From: Callorhinchus milii
Taxonomy: Eukaryota
Reading direction: 5' to 3'
Assembly (NCBI RefSeq): GCF_018977255.1
Contig: NW_024704742.1
Location: 19,532,001 to 19,596,000, forward strand
DNA: 64,000 nt
The translations under genes and the position numbers were made by a program. The notes beneath the pieces were generated by a model, which searched no databases, was not told the origin of the DNA, and saw only the letters and a list, made by a program, of their open reading frames with translations. Shown in pieces: positions 1 through 64,000 of the stretch (positions are counted from its first letter, which is position 1; each line of letters starts with the position of its first letter).

Positions 1-202
1 GGGATCAAAAAACAAAACAATAATAAATTGGTCATTTTCAATCCATGACTGTTTGTGGGACATTGCTGTGTGCAATTGGCTGCCGCGTTCGCCCACAAAT
101 ATACAGTCAATTCACTTTACAGTATATTCTGTGAAGCGCTTTGGGACGTCTAGAAGACGTGAAAAGCGCTATATTAAATGCAAGGATTATTATTATTATT
201 AT
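1..202 (+). mobile_element. tRNA-derived SINE, 3' half (cut by window edge)
   Basis: Same body and tail (GCGCTATATTAAATGCAAGGATTATTATT...) as the full copies at 2427 and 53841. Confidence 0.9.
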
Positions 203-335
203 CGTGGGAGGGAGTTCCATAGCTTCGGGGCGTAGTGGCTGAAGGCACGGCCGCCGATGATGGAGCGGAGGATTCCAGGGACAAGGAGGAGGCTGGAGCC
301 AGTAGAGCGGAGATAACGGGCGATATCACAAGATT
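203..335 (-). mobile_element. L2 LINE 3' fragment
   Basis: Reverse complement matches L2 3' coding end (GCCGTGCCTTCAGCCACTACGCCCCGAAGCTATGGAACTCCCTCCC), like 14925-14970. Confidence 0.7.
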
Positions 336-1193
336 TCGAGAGATTTGGATGAAGAAGCCTGTTAACCCATTTTGATCTCAGCTTTCCAGTATACCCACCC
401 TATTGCTTTCTAAATACAGCATCAACAGGGAGAAATTCCACCTAGATTTACAGTATTAATGTAGTATTTTGAAACATTAAGAATTTGACAAATTGTTGAA
501 TTCAGTCTGAACTTTGAAATCAGTTTTCTTAATAAAATATTTCTTAAAAGAACTTAAAGAAAAATAGCTGTATTTAAGAATTTGCCAAATACTGGATTTT
601 CTAAAATGATATACAGAGTAAATCTAGACCCAGGTAGAATATCTCCCCAATAGTTATTTCTTAAATAAATCCAACACCCTGGTCTTAACTATTCTTTCTC
701 GCAACCTGTTCAAATTCTTGATTTATCTTCATGTAAATAAATATTTCTTGATGTCTGTCCCAAAATTGCCTTTCACAACTCTGAAACTGTGACTTCTACC
801 CTCTTAATTTACTTTATCCATCATATTAATCATTATTTATACTTCCATATCTTTGAGATTATTCTTTTTAAGACTGAAAAGGCTGAACTTATCTAGTCTT
901 TCTTCAATAGCTCAACCCGCTAATACATTGCTCTCCTTTGCTTGCACCTCACTCCTCTATCCCCTTCACTCAGCTGGCTTCAGCCTCCTGCATGTCCCTC
1001 ATGCCCTCCGTTCCACCATCAGTGGCTGTGCTTTCAGCCACTAAACTCTGGAACTTTCAGTCTCAGTCCCTCCATCCCGCCCCTTATGTCGCTGCTAGAA
1101 CATGATAATGTACAGCTAATTTACATTTCATTAAACACAATATATTGCAGAAAATGTCAACGCCTGCAGCAAGAAATTTGTCTTGCGATTAAT

Positions 1194-1570
1194 GTAATAA
1201 TAATCCTTGCATTTGATATTTGATAGGGCCTTTCACATCAGATCGGCATCTCAAAGTACTTCACAGAATTTACTCTAAAGCGCAGAATTTTATAGGCAAA
1301 CACAGCAGCCAATTTGCACACACGAAAGTTCAACAAAGAGCCACAAAGTGAACAACAATTTAACTATTTTAGGGGATTGTTGACCACAAATAGTGCCATG
1401 GGAGTTTTAACGTCCACCTGAACAGACAGAAGAGAGCTTGGTTTAATGTCTCATCTGAAGAACTGTGTCAGAGCGTCAGCCTAGACTGTGATTTTAAAAA
1501 CCTAACATGAGACTTGAACCTACAACCTTCTGACTCAGAAGCAACAGTGTTCCAACTGAGACAGGCTGAT
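1194..1570 (-). mobile_element. Old DeuSINE (SacSINE1/AmnSINE-like)
   Basis: Deu-domain-like GTGCCATGGGA..TTAACGTCCACCTGAACAGACAG..GGTTTAATGTCTCATCTGAA, tRNA-like head GACTTGAACCTACAACCTTCTGACTCAGA, and an L2-type tail; family assigned from memory of the consensus. Confidence 0.7.
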
Positions 1571-2426
1571 GCATATGTCATGTTATAAGTGTTGATAATA
1601 TGTCCTTACTGTAGGATCTGTCCATTTTAAATATAAACATAATCAAATCTATGACTCAGAAGAGGAATTTCAACATTTCTAAAATGGAAATGTAGAAGAC
1701 TGCAAAGAGGATCTTTGTTTGATACACAAGTTAATGTACTTGATGAGAGATCATGTAATTAAGAACATAAGGACATAAGAATTAGGAGCAGGAGTAGGCC
1801 ATTCGGCCCCTCAAGCCTGCCCCGCCATTCGATAAGATTGTGGCTGATCTTCTGACCTAACTCTAATTACCTGCCATATCCCCTAATCCCTCTATTTTTT
1901 AAAAATTTATCAGTCTCAGCCTTGAAGATGTTCAAGGACTGAGCATCTACAGCCTTCTGGGGTAGTGAATTCCATAAATTCACTAAGAATTTGCCAAATT
2001 CCATAATTTCACTACCCTCCGAGTGAAGAAATGTTTCCTCAACTCTGTTCTCAAAGGCTGACCCTTAATTTTAAGACTGTGACCCCTGGTTATAGATTCT
2101 CCTACCAGGGGAAACAGTCCCTCAGTGTCTACTTTATCCGGCCCTTTAAGAATCTTATATGTTTCAATAAGATCTCCCCTAATTCTTCTGTACTCTGGAG
2201 AATATAGCCCTAGTTTATTCAGCCTATCCTCATAGGTCAGTCCCCTCATCCCAGGAACTAACCGAGTGAATCTACGCTGCACCCCCTCTCGGGCAAGTAT
2301 GTCCTTTTTTAAATAAGGAGACCAAAACTGCACACAATACTCTAGGTGCGGTCTCACCAAGGCCCTATACAATTGCAGCAAGACTTCCCTACTCTTGTAC
2401 TCTAAACCTTTTGAAATGAGCTAACA

Positions 2427-2738
2427 GGAGTCCTGTAGCTCAGTGGTTAGAGCACTCGCTTTGCAAGCGAGAGACCTGAGTCCAGGCAGATGGCGAAACC
2501 TTGGCCAAGTTTCCTTACTCCACACAGAGCCTAATAATAATCCCTCCAAAAAACAAAACGATAATAAATTGGTCATTTTCAATCTACGACTGTTTGTGGG
2601 ACATTGCTGTGCGCAATTGGCTGCCGTATTCGCCCACAAATATAGTCAACTCACTTTACAGTATATTCTGTGAAGCGCTTTGAGACGTCTAGAAGACGTG
2701 AAAAGCGCTATATCAAATGCAAGGATTATTATTTATTA
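2427..2738 (+). mobile_element. Near full-length tRNA-Ala-derived SINE (short variant) inserted in CR1
   Basis: Head GGAGTCCTGTAGCTCAGTGGTTAGAGCACTCGCTTTGCAAGCGAG (A box, TGC anticodon arm), (TTA)n tail, TAACA on both flanks (2422-2426, 2739-2743). Confidence 0.95.
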
Positions 2739-3141
2739 TAACATGCCGTTCGCCTTCTTAGTTGCTTGCTGCACCTGCAAACTAACTTTCTGAGACTGGT
2801 GTACAAGGACACTCCACTAGTCACATCCTGCCAATTCGAGAATGATCCGTTTATCCCTACTCTCTGTTTTCTACCCGTTAGCCAGTCTTCAATCCGTGCT
2901 AATATGTTCCCATTAATCCCATGGGCCTCAACCTTGTGCAATAGCCTTTTGTGTGGCACTTTGTCAAATGCCTTTTTAAAATCTAAATACACTACATCTA
3001 CTGGTTCCCCCCTATCTAACCTGCTAGATACATCTTCAAAAAACTCTAAAAGATTAGTTAAGCATGACTTCCCTTTTGTAAAGCCATGTTGACTCTGCCT
3101 AATCTTGTTATGGTCTTCCAGGAATCCCATAACGGCATCCT

Positions 3142-3469
3142 TAATAATGATAATAATAATAATCCTTGCATTTGATATAGCGCTTTTCACGTTGGGAGGA
3201 CATCCCAAAGTGCTTCACAGAATATACTGTAAAGTGAATTGACTGTATATTTGTGGGCGAACGCGGCAGCCAATTGCGCACAGCAATGTCCCACAAACAG
3301 TCGTAGATTGAAAATGACCAATTTATTATTGTTTTTGGTTTTGGAGGGATTATTATTAGGCTCTGTGTAGAGTAAGGAAACTTGCCCAAGGTTTCGCCCT
3401 CTTCCTGGAATTGAACTCAGGTGTCTCGCTTGCAAAGCGAGTGCTCTAACCACTGAGCTACAGGACTCC
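3142..3469 (-). mobile_element. Full-length tRNA-Ala-derived SINE (short variant) inserted in CR1
   Basis: Reverse complement of the same element with A box, B box (GAGTTCAATTCC) and (TTA)n tail. Confidence 0.95.
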
Positions 3470-5469
3470 ACAGTTGATTAAGGACTCAAGAATTTTCCCT
3501 ACCATTGAAGTCAGACTAACTGGTCTATAGTTCCCCATCTTTTCTCTCCCACCTTTCATAAATAGTGGTGTCACGTTTGCAATCTTCCAATCAATGGGAA
3601 CCGTTCCAGAATCCAGAGAATTTTGGAAGATCAAAGACAAGCCAACCACTATCTCAGTCACCACCTCTTTTAAAACCCGAGGATGTAGGCCATCAGATCC
3701 AGGAGATTTATCAGTTTTGAGACCTGATAATTTACCTAAAACCATTTCTTTATTAATGTTAATTCCTCCAAGTTGCTCGCTAACATTTTCTTCTTGGTTC
3801 CCCACTATTCTTGGTTTTCAGTGACTTCTAAGGTGAAGACAGTGGCAAAGTACTTGTTTAATGACTCTGCCATATCTTTGTCCCCGACTATAATTCCCCC
3901 CATCTCTGCCTGTATCGGACCCACATTTACCCTTGACAGCCTCTTCCTCTTTGTATATTTATAAAAACTCTTGCAGTCTGTCTTTATGTTCCTCGCTTGT
4001 TTGCCCTCATATTCCATTTTCTCCCTCCTAATCACTTTTTTGGTTCTCCTTTGTTGATCCCTAAAGTTCTCCCAATCCTCAGGTTTACTACTCATCTTAG
4101 CTGCTTTATAGGCTTCTTCCTTTAACTTTATACTTCCCAGGGTTTGGTTTGTAACTCTTTGTGGATAAATTACAGAAAAATATCAATCATTGCTTTCTTA
4201 GGCTTGAGGCTTAGTTTTCTTTTAGAGCCACCAATTATCATTGTTATCAATTACTGATCCATAGATTCCAGTCAAAATTCACTTTGGGTTATGTCTTAGG
4301 CTTTCCTACAGATTAAGCAATTTGCTTTGGGTTATTAAACACAATTTAAGCAATCTACTCCCATGTTTACATCAAAGAAACACTGATTTCATGCACTGTC
4401 CTGATCATTCAGTATCACACATGAGAGTTGATTCAGCCGAGTTGATTGCTTTCAGTTTAGATTGTACTTATTTGGTTTAAGTTTAGTGAAACGGTGGTAG
4501 TGAGTATGTTGAGGCGTCGAGCATATCCCTATTGAAGCTTTGGAAGCTGTTTTTCCATTCTTAAAAATCATTTCACCCACAAAATAAACAGTAAATTCAC
4601 TCTACATTATAATGTGTGAAGCATTTTGAGATGTCTCAACAACGTGATAAGGAGCTAAATCAAATGCAAGGATTATGATTATTATTATTGCAACTTGCAA
4701 TATTCAGCCTATCTCCATTTCTTTTGTAACATCCTGATCAATTTTCTTTTGATGTCATGCATAATACTATAAGCTAACCACTTATGTTTGTGGATTGTTA
4801 TCCTGCAGTGGATTAATTCCTTTCTCAGTTTTCAAGCGAGAAGATAGAGAGTACATGGGATTTCATTCAGACCTTTGAAATAATGTTCATAAGGTTGCAT
4901 GAAATATTAATTGTGTGAAGATCAGTGGCTGTTTCACTGTATTGTTGGCACCCAGTAAGGGTGTGCTGTAGAACTAATCCAATCTATTTTTTTTTGTAAA
5001 TTTGGATGCAAGTCAATCTTGAATTAAGCTTTTTGAGTCATCAGCCATTAGTTTTGAAACCAAATGCGACACAAACTGCAGCAATCTAAAAATGTTAATA
5101 CAAGTTGAACATTTTTTAAATAACATAATTTACTGCTTGGACTTGTGACTCGATCTGTTTCACTTAATCACCCAGATGTGGTACTGGGCTCAAAGATTTT
5201 AAGGTGCTTGTATACTCATTACTCAAAGTACTTTGATCACCCTGTATCCCTGGTCAAACAACACATCCAAAATTTATATTTGTGTTAAGCATTAACAATC
5301 ACACAATCTGTTCACCAGTTAGATGGACATTCAGTAAAGTAAAGCTCATTCTTATTTAACTGATCCGACAAATGCTATTTTGGTTGACTGCTGTGGGTGT
5401 TTCATTCATTCGCTATTTAGATACAGAAGGAAGGATTTCTTTACATCAATTGCAACAATTGCTTTGATC

Positions 5470-5620
5470 GCTGTGGGCAATTGGCTCCTGCATTTCGCCC
5501 ACAAAGTATACAGTCAATTCACTTTACAGTATATTCTGTACAGCACTTTGAGGCATCTCAAAGACATGATAAGATGCTATATTAAAATGCAAGGATTCTT
5601 GGTAGCAATATTATAATAAA
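5470..5620 (+). mobile_element. SINE 3' fragment
   Basis: CAATTGGCT..TTCGCCCACAAA..CAGTCAATTCACTTTACAGTATATTCTG..ATGCAAGGATT. Confidence 0.8.
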
Positions 5621-6029
5621 TGTTTTTTGAAGTCTTGTCATGTTTTCCTTCTGATCCCAGACTGTACTTCTACCCTTGATTTCACTAGTCCTTAATTCTG
5701 GACCATGGAAAGCTTTTACTAGGTGAAATGCTCTCTTCTATTTCTATTGTTAGAATGCAAGGTTGTAACATGTCTACAAGCAACAAATACAGGTAATAAG
5801 CAACTCCCTAATATTTGGCAAAATTAATATTAATAAACATTGTACTAAATATCTAAGAATAGGCATTATTGCAAAACCTAACCTGTGAATATTTCTAATT
5901 TATTTATATGCTTGTGAAACAGTTCAGGTTCCAGCCTTTTTCTCCTCATTGCCAACGAAAGCATCAACTAGGACCACAACAGATCAATGATTCCAGAAAC
6001 TGTACAAATGGCATCTGCTACCTTGCCCT

Positions 6030-6185
6030 TAATAACAATCCTTGCATTTGATACAGAACCTTATCACATCTTCGAGCTGTTTCAAAGCGTTTCACAGAAC
6101 ATACTGTAAAGTAAATTGACTGTATATTTTGTGGACGAAATGTGACAGCCAATTGCGCACAAACAGTTGTGGATTGAGTGACCAG
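6030..6185 (-). mobile_element. SINE 3' fragment
   Basis: Reverse complement of SINE body and tail. Confidence 0.8.
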
Positions 6186-6394
6186 ATTTTTTTAAAAAAA
6201 TTGAAGGGGTTATTGCTTGTCATATGAAACTTGTCAACCTCGTCATGTGAAACGTGAAAGAAATCCTGCAGAAAAAGGCACAGGACAAAGAAATGATTTT
6301 GCAACCATTTTTCAAAGAGTAAGTTGAACAAACAAAATAATGTATTTAAACTGACATAAAACCAGCCTCCTCAAAAAATGCCCATCAAATCCTC

Positions 6395-6840
6395 AGGGCT
6401 TTATCCTCAGTCCTCTCCTTTTATCATCTATATGCTCCCACTTACTTACATCACCTACGGGCATGTAGTCCACTTCCATATGTACATGGATAACATAGAA
6501 TTCTGCTTTTGTTCCTCTACACTCAACTCCAGGACCACCACTATTCTGACAAACTGCCTGTCAGACATCAAGTCCTGGATGAACTTTACAATGTTGATTT
6601 TATTGACTCCCTGGATGGTTTCTCCAACAAACAGAGCCTATGGGGACCCTGGCTTTGTTTTCTGCTGTAAGTCTTTCATTCGGACTGTGATCAAGTCCAC
6701 TTTCCTCCAAGCCATTGCCCACCTCGCTCACTATTTCACCCCCAGAGCAGCCAAAACCCTCATCCATACCTTTGCCATTTCTAGGTCTTACTAACTCACC
6801 TCTACCCTCCATGAACTCCATACCATGGCACCACATCCTT
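6395..6840 (+). mobile_element. Old L2 RT fragment
   Basis: Degenerate FIIYMLPL, FHMYMDN (YADD position), CLSDIKSWM, AAKTLIHTFAISR. Confidence 0.75.
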
Positions 6841-6974
6841 TCCCTTCTCTTTTCAGTAATTTTGAAGGTTATAAACACCATTTGTTTCCCATCCAAGTTG
6901 ACAACTAAGTTATCTGCTTATCAAGAAATGTGTGAAGAAGATGTGAAAGGTGTTACATAAGAGCAAGTATCTGC

Positions 6975-7390
6975 TTGGCTAAATTGGTAGCACTCTTATC
7001 TTTGGGTCAGAAGGGTGTGGGTTTAAGCCCGACTGAAGCATTTTGAGATGTTTCAAAGACATGATAAGGCGCTATATCAAATGCAAGGATTATTATTATT
7101 ATCATTATTATTATTACACTGTAAGCTGGTTAAGCTGGACACATTGGGGCCGTGCAGTTTGTCCAATTTACCCAGCATCCGAGGTTAATCGGTGTCTGTT
7201 TAAAGCATTATGTTGAAACTTGAGCTCCCCGTTTAGGTTGACAGTCTCGGAAAGTGCAAGATTGGAAAGAGGTGCAGTACTTCAGATGTGATGTTAAACT
7301 GAGGTCTTGTCTGCTTGCTGAGGGGGATGGTAAAGATCCCATGACTTTACTGGAAAAGAGAAGAGAGTTTCTCTGATGTCCTGGCCAACA
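6975..7390 (+). mobile_element. DeuSINE head and Deu-domain pieces with a SINE tail fragment
   Basis: GGTAGCACTCTT..GTCAGAAGG..GTGGGTTTAAGCCC head; GATGTTAAACTGAGGTC..AAAGATCCCATG..GTCCTGGCCAAC domain. Confidence 0.6.
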
Positions 7391-7714
7391 AACTGCCAGA
7401 TAATTTGATTAATCACTTCACTTCATGTAAATTGTCATTGGCCTACAAGTGCAGGATCATTATAGGGTACGGAGTGATTTGTAAGTGAGTGTGAGGATCT
7501 TGAAATCATTCTGTTCTGAGCCAATGGAGGCAACAAGGACTTAAATGCCTGATTGTATTTCATTCTTGCTCTTGGTCTGTACTGTGGCTAATTTTTTCAG
7601 TATATACCTGTTAATGTTCAGGAGATTTCCTGAGTTAAAACACCTCATATAGATATTTGACCAGCTAACCAGGAGACATTGGGTGGGGGAACTGTAATAA
7701 TTAAAGAATTAAAC

Positions 7715-7945
7715 ACCCTGAGGTCCCTAAGCCTTGGCTCTTGCCAACCTGTCCCTAACACCATCCGGAGCTAGGTAAGCTCAATGAATCCTTCCAAGGG
7801 AGAGTGCATATTCCATTCCAAACACAGGGAAATTTCCATATGTAGGTATCATACATATGTGGAATATTCAGTCTGGTCTGGATACTCTTGAACATTGTGT
7901 TGAATTTCTGCATGTGTCAGACATCCAGATGACCAAAATAAAATT
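7715..7945 (+). repeat. Unclassified interspersed repeat, copy 1
   Basis: Aligns by eye with 38400-38835 and with the reverse complement of 18905-19150 (GCCTTGGCTCTTGCCAAC; AGAGTGCAYATTCCATTCCARACACAGGGAAAT). Confidence 0.8.
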
Positions 7946-9699
7946 GGGAGCGGGGACTCTTACCACTCAGCCCCAATAACCTGCAAGCCAAAGCCATAAT
8001 GGTGGTCCTAGCTGGAAAGCAGTGGGAAGCTTACCAGGCAGTGCACTCATTGGCAAGCTATGTGTTTTGAACTCCTTTCAAGATCTTCAAATCTGTATTA
8101 TATGGATCATTGAAACTATCAATTTAGTCACTGAAGTCTTCATGACTTCCAGCAGCTATTACTTGTGTGAGCCAGCTTCTCAAACATTCACTCACTCATT
8201 CACTCACTTGCACAGATTTACTTGATCCAATTCCATTTCAGTGGATTTTATAAAGTCCGGAATACTCTGAACTGAAATCCTTGAAGCCTGAGGAATATTT
8301 GTTTAAAATCAGTCAAGGGGAAGGTTAAAAAAAACTGAAAAGAAACAGAGAAAATGTTAGATATCAGAACCGCACCACGAGAAATAGAACCAAAAGACAA
8401 ACTATTTCAATCAAAGGTTAAAATCATTTACCTACCCCCAAAATATAATTCCCATAAAATGTTGATATTTGACATAATGGAAAAACAAATAAAACAGGTA
8501 AAGAAATTGCAGCAACAATTTAAAACCTGCACTATTTGCAGTGATACTTGATAATCCAGCTTCTTATTTTACAACAGACTTATTGTAAACACAATTGTTA
8601 TAAACACTGGTGTGGTGAATTTCCACACTGTATCAACATCATTGCCTTATTCTAACAGTTTCAGTCAGATAATCCAACTCCCTACAGGATGAAGTAATTC
8701 TTAATCTCATTGTCAGCTAGATATTAGAAATATTACTGTTGCCTGTCAGCATGTTGTGCTTTTTCACCTGAAACGTTGACCTCAATCTCAGAAGAGTATC
8801 TTTCCTCAGCACCGATCTCCCAGATTGATGTTAAGACCCATTGTGATTAGAAAGCCATACAATCTGGATATCGCTTAATGACTAACATGCAACTAACATC
8901 CTTGCAGTGCTTTTAACTCAACTCTAAAAGAAACTGAGGAGTTTCTGCGCTGACAGTGAAGGATATTAATAAGGGTCGAGAAACATGAAGTCCCCCAGTG
9001 AATTGACTTTAATTGTAGGTCAGAGCCTCAACCCAATCCACTCCAATTTCTCAGCTGTTCAATCAGCTTCCATGAGGAACACATGAAGAACAATCTGACA
9101 TCTGAGCAGCTATTGGTGGACAAGTTCACTCAAGGTGTCTTCTTATAGTGCTTGTACCATACAAATCCTGGACATCACCTTTTGAATAAGTCAGAACCAT
9201 GGCTACTTGAGAATCTATATTCTGTAGCAATGGTTTGACTTTAACAATGGCACATCCATGGTAACTGTTAACTTAAATGGAAATTCATCTTCAATACTCA
9301 AGCCTATAGTATTGATATTCCTAGGCATGTTATAAAGACTGACGCAAACTGACAAGATTCAACTTGTATCACAATATTGTATCACAATCCATCAGAAATA
9401 TAATGTTTTTAACCTCATTCTCCGCCATCTGAAATAGGGTCTTCCCCAGCCCATTATTTAAATGATGATGGAGGATCAAACCCAGAAAGAATGCTTTATT
9501 TCAGATCCTGGTTGACTTCCTGTCAATCTGAGAAAGTAGAAATGTTCTCCTGAAAGTTGGTTTAATGTAGAGAGTTAAGAGACTCCGCACAAATGTTCTA
9601 CACAAAGCAGCATTACAATATGCTCAAGTGGCCAAATTGTTAAGTAAAGCAGACGTTCACTTTCATCATAGCTTTGACTCCCAACAGAGCAAGATTACA

Positions 9700-9970
9700 A
9701 GAGAGGTTCAGAACAAGAAAGCCCTTCAGCCCAATTGATCTCATCCTTTCAGAATTTCCACTCAGCCTTCCTCCCATCACGTCTGCTTTTTTTTAATGAG
9801 TATGGCCTCAATCACCTTTACTGGACACTTGTGCCATCATTAATTGCCCTCTGTGTAAATAAATACTTCCTATTGGGGTTTTAGTGTACTGCTATAAGAT
9901 CTGCCCTCTGAATTATCTCTTTTCAAGACTGAAAAGTCCTAACTTGTCTAAACGTTGCTCATAGCTCATC
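9700..9970 (-). mobile_element. Old CR1 3' end
   Basis: GCCCTTCAGCCCA 3'-UTR motif and TTTTCAAGACTGAAAAGTCCTAACTTGTCTAA. Confidence 0.55.
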
Positions 9971-10174
9971 TTTTAATAATAATAATTCTTGCATTTGATG
10001 TAACGCTTTATCACATCTTTGAGAAGTCTCAAAGTGCTTCACAGAATATACTGGAAAGTGAACTGTCTGTATATTTTTAGTCTGCTGCACATTTGATGCT
10101 GCAGTAAGCTTGACATTTTATCATGTGACTACAGCATAGAGAGACATCAGAGTGTATCGTGACACCTCACACTG

Positions 10175-10440
10175 CAACCATCATGGAGTTGGGGTGATTG
10201 AGCCTGGAAGTGACAAATGCATGAATGAGGGTCTCAGCGGCCTGTGGAGAGATGTAGTGACAGAGGTGGACAATGTTGCAGAGGTGGGGGAAGGCAGAAC
10301 AGGCCATGGCATGGATGTGGAGTTTGAAGGACAGCTGAGGGTCAAACAGGACACCGAGGTTTCGTAATGGCTGTGTGAGATGGAGAGCGCATCTGTGAAC
10401 AGTGATGCTGTCAGGTGAGGAGGCGCTGACGGGAGAGAAG
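10175..10440 (-). mobile_element. L2 fragment
   Basis: LRNLGVLFDPQLSF...AAETLIHAFVTSRL. Confidence 0.85.
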
Positions 10441-11189
10441 CAGGAGGTGTTTGTTAACAATCACATATTCGTTAACAATTATAATAAAGTATTAACCCTG
10501 TCTTTTATTGGCTTACATAAGTATCATCTGATGTCGGCTAGCTATATGATAGCAAGACTTCTCTGTTCACTTCCCCTGCACTTTGAAAAGAAAAACTTTT
10601 AATTGGTTAGCTGTATTGCTTCCTTGGTAATGTATTAAACAACTGACATTTATTAATTGCTAATAGTTTAAAGCTGGTGCAAGGGATTGCCTCAGAAATA
10701 AGCCCTTAATTAGCAAATGAAATCACACCATGGGATACGAAAATCAAGGCATTTCATAATCTATAAGACCCCACTTCTAAGTGCAACAAATTCACAGTGA
10801 TCTTCAGTATCTTTGTTACCTTTGTTACACGGCATCACTTATTGAATCTTCTTATTTTTAGCCTCGATGAATACTGGGGTCTTATTTTGTTCTTAATAAA
10901 AACTCACAATAGAAAATCCACAGGGACGTCACTCCAGGAGCAGTAGATCACATCAGAGAGACATCATTACAAGCAAAGATAACTTCTTTTATGTGTCATG
11001 AAGAGATGAGCATCGCTCACAGCTCACTGTTAAAGGCCCTGATGAATCCAATCATCTTGGAGCTAAGTAACACCTGCAAATGCTGGAAAATGGGCTGAGT
11101 GTGAAGTTACCAGAGACACTGGCCCAGTGTTCGCTCTCGCTACAGGCTACAATAGGAATTCACCTACAAATACAGTCACCAGATTTTAT

Positions 11190-11630
11190 ATCGTAGAAAT
11201 GCCTTAAAGAGCTTCACGGGATATACTGTAGGGTGGATTGACTGTGTATATTGCGGCAGCCAGTTGCAAACATCAATGTCCCATGGAGTTAGTAACCAAT
11301 TTTTGTTTGGGAGTTCTTGGCCAGAACACTGAGAGAATATCCTTTCTCTTTTCGAATATTCACATGGGATCTTTCACATCCACCTGAATAGACAGATGGG
11401 ACCTTGGTTTAACATTATATTTTGACATTATAAGATCCTATAAGATCCTATATCAAATCCAAAGATAATAATAGTAATCCTTGCATTTGATATAGTGCCT
11501 TATCATGTCTTCCAGACGTCTCAAAGTGCTTCACGGAATATACTGTAAAGTAAATTGACTGTATATTTTGTGGGCGAAACATGGCAGCCAATTGCAGTGT
11601 CCCACAAACAGTCGTGGATTCAGTGACCAA
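11190..11630 (-). mobile_element. DeuSINE fragment followed by SINE 3' fragment
   Basis: CATGGGATCTTTCACATCCACCTGAATAGACAG; then TAATCCTTGCATTTGATATAG..GTCCCACAAACAGTCGTGG. Confidence 0.7.
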
Positions 11631-13747
11631 TTTTTTTTTGTCATGATGAGGTGAGAATTGTTCACAGGATTAGTATTATTGTGATACCACATGGAACAAA
11701 ATGGGGATTAAAAGTTACATTTTTGTAAATGAATACTACACTGTACTACCATCACTTACTCAACCCAAACCAAGAATACAATGAATGTGGTTAATTTGAC
11801 CACAGGAAAGCAGACAGCACAGCAGGTCACGTGCTGTTTCAACATCACACTCAGCAAAATTAATGGTTATGTCTGCTTTTACCACACTAGTCTACTTGAT
11901 GCAAAGCTTATATTAATAAAATCCACTAAAATTATCAAATTCTTTATTTTGCTCCTTGAGCATCATTTGTACAGTTCTTCCAAATCAGTCTTAAACATTG
12001 AAAATGCACCTCCCATTTTTGCTGATTTAACAGCAAGGGAGTGTCTCAATATGAGGTGTAGTAAATCGAAAATAAGACAAGGATGTTTAATAATGCTAGT
12101 GTGGTAAAAGCACCTATTAAATAACCTTTTACTTCACATGTTAACAGTGAATTATATTTAAAATGTGTGAATTTTAGCAGTTGCATGTAAGATTAATATT
12201 TCTTAAAGGTCTGTCAATCAAAAAATATCTTGACTTATCATCTGTGTCTCAGTCAGTAAGTGTGCTACAACTATAAATAATACCAGTCTCTCAGTCCGGA
12301 CGTGGTTTTGGCTGTAAATATTTCTCTATGTCTCAGTCTATAAACAGGATTTAGGCTGTAATTTATTGCAGAGAATGAATTATAATTTAGATATGATAGA
12401 CTCATGAATGAGTGTCAAGAGGCTGTCAAACAGATGCAGGGTCCCAGCTATTGCAGAATATGAGACATTCACAAATGTGGGAAGATTCAACAAATGGTTA
12501 ACAACATGTGTTTTTTTATATACCCATGGTTACGTAGGTAACCAACGTGAATTAGCCAACAGGCTGGAGGATCTGATAAAGATCTAAGTGCACATTTATT
12601 GGGATTGAAAACAATTGTGATCTTGTGGATTTATTCTTCAGTTTAGCTGTATTTGATAGAATTCAAATGAGAGTTGGCTGATTTAAATTTCCAATGAATG
12701 TGCCCCAGGTCCAGATGCATTGTGAATGTGGCTGAAATTAGTAACCTGTCCACCAAATAACATATGGACAAACAGACAGACGGGTAGACAGATGAAAGGC
12801 TTTTCCAGAAATATTCAACAACAAAGCTATTCTGGATCTAATTTACGGTATTGTAATGTGATAAAGAAGTGTTGATATAGTGATCAAATCTGTTAAATAC
12901 AAAGTGATCACACATTTATCCTCATGCCCCACATTTCCTCGTCTCAAACTGCCTGGTCTGGAGATTGAGAGGGAAAGCTTTGTGTTCGTCCTCAGTGTAA
13001 CCCTTCCAACTAGGTTCAAATAAAGTACAAACAGTCACAGATACCAAAAAAGTTTATTAACATGAGCACATGGCCCTCTGCAAACAATTTGCTCTTAACA
13101 CAGCACATCACATATCTTGATAGCTTACAGATGCATATTCTCGGTACCCGTTGCTGACGTGTAGCATAGCCCTGAGCTTCAATACCTAATTTTAGTCCTG
13201 CATATATTGGCTTTCTTCAGAAGGCCACTGACAAGAACCCCCCCCACCCTCCCACACCTCGCCCCGCGTACAACAGGTATGGCCAGAATAATACATAACC
13301 AAAATAAAATGACAACTTCAATACAAGTTCTCTATCTCTTTTTCATCAGCGACCATGTATGGTAAGGAAAGGCATCCAGTAATATGAAAACTGTAACTGC
13401 AAAGAAATCAGCTGAATGACCTGGTAATGAGCCACTTGATCTTTCCCCCATGAGACGTTGCTGGCGGCCAAACCTCAGAAATGAGAATAAACAGTGCAAC
13501 ACACAAGCCACACTTCAAGGAGGATGATGGAAGGCGTCTCATTATAGAGCTATTATAAAGGCCATTCTACTTGTTCCTCGAGTCTAATCTGGGACCCACT
13601 GTTCCCGAGACTAGTCAGAACCAGAGGAATGTACAACAATGTGAAAGGCCATTCAATCCATTGTATTCAGTTAGTGTTGGTTCCTCCAATGATGCCATCT
13701 ATTCCTAATACCTGCTCTTTACTCTAGTCATGTTTCTTTACTCTAGC

Positions 13748-15165
13748 CCTATTTCTAATTTGCCTTCCTCGCAAAAGTCCTAGAACGTGTTGTTGCTAAT
13801 CAACTTCGCGCACACCTCTCCTCCCACTCCCTCTTCGAACCCCTCCAGTCCGGATTCCACGCTGCCCACAGTACAGACACTGCACTTGTGAAAGTCACAA
13901 ACGACATCCTCTCTATCTGTGACCAGGGCTCCCTCTGCCTCCTTGTCCTCCTGGATCTCTCAGCCGCGTTCGACACAGTCGATCACGCCATCCTCCTCCA
14001 CCGACTTTCCTCCGTCATCCGCCTCAGTGGGACCGCACTCGCCTGGTTCGAGTCCTAACTCACAATCCGCCAGCAGTACATCTGCACAAACGGCTTCTCC
14101 TCCCGCTCTCATCCGGTTACCTGCGGGGTACCCCAAGGATCCATCTTTGGCCCCCTCCTCTTTCTGATTTACATGCTCCCTCTTGGGGATGTCATCCGCA
14201 GACATGGGGTACACTTCCAAGTGTATGCAGACGACACCCAACTCTATTTTTCCACCTCACCTCACTTTGCGACCCCCACTTTGCCTACCTGTCAGACTTC
14301 AGGAGCTGGATGAGAGCAAACTTCCTTCAGTGAACGTTGACAAGATGGAAGCCATACTCTTTGGCTCTAGTCAACATCTAAAATCTCACAGTTCTCACCT
14401 CCTCCACCTACCCAACCTCCCCTTAAAACTCTCTGAAACTGTACGCAACCTAGGCGTCAGGTTCGACCCCCAATTATCCTTCCTCCGCCCATCCGGTCCC
14501 TCACCAGCAGCGCTTTCTTCCACCTCTGACGCATCGCCCGTCTCCGCCAATACCTCTCTCCGAAAGACGCTGAAACCCTAGTACATGCCTTTGTCACCTT
14601 TTGGCTGGACTATTCTAATGCCCTCCTCGCCGATCTCCCATCCACTACCATCCATAAAATCCAGATTATTCAAAACTCTGCCACTCGCATTCTCACTCAC
14701 ACCAAACTCCGTTCCCCGATTACCCCATTCCTTGCCAGACTGCACTGGCTCCCTGTCCCAGAGAGAATCGACTTCAAGATCCTCACTCTTGTGTTCAAAT
14801 CCCTCCACTCCTCTGCACTCCCCCTACCTCTCTGACATCCTCTACCCTCAAAACAGTACCTGTTGCCTTCGTTCCTTCGGGTCTGGCCTCCTCCTTGTCC
14901 CCTGAGTCCTCCGCTCCACCCTCAGCAGCCGTGCCTTCAGTCACTATGCCCCGAAACTCTGGAACTCCCTTCTTCACTCCCTTCGTCTCGCCCTCTCTCT
15001 TCCTATTTTCAGGTCTCTGCTGAAGACCTTTCTTTTCGACTGCACCTTTGGTCACCTTCCTCCCCCTCCCCCTGGCTCGGCCCCGGGATCCGTTACTGTG
15101 AAGCGCTCTGAGATGCCGTCCGGCGTGGAGGGTGCTATATAAATCCAAGTTGTTGATGTTGTTGT
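13748..15165 (+). mobile_element. L2 LINE, 5'-truncated, frameshifted RT relic with 3' tail
   Basis: [72 protein letters not shown]; ends GTGCTATATAAATCCAAG(TTG)n. Confidence 0.95.
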
Positions 15166-15689
15166 CCTCCAGTACGGTCTAGTACTTTCTGCATTTTCTT
15201 AGTTAATTTCCTTTTACTTTTACCCAATTAGGTGAGCACACCAATGGCCCACAAACACCAATGTTGGTCTGTTGGTCAGAATATTCAAAGAAAGCAAAAC
15301 ATTTGTTAAAAAGGGCAGAAAATTTCATTTCAGATTAAGACAGAATTGAAGAATTTTTCAAAATTCTGTGCAATCTTAAACTTTAAAGCAATGGTCCTGT
15401 GGCTAAGACCATGACAAATTTCAGGTCTCCCTCCGTCTTTCCTGTTATTAATTACTCTGCTGATGGAAGCAATATCATATCACTTGCCGTGGTATAAAAA
15501 CGGTATTAAATGCTGAGAGGCACAAAGTGGTTGTGAGCAACCGATTTATCTCTGACTGTGAGCGTACAACTAGGAATTCAAAGTACAACATTTCTAAGCA
15601 TATCACGTATCAAAATCAAAATCAAAAAGCTTGAAGCAAGACAGGAAACTAGAAAAAACTCCAACAAAGAATTGCAGCAAAAAGAATAT

Positions 15690-15915
15690 ATGAGTACAGA
15701 GCTGGATAAATATTTTGTTGGGAATGGAGTCGAAAGGTGTAAAAGGGCATCTGGTAAATAAATACAACTGCATAATCGGAATCTGTATAAACTGTAAAAA
15801 AAAAAATTAGAGAATATGGGCAAGAGTTGGAAAATGGGATGAAATAAATAAAATAAGGGTGTGATATGGTAATGTAGAGCACAGATTTGATGGGCTATAT
15901 GGCTTCTTTCTTTGT
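15690..15915 (+). mobile_element. Old CR1 3' end
   Basis: GAGCTGGATAAATATTTTG...GAGCACAGATTTGATGGGCTATATGGCTTCTT. Confidence 0.55.
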
Positions 15916-15999
15916 TGAAAATGTCTGTGATGTTACGTGCAGGACACTTCCTGAAGAATGCTCAAATTTATTTTGTTGGCATATTTGCCATCAGTCACA

Positions 16000-17210
16000 C
16001 AGAGGTGATAACACTACCTTTTAGATGGCATTGACAACTTTGTGGGGAGGAAATCCTTCTAATCTTACTTGAGGTTCATTGATTTTAGACCTACGATCTT
16101 TGATTCTGATGTCACAAGTAAACTAGGTTTCTTATTTGGATTGTTTGGGGCCATAATATTCAAAGAAAGCCTCTCAACATTTTAAAGAACTGCTGGATCA
16201 TTAATGCCTCCGCATCTTTTCTCCAGTGAAAACAAGCTGATCTCTAAATTTCTCTTAAAGTATTCTGTTCTGCTTTCTCTCCCACAATTCGATACCTTTT
16301 GAAGATAGGACATCCAAATTTACAAACCATATCCTAAATGTGACCTCACTAATGATCAAAACAAGATTAAAATAACTTGTTTAGTTACATGGATTCAAAA
16401 TAAACTCTAATATATTATTAGATTAGGTTTAGTCGATAACAGCTTAGCATTGACTAGAAACCGTGGTTGAATAATCAATAATCACACCCAAATAATTTTC
16501 CTTTGCAGCCACCTCCGCTAATTCACTATTCCAATATACATTACCTTACATCAATCTGCATTAAAATCCATCTGCACTTCCTTGGCCTATCTGCTTAATT
16601 GATGCAGATCTTCCTGAATGTTATTTATCTTTCTAATTTTAGTCACCATCTCATATAAAGTGGCATCATCTGCAAATGTTATAATACAACATTTATCTAC
16701 ATTAAAGTTCATCCACCTCTTCTTAGCTCATCTGTTTAATCGATCCAGATCTTCTCGAGCGCAATTTATGCTCTGCATATTGGACACCTGTCCATAAAGC
16801 AAATTATATTTTATAAAAAGTGTTCTCCTCCAAGTTCACTGAATAATTTAGGCTAAATGGTTTAGGCTGAATAGTGTGAACAGCTGAGCCCTTTGAAATT
16901 GTACTAGTCTCTTCCCTGAACTTTTTTCCGTAAACAACACTTTCTGCTTCACTTTACTAAGCCAGTTTCTGTTCCAGCTGGCTAACTTGCCATTAATTCT
17001 ATTTTTTTTTAACCTCCCATTAAAAGTCGCACATGTGGAAATTTATCAGTTGCCTTCAAAAGATCTGTGTGACTTGCCCTCATTTTAGTACCTCCTCAAA
17101 GAATTCCAGTAGATTCATGATACATGACCATTCGCTTCTACATCTACATTGACTGCCCGTTGAAGCCTGTGCTCTTTAGATAAGATCGATAACATTCCAT
17201 ATAATGCCTT
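16000..17210 (-). mobile_element. Highly decayed CR1 RT region (probably two overlapping pieces)
   Basis: Reverse complement gives FADDAT (about 16660), LVRSHLGY (about 16335) and SCIMNLLEFFEEV (about 17100); a segment is repeated at about 16545 and 16690. Confidence 0.7.
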
Positions 17211-17699
17211 CAAGTATTTTATAACCACAAAGTTTCAAAGTTTAGGCTAAATGGTTTGCTGCACTCCTGGAAGCTAACCTCCATGAATGGCGCTATATAA
17301 ATGCAAGTCCACACCGCCCCCTCCCCCCAGCTCTCACCCCCAGCACAGGGCACATTCAGCATTGTTAAGAACTTTGAGACATCCTCCAATGTGAAAGCCA
17401 CTACATAGATGTGAATTGATTTGCATTACATTTCTGTTGTTGTCAATAATTTTATGTCTTTTTTCAGTCATTTCCTATCCACCAATCCTCAAGCACAACT
17501 CCAGTGTTTACAGAGAAATATTTTTCAGAGTTTGACATATTTCTTCTCAGAATGCACCTGGTAATTCAATTATTTTTGAGTCTCTTTGTGATCACGTGCT
17601 CTACCGATACAATAATAATAAAAATAATCCTTCGATTTGATATAGCGCCTTTCACACATGAGTTGGAAATTGCTGTCAACATTTGCAGGCAGCCTATTT

Positions 17700-17828
17700 G
17701 GAGTCCTGTAGCTCAGTGGTTAGAGCACTCGCCTTGCAAGCGAGACACCTGGGTTCAATTCCAGGCAGAGGGCGAAACCTTGGGCAAGTTTCCTTACTCC
17801 ACACGCCTAATAATAATCCCTCCAAAAA
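17700..17828 (+). mobile_element. SINE 5' part (tRNA head)
   Basis: GGAGTCCTGTAGCTCAGTGGTTAGAGCACTCGCCTTGCAAGCGAGACACCTGGGTTCAATTCC. Confidence 0.9.
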
Positions 17829-18504
17829 ACATGTGTTCATGCCCATTGAATGCAGACGCACTGATTGACAATCGTGCCCTGTTATAAGATAAGTAGGGGT
17901 TTTATGGACCACACCTACAGTATGTGAGGGTTCACCAAAGAGTCATGATACCATTACAGTGTCTAATAAGTCTTGAAGAAATTATGATATTTTTGCTTCT
18001 TTTAGATAATAGGATAGATATCATGACTTTTTGGTCACCCTGTATCTATGAATTCTAGCAAAATCTTTATTGTTAAAACTGATATTGCACTCCAAAACTC
18101 CATCCAGTGTGAAAGGCGCTATATAAATGTAAGTTGTTGATATAATAATCTATGTACTGCCTCCCGCTGACAATCCTCTGTACAAATGGTGCTGTATGAG
18201 AGATTTGCGTGCATATCCTTCCATGTACACTTTGATAGAGCTCAAGAGAATTTAGGACATTAATGTTTAACTTTACTACTTCTGTTTGAAAGATGCAATG
18301 GGCAGATTTGCTGGCGATCTACCATTTGGCTTAAATAGTTTTAATTTTGCGGTGACAACCACTGCTGGATGCTCTGGGAATATTAAAAATGTTGTAATTC
18401 TGCCATGAATTGGTTTTATCACATGTAAAAAAAAGAGCCACAATCATTAAATGTGCACAAACACTCTGTCAATTAAAATATTTTGATTTTGGAATCTTAC
18501 ATTG

Positions 18505-18670
18505 ATTCTTTCAAAAGCAAATTAGACAGATTTCTTTCAGGAAATAATATCTTGAGATGCAGTATGTAGTTTGGGACATGACATGTGCGGGCATGCAACT
18601 GCCAGGATGATGGAAGGCGAATTGGATGTGCCTTGGTCTTCTTTCGTCTGACAATTCTAACGTTCTTACA
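18505..18670 (+). mobile_element. CR1-like 3' end
   Basis: Same family as reverse complement of 38515-38685 (CCAGGATGATGGAAGGCGAA..CCTTGG.CTTCTTTCG). Confidence 0.65.
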
Positions 18671-18904
18671 TTTTTGTTAAAAAATGACATTGCAAAAATG
18701 GCAGTGAATTTGCATTTCCACTGTTAAGTTATTGTTCCAAAGTGTTATTGATCCCTTGCAGTTGGCTTTTCACGGTCAGATTACCATTTGTCGGATTAAA
18801 AAAAGAAGTTGCCAACCACAAAATTCTAGAATTGACTGCATGTTCAGCACTAGGAGGAATATTGCATGGGAGGTGGAGGGGTGGAGGGAGCTTCAAAGTT
18901 TATT

Positions 18905-19150
18905 TTAAAAAAACATCTGACATGTGGGAACCCATCAACACTCTTAAGAGTATCCAAACCAAACTGAGAATTCCAATGCATCCCACCTATGTCAGGAAAT
19001 TTCCAAGATATTTATTGGAATAGAATGTTCACTTTCTCTCTGCTTACCTAATTCTGTAGAGTATCAGGCGCACGTTGGCAAGAGCCAAGACTTGGGGACT
19101 CCAGAGTGTGCACTGGGGTACTGCTGGAATCTAACCAGCTAAAACCATAT
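18905..19150 (-). repeat. Unclassified interspersed repeat, copy 2
   Basis: Reverse complement of 38400-38480 and 38690-38820. Confidence 0.75.
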
Positions 19151-21217
19151 AGCTTGCCAGCTAGATCATCAACAACAACAACAAATTACTTTCGTATAGC
19201 GCCTTTCATGTCGGGAGGACGACCCAAAGCATTGCCTGGCAAGCTTGCCCGCTGCTTGGCCAGCTAGGACTACCCTACCGTTTTAGCTTGCAAGGTTAGC
19301 TGAGTGGGAAGAATCCCTGTCCCCAGTGACTGGTCTGCCTTTCCAAGCTGCTGCCAATGAGCCAGGCTGGCTTTGCTGTCATCAGCAATGCCCTGGAATA
19401 TACTGCGGACCCACCTGGCTCCGGAGCAGGGCTATCGAGACCGCTGCAGAGGGCTGGCTTGATTCTGACATTCCTTTGCCAATATGTCACCTTGGAGCCA
19501 GTTCAGCTGAAAGGAGACCCCACATACCTCCACCCCCCTCCCCCCCACCACCACCAGGAGTATAGTCAAGTCATTAGTAGGTCATTTGACATCCCATGCC
19601 ATAGGATCTATGATGTCCACTTGACCAACTCAATGTCATATCTCAACTGAAGGACGGTACCTCTGGGTACTGTGGTATCTGGTCTTATTCAAAAAGTTAG
19701 TGTCCGTCATGTTCCCCAGAAAATGTCAGGCTAACACAGTTATTTGAAACACCGTACCCAACCAAGGGAGTACAGATTTTACCAAGCACAGAGTGTATTT
19801 GAGAAAGATACTGTTCATTCTGAAGTTGTCACTATATTTGTCCACAATAAAGTTTTAAGTGGGCTGAGACAATGTTCTACAAGCAACATAAATCCCAATG
19901 AACAAAGGCCTGCTTCATTCATGCGTTTCTTTGAACCGACAGCTCATTTAAAATGCAGGTTATTCACAGAGGTTGAACAAAAAGTTTTAATGGATGAGAA
20001 GTGTGTGTGTGTATGTTTGCTAAAAGTCACTGATTAGAGAAAATACAGCAAAATATTAGGCTGAGAAATTAAGATTCCCTTATTAGCAACCATGTAATAC
20101 AGCCAGAACACTGCTCATAAGAGCTTTGGTCTGGGTGGTTTTAGGAAATTCTACGGGTCCGGGACTTGTTGATAAGCCAGAGAGGCTGGTCGGCCATCAC
20201 TGTGGCATTGATGGAATACAAGTAAGTCAGCCAGACTTTGCCCAAGCGTTCTGAGATGCTACCCTGGGTGAAGGGCGCTATGTAAATGCAAGTTGTTGTT
20301 GTCAATTGCAGTGAGACTGAAAGGCAACAATTGCAGGTGGCAAAAATAAAGATGGTGAGTCCTTGTAGGACTTGACTCCCTCGCCTTCAGTCACCCTCCT
20401 ATCCCTACCCTCTCTGCCCTGCACCCCTCCTGATCCCAACCACCAGCTCGGGTGCAGATCCCTGACTGTCCAGGACTTTGGGATGTCCTCCTGACGTAAA
20501 AAGCTCTGTACAGAAATAATTTATTGTTAACTGGCTGCAGGTCAAACTGGTGTGCTAAAGTTACAGGAAAGGTGTTGAGTCCGAAACCTGTAAATTATTA
20601 AACATCAAATATACAGTAAATTCACTTTACAGTCTATTCTGTGAAGTGCTTTGAGATATCTGGAAGACATGAAAAGCGCTATATCAAATGCAAGGAGTAT
20701 TATTAGTATTATCAGTTTGGATTGCACTTTATGGTGATGTGACCATTATTGTTGGTGACAATTATCACAGAAAATACCATATTTTTCAGTGTGTATCTCA
20801 CTTTGTATGTCACTCACATTTTAGACAAATGTGTGGAGTATTGATGTGCGTAAAGTGCCGGCTTTGATTATAAGGCTAAGTACATGATTACATAACTAGC
20901 TTTGTGCAATCTCAACAAGGTCAATGTCTCAGCTGAGAAGAGACAGGTTTTCCTTACCACTAATGCGTAGGTGGAACTTTGTCCCTGCTGCCCTTTATGG
21001 AGGGCATCATGCAGTAAATTAAACTGAGTAGGGAATATGAGCAAAGTGGGCAGTTCTCTCTTGTGCACCATGTGCTAGCCAAAGTTCATAGCATTTAAGT
21101 GACTCATAATCATATGCAGTTTTTAGTATTAACAAGGTCGTTTCAGTGGGAGTTAACAGAACCTAAAGAAGAGTACAGTGCAGCACAGGTACAAATTAGT
21201 AATCAAACAAGAATAAG

Positions 21218-21650
21218 ACAATACAACATAAAATTACATTTATATAGCACCTTTCACATTGGGAGGTGCTGGACAGTCGAGGATTTGCACTCGAGCTGGG
21301 GGTTGGAATCGATAAGAGCAAGCCAAGGGGGATGGAGGTGGGATGATGACTGAAGGTACGGTCAAAAAGGAAGATCTTGAGATGGGTCTTGAAAGAAGCA
21401 AGGGAGGGAGGCGTGATGAAATGATTGAGGATGGAGTTCCAGAGCGTGGGAGCAAAAACGCTGAAGGCTCAACCACCAATGGTGGAGCGAGCAAGGTGGG
21501 GGACATGAAGCAGGCTAGTGTCAACTGAGTGGAGGAAGCAGGAAGGTTGATAAGGTAGGTTGTAGAGGTAAGGAGGACCAACACAATGGGGGGTTTTGAA
21601 AGTGAGGACAATCCTCTGGGGGATGGGGAGCCAGTGAAGCCGGGCAAGAA
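21218..21650 (-). mobile_element. L2 3' end
   Basis: LARLHWLPIPQRI..., tail ATTTATATAGCACCTTTCAC. Confidence 0.85.
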
Positions 21651-23079
21651 AGAAAGGCAGAGATACCTGAGGCTGAAGCATTCTTAATTATTGAAGAAGT
21701 AATGTGGAGGAGGACTGATATTTATGGCTTAAGCAAACTCCCCGCCCCAGTCTCTCACAGGTCAAGTGCTAGAAAACAGCCACAAGTTGTGTGCATACAA
21801 CTTAATACTGGGATAAAGAGTGAGGAAGTGATTTGATACCTTAAAACTACAATAATCCTTTCATTTAATAATCCTTGCATTTGATATAGCGCCTTAGCAG
21901 GTTGTTGACACATTTCAAAGCTCTTCACAGGATATATATTGTAAAGTGGATTGACTATGTATTTCGTGGAAGCATTAAAAAAAATAAGATTTAACTACGC
22001 AGCTGAGAATGGACAGCAGGTTCAGATGGTGACAGGTTTGATTCTAGTATCTAATTCAATACTTTTGATGTATGTTTTAATTCTTTGAGGTTGAATGAAA
22101 TTAGTTTTAAGCCAGGTGTATAGTTTCCGTAGCAATAGCTACTGCAGTAACATAACCTTTATTCTTGTAGCTTTGGCCACAATGTATGAACATGTGCATT
22201 TCCTGTGCTGATTCTGTATTTCCTTACTCCGGTCTGCACATCACGCTCATAATTAATGCCTGTTTGATAACCGTTATGTTCAGTTTTAATGTAAGGATTG
22301 TACCACTGCATATATGCAATGCAGATTTGCACATTTCATTCTAAACATAATGCCATTAATCACCAGATGATCCATATTTTGCAGGAAAACTGACTCTCTA
22401 TGACTTGCCACACACAGTAACTACACATGTTAAATTCTCCAGATGTTTTCCACAATTATGACTCTGGCCTTTCCCACTCACCCCATCACTCTTGGCCATT
22501 CAGACAATGAGGCGACGTGTAACAGGCCACAGCTGCTTCATTTGTATCTGGGTGTCATTTCATGTAAACTGCTCCTTTCTATTAAAAGGCTGGCTCAGTT
22601 TGTTATATTTGGCACACAGGAACAAGAGGAGGTCATTGAACACATCATTATCTAATAGGATTTATTACAAGAGGGCTTAAATTATCACTGAAAAGATTGC
22701 AGATTGCAAGAGTGCAGAAAATACCACTCTTACCCCAAATGGACCTTTTATGGTTTTAAACCCAAAAACTGGGCATGTACTATACGTTTGCCATAGATCT
22801 ACAGTTCTGCCATCACGGGCCAATCATTCATCATTTAGCACGCCTGAAGATGAACTAATTTCTTATGCCAGACATCTTTTGAATCATTGCCAACTATTGT
22901 CATCTCTCTGGGTGGCTATTCTGCCAGGAGAGAATATTCATTACCTGTTGGTGAGCTCCACAACAGAGATAAATAAATGGCTGGGAGTTACATTAAACAC
23001 TATTCTGGAAACTCCCATTATTTAAGCAGAGAGTGACTGGAAGAAAAAGGGGTGGGGGAAACAAGCAATTTGAAATTTA

Positions 23080-23550
23080 GACATTTAAGTAATAAATAGG
23101 AGATATCTGGATATACCAGTGGGGGGGTTTGAAAGCAGAGAGGGAGAGTGTGAGGCAGAGGGTTATTTGGAGAGAGCGGGGCATAGTGGATGAAGGCTTA
23201 GCAAAGAGGGTGGAGGACATACAGCAGGCCTATCTTTGTAAAGCAGAGGAAGTGGACGTAAAGTAAGACCGGGGAAGGTCACAGAGGCAGAATGGTGATT
23301 TTTTGTTTAATCCTCTGGGGATTAGAAAGCAATAAAATTTGGTGAGGACGATATGTTGGATTTGCAGAGCCTTGACTAGGAAAGATACAAGTTCTGTGGA
23401 AGGTCTGGATAAATTGTATTTTATGGAGGATGGAGCTCAGGACTCTGACAAGGGTAGCGTTAGAGAATGAGGGTTTCTGCTGCATTACAGAGAGGTAAGG
23501 ATAGAAGGGGGCGATATATGAGAAAAGAAAAGTTAAAAGCTGTTTTTCCA
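23080..23550 (-). mobile_element. Old LINE endonuclease-region relic
   Basis: Reverse complement has IYRP-like (ATATATCGCCCC) and DLPRSYF/RPAVCPP-like segments; very degenerate. Confidence 0.4.
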
Positions 23551-23984
23551 CAATACTACTCATAATATTTTTTTCAGGAAGACTCCTCAAAGCGCTTCAC
23601 AGGATTTGCTGTAAACTATAGTGAATGTATGTTTTGTAGACGAACAAAGAACTGGCTTCAGTGTTACGAACTTTCCACAATTCTGGCAATCTTAAATTTT
23701 AAGACACATAATATATGCTCAAGACACAGGTGTCAGTTTTCCTGCATGCAAAACAAACAGGAAAATTAACTCTGAGTCGATTTTTACTCGTGGTCTAGCT
23801 TATTCCTAGCTGGCCTCAGGGGATAAAGGCAGCATTTAAAAGCAGCATTAACACCACTTTTACATTGTTGATTTGAACCCCAGAAATGCGGAACAAAAGA
23901 GAGACTGTTCACCGCTCCATCACTTTTACACCACAGCTAATTTCCAAGAGGATTTCCTATCTGATATCTCCAGAGGAGACTTCA

Positions 23985-24125
23985 GTCACCATCCTATCCC
24001 AAATCTCCCTGCCCTCGACTCCCCCAGCTCGAGTGTACATCCTTGACTGTCCAGCACTTTGGAACATCCTCCCGATGTGAAAGGTGCTATACAAACGTAA
24101 TTTGTTGGTGGTGGTGATGGTGGTG
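23985..24125 (+). mobile_element. L2 3' terminal fragment
   Basis: GACTGTCCAGCACTTTGGAACATCCTCCCGATGTGAAAGGTGCTATACAAA and a (TGG)n tail. Confidence 0.75.
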
Positions 24126-26539
24126 GTCAGAGCACAAGAATGGAGTGCAGAACAAAGAAAGACTCATCTGAAACTTACCTGTTGTGTGTAACCTGCAAAA
24201 GGAAACATGGTGAAGCAGCAGCACTGCTCACTGGAAATTTTAAAGGTTGCTGATGTGTCTGACTTACATCAGAAGTTTAAAGCTTGTCCTTCAGCCTGGA
24301 ACATCAGTGACATGTCTAATTGCCCTGACTCATCTCCAGAGTTGTGATGCTCTGGCATGATCCCAACGCCAAGCCAGATCTACAAAAAATTCCAGTTGCT
24401 TCCAGAGGTGGGATCACTTCCAGGGATAAACGAGGAGCAGTATAAGTAAGGTCTCAAAGACTTGAGACCTCTGTCCTGAGACTTCAGCTGGTTCTCACCT
24501 ATTAAAGTGAGAAAGTCATTTTGAATTCAATTTCTTTGGAATCACTGTAAATGATGACTCATCCTCAAAGACTTGATGAAGGAACATTACAGATAATAAC
24601 AGTGAAGCTTTTTATACTGGGGTCATGGTCAAAGAGAGACTTTGAGGATATAGGATATACTTCAACAGGAAGCTGCCATAGCCAAGAAACTGAAGACATT
24701 GACTGGCAGTCACTCCAAAGAGAAAACATCCCTTAATAGGATTTCATTCAAAAACTCTGTAATTCATTTATTGAATTTTAGTGCTTGTTTTTTTGTCTAT
24801 GTTTATGTGATTTAATTGTTTTTCTGTTAATAAGCAGGCCGGGCAGATTGCTGGATGGGAAATTGGAAATAGTGAATGATTCCTGAGCGCCCCTGTAATC
24901 CTGTGCAGCCTGGTTAAGAAATTCCATTTAAGAACGACTTTTTTAAAATGTGCAGATGTTTTATGCCAAACCGGGGACCACCCATGAATCAGCACCCACC
25001 CACCACCCCCTCCATGCCTCAGCATCCCCGTGACCGTCTTGAGCCCTTTCGGGGAGCCAGTCCGCCACTGGACGGCATGCAAATATGTTAAGCACCAAGA
25101 CCTGCTCAATGCAGTTAAAGGGAAAGGTTCATGTTACCCGAAAACATAGCACCTTCTAGTTTGTGAGAATGTACACATTCTACACTCTTTATTATCATCT
25201 TAAAAAAAAGTTCCCTAAAAACACCTTTGCAAGTTATAATAGTCACTCATAGCACAGCAGGAAACACAATGTATAAACCTTGCAAAGTGTGGTATTGCAG
25301 TCTGTTTCTCATTTTGTCAGTTCCTCTCTTTCTTTATTCTAGCTCTACTTTCCTTTGTTTGATATTATCGGCCTAATTGATACTGACGTTTGTTTACTGT
25401 TAGAACATTAACTGCCAAATTGCGTTTGACAAGCTGGGTTTAGTCTACACATGTAACAGCCAGAATACAGTGTCTCTGATGGTGATATAGGTCAGATATC
25501 AGACTGCTATTTAAAATAAGACTAACTATCAAGCAAACATGTACTAATGAGGCTTTGAGGCAAAGCAGACACAATCAATCACTACACATAACAATCTGTT
25601 TAGACGCCTCATTAATAAAGATTAGACGAGATTACAAGAGCTGATTCATCACGTTGCCTTAATGTTCCTTGATACTAATGTTAATCCCAATGTAAGCAAG
25701 ATTTCTTTGGAGCTGAGTTGGCTCGAAGATGACATGTCTGGCAATGGAATATCGAAATCAAGTCGATCCTCTATGACAGCCTCGGGAAACCGATTCTTGA
25801 GCCAGGCAGGTGCGCAGTTCTCCTGTTGGACTGTTCACAGGCACTGTTGATGACAGACCAGTCATCATGGTTTGTCATCAGGACATGGAGAAACACACTG
25901 GTGGCAAATGGTTTCTTCCACTCAGCTTCTGTTAACCCTATAAGCCAAAGCCCTGATGGATAGAATGGTCCTAGCTGGGCAAGCAGCCAGGTGCATACAT
26001 ATGGAGACTTCTCAGTTGGATGTTTTAAAACATGGTGATGGGTTTCCGCATGTTTCAGGATACCCAGCTAATCAAATAAAAATCACTAGTCATTATCACA
26101 TATTAGAAAGGGATGAAGGAATGTGTACATTGTTACTGATCAATTTAAAAAAAAAGTGGGTTGATTCTTTGTAGATCATGACAATGCTTCACCAAGTGCC
26201 AATGAATAAGGTGTATCACTGACTAAAGTAACTAATATGACCTGATGATAAGAGAATCAGTCCCCTTAAAAAGACTAATCACTGTAAAACTCCTAATAGC
26301 AATGAACTCTGCTTGTCACTTTGTCTATAATTACATCTTAGGAAATTCTGCTTTCGCACTTCAAAATAGACTTGGGGGATTTTGTCACCAATTACTTTGA
26401 CCAATTCAGTGTTACCATGAGTTGCTCCAGGGTTTGAATCAACACAGGCAATTGGCAATTTGATTCATTCAAACCTCCTCTGTTACTGTATCACTTCATA
26501 GAAGTTGATTGGTCAATTTATCTGCAGGATAGTCAGCCA

Positions 26540-26700
26540 TGATATCAAGAGAAACTCCCATCTCTCTTCAATAATGTCATGGGACCTTCAAGATTCACTT
26601 GAACAGTCAGACAGTTCATGGGTTTAGCATCTCATCTGAAAGACACATCTAACAATAGAGAGCTCCCTAAGTACTGCATTGGAGTGTCAGCTGGACCATC
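26540..26700 (-). mobile_element. DeuSINE domain fragment
   Basis: TGTCATGGGACCTTC..CATCTCATCTGAAAGAC..GTACTGCATTGGAGTGTCAGC. Confidence 0.6.
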
Positions 26701-27567
26701 AGATCTCTGTTCCCGAGAATGCTACCACCTTAGCATTACTGAGCTAAAGAGAAACTGCAGATAAATATTTAGAAAGAAAGCACATACAAGAGATTCCAGG
26801 GTTAATGTTTTTTTTAAATTAGACATTTGTGGTTAAATTCTAATAAAAAATATATAAAATGGCCAATTCATAACAAATCGCACATATCAAACTTCCTTTA
26901 ATGAGAAACATGTGTAATATGTCTCTCTTTGTGCTGAGGATGTTTCAGATTGCATCACATTGTACTTGATTTCAGAGAACAAAGAAGCTCTTGGAGTCCA
27001 TTCTGAACCAAATGACATGCTGGAACTGCTCAAAGGACCGTAGACTTGGCAGCCTGACTTCTTTCAGCTGTATCAACAGTATTGCTGGTTGAAAGTTACT
27101 GGAATTTTAAAATATTCTCTTTTACCTGAAAAGAATAAATGGGACCACAGAAAATAACGTGTACCACGATAAAGATTAGTTGCTATAAAAAAATTATGAT
27201 AAATATTCTGTTTTCCCCCCATAGTTTGAGTGAATTTAAGGATGTTTTATGAACTGATGGTTTATGACACTGGGCATTATAGCCTTCAGGCCACATGGAT
27301 AAGAATTTCCAATACCCTCTAATATGGAAGTTACATAGAATGCTGTGGCACAGAAACGGGCCATTCAAACCAACTTGTCCATACCAGTGTTTATACTTCA
27401 CACGAGCCTGCAACCCTTCTATTCCCCTTTTCAATACCCTTCTATCCCTTTCTCCCTCATGTGTGCATTAAGTTTTCTCTTAAATACATTTTTTTATTCA
27501 TTTTGCTTCAACCATAGCTTCCAGCAGTAAATTCCATGTTTTTAAACCACAGTCTGCATGTAATAAA

Positions 27568-27881
27568 AATAAATAATAATCCTTGTATTTGATATAGCAC
27601 TTTTCATGTCTTCTAGACATCTCAAAGTGCTTCACAGAATATACTGTAAAGTGAATTGACTGTATATTTGTGGCCAAAACGCATGCAGCCAATTGCGCAC
27701 AGCAGTGTCCCACTAACAGAAGTTGATTGAGTGACCAAATTATTATTTATTTTTATTCTTGAGGGATTACTCTTAGGTGTGTGGAGTAAGGAAACTTGCC
27801 CGAGGTTTTCCCTTGCTGGGAATCGAACCCAAGCCTCTCACTTGCGAGGCAAGCGCTCTAACCACTGAGCTACAGGACTCC
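27568..27881 (-). mobile_element. Full-length tRNA-derived SINE, inserted in an old CR1 3' end (about 27330-27975)
   Basis: Ends ...CTCTAACCACTGAGCTACAGGACTCC; flanks resemble CR1 3' UTR (GGCCATTCAAACC; GTGAAGAAGTTCTACCTAAATTC). Confidence 0.9.
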
Positions 27882-28119
27882 ATGTGAAGAAGTTCTACCT
27901 AAATTCTTTATTGGATGTACCACTAGCAACCTTATGCTTATGTCCTCTTGGACACACCAACAAGTGGAAACAGTCAATGTACTTCCATGTAATCAAATCA
28001 AAACATCTCTATCAGGTACCCGCTCAGTCATCGCAACTCTAGAGAGAAATTATTGGATACAAAAACAATTTGGAGTACTATACAATACAATGCAAAATTA
28101 CATTTCTAAAGTGCATTTC

Positions 28120-28430
28120 ACATCAAGAGGCAAGGCTTGGTCAAAGAGGAGGGTTTTGATACGTGCATTGAAGATGACAAGGGACGGAGCGAGACAAAAT
28201 GAATGTGGGATGAGTTCCATAGAGTGGGGGCAGAAAGGCTGAGTGGCCAACTGGCGATGGTGAGGCAGGCCGGGTGGGGGATGTGCAGCAAGCCAGAGCC
28301 TGCTGAGAGGAGGGAGCAGACAGGTTGATATGGCATCAGCAAGTCGAGGGAGCTAGGGAGGAGCAAGGCCGTGGAGGGCCTTGAAGGCGAGGGCAAGGAT
28401 TTTGAACTCTATCCTCTAGGGGATGAGTAG
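28120..28430 (-). mobile_element. L2 3' fragment
   Basis: GCAAGGATTTTGAACTCTATCCTC, SGLLHIP, SLSAPTLWNS. Confidence 0.8.
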
Positions 28431-28686
28431 CCTCTGTTTACCTAGCAGTAAGTAGGAACCCGTTTGTTAGTGGATTGGAGGATTGCTTTTCCTGGGGGTA
28501 ATAATTGCTTTAAAAAATTATAATAATAAATTGGTTACACAATCTACAACTGTTTGTGGGACATCTGCCGTGTTTCGAATACAAAATATGCAGTCACTAC
28601 ACTTTACAGCATATTCTGTGGAGTGCTTTGAGACGTCTCAAAGGCGTGATAAGGTGCTATATCAAATGAAAGGAATATTATTATTA
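28430..28686 (+). mobile_element. SINE, long variant lacking head
   Basis: GCCTCTGTTTACCTAGCAGTAAGTAGGAACCC central block, body and tail. Confidence 0.8.
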
Positions 28687-28914
28687 GGAATATGTAACAA
28701 GATTGGTTTTCCTTGCTTGAATCAAATGAGCAAGAAAGGCAAATAAAATCCTGATATTACCGTTGTAACAAAATGCATCTGACCAGACAATTAAGAAACT
28801 AAGAAACTGTCACCTTGTGAATCATAACATTGAAACTATTGACGTTAATTAAGACTCACAAATGTAGGATGCAATGCTGATGCATTGGATTCTCCTTGTA
28901 CTGTTCTCTACTGA

Positions 28915-29200
28915 CATTCATACTGAGATTACAAGAAGTTGCTTTTTAAATGAGTCCAGTGCCCTGGGCTCCACCGCACATCCTGGCAACCTGTTCCAGT
29001 CATTAATCACCTTCTGAGTAAAGAAAAGCATCCTGGTATCTGTCTTGAAATTGCCCTTTACATCTCTAGACTTGTTTCCTTTTGTTATGCTGTCTTGGTG
29101 CATCCTAAAGTATTGTTTTGGGTTTACCTTTCCAATCCTATTTTAAATTTTATGCACTTTTCTAAGATTCCCTATGAGTTATCATCCTTCAAGAGTGAAA
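28915..29200 (-). mobile_element. Old CR1 fragment
   Basis: FKTDTRMLFFTQKVINDWNRLP..LDSFKKQL. Confidence 0.8.
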
Positions 29201-29287
29201 AGGGATAGAGTTTTAAATGATGAACTCTAGTCGATTTCTTCATAGATCAAGTAAGGATATTGGCAGAATTTCAAGACAGAACATGAT

Positions 29288-29905
29288 AAGAACATAAGAA
29301 TTAGGAGCAGGAGTAGGCCATTCGGCCCCTCGAGCCTGCCCCGCCATTCAATAAGATCATGGCTGATCTTCTGACCTAACTCTAATTACCTGCCTTATCC
29401 CCATATCCCCTAATGCCTCTGTTTTTTTAAAAATCTATCAGTCTCAGCCTTGAAGATGCTCAAAGACTGAGCATCTACAGCCTTCTTGGGTAGTGAATTC
29501 CATAAATTCTGAGTGAAGAAATGTTTCCTCAACTCTGTTCTCAAAGGCTGACCCTTAATTTTAAGACTGTGACCCCTGGTTATAGATTCTCCTACCAGGG
29601 GAAACAGTCCCTCAGTGTCTACTTTATCCGGCCCTTTAAGAATCTTATATGTTTCAATAAGATCTCCCCTAATTCTTCTGTACTCTGGAGAATATAGCCC
29701 TAGTTTATTCAGCCTATCCTCATAGGTCAGTCCCCTCATCCCAGGAATTAACCGAGTGAATCTACGCTGCACCCCCTCCAGGGCAAGTATGTCCTTTTTT
29801 AAATAAGGAGACCAAAATTGCACACAATACTCTAGGTGCGGTCTCACCAAGGCCCTATACAATTGCAGCAAGTCTTCCCTACTCTTGTACTCTAAACCTT
29901 TTGCA
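29288..29905 (-). mobile_element. Young CR1 3' end, near-identical to 1760-2415
   Basis: ORF 29410-29871 almost identical to ORF 1983-2381. Confidence 0.95.
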
Positions 29906-31542
29906 ACGATACCCTCCTACTAGAGATTTCCAGACAGATGAAAGAGGGAGCATTAGAGGAAAAAGCACGTTCATCAGAGACATATCATTTATGTTCTTGC
30001 AGTTCTGTAATAAAGTAACAATGCTGTTAAATAGATTTTAGAAAAATAATCATTTGAATAACAATTGCATGCAGTTATTTAATTTGTTTTAAATAAGTCA
30101 TGTTTTCATTCTTGAAGATAATTCATAGATTGTAATAATATGTTTGTGTCACAAGGTAATTATGTAAAAAAGTACTATTGTAGCTTCATGGCATTTCTAG
30201 TAGAGGACAGGCCGCAAAAGCTTTCTTGTGGCAATGTTCAACTGGAATCTTAGATACATTTGGAAATTGTAATACACTAGAAACACATTTCAACTCAAGC
30301 CGCATGCCATTCTTCAAATCAGTCAGAAACATTATGCCGGACGGCATCTCCACATACATATAATCAAGCTTGTTCCAGCAGCATTAACTCTGTGTATTGT
30401 CAGGCAGAGCAATTTGAAAGCAATCACTACTTCATTGTTATATGTAATGCATCCTGAATTAGTCGCAAGGATCTTACTTTGTTATAGAAGCTGCATATTG
30501 CCGAGCCTATTGTTTGGTCACATCCTTTGGCCTGAAGCTATATTTCAGACTTCAATGATCACATTCTCTTCTCAGCTGTCAAGTAGTGATACTGCAACAG
30601 TGAGACACACACNAAAAACACAGGGAAAGAGACAAAGAAAGGGATTTCAAAATGCATCCAGTACTTTTTCAGAAGTTTGTCTTTGGAGCTTGTCAATCAA
30701 ATTTCAGCAATAGAGCCCTGCAATCATGGTCCTCCTACAAAGTGAATGCTTCTGAATTCCATTAGTATAACAATTGTGGCCAAGAACCAGCAATAGCAGA
30801 ACCGACTTACTATTCATGTTTAGTAGAATCATTATTCTAATTGGCTTCCTATGCTCCCCATTCACTTCAAGACTTTTCCTTGTTTTTACAACATCTGCTA
30901 ACTTGACTGTGTTGGATCAGATTGTCTCTAATTTGTGGTCCTTTTTAATGGGATGCAACAATGGCCAACAATCCCCAGATAAAATTGGTCAACAACAACG
31001 ACTTGCATTTAGAAAGCACCCATCACGCCAGACAGTGTCTCGGAGCGTTTAGATCACTCACTTTGTGGCTGTTTGTTGGCATTACTGTGTGCAAACTGGC
31101 TGCAGCAATGGCCTGTAAAATACACAGGGAAATCAAGCATCTTGAGATGACCTCCCAACATGAGAGGCACTTTATCAAATGCAATGATTATTGTTATTAA
31201 TTTTTGATGGGATTTCTAAATGCAAATATCACAAATTAAATCATATCATCAGCAAAGCAAGTAATAGGTCAGAACACTTTGGAGCTTTATTTTGAAATAT
31301 GTTCATTTTTAAATTAACCTTTTTCCAAATAATCACAAATAGAAAAATAATCTAATTCAAATGACTATAAAACAACAGTGATACATTTTGCCACAAAATA
31401 AATACTATCTGTTACTTATTTAAAAAGCAGGTAACTCAGTCAACTCTGTTTTGTATTTTTTTATATCTTGCATTTTCATTTTATCCTCATGTACTCAGGA
31501 TATTTTACAAAAGTTGAAAATTCCAATACTTTATCTTACAAT

Positions 31543-31878
31543 TTAATAATAATCCTTTGATACAGCACCTTATCGCATATTCGAGACATCTCAAAGTGCT
31601 TCACAGAATATACTGTAAAATGAATTGACTGTATATTTTGTGGGTGAAACGCGGCAGCCACAGCAGTGTCCCACAAACAGTCATGGATTGAAGTGACCAA
31701 TTCATTATTTTTTTTTAAGGAATTATTACCCCCGTAAAAGTGACCTGCGAATCAGCTAACAACCGGGTTCCTACTTACTGCTAGGTAAACAGAGACGTGT
31801 GGAGTAAGGAAACTTGCCCAACATTTCATGCTGCCAGAATCGAGCCCAGGTCTTTCACTTGCGAGGTGAGTGCTCTAA
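31543..31878 (-). mobile_element. tRNA-derived SINE, long variant
   Basis: Head, central block (CCGGGTTCCTACTTACTGCTAGGTAAACAGAG) and tail all present. Confidence 0.9.
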
Positions 31879-31921
31879 TGCATTTATTATTATCATTGAG
31901 ATGAAGTAGAGTGATGATTAA

Positions 31922-34733
31922 ATCCGCCATGGCGGTGGTGTAGCCCTTATCTCAAGGACACCACTTGCCCTATCCCCCTACTCCTCTGGCTCTTTCCCCT
32001 CTTTTGAGCACCTCACCCTCTCCCACCCCTCCTTCCTCTCGCTCAAAATCCTCCTACTCTACCGGCCCCCTAAAACCTCTCCCACCTTCATCTCTGATAT
32101 TTCGACACTTCTTACATCTCTCTGCCTCTGCTCTGATCGCCTCATCATCCTGGGTGACTTTAACCTGCACTTCACACCCTCCTGCTCAATCTCCTCAGAT
32201 TTCTCTTCCCTGCTCTCCTTGCTCAACCTCTCCCTCCACATCAACTCCCCCACTCACAGTCACGGCCACCCACTCGACTTGGTGATCACCCGGGGCCTCA
32301 GTGTCTCGGATGTCACTATCACCGACAAGGCCATCTCTGACCACCACTTCATCTCCTTCACCACCTCCACCCCCCTCCCCACCTCCACCAGACCCACCAC
32401 CATCTTCTACCGCCCCTGGAAGAAGTTACCCCCACAATCCCTAACCGCTGCCTTGGAGTCCTCTGAACTCCTCTCCCTCTGGCCTTCAACCCTCACTGAC
32501 CCCTCTTCTGCTCTCACCCTCCTCCACAACACCCTCTCCTCCACACTTGACACTCTTGCCCCCATCACCTCCCATACTGTCTCCTCCCCCTGGTTCACCA
32601 CCCACCTCCGCTCACTGAAGAGCCAGGTGCGGGCTGCTGAACGCACCTGCGTCAAATCTGGCCTAACGGTCCACCGACAAATCTGGCTGGACCTCCTCAA
32701 AATCTACCGCTCCACTCTAGCCTCGGCCAAATCGTCCTTCTACTCCAGGATAATCCTGGAGGCGAAGAACAACCCCAGGCTACTGTTTTCTACCACATCC
32801 CGACTCCTCCGTCCCCCCGCCACCCCGCGCAGGTCATCTCCTCCAACCTTCACTGCGAGGAGATGCTGGATTTCCTTGAATCCAAAATCAAGGGAATTCG
32901 CTCCGCGGTCACTTCCCCTCCAACATCCACCCACCCCCTCCCTCCCACACTCCGACTCCTACCCATCCTCCCCTACACACTTTCGTACCCGTTTCCCCAC
33001 CCTCTGTCACCAAACTCATCCTATCCCTGAAACCCACCACCTGCTCCCTTGACCCCATCCCCACTCCACTCCTTATCTCCCAGCTCCACCTCCTTGCCCC
33101 ACATATCACAGACATCGTCAACCTGTCCCTCTCCTCTGGCTCTGTTCCCATTCCCTTAAAAACTGCCACCATCACTCCCACCTTGAAAAAACCCTCCCTT
33201 GATGCGTCGCAGCTATCAAGCTACCGGCCCATCTCCAACCTCCCCTTCCTGTCCAAGGTCCTGGAACGAGTTGTCCCAGCTGCGCTCTTTCCTCTCCAAC
33301 CATTCATTATTCGAACTCCTTCAGTCGGGTTTCCATGCTGCCCATAGCACAGAAACTGCCCTGGTCAAGGTCACCAATGATATCCTGACCATCTGTGACC
33401 AGGGCTCCCTCTGCCTCCTCGTCCTCCTCGACCTATCGGCAGCATTCGATACGGTCGACCACGCTATCCTCCTCCACCGCTTGTCCTCCCACCTCAACCT
33501 TCAAGGCCCTGTCCTTGAGTGGTTTAGGTCGTACCTCTCCCACCGTCTTCACTTTGTCTCCACAAATGGTTTTTCCTCCACCCCCGCACTGTCTCGTGTG
33601 GTGTCCCTCAGGGCTCTGTCCTCGGTCCCCTCCTCTTCACCCTCTATATGCTCCCCCTTGGTGACATCATCCGCAGACATGGGGTTAACTTCCACATGTA
33701 TGCGGATGACACCCAACTCTACCTTTCCTCCTCTACCCTCAACTCCACGACCACCGATGTCCTGACAGCTGCCTGTCCGACATCGAGTCCTGGACGAGAG
33801 ACAACTTTCTTCAGCTCAACGTGCGAAAACTGAGGCCCTCCTGATTGGCTCACGTCAGCACCTCCGCACCTCAGGCGCTGACAGCATCAGCATCCAAGGC
33901 TGCACTCTCCACCTCTCAAAGCCAGTCAGGAACCTCGGGGCTCTGTTCGACCCTGAGCTGTCCTTTCTCCCTCATATCCGAGCCACAACTGGCACAGCCT
34001 TCCATCACCTCCAGAATGTCACCAGACTACGGCACTGCCTCACCCCTCACGCTGCTGAAACTCTGGTCCACGCCTTTGTCACCTCAAGGCTGGACTATGG
34101 GAACTCTCTCCTCGCCGGCCTTCCCGGCACCTCCCTCCACAAGCTGCAGGTCATTCAGAACTCTGCAGCTCGTGTACTGTCCCGCACCAGGCTTCGCGAC
34201 GACATCACTCCCACCCTCGCTCGCCTCCACTGGCTCTGCATCCCCCAGAGGATCGATTTCAAGATCCTCATCCTCACCTACAAGGCCATTCATGTACCTC
34301 CTACCTCTCCGACCTACTATCCCCCTACCTACCTGCCCGTACCCTCCGTTCCTCTGGCTCCGGTCTGCTCCACATCCCCCGCCCCAACCGCCCTACCATC
34401 GGTGGCCGTGCCTTCAGCCTCTCAGCCCCGAGGCTCTGGAACTCTATCCCCCAGTGCCTTCGCCGCCTCCTCCCTTTTCTCCTTCAAGGCCGGTCTCAAG
34501 ACCTTTCTCTTTGACTGTGCCTTCAGCTCCCCTCTCGACTCTCTACCCCTCCTCGCCCCCTCCCTTCCCTCCCCTCACCCTGACCATTTCCCCCCTCCTC
34601 GCTCCCTCCCTTCCCTCCCCTCACCCTGACCATTTCCCCCCTGCTCGGGTCCTGACCCAACTGTACAGTGCCTTGGGATGTCCTCCCGACGTGTAAGGCG
34701 CTCTATAAATGGAATCTTGTTGTTGTTGTTGTT
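31922..34733 (+). mobile_element. L2 LINE ORF2 relic (APE endonuclease plus RT) with 3' UTR and (TTG)n tail; frameshifted
   Basis: GGGVALI, LLLYRPP, ILGDFNLH, THSHGHPLDLVITRG, ISDHH (APE); [48 protein letters not shown] (RT); tail at 34717-34733. Confidence 0.97.
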
Positions 34734-35379
34734 AAATGTTTCACTGAAGGCTAGGCCTTAAGATTGTGTTTCAAGATAATATACAGCAGAGGTTTTTGCA
34801 GAATTAAAAATCTAAGTCTATGCCTTGTTTCCCAAACGCCCCCACCCCAGTCTGTATTATAAATATTTAACAGAGACTAATACATTTTCATTTAACATCA
34901 GGAACTCTTCCAGGTAATTTCAATCACGATACAACTTACTGTACTTCTAAAATATTATTCACTTATTGTTTCCTGGACAAGAAGGGCTGAATGAAGATTA
35001 ATAAATGATGTGCAATAGAATGACTGGAAAACATTTTCGTACATTTCATACATTTAATACGTTTGCCCCAAATCAGTCTACAATACCTTATCTTGTACTC
35101 TCCAGGTACTCATCTCGCTGTGGGTAAAATGAATCTTGTTAACTTGTCATTTTCAAGTTTGTAAAATAAAGGACATATAGACTGCAGCTCTAAACCACAA
35201 AACTATCACTGCAGGCTGCTAAATTCGGAAATAATGTTATCTAATAATGTGCTTCATTGTTAATGTCCACAATCAGCAGGAAACAACGTCAGAACATTTG
35301 TTGATAACATGGGGTGGCCATTCCACCTGGTTCATCTTCCAAAAGATGGAAAGATTTATATTAAGGCACTGATACCTAC

Positions 35380-35625
35380 TATTTACCTAGCAGTAAGTAG
35401 GAACAAAGTTGTTTGTCAGATCACTTTCCAGAAGTAATAATCCCTCCCCCCCAAATAATTTGGACAGTCAGTCCACGACTGTTATAGAATACAGTTGTGT
35501 GCAACTGGCTCCTGCATTTCGCCCACAAAATACAGTCAATCTACTTTACAATATATTATGTGAAGTGCCTTTGAGACATCTCAATGACATGATAAGGCAC
35601 TATATCAAACGCAAGGATCATTATT
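35380..35625 (+). mobile_element. Old SINE, long variant fragment
   Basis: TTTACCTAGCAGTAAGTAGGAAC..TAATAATCCCTCC..body..tail. Confidence 0.75.
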
Positions 35626-36565
35626 TTATGGATTATACAATTATCAAATGTGGATGAAGCGTTCCAAACCAAGCACAAAGTAAAGTTTTGTTTCAAGATT
35701 ATAATGAGCTGCAAATGTGTGCAAGCACAAATAATCAGGAAATGTAAATGTGCCACCTAGTTATTTCACATCAATTGCCTTCTAGTCTTTGAAGACAATC
35801 TAAATGGGAGAGCAGTTTCCTTTGATTACATTATTCATTCAGCACTTTAAAAATGACAGAAATTAGTTGTGATTATATTGAAACCCACGCCTAATTTCCA
35901 TTAAATGCAGTCAAAAATGTGAATCAATATTAAAATGCATAGCTTCACCATGGAGGAATATCCTATTTTCTATTTTAAATTGTATATTAGGTTGCATGTA
36001 AATACTAGGATATAAATATATTTGTCAAACATCACTGTCACCAGCCCTCACTTACCTGATTAGAATTATGCTTTTTTTTTAAAGAATTCTGTTAAACAAA
36101 TTTTAGTGAGAAAGTCAAAGAGGCATCTAGGATGCTGCAGTGCTCATTAGAATATATAAACTGGCACAGTCTAAATCAAATAAATATGCTTGTAATTCTC
36201 ACCAGATTACCAAATGGAAAGATACTGTTCAGCATCATGTAAAGTCAACTTGACTTGCGAATTCCTTAAAATGTGAGAAAATCATATGGGGATTTGTCTT
36301 AGGTTGAGGTAAGACAACGTGTTAATGTGGAGGAGGTAAGAGGCAGGCATCCAATGCCTCTGTCTCCAGAATGAAAGGGTCAGTGTTGGGGTGTGGGAGC
36401 ACGGTGCCATTCTGTGCATGTGGGCAACATTTAATTCTGTTGAATGAGTGGCTCTCTCTGTGTCAACGAGTTCAACATCACAATCCATGAATCAGTAGCT
36501 TCATGTTAAAAATCACATTGGACACGAACGCCTGAGTTTGAGATTACAAGATCTCATTGCTAAAA

Positions 36566-36748
36566 TCCGTAGTCCTGTAGCGTAGTGGCTGGCATGTTCG
36601 CCTCATAAGCGAGAGAACTCGGGAGGGGCAAAACCTTAGGCAAGTTTCCTTACTCCACACGCCTCACTGTGCCTAACAGTAAGTAGGACCCAGGTTGTTA
36701 GTCGATTGGCAGATCACATTCCGTGGGGTAATAATCCCTCCCAAAAAA
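36566..36748 (+). mobile_element. SINE 5' half, long variant
   Basis: AGTCCTGTAGCGTAGTGG head and CCTAACAGTAAGTAGGACCC central block. Confidence 0.8.
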
Positions 36749-37071
36749 TGTTCCCGCTCCTGTGCCCTGCAAGCTTCCAACTGGGATCTAACACCAGTAA
36801 GGCTCAGTGGTGCATTGGTTAAACAAGACTAACAGTTTTTTTTCCTATAAGTGGAAATGTTCTACTTCTGGCAATCATCCTTCCTGCTCCATTCTCCTGC
36901 CCATAGCTCTCCACTCTTTCAATTCACATCTATTTCTTTCTCATTTCATTTGACTCACCAACAGTGACTGAGTCTTCAGACACTATGACCCTGTTCTTTG
37001 AACTCTGCCAAAATTCTTCTTGCAATCAAATACGTTAGAGGAGAGGGTTTTTTTTGGGTATGGGAGGGAAA

Positions 37072-37612
37072 ACAACAACAACAACAAGATTCAATTTATA
37101 GAGCGCCTTTCACGTCGGGAGGACATCCCAAGGCGCTGTACAGTTGGGTCAGGACATGAGCAGGGGGGAAATGGTCAGGGTGAGGGGAGGGAAGGGAGGG
37201 AGCGAGGAGGGGGAAGAGAGTCGAGAGGGGAGCTGAAGGCACGGTCAAAGAGAAAGGTCTTGAGACCAGCCTTGAAGGAGGAAAGGGAGGAGGCAAGGCG
37301 AAGGCACTGGGGGATGGAGTTCCAGAGCCTAGGGGCTGAGAGGCTGAAGGCCCGGCCACCGATGGTAGGGCGGTTGGGGCGGGGGATGTGGAGCAGACCG
37401 GTGCCAGAGGAACAGAGGGTACGGGCAGGTAAGTAGGAGGATAGTAGGTCAGAGAGGTAGGAGGGAGCAAGGCTGAGAATGGCCTTGTAGGTGAGGATGA
37501 GGATCTTGAATTCGATCCTCTGGGGGATCGGGAGCCAGTGGAGGCGAGCGAAGGTGGGAGTGATGTGGTCACGATGCCTGGTGCGGGACAGTACACGAGC
37601 TGCAGAGTTCTG
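37072..37612 (-). mobile_element. Young L2 3' end, same family as 31922-34733
   Basis: High identity to reverse complement of 34155-34733; (AAC)n at 37072. Confidence 0.95.
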
Positions 37613-38399
37613 AAAAGTGTCTATGTGACTAACTTTTGCTTAATGAAAGGAAGCCCCATTACGATATGCAATTATTATTAAGGATTTCCCATTAGAACAT
37701 GTTGTCTTTTACACCCCATTCTCCAAATTTTTTCTGGGAATTTTTTAAAATGTTATTTATGTCTACAGATATCTAATTCACATTCTCAGCACTAGATAGC
37801 ATAGATAGTAATATGAAATGTTGTATTGGAAAATATGATCCTAACTATCCATTTGATCACATAATTGTTCCAATCCATTTTTTGTCCTAAACAAAGAAGA
37901 GATTTATTAGATCTGTTCAGATCTAATCTGTTCAGTGTTAAAACAAGCAATGAAAAATACTTTGCTCAAAAGTCTCTTAGAAACAATTACTTATATGTTG
38001 TCTATGGACATGGAGTTCCTTTGGACTTTTGACCTATGCAGGATATATGGGTCTCACACTGTGAATTGCCAGTTATCTGGCACCCTGCATGGCTGTAGAT
38101 TAATGAAAGTAATTTAATCACTGCCAGATTGAACTGCAAATAAACAGTTTATTAAGCTTTTTTAATAAATGTACCTGAGATTTTTTAATTTTTTTTATTT
38201 ATATTTACTTGCTCTGCCCCCAACACCCTCACTTGGTTTCTCTGTCAGGCTCTACTTGCTATAATACATCCTTGACCTACCATGACTTTCTGAGCAGTTT
38301 ACATTTCCATGACTGCATTCATGCAGGTCTTAATGGGTAGAGTGGTGCAAGCTGGACAATAAGCAGGAAGATTGCCAGACAGTGCTCTCAATGTCACGC

Positions 38400-38835
38400 T
38401 CTGTGGTTTTAGCCAGATAAATTCCGGCAGTACCTCAATGCATACTCTGGAATCCCCATGCCTTGGCTCTTGCCAACCTGCACCTCTGGAATTAGTTAAA
38501 CAGGGTGCTTCCCTCCATAAGAACATATAAGAACATAAGAATTTGCTAGGCGAAAGAAGGCCAAGGTCCATCTGGTTCGACTTCCACCATCCTGACAGTC
38601 GCTTGACATTTCATGTCCCAAACTATATATAGTATCCCGAGATATTATTTTCTAGCAGAAATCTATCCAATTTGTTCCTGAAACAGGAAGAGAGTGCACA
38701 TTCCATTCCAGACACAGGGAAATGTCCACATGTTGGTGGCACACATACGTAGAACTCTCAGTTTGGGTTAGGATACTCTTAAGCATGGTGCAGGGTTTCT
38801 GCATATGTCACCTTTGGACACCTTGACCAAAAAAT
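38400..38835 (+). repeat. Unclassified interspersed repeat, copy 3, interrupted by a CR1 3' end (38515-38685, minus strand)
   Basis: Matches copies at 7715 and 18905; insert begins CATAAGAACATATAAGAACATAAGAA. Confidence 0.8.
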
Positions 38836-39514
38836 AAATGTCCACTATTCATACAGTTCAACAATTAGCCAACAGAGGGTGCAATTCACAGTTCATTGCA
38901 TAATAATCTAAGATTTTCCTCCCGCGCCCTGTCCCACCTGAGATGGAACGCCCAGCTTCCATTTGACAATCCATCCAGCAACTAAGCTGAGAACCAATCT
39001 GACTCACCCAACTGAGTCAATCAAACCTAAATGACCCACAAACTGAAACTTGTGACCTTCTGGCTGGTTGTCAACCTCTCAAGCTTGAGCGGCCCCACTA
39101 TATTCCGATTTTCTCAGACCTCTGTTCTTCCTGCATAAATTTGAAATGGTTACAATTAATCGTTGTTGCTGGTAATGCATTATTGCAATAAAAGTTGTTT
39201 TCTTTCTTTTTTAAAAATCAGACTGAGCTCAGGCCAATTTCAGAACTGCACCTTAGTTCTTCCAGCTCTCACTTCCACGAGAAACTTTTTCAGGAGTTGA
39301 AAACTATAAGATGGAAATGTAAGCGGTTCTTAAAGATGAAAACCAAGCCGAATTCCCAGATTAAATAATATGCTTGCACTGAGCCCCAGAGTCATAAAGC
39401 AGACTTTGTATTCAAAGGTGCTGCTGTCAGTTTCAGTGGAGCCAGTCTGCTTATGTGACTGAGCAGCACCAATTGAAAAATATATTTCATGTCAGCCATC
39501 GCTGACTTCTTTCT

Positions 39515-40070
39515 ATGCGTTTCGCCCACAAAATATACAACAACAACAAATTAGATTTATATAGCACCCTCCACGCTGGACGGCGTCTCAGAGAGCTTTA
39601 TACAATCAACGCACTTTAGATTCTGTAAAGCTCTTTGAGATGTTTCAACGATGTGATAAGTCATTATATCAAATGCAAGGAATATTATTGTATCAAGGAT
39701 TGCCAGGATTATTATTATTATTATCCCAGGGCCTTGGGATGTCCTCCCGATGTGAAAGGCGCAATACAAATGTAACCTTGTTGTTATTGTATTATCATTC
39801 TCATCCTGCTACTGGAATTAAACAAATGGTTTTTAAAAAAATTGTTTGTGCATATTCACACTTTATAAAGTGCTTTATAAAGAAAAAAACAATAAAAAAT
39901 TGGTCACTTCAATCCACGACTGTTTGTTGGACACTGCTGTGTGCAACTGACTGCCGCGTTTCGCCCACAAATATACAGTCAATTCACTTTACGGTATATT
40001 CTGTGAAGCGCTTTAAGAAGTCTAGAAGACATGAAAAACACTATATCAAATGTAAGGATTATTATTATTT
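39515..40070 (+). mobile_element. Cluster: SINE 3' fragment containing a roughly 60-bp L2 tail insert, an L2 tail, and another SINE 3' fragment
   Basis: SINE body motifs; 39540-39598 is the reverse complement of the tail at 15095-15160. Confidence 0.8.
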
Positions 40071-40439
40071 ATATGTATGTATTCTGCTTTAACTATTCAC
40101 CACCAATATATGTTTTCATTAATGTTACAAAATAAACGTACCTGTAGTACAGCGATTGGAGCTGATTCATTCAGCGAGATTGAGTAGTTACTAAGAAGGT
40201 TTTCTTTTTGCTCTGGTGATGTATTATAGGGATCTGTAGTGTTATAGCTCCTATGTAGAGAGAAGAACTGGACAACCTCTGGAAATCCAGAGAGGCAGAA
40301 TGTAGGCAGTCGTATTAAAGTGGCACATCTCGTCAATTCCTGGCATTCCAGCCATGAGGGTAAGAAATGATCAAGTAGAACTGACTAAGTGCTCTGGGTC
40401 GCTACCCTGCATGAGGGGCGCTATATAAATGCAAGTTGT

Positions 40440-40910
40440 TGGTTTTGTAAGATTAAAGGGCAGCTTCTCGTAAAAAGTAAGAAGTGGTGCACCACAGTGA
40501 TCTGTACTAGGACTGCTACTGTTCACCATGTACATTAGTGATTTCGACTCCGATTTAGGAGGTACGGTGTTGAAATTCGCAAATGCCACCTAACAGAGAG
40601 GTGTGGTGGATAATGAAGAGCATTGTAAACAGACATAAACAGGTTAGCAGAATGGACGGTTATGTGGCAGACGAAGTATAATAAAGAAAAATGTGCAGTG
40701 TTTCACTTTGGTGAGAGGAATAAAGAAGCTAGCTATATCCTGGATGGTTTGAAACTAAGAGGGTAGAAAAATAAAGAGATCTGTGGATTCAGGTTGAAAA
40801 TTCTCTAAAAGTAGCAGGACAGGTGGACAAAATCCATGAGAGTATAAAAGTAAGGATGTAATGCTAATTTTATTTTTAACCTTGGTTAGACCACATTTGG
40901 AGTTCCGCAT
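40440..40910 (+). mobile_element. Decayed CR1 RT fragment
   Basis: SGAPQ*SVLGLLLFTMYISD, KFANAT (FADD position), KCAVFHFG, LVRPHLEF. Confidence 0.8.
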
Positions 40911-43900
40911 TAAGCAATGATTAACAACAAACCAAGTGCTAAAATAATACCTCATATGGTAAGATTTTTGATAAATACATCTATGAGTGTCCTATGCCTA
41001 AATCCAGATCATTTATATCTACCTATGAAAAGTAAGAGAGGCCATAGAAAAACCTTTGGATATGACTTTGATACATCCTGCCAGGTCAAAAAATATTCTT
41101 TTATCCCTATTCTCTGATTGCTTTCCTTCAGCCATTTTGGCACTTCCCCTTAATTTGTCAGCCTGGGCTCAGTTACCAGCATTCAACTACCAACTGTTGG
41201 TAGCATTCTCATTTCTGAAGTCAGAAATTTGTGGCTTCAGTCGTGACTTTGACGTCATAATCTAGGCCAGCGTTGCACTGCATTGCTGGAGGTGCCGTCC
41301 TTTGGACTAATCCTTCATCAAACAGTCTTACAGTAGGGAATAAGTAAATGGCAGTGTGCGTCACAGTAAAAAAATTGAAGTCAAGAAGCAGACAAAAAAA
41401 GTGTATTTGTAGAAAATTACGAAATTGGGCAATTAGAGAAAAGATTTGGAACACAAATACTAGGTTTACATGAGTTAACAGCTAATTATAGCCTTGCTAC
41501 TCTTTCACTATTTGCTACTTTCTTTGGCACACAGTTGTTTAATTCAGTAGAGTCACTAATACAGCTTTTAGAGAGTATCAGTTTTGATACTGGAGCTCAG
41601 TCACATTGACAATTTCTTGAAGAGATGAACAGAAGCAACTTCTATGTACAAAATCTCTTTCTCAAAACAGATTAAAACTGACAGCGATATCAACCACCTG
41701 AAAATAAAATCCTTTCTCATGCACACTAACCCTACAAAGAGAAAGACAAATATCTTATTGTGGTCATGGTTATTGGAGAATCAAACTGTTTCTTGCTAAC
41801 ATTGAGTCATTTGGCTAATTTGCATCAAATTATTTTTTTCCGAAAATGACTTTTTATTAACATTCACTTTCTTCATTGCTTACAGTAATCGCCCTCTAAT
41901 TGTCGAAATTAGACAAAAAAAGTTTTTTTTATTCTTAGACTGATTGATGTGGTGTTCAAAAGTATCCTTAGAATATTAAGTGTTTTATGTGCAGACGCAT
42001 TTAACTTTCAAAATGGGAATTAATATGGAATTAATATTAATCAGCACCTTCAGGGAACACCTCTCTGTGTGAACATAAAGTAGGTCTCTTTCAGGGAATC
42101 CTATGTATGTCTCACAAGAACTAAGCTCCAAAAAGATCTCTGATCAGATTGAGGTCTTATGTGTCGACATGATGTAGGTGGGCTTCTTGGCAGACACATG
42201 CCTTTCATCTTGCAGTATCTTTTTCCAGTGTGAGGTGTCATTCACCCTGCCATTTTCCCAAGAAAACACTCTTTCAACCCCAATAAAGTGTGTTATCTTA
42301 TTGTAAAACAGCCAATCAGTTTGGACAGTTTCGACATAATACTGAAAATAGGTAATCCTTGCATTTGATAGTTTTTGCCTTTCCTTGCATTTGTACTTGC
42401 ACTTAATGACTGTCGGCTCACATCACACCTGGCTTTAATTCTGCACAAAATAAACAATCTCCCGTAAAGGAGCTATCAGATAAATGGGGCAAGAATTGAA
42501 AAAATAATCACAAAGGCAATGTACATTGGTGGAGCCAAGCAGACGGAGCTTTATTCTATGTCTCATGGTGTCCCTAACCTGGAAATGAAATGGATCAATT
42601 TGGGTTCCAAAAATGGTATGTTCTTCCATATTCTTTGTGCTAACATCTTCCTCCTCGAACTGCGCAAAATTCATTCAACTTAACTCATAAAATTCATCAA
42701 TTGCACTTTTAATATTTCATCCTACACATCTGAGAGAATTCAATAACACTGAATCTCAGACAATTAATCTAATGTGGAAACTACCTGTGTTCACCATAAG
42801 ACAAGTAATGGTTCACAGCATGATGAAGGCTTCTTTATATTATCTGCGAGGCATCAGGTCTACTTTGAAATGAGTTGTAGGAATAGATATGCCATGGGGC
42901 TTTCACTTCAAAGCTCACACAATGCAATTAAATTATTGGCATGCTGGAATAATTCATTTTACCCATGTGTATACTGTAGTCTTAATGCCACAGTGGTTGT
43001 CTTGTGCTTTGTGTAACTGAGACAACACTTGTAACGTGCTGTGGTGTTTTATTATATGAATTGGATTTGGGAATACATAACACAATTCTGGCCATAAAGA
43101 AGTAACAATTGTAGTAACCAATTGAATAATCTAAATAATCTATTTACACACGGAGGAATTGATGTAAAAATCTCACTCAATCAACCACCTAATCTGTGGG
43201 TTTCTGAATAAGAAATAAAATTCATAAATTGGGACAAAAAGTATGTCACTCCAACTTGCAGAAACTCTGCTCCAGTACAACATAATTCCAGAGCAGAGTT
43301 TCCACAGGAATCGTATTAAGAAGTATTACAAACTGGACCCCAATAAGCAGGTGATGCTCCTTCCAGCAGGATATTTAGCTTACTTTTATGATATAAAAGT
43401 CAATGGAAAATCCTACTATACATGCACACTGTCAAAGTGTATTAAACATTCTCCTTCACTGCCAAATTTAAGCACAGGATTTCCTATCAGTTTAGTTTGG
43501 AGTTCTAAACACTTCCCTTTTCAGGGAACACTTCCCTAAACATTTTCCTTTTTCAGCATGTTAGAACAAGCTCATAATCCATATTGTCTACAAATATATA
43601 GATACTGCTTAGTCGCTCTTTGACCGCGACTATAGTTACCTTCCCCTTCCCTTGTCCCTTGCTCGTCATCCACCCCCGTCACTGTAGGAACCAATCTTGC
43701 ATGAAGACCTCTATATAAATGCAAGTTGTTGTTGTCAGTAATATTTGAGATATTATGATCCAATAGGTTTGTATCAAATAGAAGGATTATTATTCTACTC
43801 AATTTTCTAAATTAGCAAATGTGCCATCACTATAAATGTTCAGGTAATTACATATTATAATTAAAATTTTATTTTATTTTTAGTTTAAAATGTTACTACA

Positions 43901-44841
43901 GTTTGCGGTAAGAGCCCAACGACAAATTGACATATTGATTACGTTTAGAGAACATCGCAGAATAAGCCTCTTAATTACTTGCCAAAAAAACAATGTTTGC
44001 TCTGCCCACTGTACTGGCCTGTACTGATTTGGTATGTAGTGATCTTTCCAGGAAAAAGTCGGACGTTTTGTTACTGACTGTTCGAGGGCTGTGGTAGCCT
44101 TATTAGGGAGTTTCCAGACAGGCTTAGTTCCTGGAACAGCCAGGAACAGCCTGATCCAAAAATCTCTACTTCTGTGATGCTCCATATTATTTGCCCTGAG
44201 GTTGAAGTTAACTCTGATACCATGCAAATCTTTAAAGCGTAGAGCTGTTGTATTTTTGTCTTAATTTTCTTAAAACCAAGATTAGAAATGACAAACGTGC
44301 AGCACCACATGGCAAGTTGACGATTTTTATTGTTGTCCTTAGGAACACAGTGAAATATTTTGCCAGAGCTCGATGACTATCTGCTTAGTGAAGGAACTCT
44401 GGGTTATTTGGTTAAGTGAGGACAGAAGTGATTGAATGATGTATGGGTTTTCAAATTATTTTCCTTCTTTTGCCACAAATGTACAAACAGCTACACTCAG
44501 GCAGTCAAATGTTTCAATGCCAGCTAATAAATTGTAGAATTTGCTTGATTCTATCAGATTTTATGTTGGATGGCTTAACTTACAAATTGTTGGTAAATCA
44601 TTGCTATTAATGTGGAAAATATGGGTGCATAGCAATGTCTTGTGGCTTTGGGATAGTTATAAAAAGAGCCATTATAGGTTCACACAGGACAATTCAGTCC
44701 ATATATTTAAATTAATATTAATGGACTTTTAGAAGCATAAGTGCATAGGAATTATTGATTCTCCACTGCTGGGTGAACATGATTCACGGTGTTCTTAAAA
44801 GCAAAGCAAAACTGCAACTTATAGCTTCTTACACACGCGTG

Positions 44842-45190
44842 ATAATAATAATCCTTGCGTTTGATATAATAATAATAATAATAATCCTTGCATTTGATAT
44901 AGCGCTTTTCACGTCGGGAGGACGTCCCAAAGCGCTTCACAGAACACACTGTAAAGTGAATTGACTGTATATTTGTGGGTGAACGCGGCAGCCAATTGCG
45001 CACAGCAATGTCCCACAAACAGTCGTAGATTGAAAATGACCAATTTGTTATTGTTTTTGGTTTTTTGGAGGGATTATTATTAGGTGTGTGGAGTAAGGAA
45101 ACTTGCCCAAGGTTTCGCCCTCTGCCTGGAATTGAACTCAGGTCTCTCTCTTGCAAAGCGAGTGCTCTAACCATTGAGTTACAGGACTCC
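44842..45190 (-). mobile_element. Full-length young SINE with duplicated tail
   Basis: Intact head and body; tail unit TATCAAAYGCAAGGATTATT present twice. Confidence 0.95.
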
Positions 45191-45253
45191 ACAATAGTGC
45201 CTTATCACATCTTCAAGACGTCTCAAAGCACTTCACAAAAATGCTATAAAGTG

Positions 45254-45413
45254 AAACACAAAATACTGCAGATGCTGGAAACCTAAAAACAAAAACAGAA
45301 GTCAGAATGGTTCTGATGAAGGGTCATGGACCCGAAACGTTGACTCACTTTCCTTTTTCTTCCATAGATGCTGCCTGACCTGCTGAGTGTTCCCAGCAAC
45401 TTCTGTTTTTGTT
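45254..45413 (+). mobile_element. Penelope-like element terminal (pLTR) fragment with inverted ends
   Basis: Similar to reverse complement of 50620-50740; inverted repeat AACAAAAACAGAAGT (45288-45302) / ACTTCTGTTTTTGTT (45399-45413). Confidence 0.8.
45309..45345 (+). ncRNA. Minimal type I hammerhead ribozyme motif
   Basis: ggtt-CTGATGA-a-GGGTC atg GACCC-GAAA-cg-TT-gact: catalytic boxes, 5-bp stem II, palindromic AACGTT helix III, short wobble stem I. Confidence 0.7.
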
Positions 45414-46019
45414 ATATTGTAAAGTGAATTGACTGTATATTTTCTGGGCAAAATGCGGCAGCCAATTGAGCACAGCAGTGTCCCACAAACAGTCGTGGGT
45501 CGAAGTGACCAGTGTTTTTAGTTTCTTTTAGATAAGGCACTATATCAAATGGATTATTATTATGTTGAACCGGAGGTCAAGAACAATCATACATGTGCAA
45601 AGGATCCCTGGAACTCAGCGAAAATCTATTTTGTCAAAATCGTTGAAGATTCAAGGGAAAAGCTGAATTAGTTGTTTGCCAGTTTGAGTTTGAATTTATT
45701 TCCAAGTAGTATGAAAGCTTAAAATTTCCAGAAAAATAAATCACCATGAGATGAGAGTGGCAGTAAACCCTCTGACTTTCAGCAGAAGGTTTTATCGCAG
45801 GCAATCTTAGTATTGCCAATGCTATGAAGCACATTCTTATTGTAAATTAAAAGAGGTTTATTCAGGAAATGTATCGAATGAATATTCGTAACTAATAACA
45901 ACATTGGAAGAATTCACTCATTTTTTGATTCAATTAATTGTTCCCTTATATAAGAAATATCTCTCTAATACATGAAAGGCGCTATACTAATGTAATTTTG
46001 TTGTTGTTAATAGCCAGAT

Positions 46020-46355
46020 TACCCACCTCTTCTTCCCTTCACAAGATGCAGACTATCCAGAACTCTGCAGCTCGTGTCCTTTCCCACAATACACTCCGCA
46101 AGCCCATCTCCCTCATCCTCGCCCAGTTCCTCTGGCTCGCCATCCCTCAGTGGATCGAGCTCAAGATCCTTATTCTAACCTATAAACCCCTCTTCCACAG
46201 TCTTACCCCACTCTACTTCTATAACCTCCTCAAACCCTACTATTTGGCCACGCTCGCAACTCTGCTGGCACAGATGTGCTTCACATCCCCCGCCCCACGC
46301 ACTCCACCACCAGTGATCAGGCTTTCAGCATATCTGCACACACTCTCTGGAACTA
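46020..46355 (+). mobile_element. L2 3' coding fragment
   Basis: LHKMQTIQNSAARVL..LWLAIPQWIELKILILTYK. Confidence 0.85.
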
Positions 46356-49199
46356 CATTCTTTGGAGAAGTTGCTCACAAAGTTAATTGTGTGGCTGACT
46401 AAAAGTCATATCTTCTGCCAGGCCAACAGGTCACAACATGAAGTCATTGCCTGTGGAATCATATACCGTTTACTGCTTTACGGAATGGTAAAGCTCTTTC
46501 TATTTATATCAACAGAAGAGCAGACGATGGCTGCATTATCACAAGTAAACTGGCACCACAATCATTCTCTGAAACATCTCTTTTATCCTGTGTAAGAAAT
46601 ATTGTAATGTAATGTGCGATATTTGTAACAGAATTGAAAGTGTTAATTGCAATTTATAGTTACGAATTGTAATTACCAATACAACAGCAATAACTTGCAT
46701 ATATAGGCTTGGAGCACTGAGAGCAGGGTGAGGGCTGGTAAGGTAGCAATAAATGGCAAACTGTAGGGGGAAAATAAGTCAGAAAGCAAATAAACAGTGT
46801 TGGGAAGTTGCAAACACGAGTTGCAATTATTGCTTTGCATCCTTTTTTTGGATATCACAAATTAGATCCTCATAGCTTGTTTATTTGTGCTGCTAGAAAA
46901 TAACTCACCTCTGGCCTAAACCGACAACAGAATCCAAAGCATTCTTTCGCTAACACTTTGGACTTCAATGTCATAAAACGGAAAAATTAAAGAGAAATGA
47001 AGAATCTCTCGATACACTTCAGGCTATTGCAAAGTAAATTCAAATCAAGCAGTATAACATAGTATAGCGAGGAGAAAAGGAAGAGTGGGGCACATGTGGA
47101 GTATAAACACAGATATCATTAGATGTCATTAGATGTAACCCAGCGTAAAATTTAGGTGATCAGGATTTTTCCTTCAGTCTGTTTTGGGAGAAAGATCATT
47201 TGTGTGCAAACCCTGGATATGAGCATGATAAGGAGAAAGATTTTCCCTGTAGAGAAGTATGATAAAAGGGGAAATCACTTGTTCTTTTTCAAAGAGAAGT
47301 AGAAATGGAAACACTGTGTGTGGTCAGGTGTTTTCCACTTTGAGTGCAGGATGGAACAAAACAAGAATTTTGTGCCTTTTTATTTCCCCTTTAACTCCTT
47401 CCCTTTTCCTTTTATATCATGAAGGAAAGCACTGTGGAAGGAGCCGCTGATAAAGATCTGCACAACCCAAAGAGGCTTCTTATTTGGAAATAAATATTAC
47501 TACATGACGGCTAGAGAACTAATAGACTGGCACAGTAACAGAACAGAGTTCTTAATACTAAGCATATCTCATTCACAGCAGATTACGGATAGAAACTGGT
47601 TGAGATATTATTAATGACCCGCCCTCCCCGATAAACTCGCGCTTCATGTAATCACATCAGAGCAGAAAAGAATTGGAAATAGCTGCTAAAATTAAAACAT
47701 TTTTACAAAATAAAAGAAAATGAAACCCAGTTTCTGGTCACAGCAGTGAACCGCGTTGCTCTGTCGCAAAGCGGAAGAGAGTCACAGGCAGCAACTAAAA
47801 ATAAACTCAAGCATTCTATTAACAAAAATCTTGTTTCAATGCAACAATGAACTGAAGACAGACAGTGGGCTGAGCCTCCTTAGGCTCCACCTTGTGTGCT
47901 GAAAACCCACAGTAATCACACAACTCCCGGTTCATTATTGCTTAATTTATGCTTCTGCACTATTACACTTGATGGAATTTTTAAACTACTCTCCCAACCC
48001 AGAGAACTCCCTCGAACAAATATAAAATAATTGTTTGTACTTTCTTCTATTGATACTGTAATTTATATTCTTGGGTCACTTTGACTTATTACAGTGCTTT
48101 ACAGCAGCTCACTGTGATTAATTTCTTACGTGATTAATCTGTTTGCCTTTTAGACCCCAAAAGTAAGATTGTAGTTTCACATTTTCCTCTCCCTTCAGAA
48201 CTCTTATTTGTCTTCCAATTTATTAACGTAACTTAATTTCAAACAAAACAGTGGAAAAAAATATCAGTCACATCTATAAGATTGCGTTTTTTTTAGTAAC
48301 ACATAAAACATTCCCAAGTGCATTTGCATTGAAGACAATAGGCTTGAGGTTGGTTGTTGAACGCACTGAGTAATCAGTTTCAGGTTTCACTTGCATACTT
48401 ACAAGCACCTGCTCTATTGAGTCTGTACAAGAACATCCACTTGAAAGAGCAACAACAATAGGAGCAGTATAACAAGCTGGTCTGGTGCCAGTGTATTACT
48501 CAATTTATGCTAAAGCACAACCTGAGCTCAGCAATTCAATCGGTACAGGCAAATAAAATTCCTTTATTTTCCTCATGGACAAATCCAGAACTTACCTACA
48601 TAAATTTACTTTAACAAAACCTATATTGTGCTTGAAAAATCAGCAGTGTGCAGTATGTCAGCCATGCATGCAAAGGCTTTTAAAAATATAATTTAATAAT
48701 TTCTATATATCCTATGGTACCCATCAGAACTGACAAGTGAGAGGATGTGGCAAATCAAATGACCAATATGCCAGCAGAGAAAGTTTGGAGTCACGAATGA
48801 ACTGTTACTGGCAGATATCCATGTGCCTCAGAAACGGAATAGTCATGAAATCTAGTTAATGTTGATTCCTAATTCAGGGAGTTAATAATGGCAAATACAG
48901 AATTTATTTTGGAGTAAATCTGACTGTTTTTTGACATTAGTATACAAAGATTAATGTTGCCAGGAAGGATGGTTGAGGTCAGGACACTGTACTTACTCAC
49001 TTGTCCTGTTTGATCCTGTGACAGAAAGATGGTACAGTGGGTATTTTGAAAGACTGAGATGAATCAGGCCAAAGGGCCTTCTCTGTGCAAACTAATCTTA
49101 TGAATAAAAATAATCCTTGTAATTGATATAGCATTGATAAAATAAAAAAATCTCTGTATTTCTAGCAAATGCAGCAGTCAATTTGTGTACAGCAGTCTC

Positions 49200-49790
49200 C
49201 CAGAAACAGCCATTAAGTTCTGTGGATAAGACATCAAACCAAGGGCCAGCCTACCTGCCTGTTCAACTGGATGATAAAAATCCCATGCCACTATTCAAAA
49301 AGAGAAGGGTGTTTTTCCCTGGTGTCCTGACCAACAATTCCCCAAATAAAATTGCTCACTCACTCCATGGCAGCATGTAGGACATTGGTGTGTGCAACTG
49401 GCTTCCGTATTTTGCCCACAAAATAGTGAATCAAATTTACAGTATATCCTGTGAAGTGCTTTGTGACATAACAATGATGTGAATTATTAACTCCCTGAAT
49501 ATCAATGATGTGAATGGTGCTATATCAAATTCAAGGATTATTATTATTATGATTATTAAGTGAAGGACCAATATGTCTGGTGGATTTATGGCCAGGACAC
49601 CAGGAGAAACTCTCTTCTGGTTTTGAATAATGCCATATGATTTTTAATAATAGTAATCTTTGCATTTGGTTCAGTGTATTTCATGTTGAGGGACACCTCA
49701 AAGCTCTTCACAGGATTTACTATAAAGTAGAATGACATATTTGTAGGTGAATGCGGCAGCTCAATTGCACATGGCAATGTCACATAAACA
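49200..49790. mobile_element. Cluster of DeuSINE/SINE fragments on both strands
   Basis: AAATCCCATGCCACTATTCAAAA..CCTGGTGTCCTGACCAAC; SINE body and tail 49375-49558; reverse-strand pieces 49585-49790. Confidence 0.65.
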
Positions 49791-50381
49791 GCCAACTATT
49801 CATATAGTAATAAATTAGTTACTGTTGCTAAACTAATAATATCATGAATGTCCAATTTATATTCGCTCAGGCTCTTCAAACGTAAAAAGTTCCTCAATAT
49901 CCTGGGCAAAAAATAATCTGGAACAGGCACCATTTGGGATGAATTTTGCAGTTCCAGCGGCAACATACAAAACAACCGCCAAAGCCTGTTCACCACTCTC
50001 AGTCCTGTCTGTCAAATAATTGAGGATGATTCACAGAGACTGACTGCCAAAACATGAACAAAAGACCATTGCTAGCCTGTTTGGGTAGGAGTAGACCCAG
50101 CCCACCTGCAACCAGAGAGATGATCACCACCACTAAGGAGTGTTTGTACTACTGTGGTCCTCCTCCTTTCCTCCCTCCACCCTCCTGAAGTGCTGGTAAA
50201 TTTCTGCTGTCGATGCCTCCAAAGGCATCCAGGCTGCCTCATTTATCTTGCAGGATTCCTAGAATGTGAGGGCTGTCATCAGCAGCAGCACTCCAAGGTA
50301 AATGCAACAAAAAATCCTTGGAGGCTGCTTGGCTCTTGCACGTGTAATGCAATAACTAGTGTTAGTGATAAATAGAGATAC

Positions 50382-50440
50382 CTTGTATAGTCTTACATAG
50401 TCTTATATATCTTATATAGTCTTATATCTTATATAGTCTT
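50382..50440. repeat. Short tandem repeat (TCTTATATAG)n
   Basis: About 5-6 imperfect units seen directly. Confidence 0.85.
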
Positions 50441-50596
50441 GAGTATAACACTGAAACTTTGTATAAAAAATGAACTATTAGATCTTTTCCTGAGCGTAAA
50501 TACTAGAATTCAATGAACTGTCAATTTCTTCATATTCTTTATGCCTTATTTTTCTTATCTTGATGATGAAATTCAATGACCGCACAACCAATCTCA

Positions 50597-51355
50597 ACAA
50601 AACAAAATAAAGGTCAGCAGATGACGGAAATCTGAAAACAAAAACAGAAGTCGCTAGGAACATTCAGCAGGTCAGGCAACATCTATGGAGAAAGGAAAGT
50701 GAGTCAACATTTCGGGTCCACAGCCCTTCTTCAGAACTGGGGCATGTTGGGAGGGAGAGGCTTTTAAGGGTTAACAGAAAATGGGGCGGCAGGGCAAGGA
50801 AGACAAAGGAGAAAATGGGGTAAAGGAGAGGGGAAGATGGGTCAAAGAGGTGTTAATGATGCAAAGCAAATGGGGGGAGGTGAAATTGCAACAAAATAGG
50901 CAGATCAGAGAGAGAAAAGGTGCGTCTGGGACACAAATGGTGTGGTAATGGTCACAGAAGAAGGGGAGGGGGAAGGTGAGCTGTTACGGTCTGAAATTGT
51001 TGAAATCAATATTGAGGCAAGAGGGCTGTAAGGTTCCCAGCAGATAAATGAGGTGCTGTTCTTCGAGCTTGCGCTGTGGCTCATTGGAACAACGTAGGAG
51101 ATCATGGATGGCGAGGTCAGAGTGCGAGTGGGATGGAGAGTTGAAATGGCAAGAGACCGGAAGCTCAGTGCTGTGCTTGCGGACAGAATGTAGGTGTTCG
51201 GCAATCTGTGTTTGGTCTCCCCAGTGTAGAGGAGATCACATCGTGAGCAGCGAATGCAGTAATCTACATTGCTGGTAGTACACGTAATTCACTGTCTCAC
51301 ATGAAAACTGTGTTTGGGGTCCTGGACAGTGGTATAGGAGGAGGTGAAAGGGCAG
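50597..51355 (-). mobile_element. Penelope-like element 3' part: GIY-YIG endonuclease relic plus pLTR
   Basis: Minus-strand translation: TCTTSNVDYCIRCSRCDLLYTGETK..AEHLHSVRK..LPVSCHFNSPSHS..QRKLEEQHLIYLLGTLQPSCLNIDFNNF*; stops and indels present. Confidence 0.88.
50702..50738 (-). ncRNA. Degenerate hammerhead ribozyme motif
   Basis: Minus strand: agtt-CTGAAGA-a-GGGctgtggaCCC-GAAA-tg-TT-gact. Confidence 0.55.
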
Positions 51356-51894
51356 GTAACTCTGCAACACAAAGTGCCCTTTTCTGTGAACTCAATCACA
51401 GCATAAACTTCATCTCATCCACAACTCTCAAACTCGTATATTGTCGGACAGCATGCTCCACATACCCGTTATCTCCGCCCAACCCAACCTCACCAAGCTC
51501 CACTAGTCCCTAGAAGGCTAGCAGATCAACTTCAACATCTACATTCAAATTGTTTCACAATCTTGGCCATCCCTCCCTCTGCAATCTCCTCCAGCCCAAT
51601 CTTCCAACCATCATGTCCTTGTTCTCTGGATCGCTCCCAAAATCTATTTAACCTTGTGTCTTCTGTCTTCAAAAAATTTTAATACATGTTGTTTGGTTTA
51701 ACATCCTTTCTTCCCTGCTTAGGCTTCTGTGACTATTCTATCAATCTTGCCCAATAATCTAATGACTAGGGGCACAGCATTAGGCAATAAAAACTGGAAG
51801 AACACAGATGTGAATCACAGTCAATGCTGAGTTAGCAGATCTTAGCCATCTACATAATTGGACACTACAATTGCCCTCACTGTCCCAACAAATT

Positions 51895-52030
51895 ATGCCA
51901 TTGGATCTTCAACATCTACCTGAACAGATAGACAGTCAACTTAGATTGTGAGATCAAGGTCCTGCCATAGGGCTAGAATTCACAATTTTCTCGGAAGCAA
52001 AAGTGCTATTAACTGAAGCAGTCTGACACC
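51895..52030 (-). mobile_element. DeuSINE fragment with head
   Basis: ATGCCATTGGATCTTCAACATCTACCTGAACAG..CTAGAATTCACAATTTTC..AAAGTGCTATTAACTGA. Confidence 0.55.
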
Positions 52031-53659
52031 TGAAGATATGACTGGCCACAGTGTCATATGTGCTTTTGTCCTTTAACCACTTGGCACTCACTGCCAGGGT
52101 TCACTTGAACAAAGTCTTGGAGTTCAGCCGAGACCTGTGAAACTTTACATCAGTAATAAAAATAATCCTTGCATTTGATTTCACAGAATACACTGTAAAG
52201 TGAATTGACTGCAGTAAAAGGTAAAAAGAATGAAAAGTCTTCAGGGGATGAGAGGAAGGGAGAAAATTGGAAACAGAAAGAAAACTACTGATAAAAGATT
52301 TTAACAGGCAGTGGAACAAGTACATTATAACAGGTCGTTCAAGGACTACTGTCTTTGACAGGCTGAACTGATTCTTCGCAAATATCTTTGGAGGACGCTC
52401 GAACATGTAAATTGTTACTTAAGTCAAAATAAATAAATAAAATTACTGATGTTCCAGTGGGGAATTACTTCTTTCAACAAGGTCACAAAAAACATCTCTC
52501 TGACTAAATCTAACACTTTGGTTTTCATTCTAGTTATCAAAGTGTGTTCGCTGACAAGAATATTAAAACTTCTGAACCATAATCTAAAAGTAAAAGTCGT
52601 AACTCAAACAAAATTATGTGAGAACAAAGTGAGTAAGCAGGTTAAAATACTGCCTGAACGGTGAATTTGAAAATATCTCAAATAGCACTCAAAGTAAAAT
52701 ACACTGCCCAGTTTCATGCAGTTCATCGTGGCTAAAACATTGCTAGCTTTAAATATTAACAGACAACAAATGAGCAGACTCACCCAGACATGCCAGGGTG
52801 AATAGCATAAGAACAAGTAAAGTCAGCACTATCGAAAGATGGGAGTTCTTCTCAGTCTGCTCTTACATTCATATTCCTCTTAGCCACACTGAGGTCCAAC
52901 ATATCACTCGTAGCAATTTAATTGCAAAGAGAAACTTCTGCTGGTAACCAGAAACAACCCATGGGATCACCAGTGAACAGAAGTAGATCCCATCAGATTG
53001 GAATCCATTCAAGTCAGTGAGAAAGGCATCATTAACACAGAAGACACTTTTTGTGGGTTTCAGTCACTATTAACAAAGTCTGTTCTGAAATGATGTATAT
53101 TAAACTCCAATACAAACATGGGTAGAATATCAAGAGATTGCAAAAACAGAGAATTCATACACATTCATTATCATCAAGTGACCACATAAAATACTCCTAG
53201 CTGGAGCTTGGGTGCATTAGGGTAAATGTGTATTTATTAGCACAAGGGTCTACAAGGTCACAAGATTAGTCTGGATGAACTGGATCCTTCAGACCAGTCC
53301 ACCTCATCCCTCCAGAATACCTCCCCTAACATCACCCCCACTTCATAAATGAGTCTAGTGTCCTGGTAACATTTTCCATCAAGCGTCTTTACCATTAGAA
53401 TGGAGCTCAGGATCACTGGCTGTATATTTATTGAACATGTTCTTTCTTTTATGTATGCATTACACCCACAAATTCACAGTCAATCTAATTTACGGTAAAT
53501 GCCGTGAAGTGCTTTGAGACGTTTTGATGATATGATAAGGCGCTATATCAAATGCAAGGATTATATATGTATGCACTATAATATTTCACCGTACACATCC
53601 TTTTCAAATTGGCCTGAATGAGTCCAAGCTGGTACTTCACTGAATGAGTCTAAATTGGG

Positions 53660-54305
53660 TCTCAGCTCAATTCAGTTGATAGCATTCTCCCCTCTGAGTC
53701 AGAAGGTTCTGCATTCAAGCCCCCAATCCCCCGCCCCCCATTAGAGCTTTGAATCTCACAGGCCAAGCTGACCTTCCAGTACTGTGTTGGGGGAGAACTA
53801 CATTGTAGAGGGTGTTATCTTTTGCAAAGAGCAACTTTGTGGAGTCCTGTAGCTCAATGGTTAGAGCACTCACTTTGCAAGTGAGAGACCTGAGTTCAAT
53901 TCCAGACAGGGCGAAACCTTGGGCAAGTTTCCTTGCTCCACACAGAGCCTAATAACAATCCTTCCAAAACCAAAACCAATAATAAATTGGTCATTTTCAA
54001 TCTACGACTGTTTGTGGGACATTGCTGTGCGCAATTGGCTGCCGCGTTCGCCCACAAATATACAGTCAATTCACTTTACAGTGTGTTCTGTGAAGCACTT
54101 TGGGACGTCCTCCCGACGTGAAAAGCGCTATATCAAATGCAAGGATTATTATTATTATTATATCAAATGCAAGGATTATTATTATTATTATCTTTTAGAC
54201 GAGATATCAAGCCTGGATCCTTCTGCTTGTTTTGGTGGATGTTGAATATCCCGCAGCAATTTCAAAAAAAGAAAAGGGAGTTTCTCCAAATGTCCTGGCC
54301 AGCAA
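53660..54305 (+). mobile_element. DeuSINE interrupted by a young SINE
   Basis: Head CTCTGAGTCAGAAGGTT..TTCAAGCCCC at about 53690; Deu domain resumes at 54191 (TCTTTTAGACGAGA..GGTGGATGTTGAATATCCC..GTCCTGGCCAGCA). Confidence 0.7.
53841..54190 (+). mobile_element. Full-length young SINE with duplicated tail
   Basis: Intact head, body and two tail units. Confidence 0.95.
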
Positions 54306-55440
54306 TCACACAGATAAAGTTCACTTCATTTGTATTTGTGGGGCTGTGCACCTCCTGCTGCCGACCAGCCCTGAGAGCCAGCAGATCAGCCCTCGATGCT
54401 CCTCACTGACATCGAGCCACGTATGGTACAGAGAGTAGCGTTGAACAGGTTGGAGAGAGAGTGGGTCTGAAGTTGGATCGGAGGGGGGNAAAAAAATCTA
54501 TTGGTTTCATCTTTGACTCGAACTCGATATGAAATCACATCGGGTACAGCATAACGACATCAGGACCCGGTTATCCACTGTGGATTGAAAGGACATTAAA
54601 AACCTCAGACAAAGTCAGAGGTAACTTGTGCAGAGGCTCCTCTGTTCCAAAGTCCCCATCATGTACCAAAGGCAACTTTGTACGTTGATAGCGATTTTAC
54701 GTAATAACAACTTCAAGATCTTAGGTGCGCAAAAAATACACTGTAAAAATATTTAATTCTTTCATTTTAAACAATTAGTTTAATAACTCAATTTTGAATC
54801 ATGGAACACAAAATAGGGGACACGTCGGAAATATCAATCCGAATGTTTTACATGTTCTTGGTTTGGTTTTGAAAATCCAGGTTTGGAAGAGTTGGCATTG
54901 AGTTGTCGCCCACAATAATCTTCCACCCCAAAAACTGGAGAAACAAGAATTTGGCTTTCACACTGGATCATTGAGCATAACATATACTGTCACAAGTGCC
55001 TCCTCTCTGGCCACTGAGATTCTATTAACCAGTGATTTGTTTTTCTCAACGGGACATTTAGTGATCGTCTGCACCAGCAATCGAGTGATTGCTTCACTTT
55101 GCTTTCAGGTAGGTTTACTGAACTATCTTTCCATCCATTTTAATGGTTATATGAATGAGACCCCCCACCCCCCATACCCCCGTCGTTAAGGCAGACGATA
55201 GACTGCTTTTCTCTATCCAGTATTTACTAACAAAATCAAATTTCTGTATATATGAGGGCCATTCGCCTCATCCTACTGACGTTATCTGTATAATACCTGT
55301 ATTGGTTGCACAACGAAAACATATTCAATTTTCCCAAACTGACATCTTCTTAATAAGCTTAAAGGTCAGTTTTTAATATATACATATATTAAATATAGAG
55401 CATATTACATTCTAGGTATAGAATACACATATATATATAT

Positions 55441-55684
55441 GTCAAAATGAATCTCACAGTTGTTTTTGGAAGGTGTACAGTGATAGCAAAAAAAAGTACA
55501 ATTTGCTTATAAATTGCGTATTTATTCTATGCCTATATATAGAATGTATGTATTTAGTCTAAAAATAGAATAAATATGTATATATATTCTAGGCATAGAA
55601 TAAATACGCAATTTATAAGCAAATTGTACTTTTTTTTGCTATCACTGTACACCTTCCAAAAACAACTGTGAGATTCATTTTGAC
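55441..55684. repeat. Perfect 95-bp inverted repeat with 54-bp AT-rich spacer
   Basis: 55441-55535 is the exact reverse complement of 55590-55684. Confidence 0.95.
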
Positions 55685-55736
55685 TCTGGCAAAAGTATTT
55701 AACAACCAAAGGCAACTTAGGGTCTATGTTTGCTTA

Positions 55737-55759
55737 TGTGTGTGTGTGTGTGTGTGTGT
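55737..55759. repeat. (TG)n microsatellite
   Basis: Seen directly. Confidence 0.95.
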
Positions 55760-55968
55760 TTTGTTCTCAGCGTTTTTAGAAAGGACAGGATGTCAAAAAT
55801 GTAATCCAATGCCTTTTTTTTTACACAACCCACGAGAACACGGTGGGAATTTCAATCGCCTCGCCTTAACGCGCACAAAACAGGAGTGAGAAATATTATT
55901 TTCAATAAGAATAAGAATATTTGGTTAGTGCCCTGAGTGAGGATACCTCTCCCCCACCCTCTTGCCCT

Positions 55969-55992
55969 ACACACACACACACACACACACAC
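55969..55992. repeat. (CA)n microsatellite
   Basis: Seen directly. Confidence 0.95.
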
Positions 55993-56046
55993 CTCTTCTT
56001 TTTGCCTTCCTCTTTTTGACTTCATTTATTGGAGAAATCAATTCAT

Positions 56047-56058
56047 ATGCATATGCAT
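56047..56058. promoter_or_regulatory. MORE palindrome ATGCATATGCAT (POU-dimer site)
   Basis: Exact match to the established MORE element; binding not shown. Confidence 0.45.
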
Positions 56059-56326
56059 CAATTCTGTCCGCTAGAGGAACAGCTGAGATCAAATGCTCTC
56101 TGTGAGTACTTGAGAGCTATGTGGGTGCAGTTGGTCCTCTCAGAGGCTGTCTGTGCCACTGATGCGCCTCTTCTCTTCCCACTTGTATTTCTTCGTGTGA
56201 ACTGATCTGTGTGTCTCACACAGATGCCCGAGCATCGTGCGAGAGCGTATCTCTGTTCAGATAGTTATTTGGGCAACGTTGAGAATAAGGTTATAACCCA
56301 AGAAGGCAGTGGAAGGAGGAAGCCAC

Positions 56327-56328
<2 letters not shown>

Positions 56329-56377
<49 letters not shown>

Positions 56378-56392
56378 TGTGTGTGTGTGTGT
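56329..56392. repeat. Compound (GA)n(GT)n microsatellite
   Basis: Seen directly. Confidence 0.95.
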
Positions 56393-56399
56393 TAAAAAA

Positions 56400-56532
56400 A
56401 AGTTTCTTCTCCTTGCGATTTGGATCATTGGCTTCTTGCCAGAAGACTTCGGTGCAGACTCGCTGTTGCACTCACTTGCTGCCTCGCTGTACCCATGGCC
56501 AGAGCTCTGCAGTAACTGCAGTTGGGAGTCAG
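56400..56532 (+). other. Candidate non-coding first exon (5' boundary unknown)
   Basis: GC/CpG-richer unique sequence after the (GA)n(GT)n tract, ending CAG|GTAACT; contains short uORF 56495-56515. Confidence 0.35.
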
Positions 56533-57264
56533 GTAACTGCGAGGGAAGAGAACAGACTGAGTGTGTGTTGGTCTGAGAGTGAGACGGGTTTGCAAGGGGC
56601 TGAGGCTGGGGCTGGGGCTGGGGCTGAGGGGATGAGTGAGGCTCAGTGTTAAGAGCTTTTGAGTACGAAGGCGAGTCTGGTGCTGGGAAGAGAACAAGAG
56701 ACTGGGAATGTGAGTGAGAATCAGAGTGAGTGTGAGACTGAGATCAGATTGAGTGTGAGTGGATGCATCCTCAGGGCGGGTGAGTGTGAGAGCCAGAGCA
56801 TGAGGAACGGATGAGCCCTTGAGTGAGTGTGACACTAGACTAATACTGTGAGAGGTTAAGACTGGGGTGTGAGCGGGGGGTGTGGGTCAAAGTGAGTGTG
56901 AGTGCAGGAGTGAATCGCCGTTGGGTGCAGAGTGCACCATCATTCAGGTCCTGAAACTGGTCAAGTGTACTCAGTCCTCTTGTCAGAGAAGTCATCTATC
57001 TCCCTGAGCTTTGATACTCACGCCCCCACCAGAAAGCTATCACTGCAGCCAAGGGAAGAGGGAGCATCCACCCATTCAGCCCCCTAGTCCCCCCCCCCCC
57101 CAACCCCCCCACTCCCCCCAACCCCCTGGTCCTGAGAGAGATTCCAATGCTCTCCTGGTCGGTGGCAAAAGGTCTTTAAGTGACGGTGATCATCTCTGAT
57201 TCCCGCACAGGAAACATCTCGCTTTTTGCAGGCAAGCGACTGGTCGCTGGAATTTATTTGGAGA

Positions 57265-57310
57265 ATGTGGTTTCATATACAGTTCTCTCTGGTGATGCTC
57301 GTGGCGAGAG
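57265..57310 (+). CDS. Candidate first coding exon encoding a signal peptide (MWFHIQFSLVMLVAR + phase 1) of a secreted or membrane protein
   Basis: Acceptor TCTCGCTTTTTGCAG| at 57231 (alternative CCCGCACAG| at 57210), ATG with purine at -3, hydrophobic 15-mer, strong donor GAG|GTGAGT at 57311. Confidence 0.55.
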
Positions 57311-58054
57311 GTGAGTGGGATTTTTTTGTTTGTTTTTGGTCTCTACTCCGACGTGTCGAGGTTGTCTTACTGTCATGTCTGATGTCTGTACGTTTGCATC
57401 CCCTGTGTGTGTCCTGTCGAGTCGATGATGTCCAGGGCAATGTGTGTGTGTGTGTGTTGGGAGCAAGAACCCACCAGGACGGAATATAAAATATTTTTAT
57501 TTCGATCAGTTGCACTGCTGTTACTGAGTGTGAGCACTGTGATGTTCTAACACCATGTTGGATAAATCTGTACCCAGGCAAACAAGTTAAACGTAACGTA
57601 ACTTTTCTTCTCTCCCCCTATTTCCACCACCAAATGTGTTTATTAAATCATTTATTGGAGATGTGACTTCAAAATGCACATCACCCATAAATTGCTTCAT
57701 TTGTTTTTTTTATTATCTCTAAGGATGCATGGCTGGGAAGTGGAGCAAAGGGGTTGGTTTCTTTATATATATAAATATATATATACACATAAATAAATAA
57801 AAGAAACTAAAATGCAGTAAAATGCAGACTCTGAAGTCTGGTCTTAGCAGTTGCTGCAGGGAAGGGAGAGAGGGTCAGCCTGAAAGGAGCGAGATGGAGA
57901 AAGAGGGACAGAGAGACCTGGGGGGGTGGGGAAAGGTAAGGAAAGAAGGACCACAGGGCTGATAGGAAAAGCTGAGGGACATTCTCACGCTCAGTGGTGT
58001 GGCTGCTGGACTGGGTTAGCGATGATCAGGGGCACTGGAGAGAAGCAGAACTCA

Positions 58055-58068
58055 CCGCCATCTGCTGG
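58055..58068 (-). promoter_or_regulatory. CTCF core motif
   Basis: Minus strand CCAGCAGATGGCGG fits CCASYAGRKGGCRS. Confidence 0.5.
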
Positions 58069-58654
58069 AGTGATAGCCCTGAACACCCCCAGCCTCAAAA
58101 CAGCCGACAACACCACCATCCACATCACACTCCGCAAACAACATTGCAATAAGCGCAGTGTGGCTGAGCCACGAGAGACTGGACTCACACCTCACACCTG
58201 CCAACAACTGGGGGGTTGCGTTGTGCTTTTTTGTCTCTGGAATATTATTTTTGTATGCATTTTCTTTTTTTTTCCGATCCTAGTACAACAGTGCTTAAAT
58301 AATCAGCGTTACGATGAATGTTTTGCACCCCCCCCCCCTGTTTTCCCATGAATAGCATAGCATAGGTAAGAATTAGGTATTTATTTTCTGTTGCAAATGT
58401 GTCTCTGAGTTCTGAGGCTCTTACTGGAGAATTCTCACAGTCAAATCGGAAATAAGACTCTGTTGTCACCCACTTGCTTCAGTGGATAATACCCAGGGCG
58501 ACAATCTGTCTGATCTCTCACCCTTATACAATATTTCCGTTTAGATTCCAATGAAAGGATGTTTTGGGGGGTTACCAGAATTGGGAGCCTGTAAACCAAT
58601 TCCCTCTATTGATGTTGATTCGTTAATAACTTGCTGTACATTTCTGATGAAGAT

Positions 58655-58877
58655 GCTGTGCTGTGCTGTACTGTGCTGTACTGTACTGTGCTGTACTGTG
58701 CTGTGCTGTACTGTACTGTACTGTACTGTGCTGTACTGTGCGGTACTGTGCTGTGCTGTGCTGTACTGTACTATGCTGTGCTGTACTGTACTGTGCTGTA
58801 CTGTGCTATGCTGTACTGTACTGTACTGTACTATGCGGTACTGTGCTGTGCTGTGCTGTACTGTGCTGTGCTGTGCA
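58655..58877. repeat. Pentameric tandem repeat (CTGTR)n
   Basis: About 44 CTGTG/CTGTA units; source of the C/T/V/L-rich pseudo-ORFs. Confidence 0.97.
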
Positions 58878-59439
58878 GTGCCTAAATCCATCACTTGATG
58901 TTAATGCACCGACATCAGTGTTGATGTAAATGCTTCTTTTCCGGGCACTTTGGCAGTAAATCACAACTCTGCCACTTTGATGTTCCCGTCACACGATCTC
59001 ACTACCACTGCCCCCAACATTAAGGGTTTGACATCAAAGTAAACTTCCATTTGAATCGTGTGCAACTCTTATTTAAATCCACGAAACGAAATATTACTGT
59101 TTTAAAAAGTACCCCTCGCGGGTGACATCACTTCAGATTAACAAAACATGAGTATTTTTAAGAACAAAAGTATATTGAGTTTTATTTCATTTGCAAATCC
59201 TGAACAGCCAAGGGTAAGATCTGGTGTTGTACATTATACATTAATCTTGGGAGAAGGGAGTCAGATGTCTTTATAACCTGTTCAGGCTTTGCTCTTGTGG
59301 TTCGTGGTGCCACCCAAAGCACATAAAGGAAATGTGCCTTGAAATCATTCCAGAATACATATTATTTTATGTTAAATGCTATGACATTCATGGGGCGATT
59401 TTTGCAACAGACTTTTAAGAGCGATAGTCTCGCTAAAGG

Positions 59440-59557
59440 TATTTCGCCCACAAAATAGACAGTTAATTCACTTTGCAGTATAACATGGGAAGCGCTTTGA
59501 GACGTCTCGAAGACGTGATAAGGCGCTGTATCAAATGCAAGGATTATTATATTATTA
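59440..59557 (+). mobile_element. SINE 3' fragment
   Basis: TTTCGCCCACAAA..GCGCTGTATCAAATGCAAGGATTATT. Confidence 0.85.
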
Positions 59558-61305
59558 TGCGGACAGGATTGAGTGGGTTCAGAAGAGAGATCATATTTCC
59601 TCAATTCAAAATGTCTTAACTAAAATGTGAGTTTGTCAAGTGACAATCAACGTTTGGTCGATTAGAAATAGTATGGTGAGTACATTTTATATGTACAATA
59701 ACGTACAATCCGGTGCATGTCACATTTTGGATTTGAGGTCAATTATTATTACTAATAATAATCTTTGCAATTGATATAGCGCTTATCACGTCATTGTGGC
59801 ATCTCAAAACGCTTCACATTATACTGTAAATACCGTATATTCCGTGGGTATTATCACGTATAATGAATATTATTAATACATCATTGCAACCCTGAGATAT
59901 CCTCAGTGATTTTGAAGACACTCCATCCACGGGACACAAAGAGCTGCACTGTAACAATCCTCTACGCTGAGAGAAGATTGTTATATTCGGTTCACCATTT
60001 GCCTCGTTGATGAACGGTACGACAGAAACAAGTTGCAAACCTGCATTGGTGCATGTCGAAGTGATTTAGCCAGACATGACACCATACTGCGAGATAAGAC
60101 CAGGACTATTGTTGAGATTTATTTTTCTAACCAGAGAACATAGCGGAATGTCGCAACTCCAATACATTAGAACTAACACTGAATCCTTCTCCCAGATGGA
60201 AAGCCACATTTTGAATCATAAAAGTCGCTGAGGGTCAGTGCAATTTTTTTAAAAAAATAAAAATATCTTCTCTCCTCGTAAGCTGATAAACCATCCTCTC
60301 GCTCTTCACCGACTGCCATCGGTGTTGATGATGCAGAACAGCCAATTGGGGAATGTCACGTCCAGTCAACCGAGTGAGGGATGATGTGCAAACCAAACAA
60401 ACTGCTGTGCAGGTGACAGCAGATGTCAGCACTCTGTGTCGGGTTAGTACATCAGAAAGGGTGTCTGTGCGAGGTCCTGGAGGGGGGGGTCTGTGGATCT
60501 GATCACCGATAGAAGGGGGAAACAGAGTCAAAAAAAAACATTTCAGTAAAGGTGGTGGGGGGGGGGGGGGGTGTCGAGAGAGAAAAGAAAGAGAGGAAAA
60601 TAACTGTTTCATTGCGACTTTGATTCACATGATGTTGTCGAGGTTGTTTGCTGTCGGGATTGCAACTGGAAGCTTTTTTTTCACAAAACAGCATCAAATA
60701 TCCTGAGCGTGTCCAGGATTCCCGTTTCGGACAGGGATACTGTGCAGCTTGAAATTTAGACCACAGTGACAAGTCGCTGAAGCTTCGATGATGTCCCCCC
60801 CCCCCCCCCCCCCCCCCCGACAGTGTTTGGTGAACCTATTCACCTGCAAACACCAGGAAGCTCGTTGTTGAGACGTTACATATCACTGATCCACTCGTCC
60901 CCACTGCAAAAAAAAATCAAGCCATCCATCCCAAACAAATATATGGTGAATAATTCCGCATGAAATCAGTGGATCTGCAAAGTTAAACAGTGTTATGTCG
61001 TGAAGGTGTTTGTTGTGTCCCTCAGCCAATACCATGGCATAGAATATCATCATTTAATATAACAATCCTCGCATTTTTCGTAGCGCTTTTCACGTCTTCT
61101 CCACGTAGACTGTAAAGTAAAGTGAATTGACTGTGCGTTTGTGGGCGAAGTAGAGTAGAAGTCGAGGTAGATTCGGATGGGAAATCGGTTTGGGATGGTA
61201 TCACTCTGGATCACACCCGTTGCCATCGCAGAAGATATCTTTTCGACTTAGTGCCAACAGGTGGACAACTCTAAACCCAGGGTCATGTGCAATGCTACAG
61301 CCCAT

Positions 61306-61358
61306 CTATATATCTATATATCTCTCTCTCTATATATATATGTGTATATATATATATA
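61306..61358. repeat. (TA)n/(TC)n compound microsatellite
   Basis: Seen directly. Confidence 0.9.
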
Positions 61359-62359
61359 GCTCGTTTCTTCACAACAATAAACACCACACACAGTAAAAGC
61401 TGTGGCTCTGGGGCGCTCCAGACGTTTAAACTGTGTGTGTGTTTTTTTTCCTTTCAGTTTATAACACAAATGCTGCTGAGGGCATCGATTCCATTTCAAA
61501 ACAGTTGCCACACGGCGATGCCTAAAATCAACTCGATTCCCCATCCCCACCCCACCACCCACCCCCCCCCAAAAAAAAAGATTAGATTGATGTTGCAAGT
61601 TGTTTGAAGCGTCGGGTTGACCAGTGAATTTGCATTGGTTTGACGCTTGAATGTACTACTGTTGCAACCATCAGAGGTTTGCACCGAAAGTTAAGTTGCA
61701 ACGTTTAACTCTGCTCAGTTTATTGCTTGGAATTGGGAGGGAGGGAGGGAGGGAGGGAGAGGGAAACAGGCAAAAAAAAAGAATGTAAATAGATAGAAAG
61801 TACAGTACCCTTACAGGGAAAGTTAACACGAAATACAAGGGTATAAATGCTGCATCCCCTGTTAATAGCAACAAGACTCGCTTTAATAATATTGAATGTT
61901 GTACCTGCTTGCTGTGCGAATTGTATTGGTGTTTTTAATCAAAATGCCTTCCCCACTGGTAGATAAAATGGTTTTCCTTCCTCCTAATTGTCTTTCTTTT
62001 TCTCTCCAACTCTATTACAATTGCTCACCCGTCCATAAAAGCAAAGCCATTAAAAATGGAAAGGTAAAGGACCGTGGCAGAGCCATAGAAATGCACAGCA
62101 CAGGAGGGAGCCTTCAGCCCATTGTGTTTGTGCTGTTCTTGTTGGATTTGGCTGAATCAGCAAAGCGGTGACATTTATAAGAATTGAACAACTATAATTT
62201 TGCTGGTTCGCAGCTCTACCAGCTTCGCTGTCGTACCGCACGGCCTAGATTTTTAACCACGCGGCGATAAATGAAACCGTGATTTCGTTTGCAAAAAATG
62301 TCGTAGTTCTGTTCATTGGTTTTAGTAACAAAGCCATTGAACATTTGTTTTTACAAAAC

Positions 62360-62768
62360 CAACAACTACAAGTTACATTTGTGTAGTGCCTTTCGCGTCA
62401 GGAAGATATCCCAAGGTGCTGGGCAGTCAGGGATTTGGACCCCAGCAGGGCGTTGGGATCAGGAGGAGTGGAGGGCAGGGAGGGTAGGGGTAGGACAGTG
62501 GCAAAAGGCGCGGTCGAAGAGGAAGGTCTTGAGACGTGCCTTGAATCAGGCAAGGGAGAAAGCAATGCGACGAGACTGTGGGATGGAAATCCAAAGGGTG
62601 GGGAAAGACCCACCTCAAGACCCTCCTCTTCGACCGTGCTTTCGATCTCCCTGCCCCCTCCCCCACCCCGACCCTCAGCTCGGGTCCGTAATTCTGACTG
62701 TGCAGTGTCTTGGGACGAGCTCCCGATGTGAAAGGCGCTATACAAATGTAACTTTGTTGTTGTTGTTA
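62360..62768. mobile_element. Two L2 3' ends in inverted orientation (minus 62360-62600, plus 62610-62768)
   Basis: Both carry TCAAGACC..CTCTTCGACCG, the GGCRCTAYACAAATGTAAC tail motif and (TTG)n facing outward. Confidence 0.8.
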
Positions 62769-63002
62769 CCACACAAAAATTTTTAAAAATATTTTGACCA
62801 AAATGAATTGCAAATCAAATTACAATGGAACATTTATCGTTGTAACTAAAGGCATTGTAGCAATACTTGCAACATCGTAATGTTCCTCAGTCAATGTGGG
62901 ACCAGAGGGTGAGTAATTGCTCTGGTAAAAGGTACTGTCCTTCCTTGTTGTCCCTTCTCCAATTGTCAGAAATATTGTTGCTTTGTCCCTGAATCAAACA
63001 GC

Positions 63003-63215
63003 AATAATAATAATAATATAATGATATAATAATCCTTGCATTTTATGTAGCGCTTTTCACGTCTTCTAAGTCTCAAAGCGCTTCACAGAATATACAGTAA
63101 AGTGAATTGGTATGTGGATGAAACGTGGCATCCAATTGCGCACAGCAGTGTCCCACAAACAGTCGTGGATTGAGTGACCAAATCATTATTGCTTTTTTCT
63201 TGAGGGATTATTATC
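63003..63215 (-). mobile_element. SINE 3' half
   Basis: (AAT)n tail and body through GTCCCACAAACAGTCGTGGATTG. Confidence 0.9.
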
Positions 63216-64000
63216 AGGCATGTATCTCCCAGTGTTTCTCCTATACACACAACCTCTCCTATATACACACAGCCTCTCCCAGTGCCTATCACAATATTCC
63301 CCACAACAGGGGTAAATTGGACCAGGGATTCGACTCTCACTCTGGAACAGACTAGAGAGAAGAAAATCCTTACCGAGGCAAAAAAAAAGATCTTGAATCT
63401 AGATTCTTGATGGTCAAAAAATGATTGGAATTTAAAGTCACAGAACCTGAAGAATAATGCTTTCAAAAATATATTGTATTCTGGAATGAATATTACGAAG
63501 GGCCCAAACACAACCCAGATTTGTGCATTTGGCTATTTTATAAATTGGTAAATTGTATTTTAAAAGTTTCAAGTTGCGAGTTAAAAAATTGTTGATCTTA
63601 GCGTGGTAGTATACGTTTCAGTGTTAGAAGAAGAGTTAATAAATGGATTAATGTTAAGATGATTTCCCTATATGTGTATTGGAAGTACATTGGGGTAAGT
63701 TGTCACATCCAGCAATAGCTCAGATAAAAACGTTTTGGTTTGAGACATCAAACAACAAGATTACATTTGTCTAGCGCCTTTCACACCGGGACCCACTGAA
63801 AGCGTTAGATGTAGAAACAAGCCAAAATAGAGAGATGAATTAATACATTGAGCAATAATTGTATAAAATAGCTCCCATAAGAATCTAAGTTTATTGCCAC
63901 CTTCCGAATTTCTGCTCAAGATGGGTAATCACAACATTATAGCATTATAACTGGCAATGGTTATCACATCAACCGCAACTGTTGTAAAAAGCATTTATCA

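Follow-up and report, generated by a model that had tools for sequence, protein, structure and literature searches.

The 160 bases at positions 45254 to 45413 of the Callorhinchus milii DNA analyzed here (a stretch of 64 kb, referred to as the window) carry a hammerhead ribozyme, which raises the question of whether this insertion is a mobile unit in its own right, a working ribozyme, or the remnant of another element. Taken together, the layout of the insertion, a related copy nearby, and public contigs of the family indicate that it is very probably the 3' end of an endonuclease-positive (EN+), Neptune-like Penelope-like retroelement (PLE), inserted dead on arrival.

Layout of the insertion and its hammerhead

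The insertion, its target, and the repeat that it splits comprise the following features.

45195..45511, reverse strand: host SINE-type repeat split by the insertion, with halves 45195-45255 (87%) and 45414-45511 (92% to the window majority)
45241..45255, no strand: left copy of the target-site duplication (TSD), 15 bp, with 2 differences from the host-repeat majority; its final 2 nt are equally compatible with the end of the inverted tail
45254-45303, reverse strand: inverted 3' end of the pLTR in two parts, the tail and 15-18 nt of pLTR
45254..45287, reverse strand: pLTR tail, 32-34 nt, inverted, identified by alignment to the 3' end of a sister copy and by contig joints
45288..45302, reverse strand: inverted copy of the last 15 nt of the direct pLTR, 100% complementary to 45399-45413
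45301..45317, no strand: fold-back hairpin of 7 bp at the inverted junction, its right arm being the start of the hammerhead core
45308..45413, forward strand: direct pLTR, 5'-truncated and without tail, 87.5% over 104 nt to the sister copy, belonging to a high-depth family
45309-45345, forward strand: minimal type I hammerhead with the features described in PMC4209133
45414..45428, no strand: right copy of the TSD, 15 bp, with 1 difference from the host-repeat majority

A complete minimal type I hammerhead is present at 45309-45345, and the layout originally predicted for it (boxes, stem II, a palindromic AACGUU and a wobble stem I) is borne out letter by letter. The catalytic box CUGAUGA occupies 45313-45319 and is followed by a single extra A at 45320, between positions 9 and 10.1. 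Stem II (GGGUC/GACCC, 5 bp, 45321-45325/45329-45333) encloses a loop of 3 nt and leads into the GAAA box at 45334-45337, the palindrome AACGUU (45336-45341) takes the position of helix III, and stem I (45309-45312/45342-45345) has 4 bp including two G-U pairs. The predicted cut lies at 45341/45342, after the triplet GUU. The features that define membership in the class are found here: CUGANGA and GAAA boxes, U16.1-H17, a G10.1-C11.1 pair closing helix II, the extra nucleotide between 9 and 10.1, a palindromic helix III, and a helix I in the 4-5-bp range. A motif descriptor composed post hoc, with the motif already known, gave one match in the window and none in 100 first-order Markov sequences of equal length. 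The covariance-model check did not recover the motif, as hammerhead families are absent from the 7 matches up to E 10 in an Rfam search of the window.

The metazoan PLE minimal hammerheads treated in the sections of PMC4209133 consulted are alike in having no loop 3, palindromic 15.2/16.2, the extra nucleotide between 9 and 10.1, the G10.1-C11.1 pair and a 4-bp helix I, and in occurring mostly as solitary copies. In contrast, helix II has 5 bp here and 7-8 bp in the Schistosoma families, and position 17 is a U here. Cartilaginous fishes are not named in those sections among the metazoan hosts of PLE hammerheads.

The hammerhead had originally been placed in a mini-element with inverted ends and 15-bp inverted repeats. 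The perfect 15-bp inverted repeat exists (arms 45288-45302 and 45399-45413), but it is not terminal, its left arm lying 34 nt inside the left boundary. Terminal inverted repeats of the DNA transposon or MITE kind were rejected because this arm is internal. The order observed is TSD, inverted tail with 15-18 nt of pLTR, fold-back, direct pLTR without tail, TSD; the inverted pLTR piece, the 30-40-nt tail at one end, and the TSD are the marks of an EN+ PLE insertion.

The near-duplicated flanks noticed originally are real and, by comparison with other copies of the host repeat, constitute a decayed TSD in a SINE. The 15-mer is single in all 17 other host-repeat copies of the window that span the site, and the host halves overlap at the insertion by exactly this 15-mer; at each junction 1-2 bases fit the target as well as the insert. 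With 3 mismatches in 15 positions, the two TSD copies have diverged more than expected from the few differences between the insertion and its family majority, which counts against the preferred explanation. The ATT/AAT found in the host majority at both TSD boundaries, a preference of the Anolis enzyme, was rejected as evidence, being a loose post hoc criterion that applies at 5 of 128 positions of a neighboring copy.

The SINE designation of the host repeat is reasonable because a tRNA-like head was recognized in a better-kept neighboring member of the family (45122-45184; 25.6 bits, under the gathering score). The tail end of the host copy is adjoined at 44842-45194 (reverse strand) by a member of the same SINE family that is younger, tRNA-headed and nearly intact and has a 33-bp tail duplication. 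Behind the host SINE copy, at 45531-45563, a short piece of its own 3' end recurs in inverted orientation and leads into an ATT-repeat tail, with a perfect 13-bp match between 45194-45206 and 45531-45543; the SINE may have undergone 5' inversion on insertion.

Sister copy and source element

The origin of the insertion is approached through a second locus in the window.

50597..50741, reverse strand: sister pLTR, found by sequence comparison, with a partly decayed hammerhead and the tail in direct orientation
50990..51378, reverse strand: broken GIY-YIG endonuclease remnant upstream of the sister pLTR, with one in-frame stop and one frameshift

The sister copy is the sole pLTR relative in the 64 kb, lying 5.2 kb away on the opposite strand with 87.5% identity over 104 nt. 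It has no inversion, and its pLTR runs straight into the sequence that the insertion carries inverted at its left end. In its hammerhead, two pairs of stem II are gone, as is the CG of the palindrome. A pyrimidine-rich spacer separates it from the endonuclease remnant, so that a hammerhead-bearing pLTR lies downstream of a C-terminal GIY-YIG domain, the arrangement characteristic of EN+ PLEs. As a whole, 50597-51378 (reverse strand) is a 5'-truncated Penelope-like copy. The earlier suggestion of a pLTR remnant of a Penelope-like element is thus supported by the sister copy joined to a GIY-YIG remnant, by the tail geometry, and by the literature.

The remnant retains a CCHH motif, with CxxC between two tyrosine motifs and two histidines downstream, in a gene broken by the stop and the frameshift. 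In tblastn, proteins with RT and GIY-YIG domains match it at E 1e-13 to 1e-17; for a stingray protein the value is E 2.5e-22, and the alignments take in the end of the linker cysteine motif. The C-terminal piece of the remnant has 281 protein matches at E up to 0.001; seven of ten relatives whose names were retrieved come from a ray, a skate or the whale shark, one from a sea urchin, and two carry no organism label. A Pfam scan of the window endonuclease pieces gave no match, and GIY-YIG is matched in the relatives only, mostly with scores below the curated cut-off. Both RVT_1 and GIY-YIG are matched in 4 of 11 scanned relatives (E up to 0.05; P0049, P0117 and P0030 among them), or in 5 of 11 with P0005, whose RT part matches LINE-type fragments of the window. 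Neither a PLE RT nor a full-length master was found in the 64-kb window. LINE-type endonuclease/RT fragments lie at 31922-34700, 37000-37640, 13900-15200, 1983-4182 and 29410-29916, and the LINE copy at 31.9-34.7 kb looks near full length and is frameshifted.

The CX2-5CxxC linker is complete in P0007, P0030, P0049 and P0117, and the window remnant has its damaged end only. This motif occurs in Neptune and Nematis and is absent from Penelope/Poseidon, according to the portions of PMC8557442 consulted. Because the relatives carry the linker cysteine motif, the source element is likely Neptune-like, as far as protein comparison indicates. Some cartilaginous-fish gene models (P0007, P0013, P0014, P0063) contain or end in this PLE endonuclease sequence, under names that include, for P0007/P0013/P0014, 'mucin-2 isoform X2' and 'neuromedin-U receptor 1'; there the endonuclease probably represents annotation artefacts or exonised repeats.

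The same locus bears on the earlier description of the insertion as a retrozyme-like unit, that is, a monomer of a non-LTR retrozyme, in which tandem hammerhead repeats give rise to circular RNA. Non-LTR retrozymes are likewise non-coding and PLE-derived with a type I hammerhead, and the preprint bioRxiv 10.64898/2026.07.22.740005 describes, in the text consulted, retrozymes together with monomer derivatives in general; the single chondrichthyan genome that it covers has retrozymes. They are, however, defined there by at least 2 tandem units with complete hammerheads, and the 64-kb window contains no tandem unit; the sole relative lies 5.2 kb off on the other strand, attached to an endonuclease gene, and the inverted tail geometry is a PLE signature. 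A retrozyme origin is accordingly very improbable, and the description as retrozyme-like is not upheld in a window without a tandem unit.

Abundance and decay of the family

Contigs of 4 public runs (of 24) were aligned to 45150-45900 at 80% likeness, a filter that pushes all depth and difference figures given here downward. The joint between 45413 and 45286 on opposite strands occurs in all four runs (3, 7, 8 and 2 contigs among those listed), and tail-like loose ends behind 45413 occur among the contigs listed for two of the four. The opposite-strand joints and the loose ends indicate that the pLTR normally continues at its 3' end into the left segment. In run X1 the summed depth reaches about 154,000 at 45333, compared with about 9 in unique flank, which is not a copy number but roughly indicates a family of very high abundance. 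Run X18, possibly an RNA run, leaves the unique flank uncovered, an outcome without bearing on expression.

At the junction itself (45303-45307) the X1 depth is 115-211, about 0.1% of that at 45333. Some similar junctions must exist elsewhere, since this depth is greater than the single-copy value of about 9, but the inverted junction is rare in the family and is not that of an amplified mini-element. This low share, taken from depth sums that are not copy counts, weighs against the possibility that the insertion is a non-autonomous fold-back mini-element, transcribed and reinserted as a 160-bp unit with Penelope-like enzymes. Such a unit would account for the clean TSD, for the stable, hairpin-closed fold (z about -2.9), and for a junction depth exceeding the single-copy value; among the listed contigs, one (X18 record 17) aligns from 45302 to 45413. 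The low folding energy, however, follows from the 15-bp overlap, which the insertion pattern generates anyway, and the sister copy has no inversion. The mini-element reading is improbable, and the inverted ends that had been assigned to a unit of its own are better regarded as a by-product of insertion, given a junction at about 0.1% of the pLTR summed depth. Among the contigs listed, none spans the whole insertion or its junctions, and the filled site is known from the window alone.

Differences listed within 45309-45345 fall at N7, in loop II, and in two CpG dinucleotides. In X1 they amount to 12.5% of depth at C11.1, 14% at G12, 11% at C15.2 and 9% at G16.2, compared with 10% and 18% at a CpG of the host SINE. 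The core differences in the family are neutral decay of dead copies at the CpG rate. Because dead copies decay neutrally, the conservation of core relative to flanks across copies is non-discriminating, and a comparison of master to master is needed.

The same core was sought by a pattern scan of metagenome contigs, which gave at least 117 loci. A tblastn match to PLE RT/endonuclease proteins lies near the core at 30 of the 117 among the loci listed, and an inverted copy of downstream sequence is found upstream in 23 of 94 testable matches (0 of 94 in the reversed-sequence control). Stem I, which the pattern left free, reaches at least 3 bp in 16 of 21 clusters, 114 matches having sufficient flank; the shuffled mean is 4.3 and none of 5000 shuffles reaches 16, the clusters being related and not fully independent. 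Among the metagenome matches listed, BLAST similarity covers the core alone (28-41 nt), with no copy of this pLTR family. The hammerhead core and the inverted layout are, on the evidence of these contigs, general to PLE ends. At four loci (L009, L040, L051, L094) two opposite-strand cores lie close together, as a palindromic version of the same insertion pattern.

Predicted activity and proposed mechanism

Although the original prediction that the core looks intact holds for every letter, the junction hairpin is predicted to pair C3 and U4, and no tandem unit or dimer partner is present in the 64-kb window. Unpaired probabilities, from a folding program that ignores tertiary core contacts, are 0.02-0.03 for C3 and 0.06-0.2 for U4 with the junction, and 0.64 and 0.74, respectively, without it. 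In the same calculations the lowest fold is more stable than the active dimer by 21 to 72 kcal/mol with the junction and by 10 for the bare core, whose dimer has an active fold of -14.5 kcal/mol compared with -24.3 kcal/mol for the lowest, so the active form is not favored. Cleavage of hammerheads as dimers is reportedly the subject of work by Lunse et al. Minimal PLE hammerheads are mostly solitary, with no monomer cleavage and low dimer cleavage, in the experiments covered by the consulted sections of PMC4209133. This solitary copy is probably inactive despite its intact letters, because G12 is lost from family copies at the rate of CpG decay and the catalytic box is predicted to be paired when the junction is present. 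An active ribozyme retained by the host to cut a host transcript, which would fit the presence here of every core letter, unlike in the sister copy, is extremely improbable in view of the missing dimer partner, the predicted pairing of C3 and U4, the neutral decay at G12, and the behavior of monomers in PMC4209133.

On the preferred explanation, insertion of a PLE 3' end, the endonuclease of the element would make two staggered nicks 15 bp apart at an AT-rich spot in the SINE. One nick would prime RT at an inner start site (45413) for about 105 nt, through an uncut hammerhead, and the other at an outer start site, the end of the tail, for about 50 nt of opposite-strand cDNA; the fold-back, which is short, and microhomology of about 3 nt would then join the two products. 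The direct piece extends 34 nt beyond the cut site, which implies that the template was uncut at this ribozyme. The hammerhead would be a passenger, weakly active, through dimerization or with help from a protein, in master elements arranged in tandem. In the parts of PMC11167929 consulted, the tail is bounded by two RT start sites, both strands are cut and extended, uncut RNA is the main insertion substrate, and the ribozyme is protein-assisted. The Anolis Poseidon described there is thus alike in a tail that is the stretch between two RT start sites, in uncut-RNA insertion, and in an AT-rich target; it differs in that relatives of the present family carry the RT-EN linker cysteine motif, absent in Penelope/Poseidon (PMC8557442, as consulted), and in that the present family is known here from sequence alone.

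The EN+ PLE insertion units of PMC3846280 and PMC8557442, to the extent that these were consulted, share a direct 5'-truncated pLTR, an adjacent inverted piece, a 30-40-nt tail at one end, a TSD, and a junction palindrome. In PMC3846280, where a direct pLTR is reported next to an inverted one together with a TSD and with palindromes where the inversion joins, the tail is optional and 31 bp long; in PMC8557442 it measures 30-40 bp. The present unit differs in measuring about 160 bp without an ORF and in its TSD of 15 bp, compared with 8-10 bp in the rotifer examples. For junction palindromes, the passages of PMC3846280 consulted favor self-priming on an antisense template, unlike the two-primer model, and the single copy here is insufficient to choose between the two. 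A more specific suggestion, which is tentative and may well be wrong, is that the junction records the unsolved second half of Penelope insertion: the first cDNA, made on an uncut template, would end about 5 nt upstream of the core, snap back on the first letters of the core, and then join the second cDNA, from opposite nicks and two RT start sites.

In a literature search, none of the papers returned describes this family as far as their listings show; preprint supplements may list it, and Repbase and Dfam lay outside the search. The insertion is an ordinary leftover of a published class, a solitary Penelope end with a minimal hammerhead, one of very many, and is of limited importance as it stands. 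Nevertheless, it is a clean small example in which TSD, tail and junction are all readable, and in a family of such high copy number the junctions as a set could discriminate statistically between the two-primer model and antisense self-priming. If the suggested snap-back is true and recurs across the thousands of copies of the family, it would be the fold of the hammerhead, and not its cleavage, that sets the 5' boundary of short insertions.
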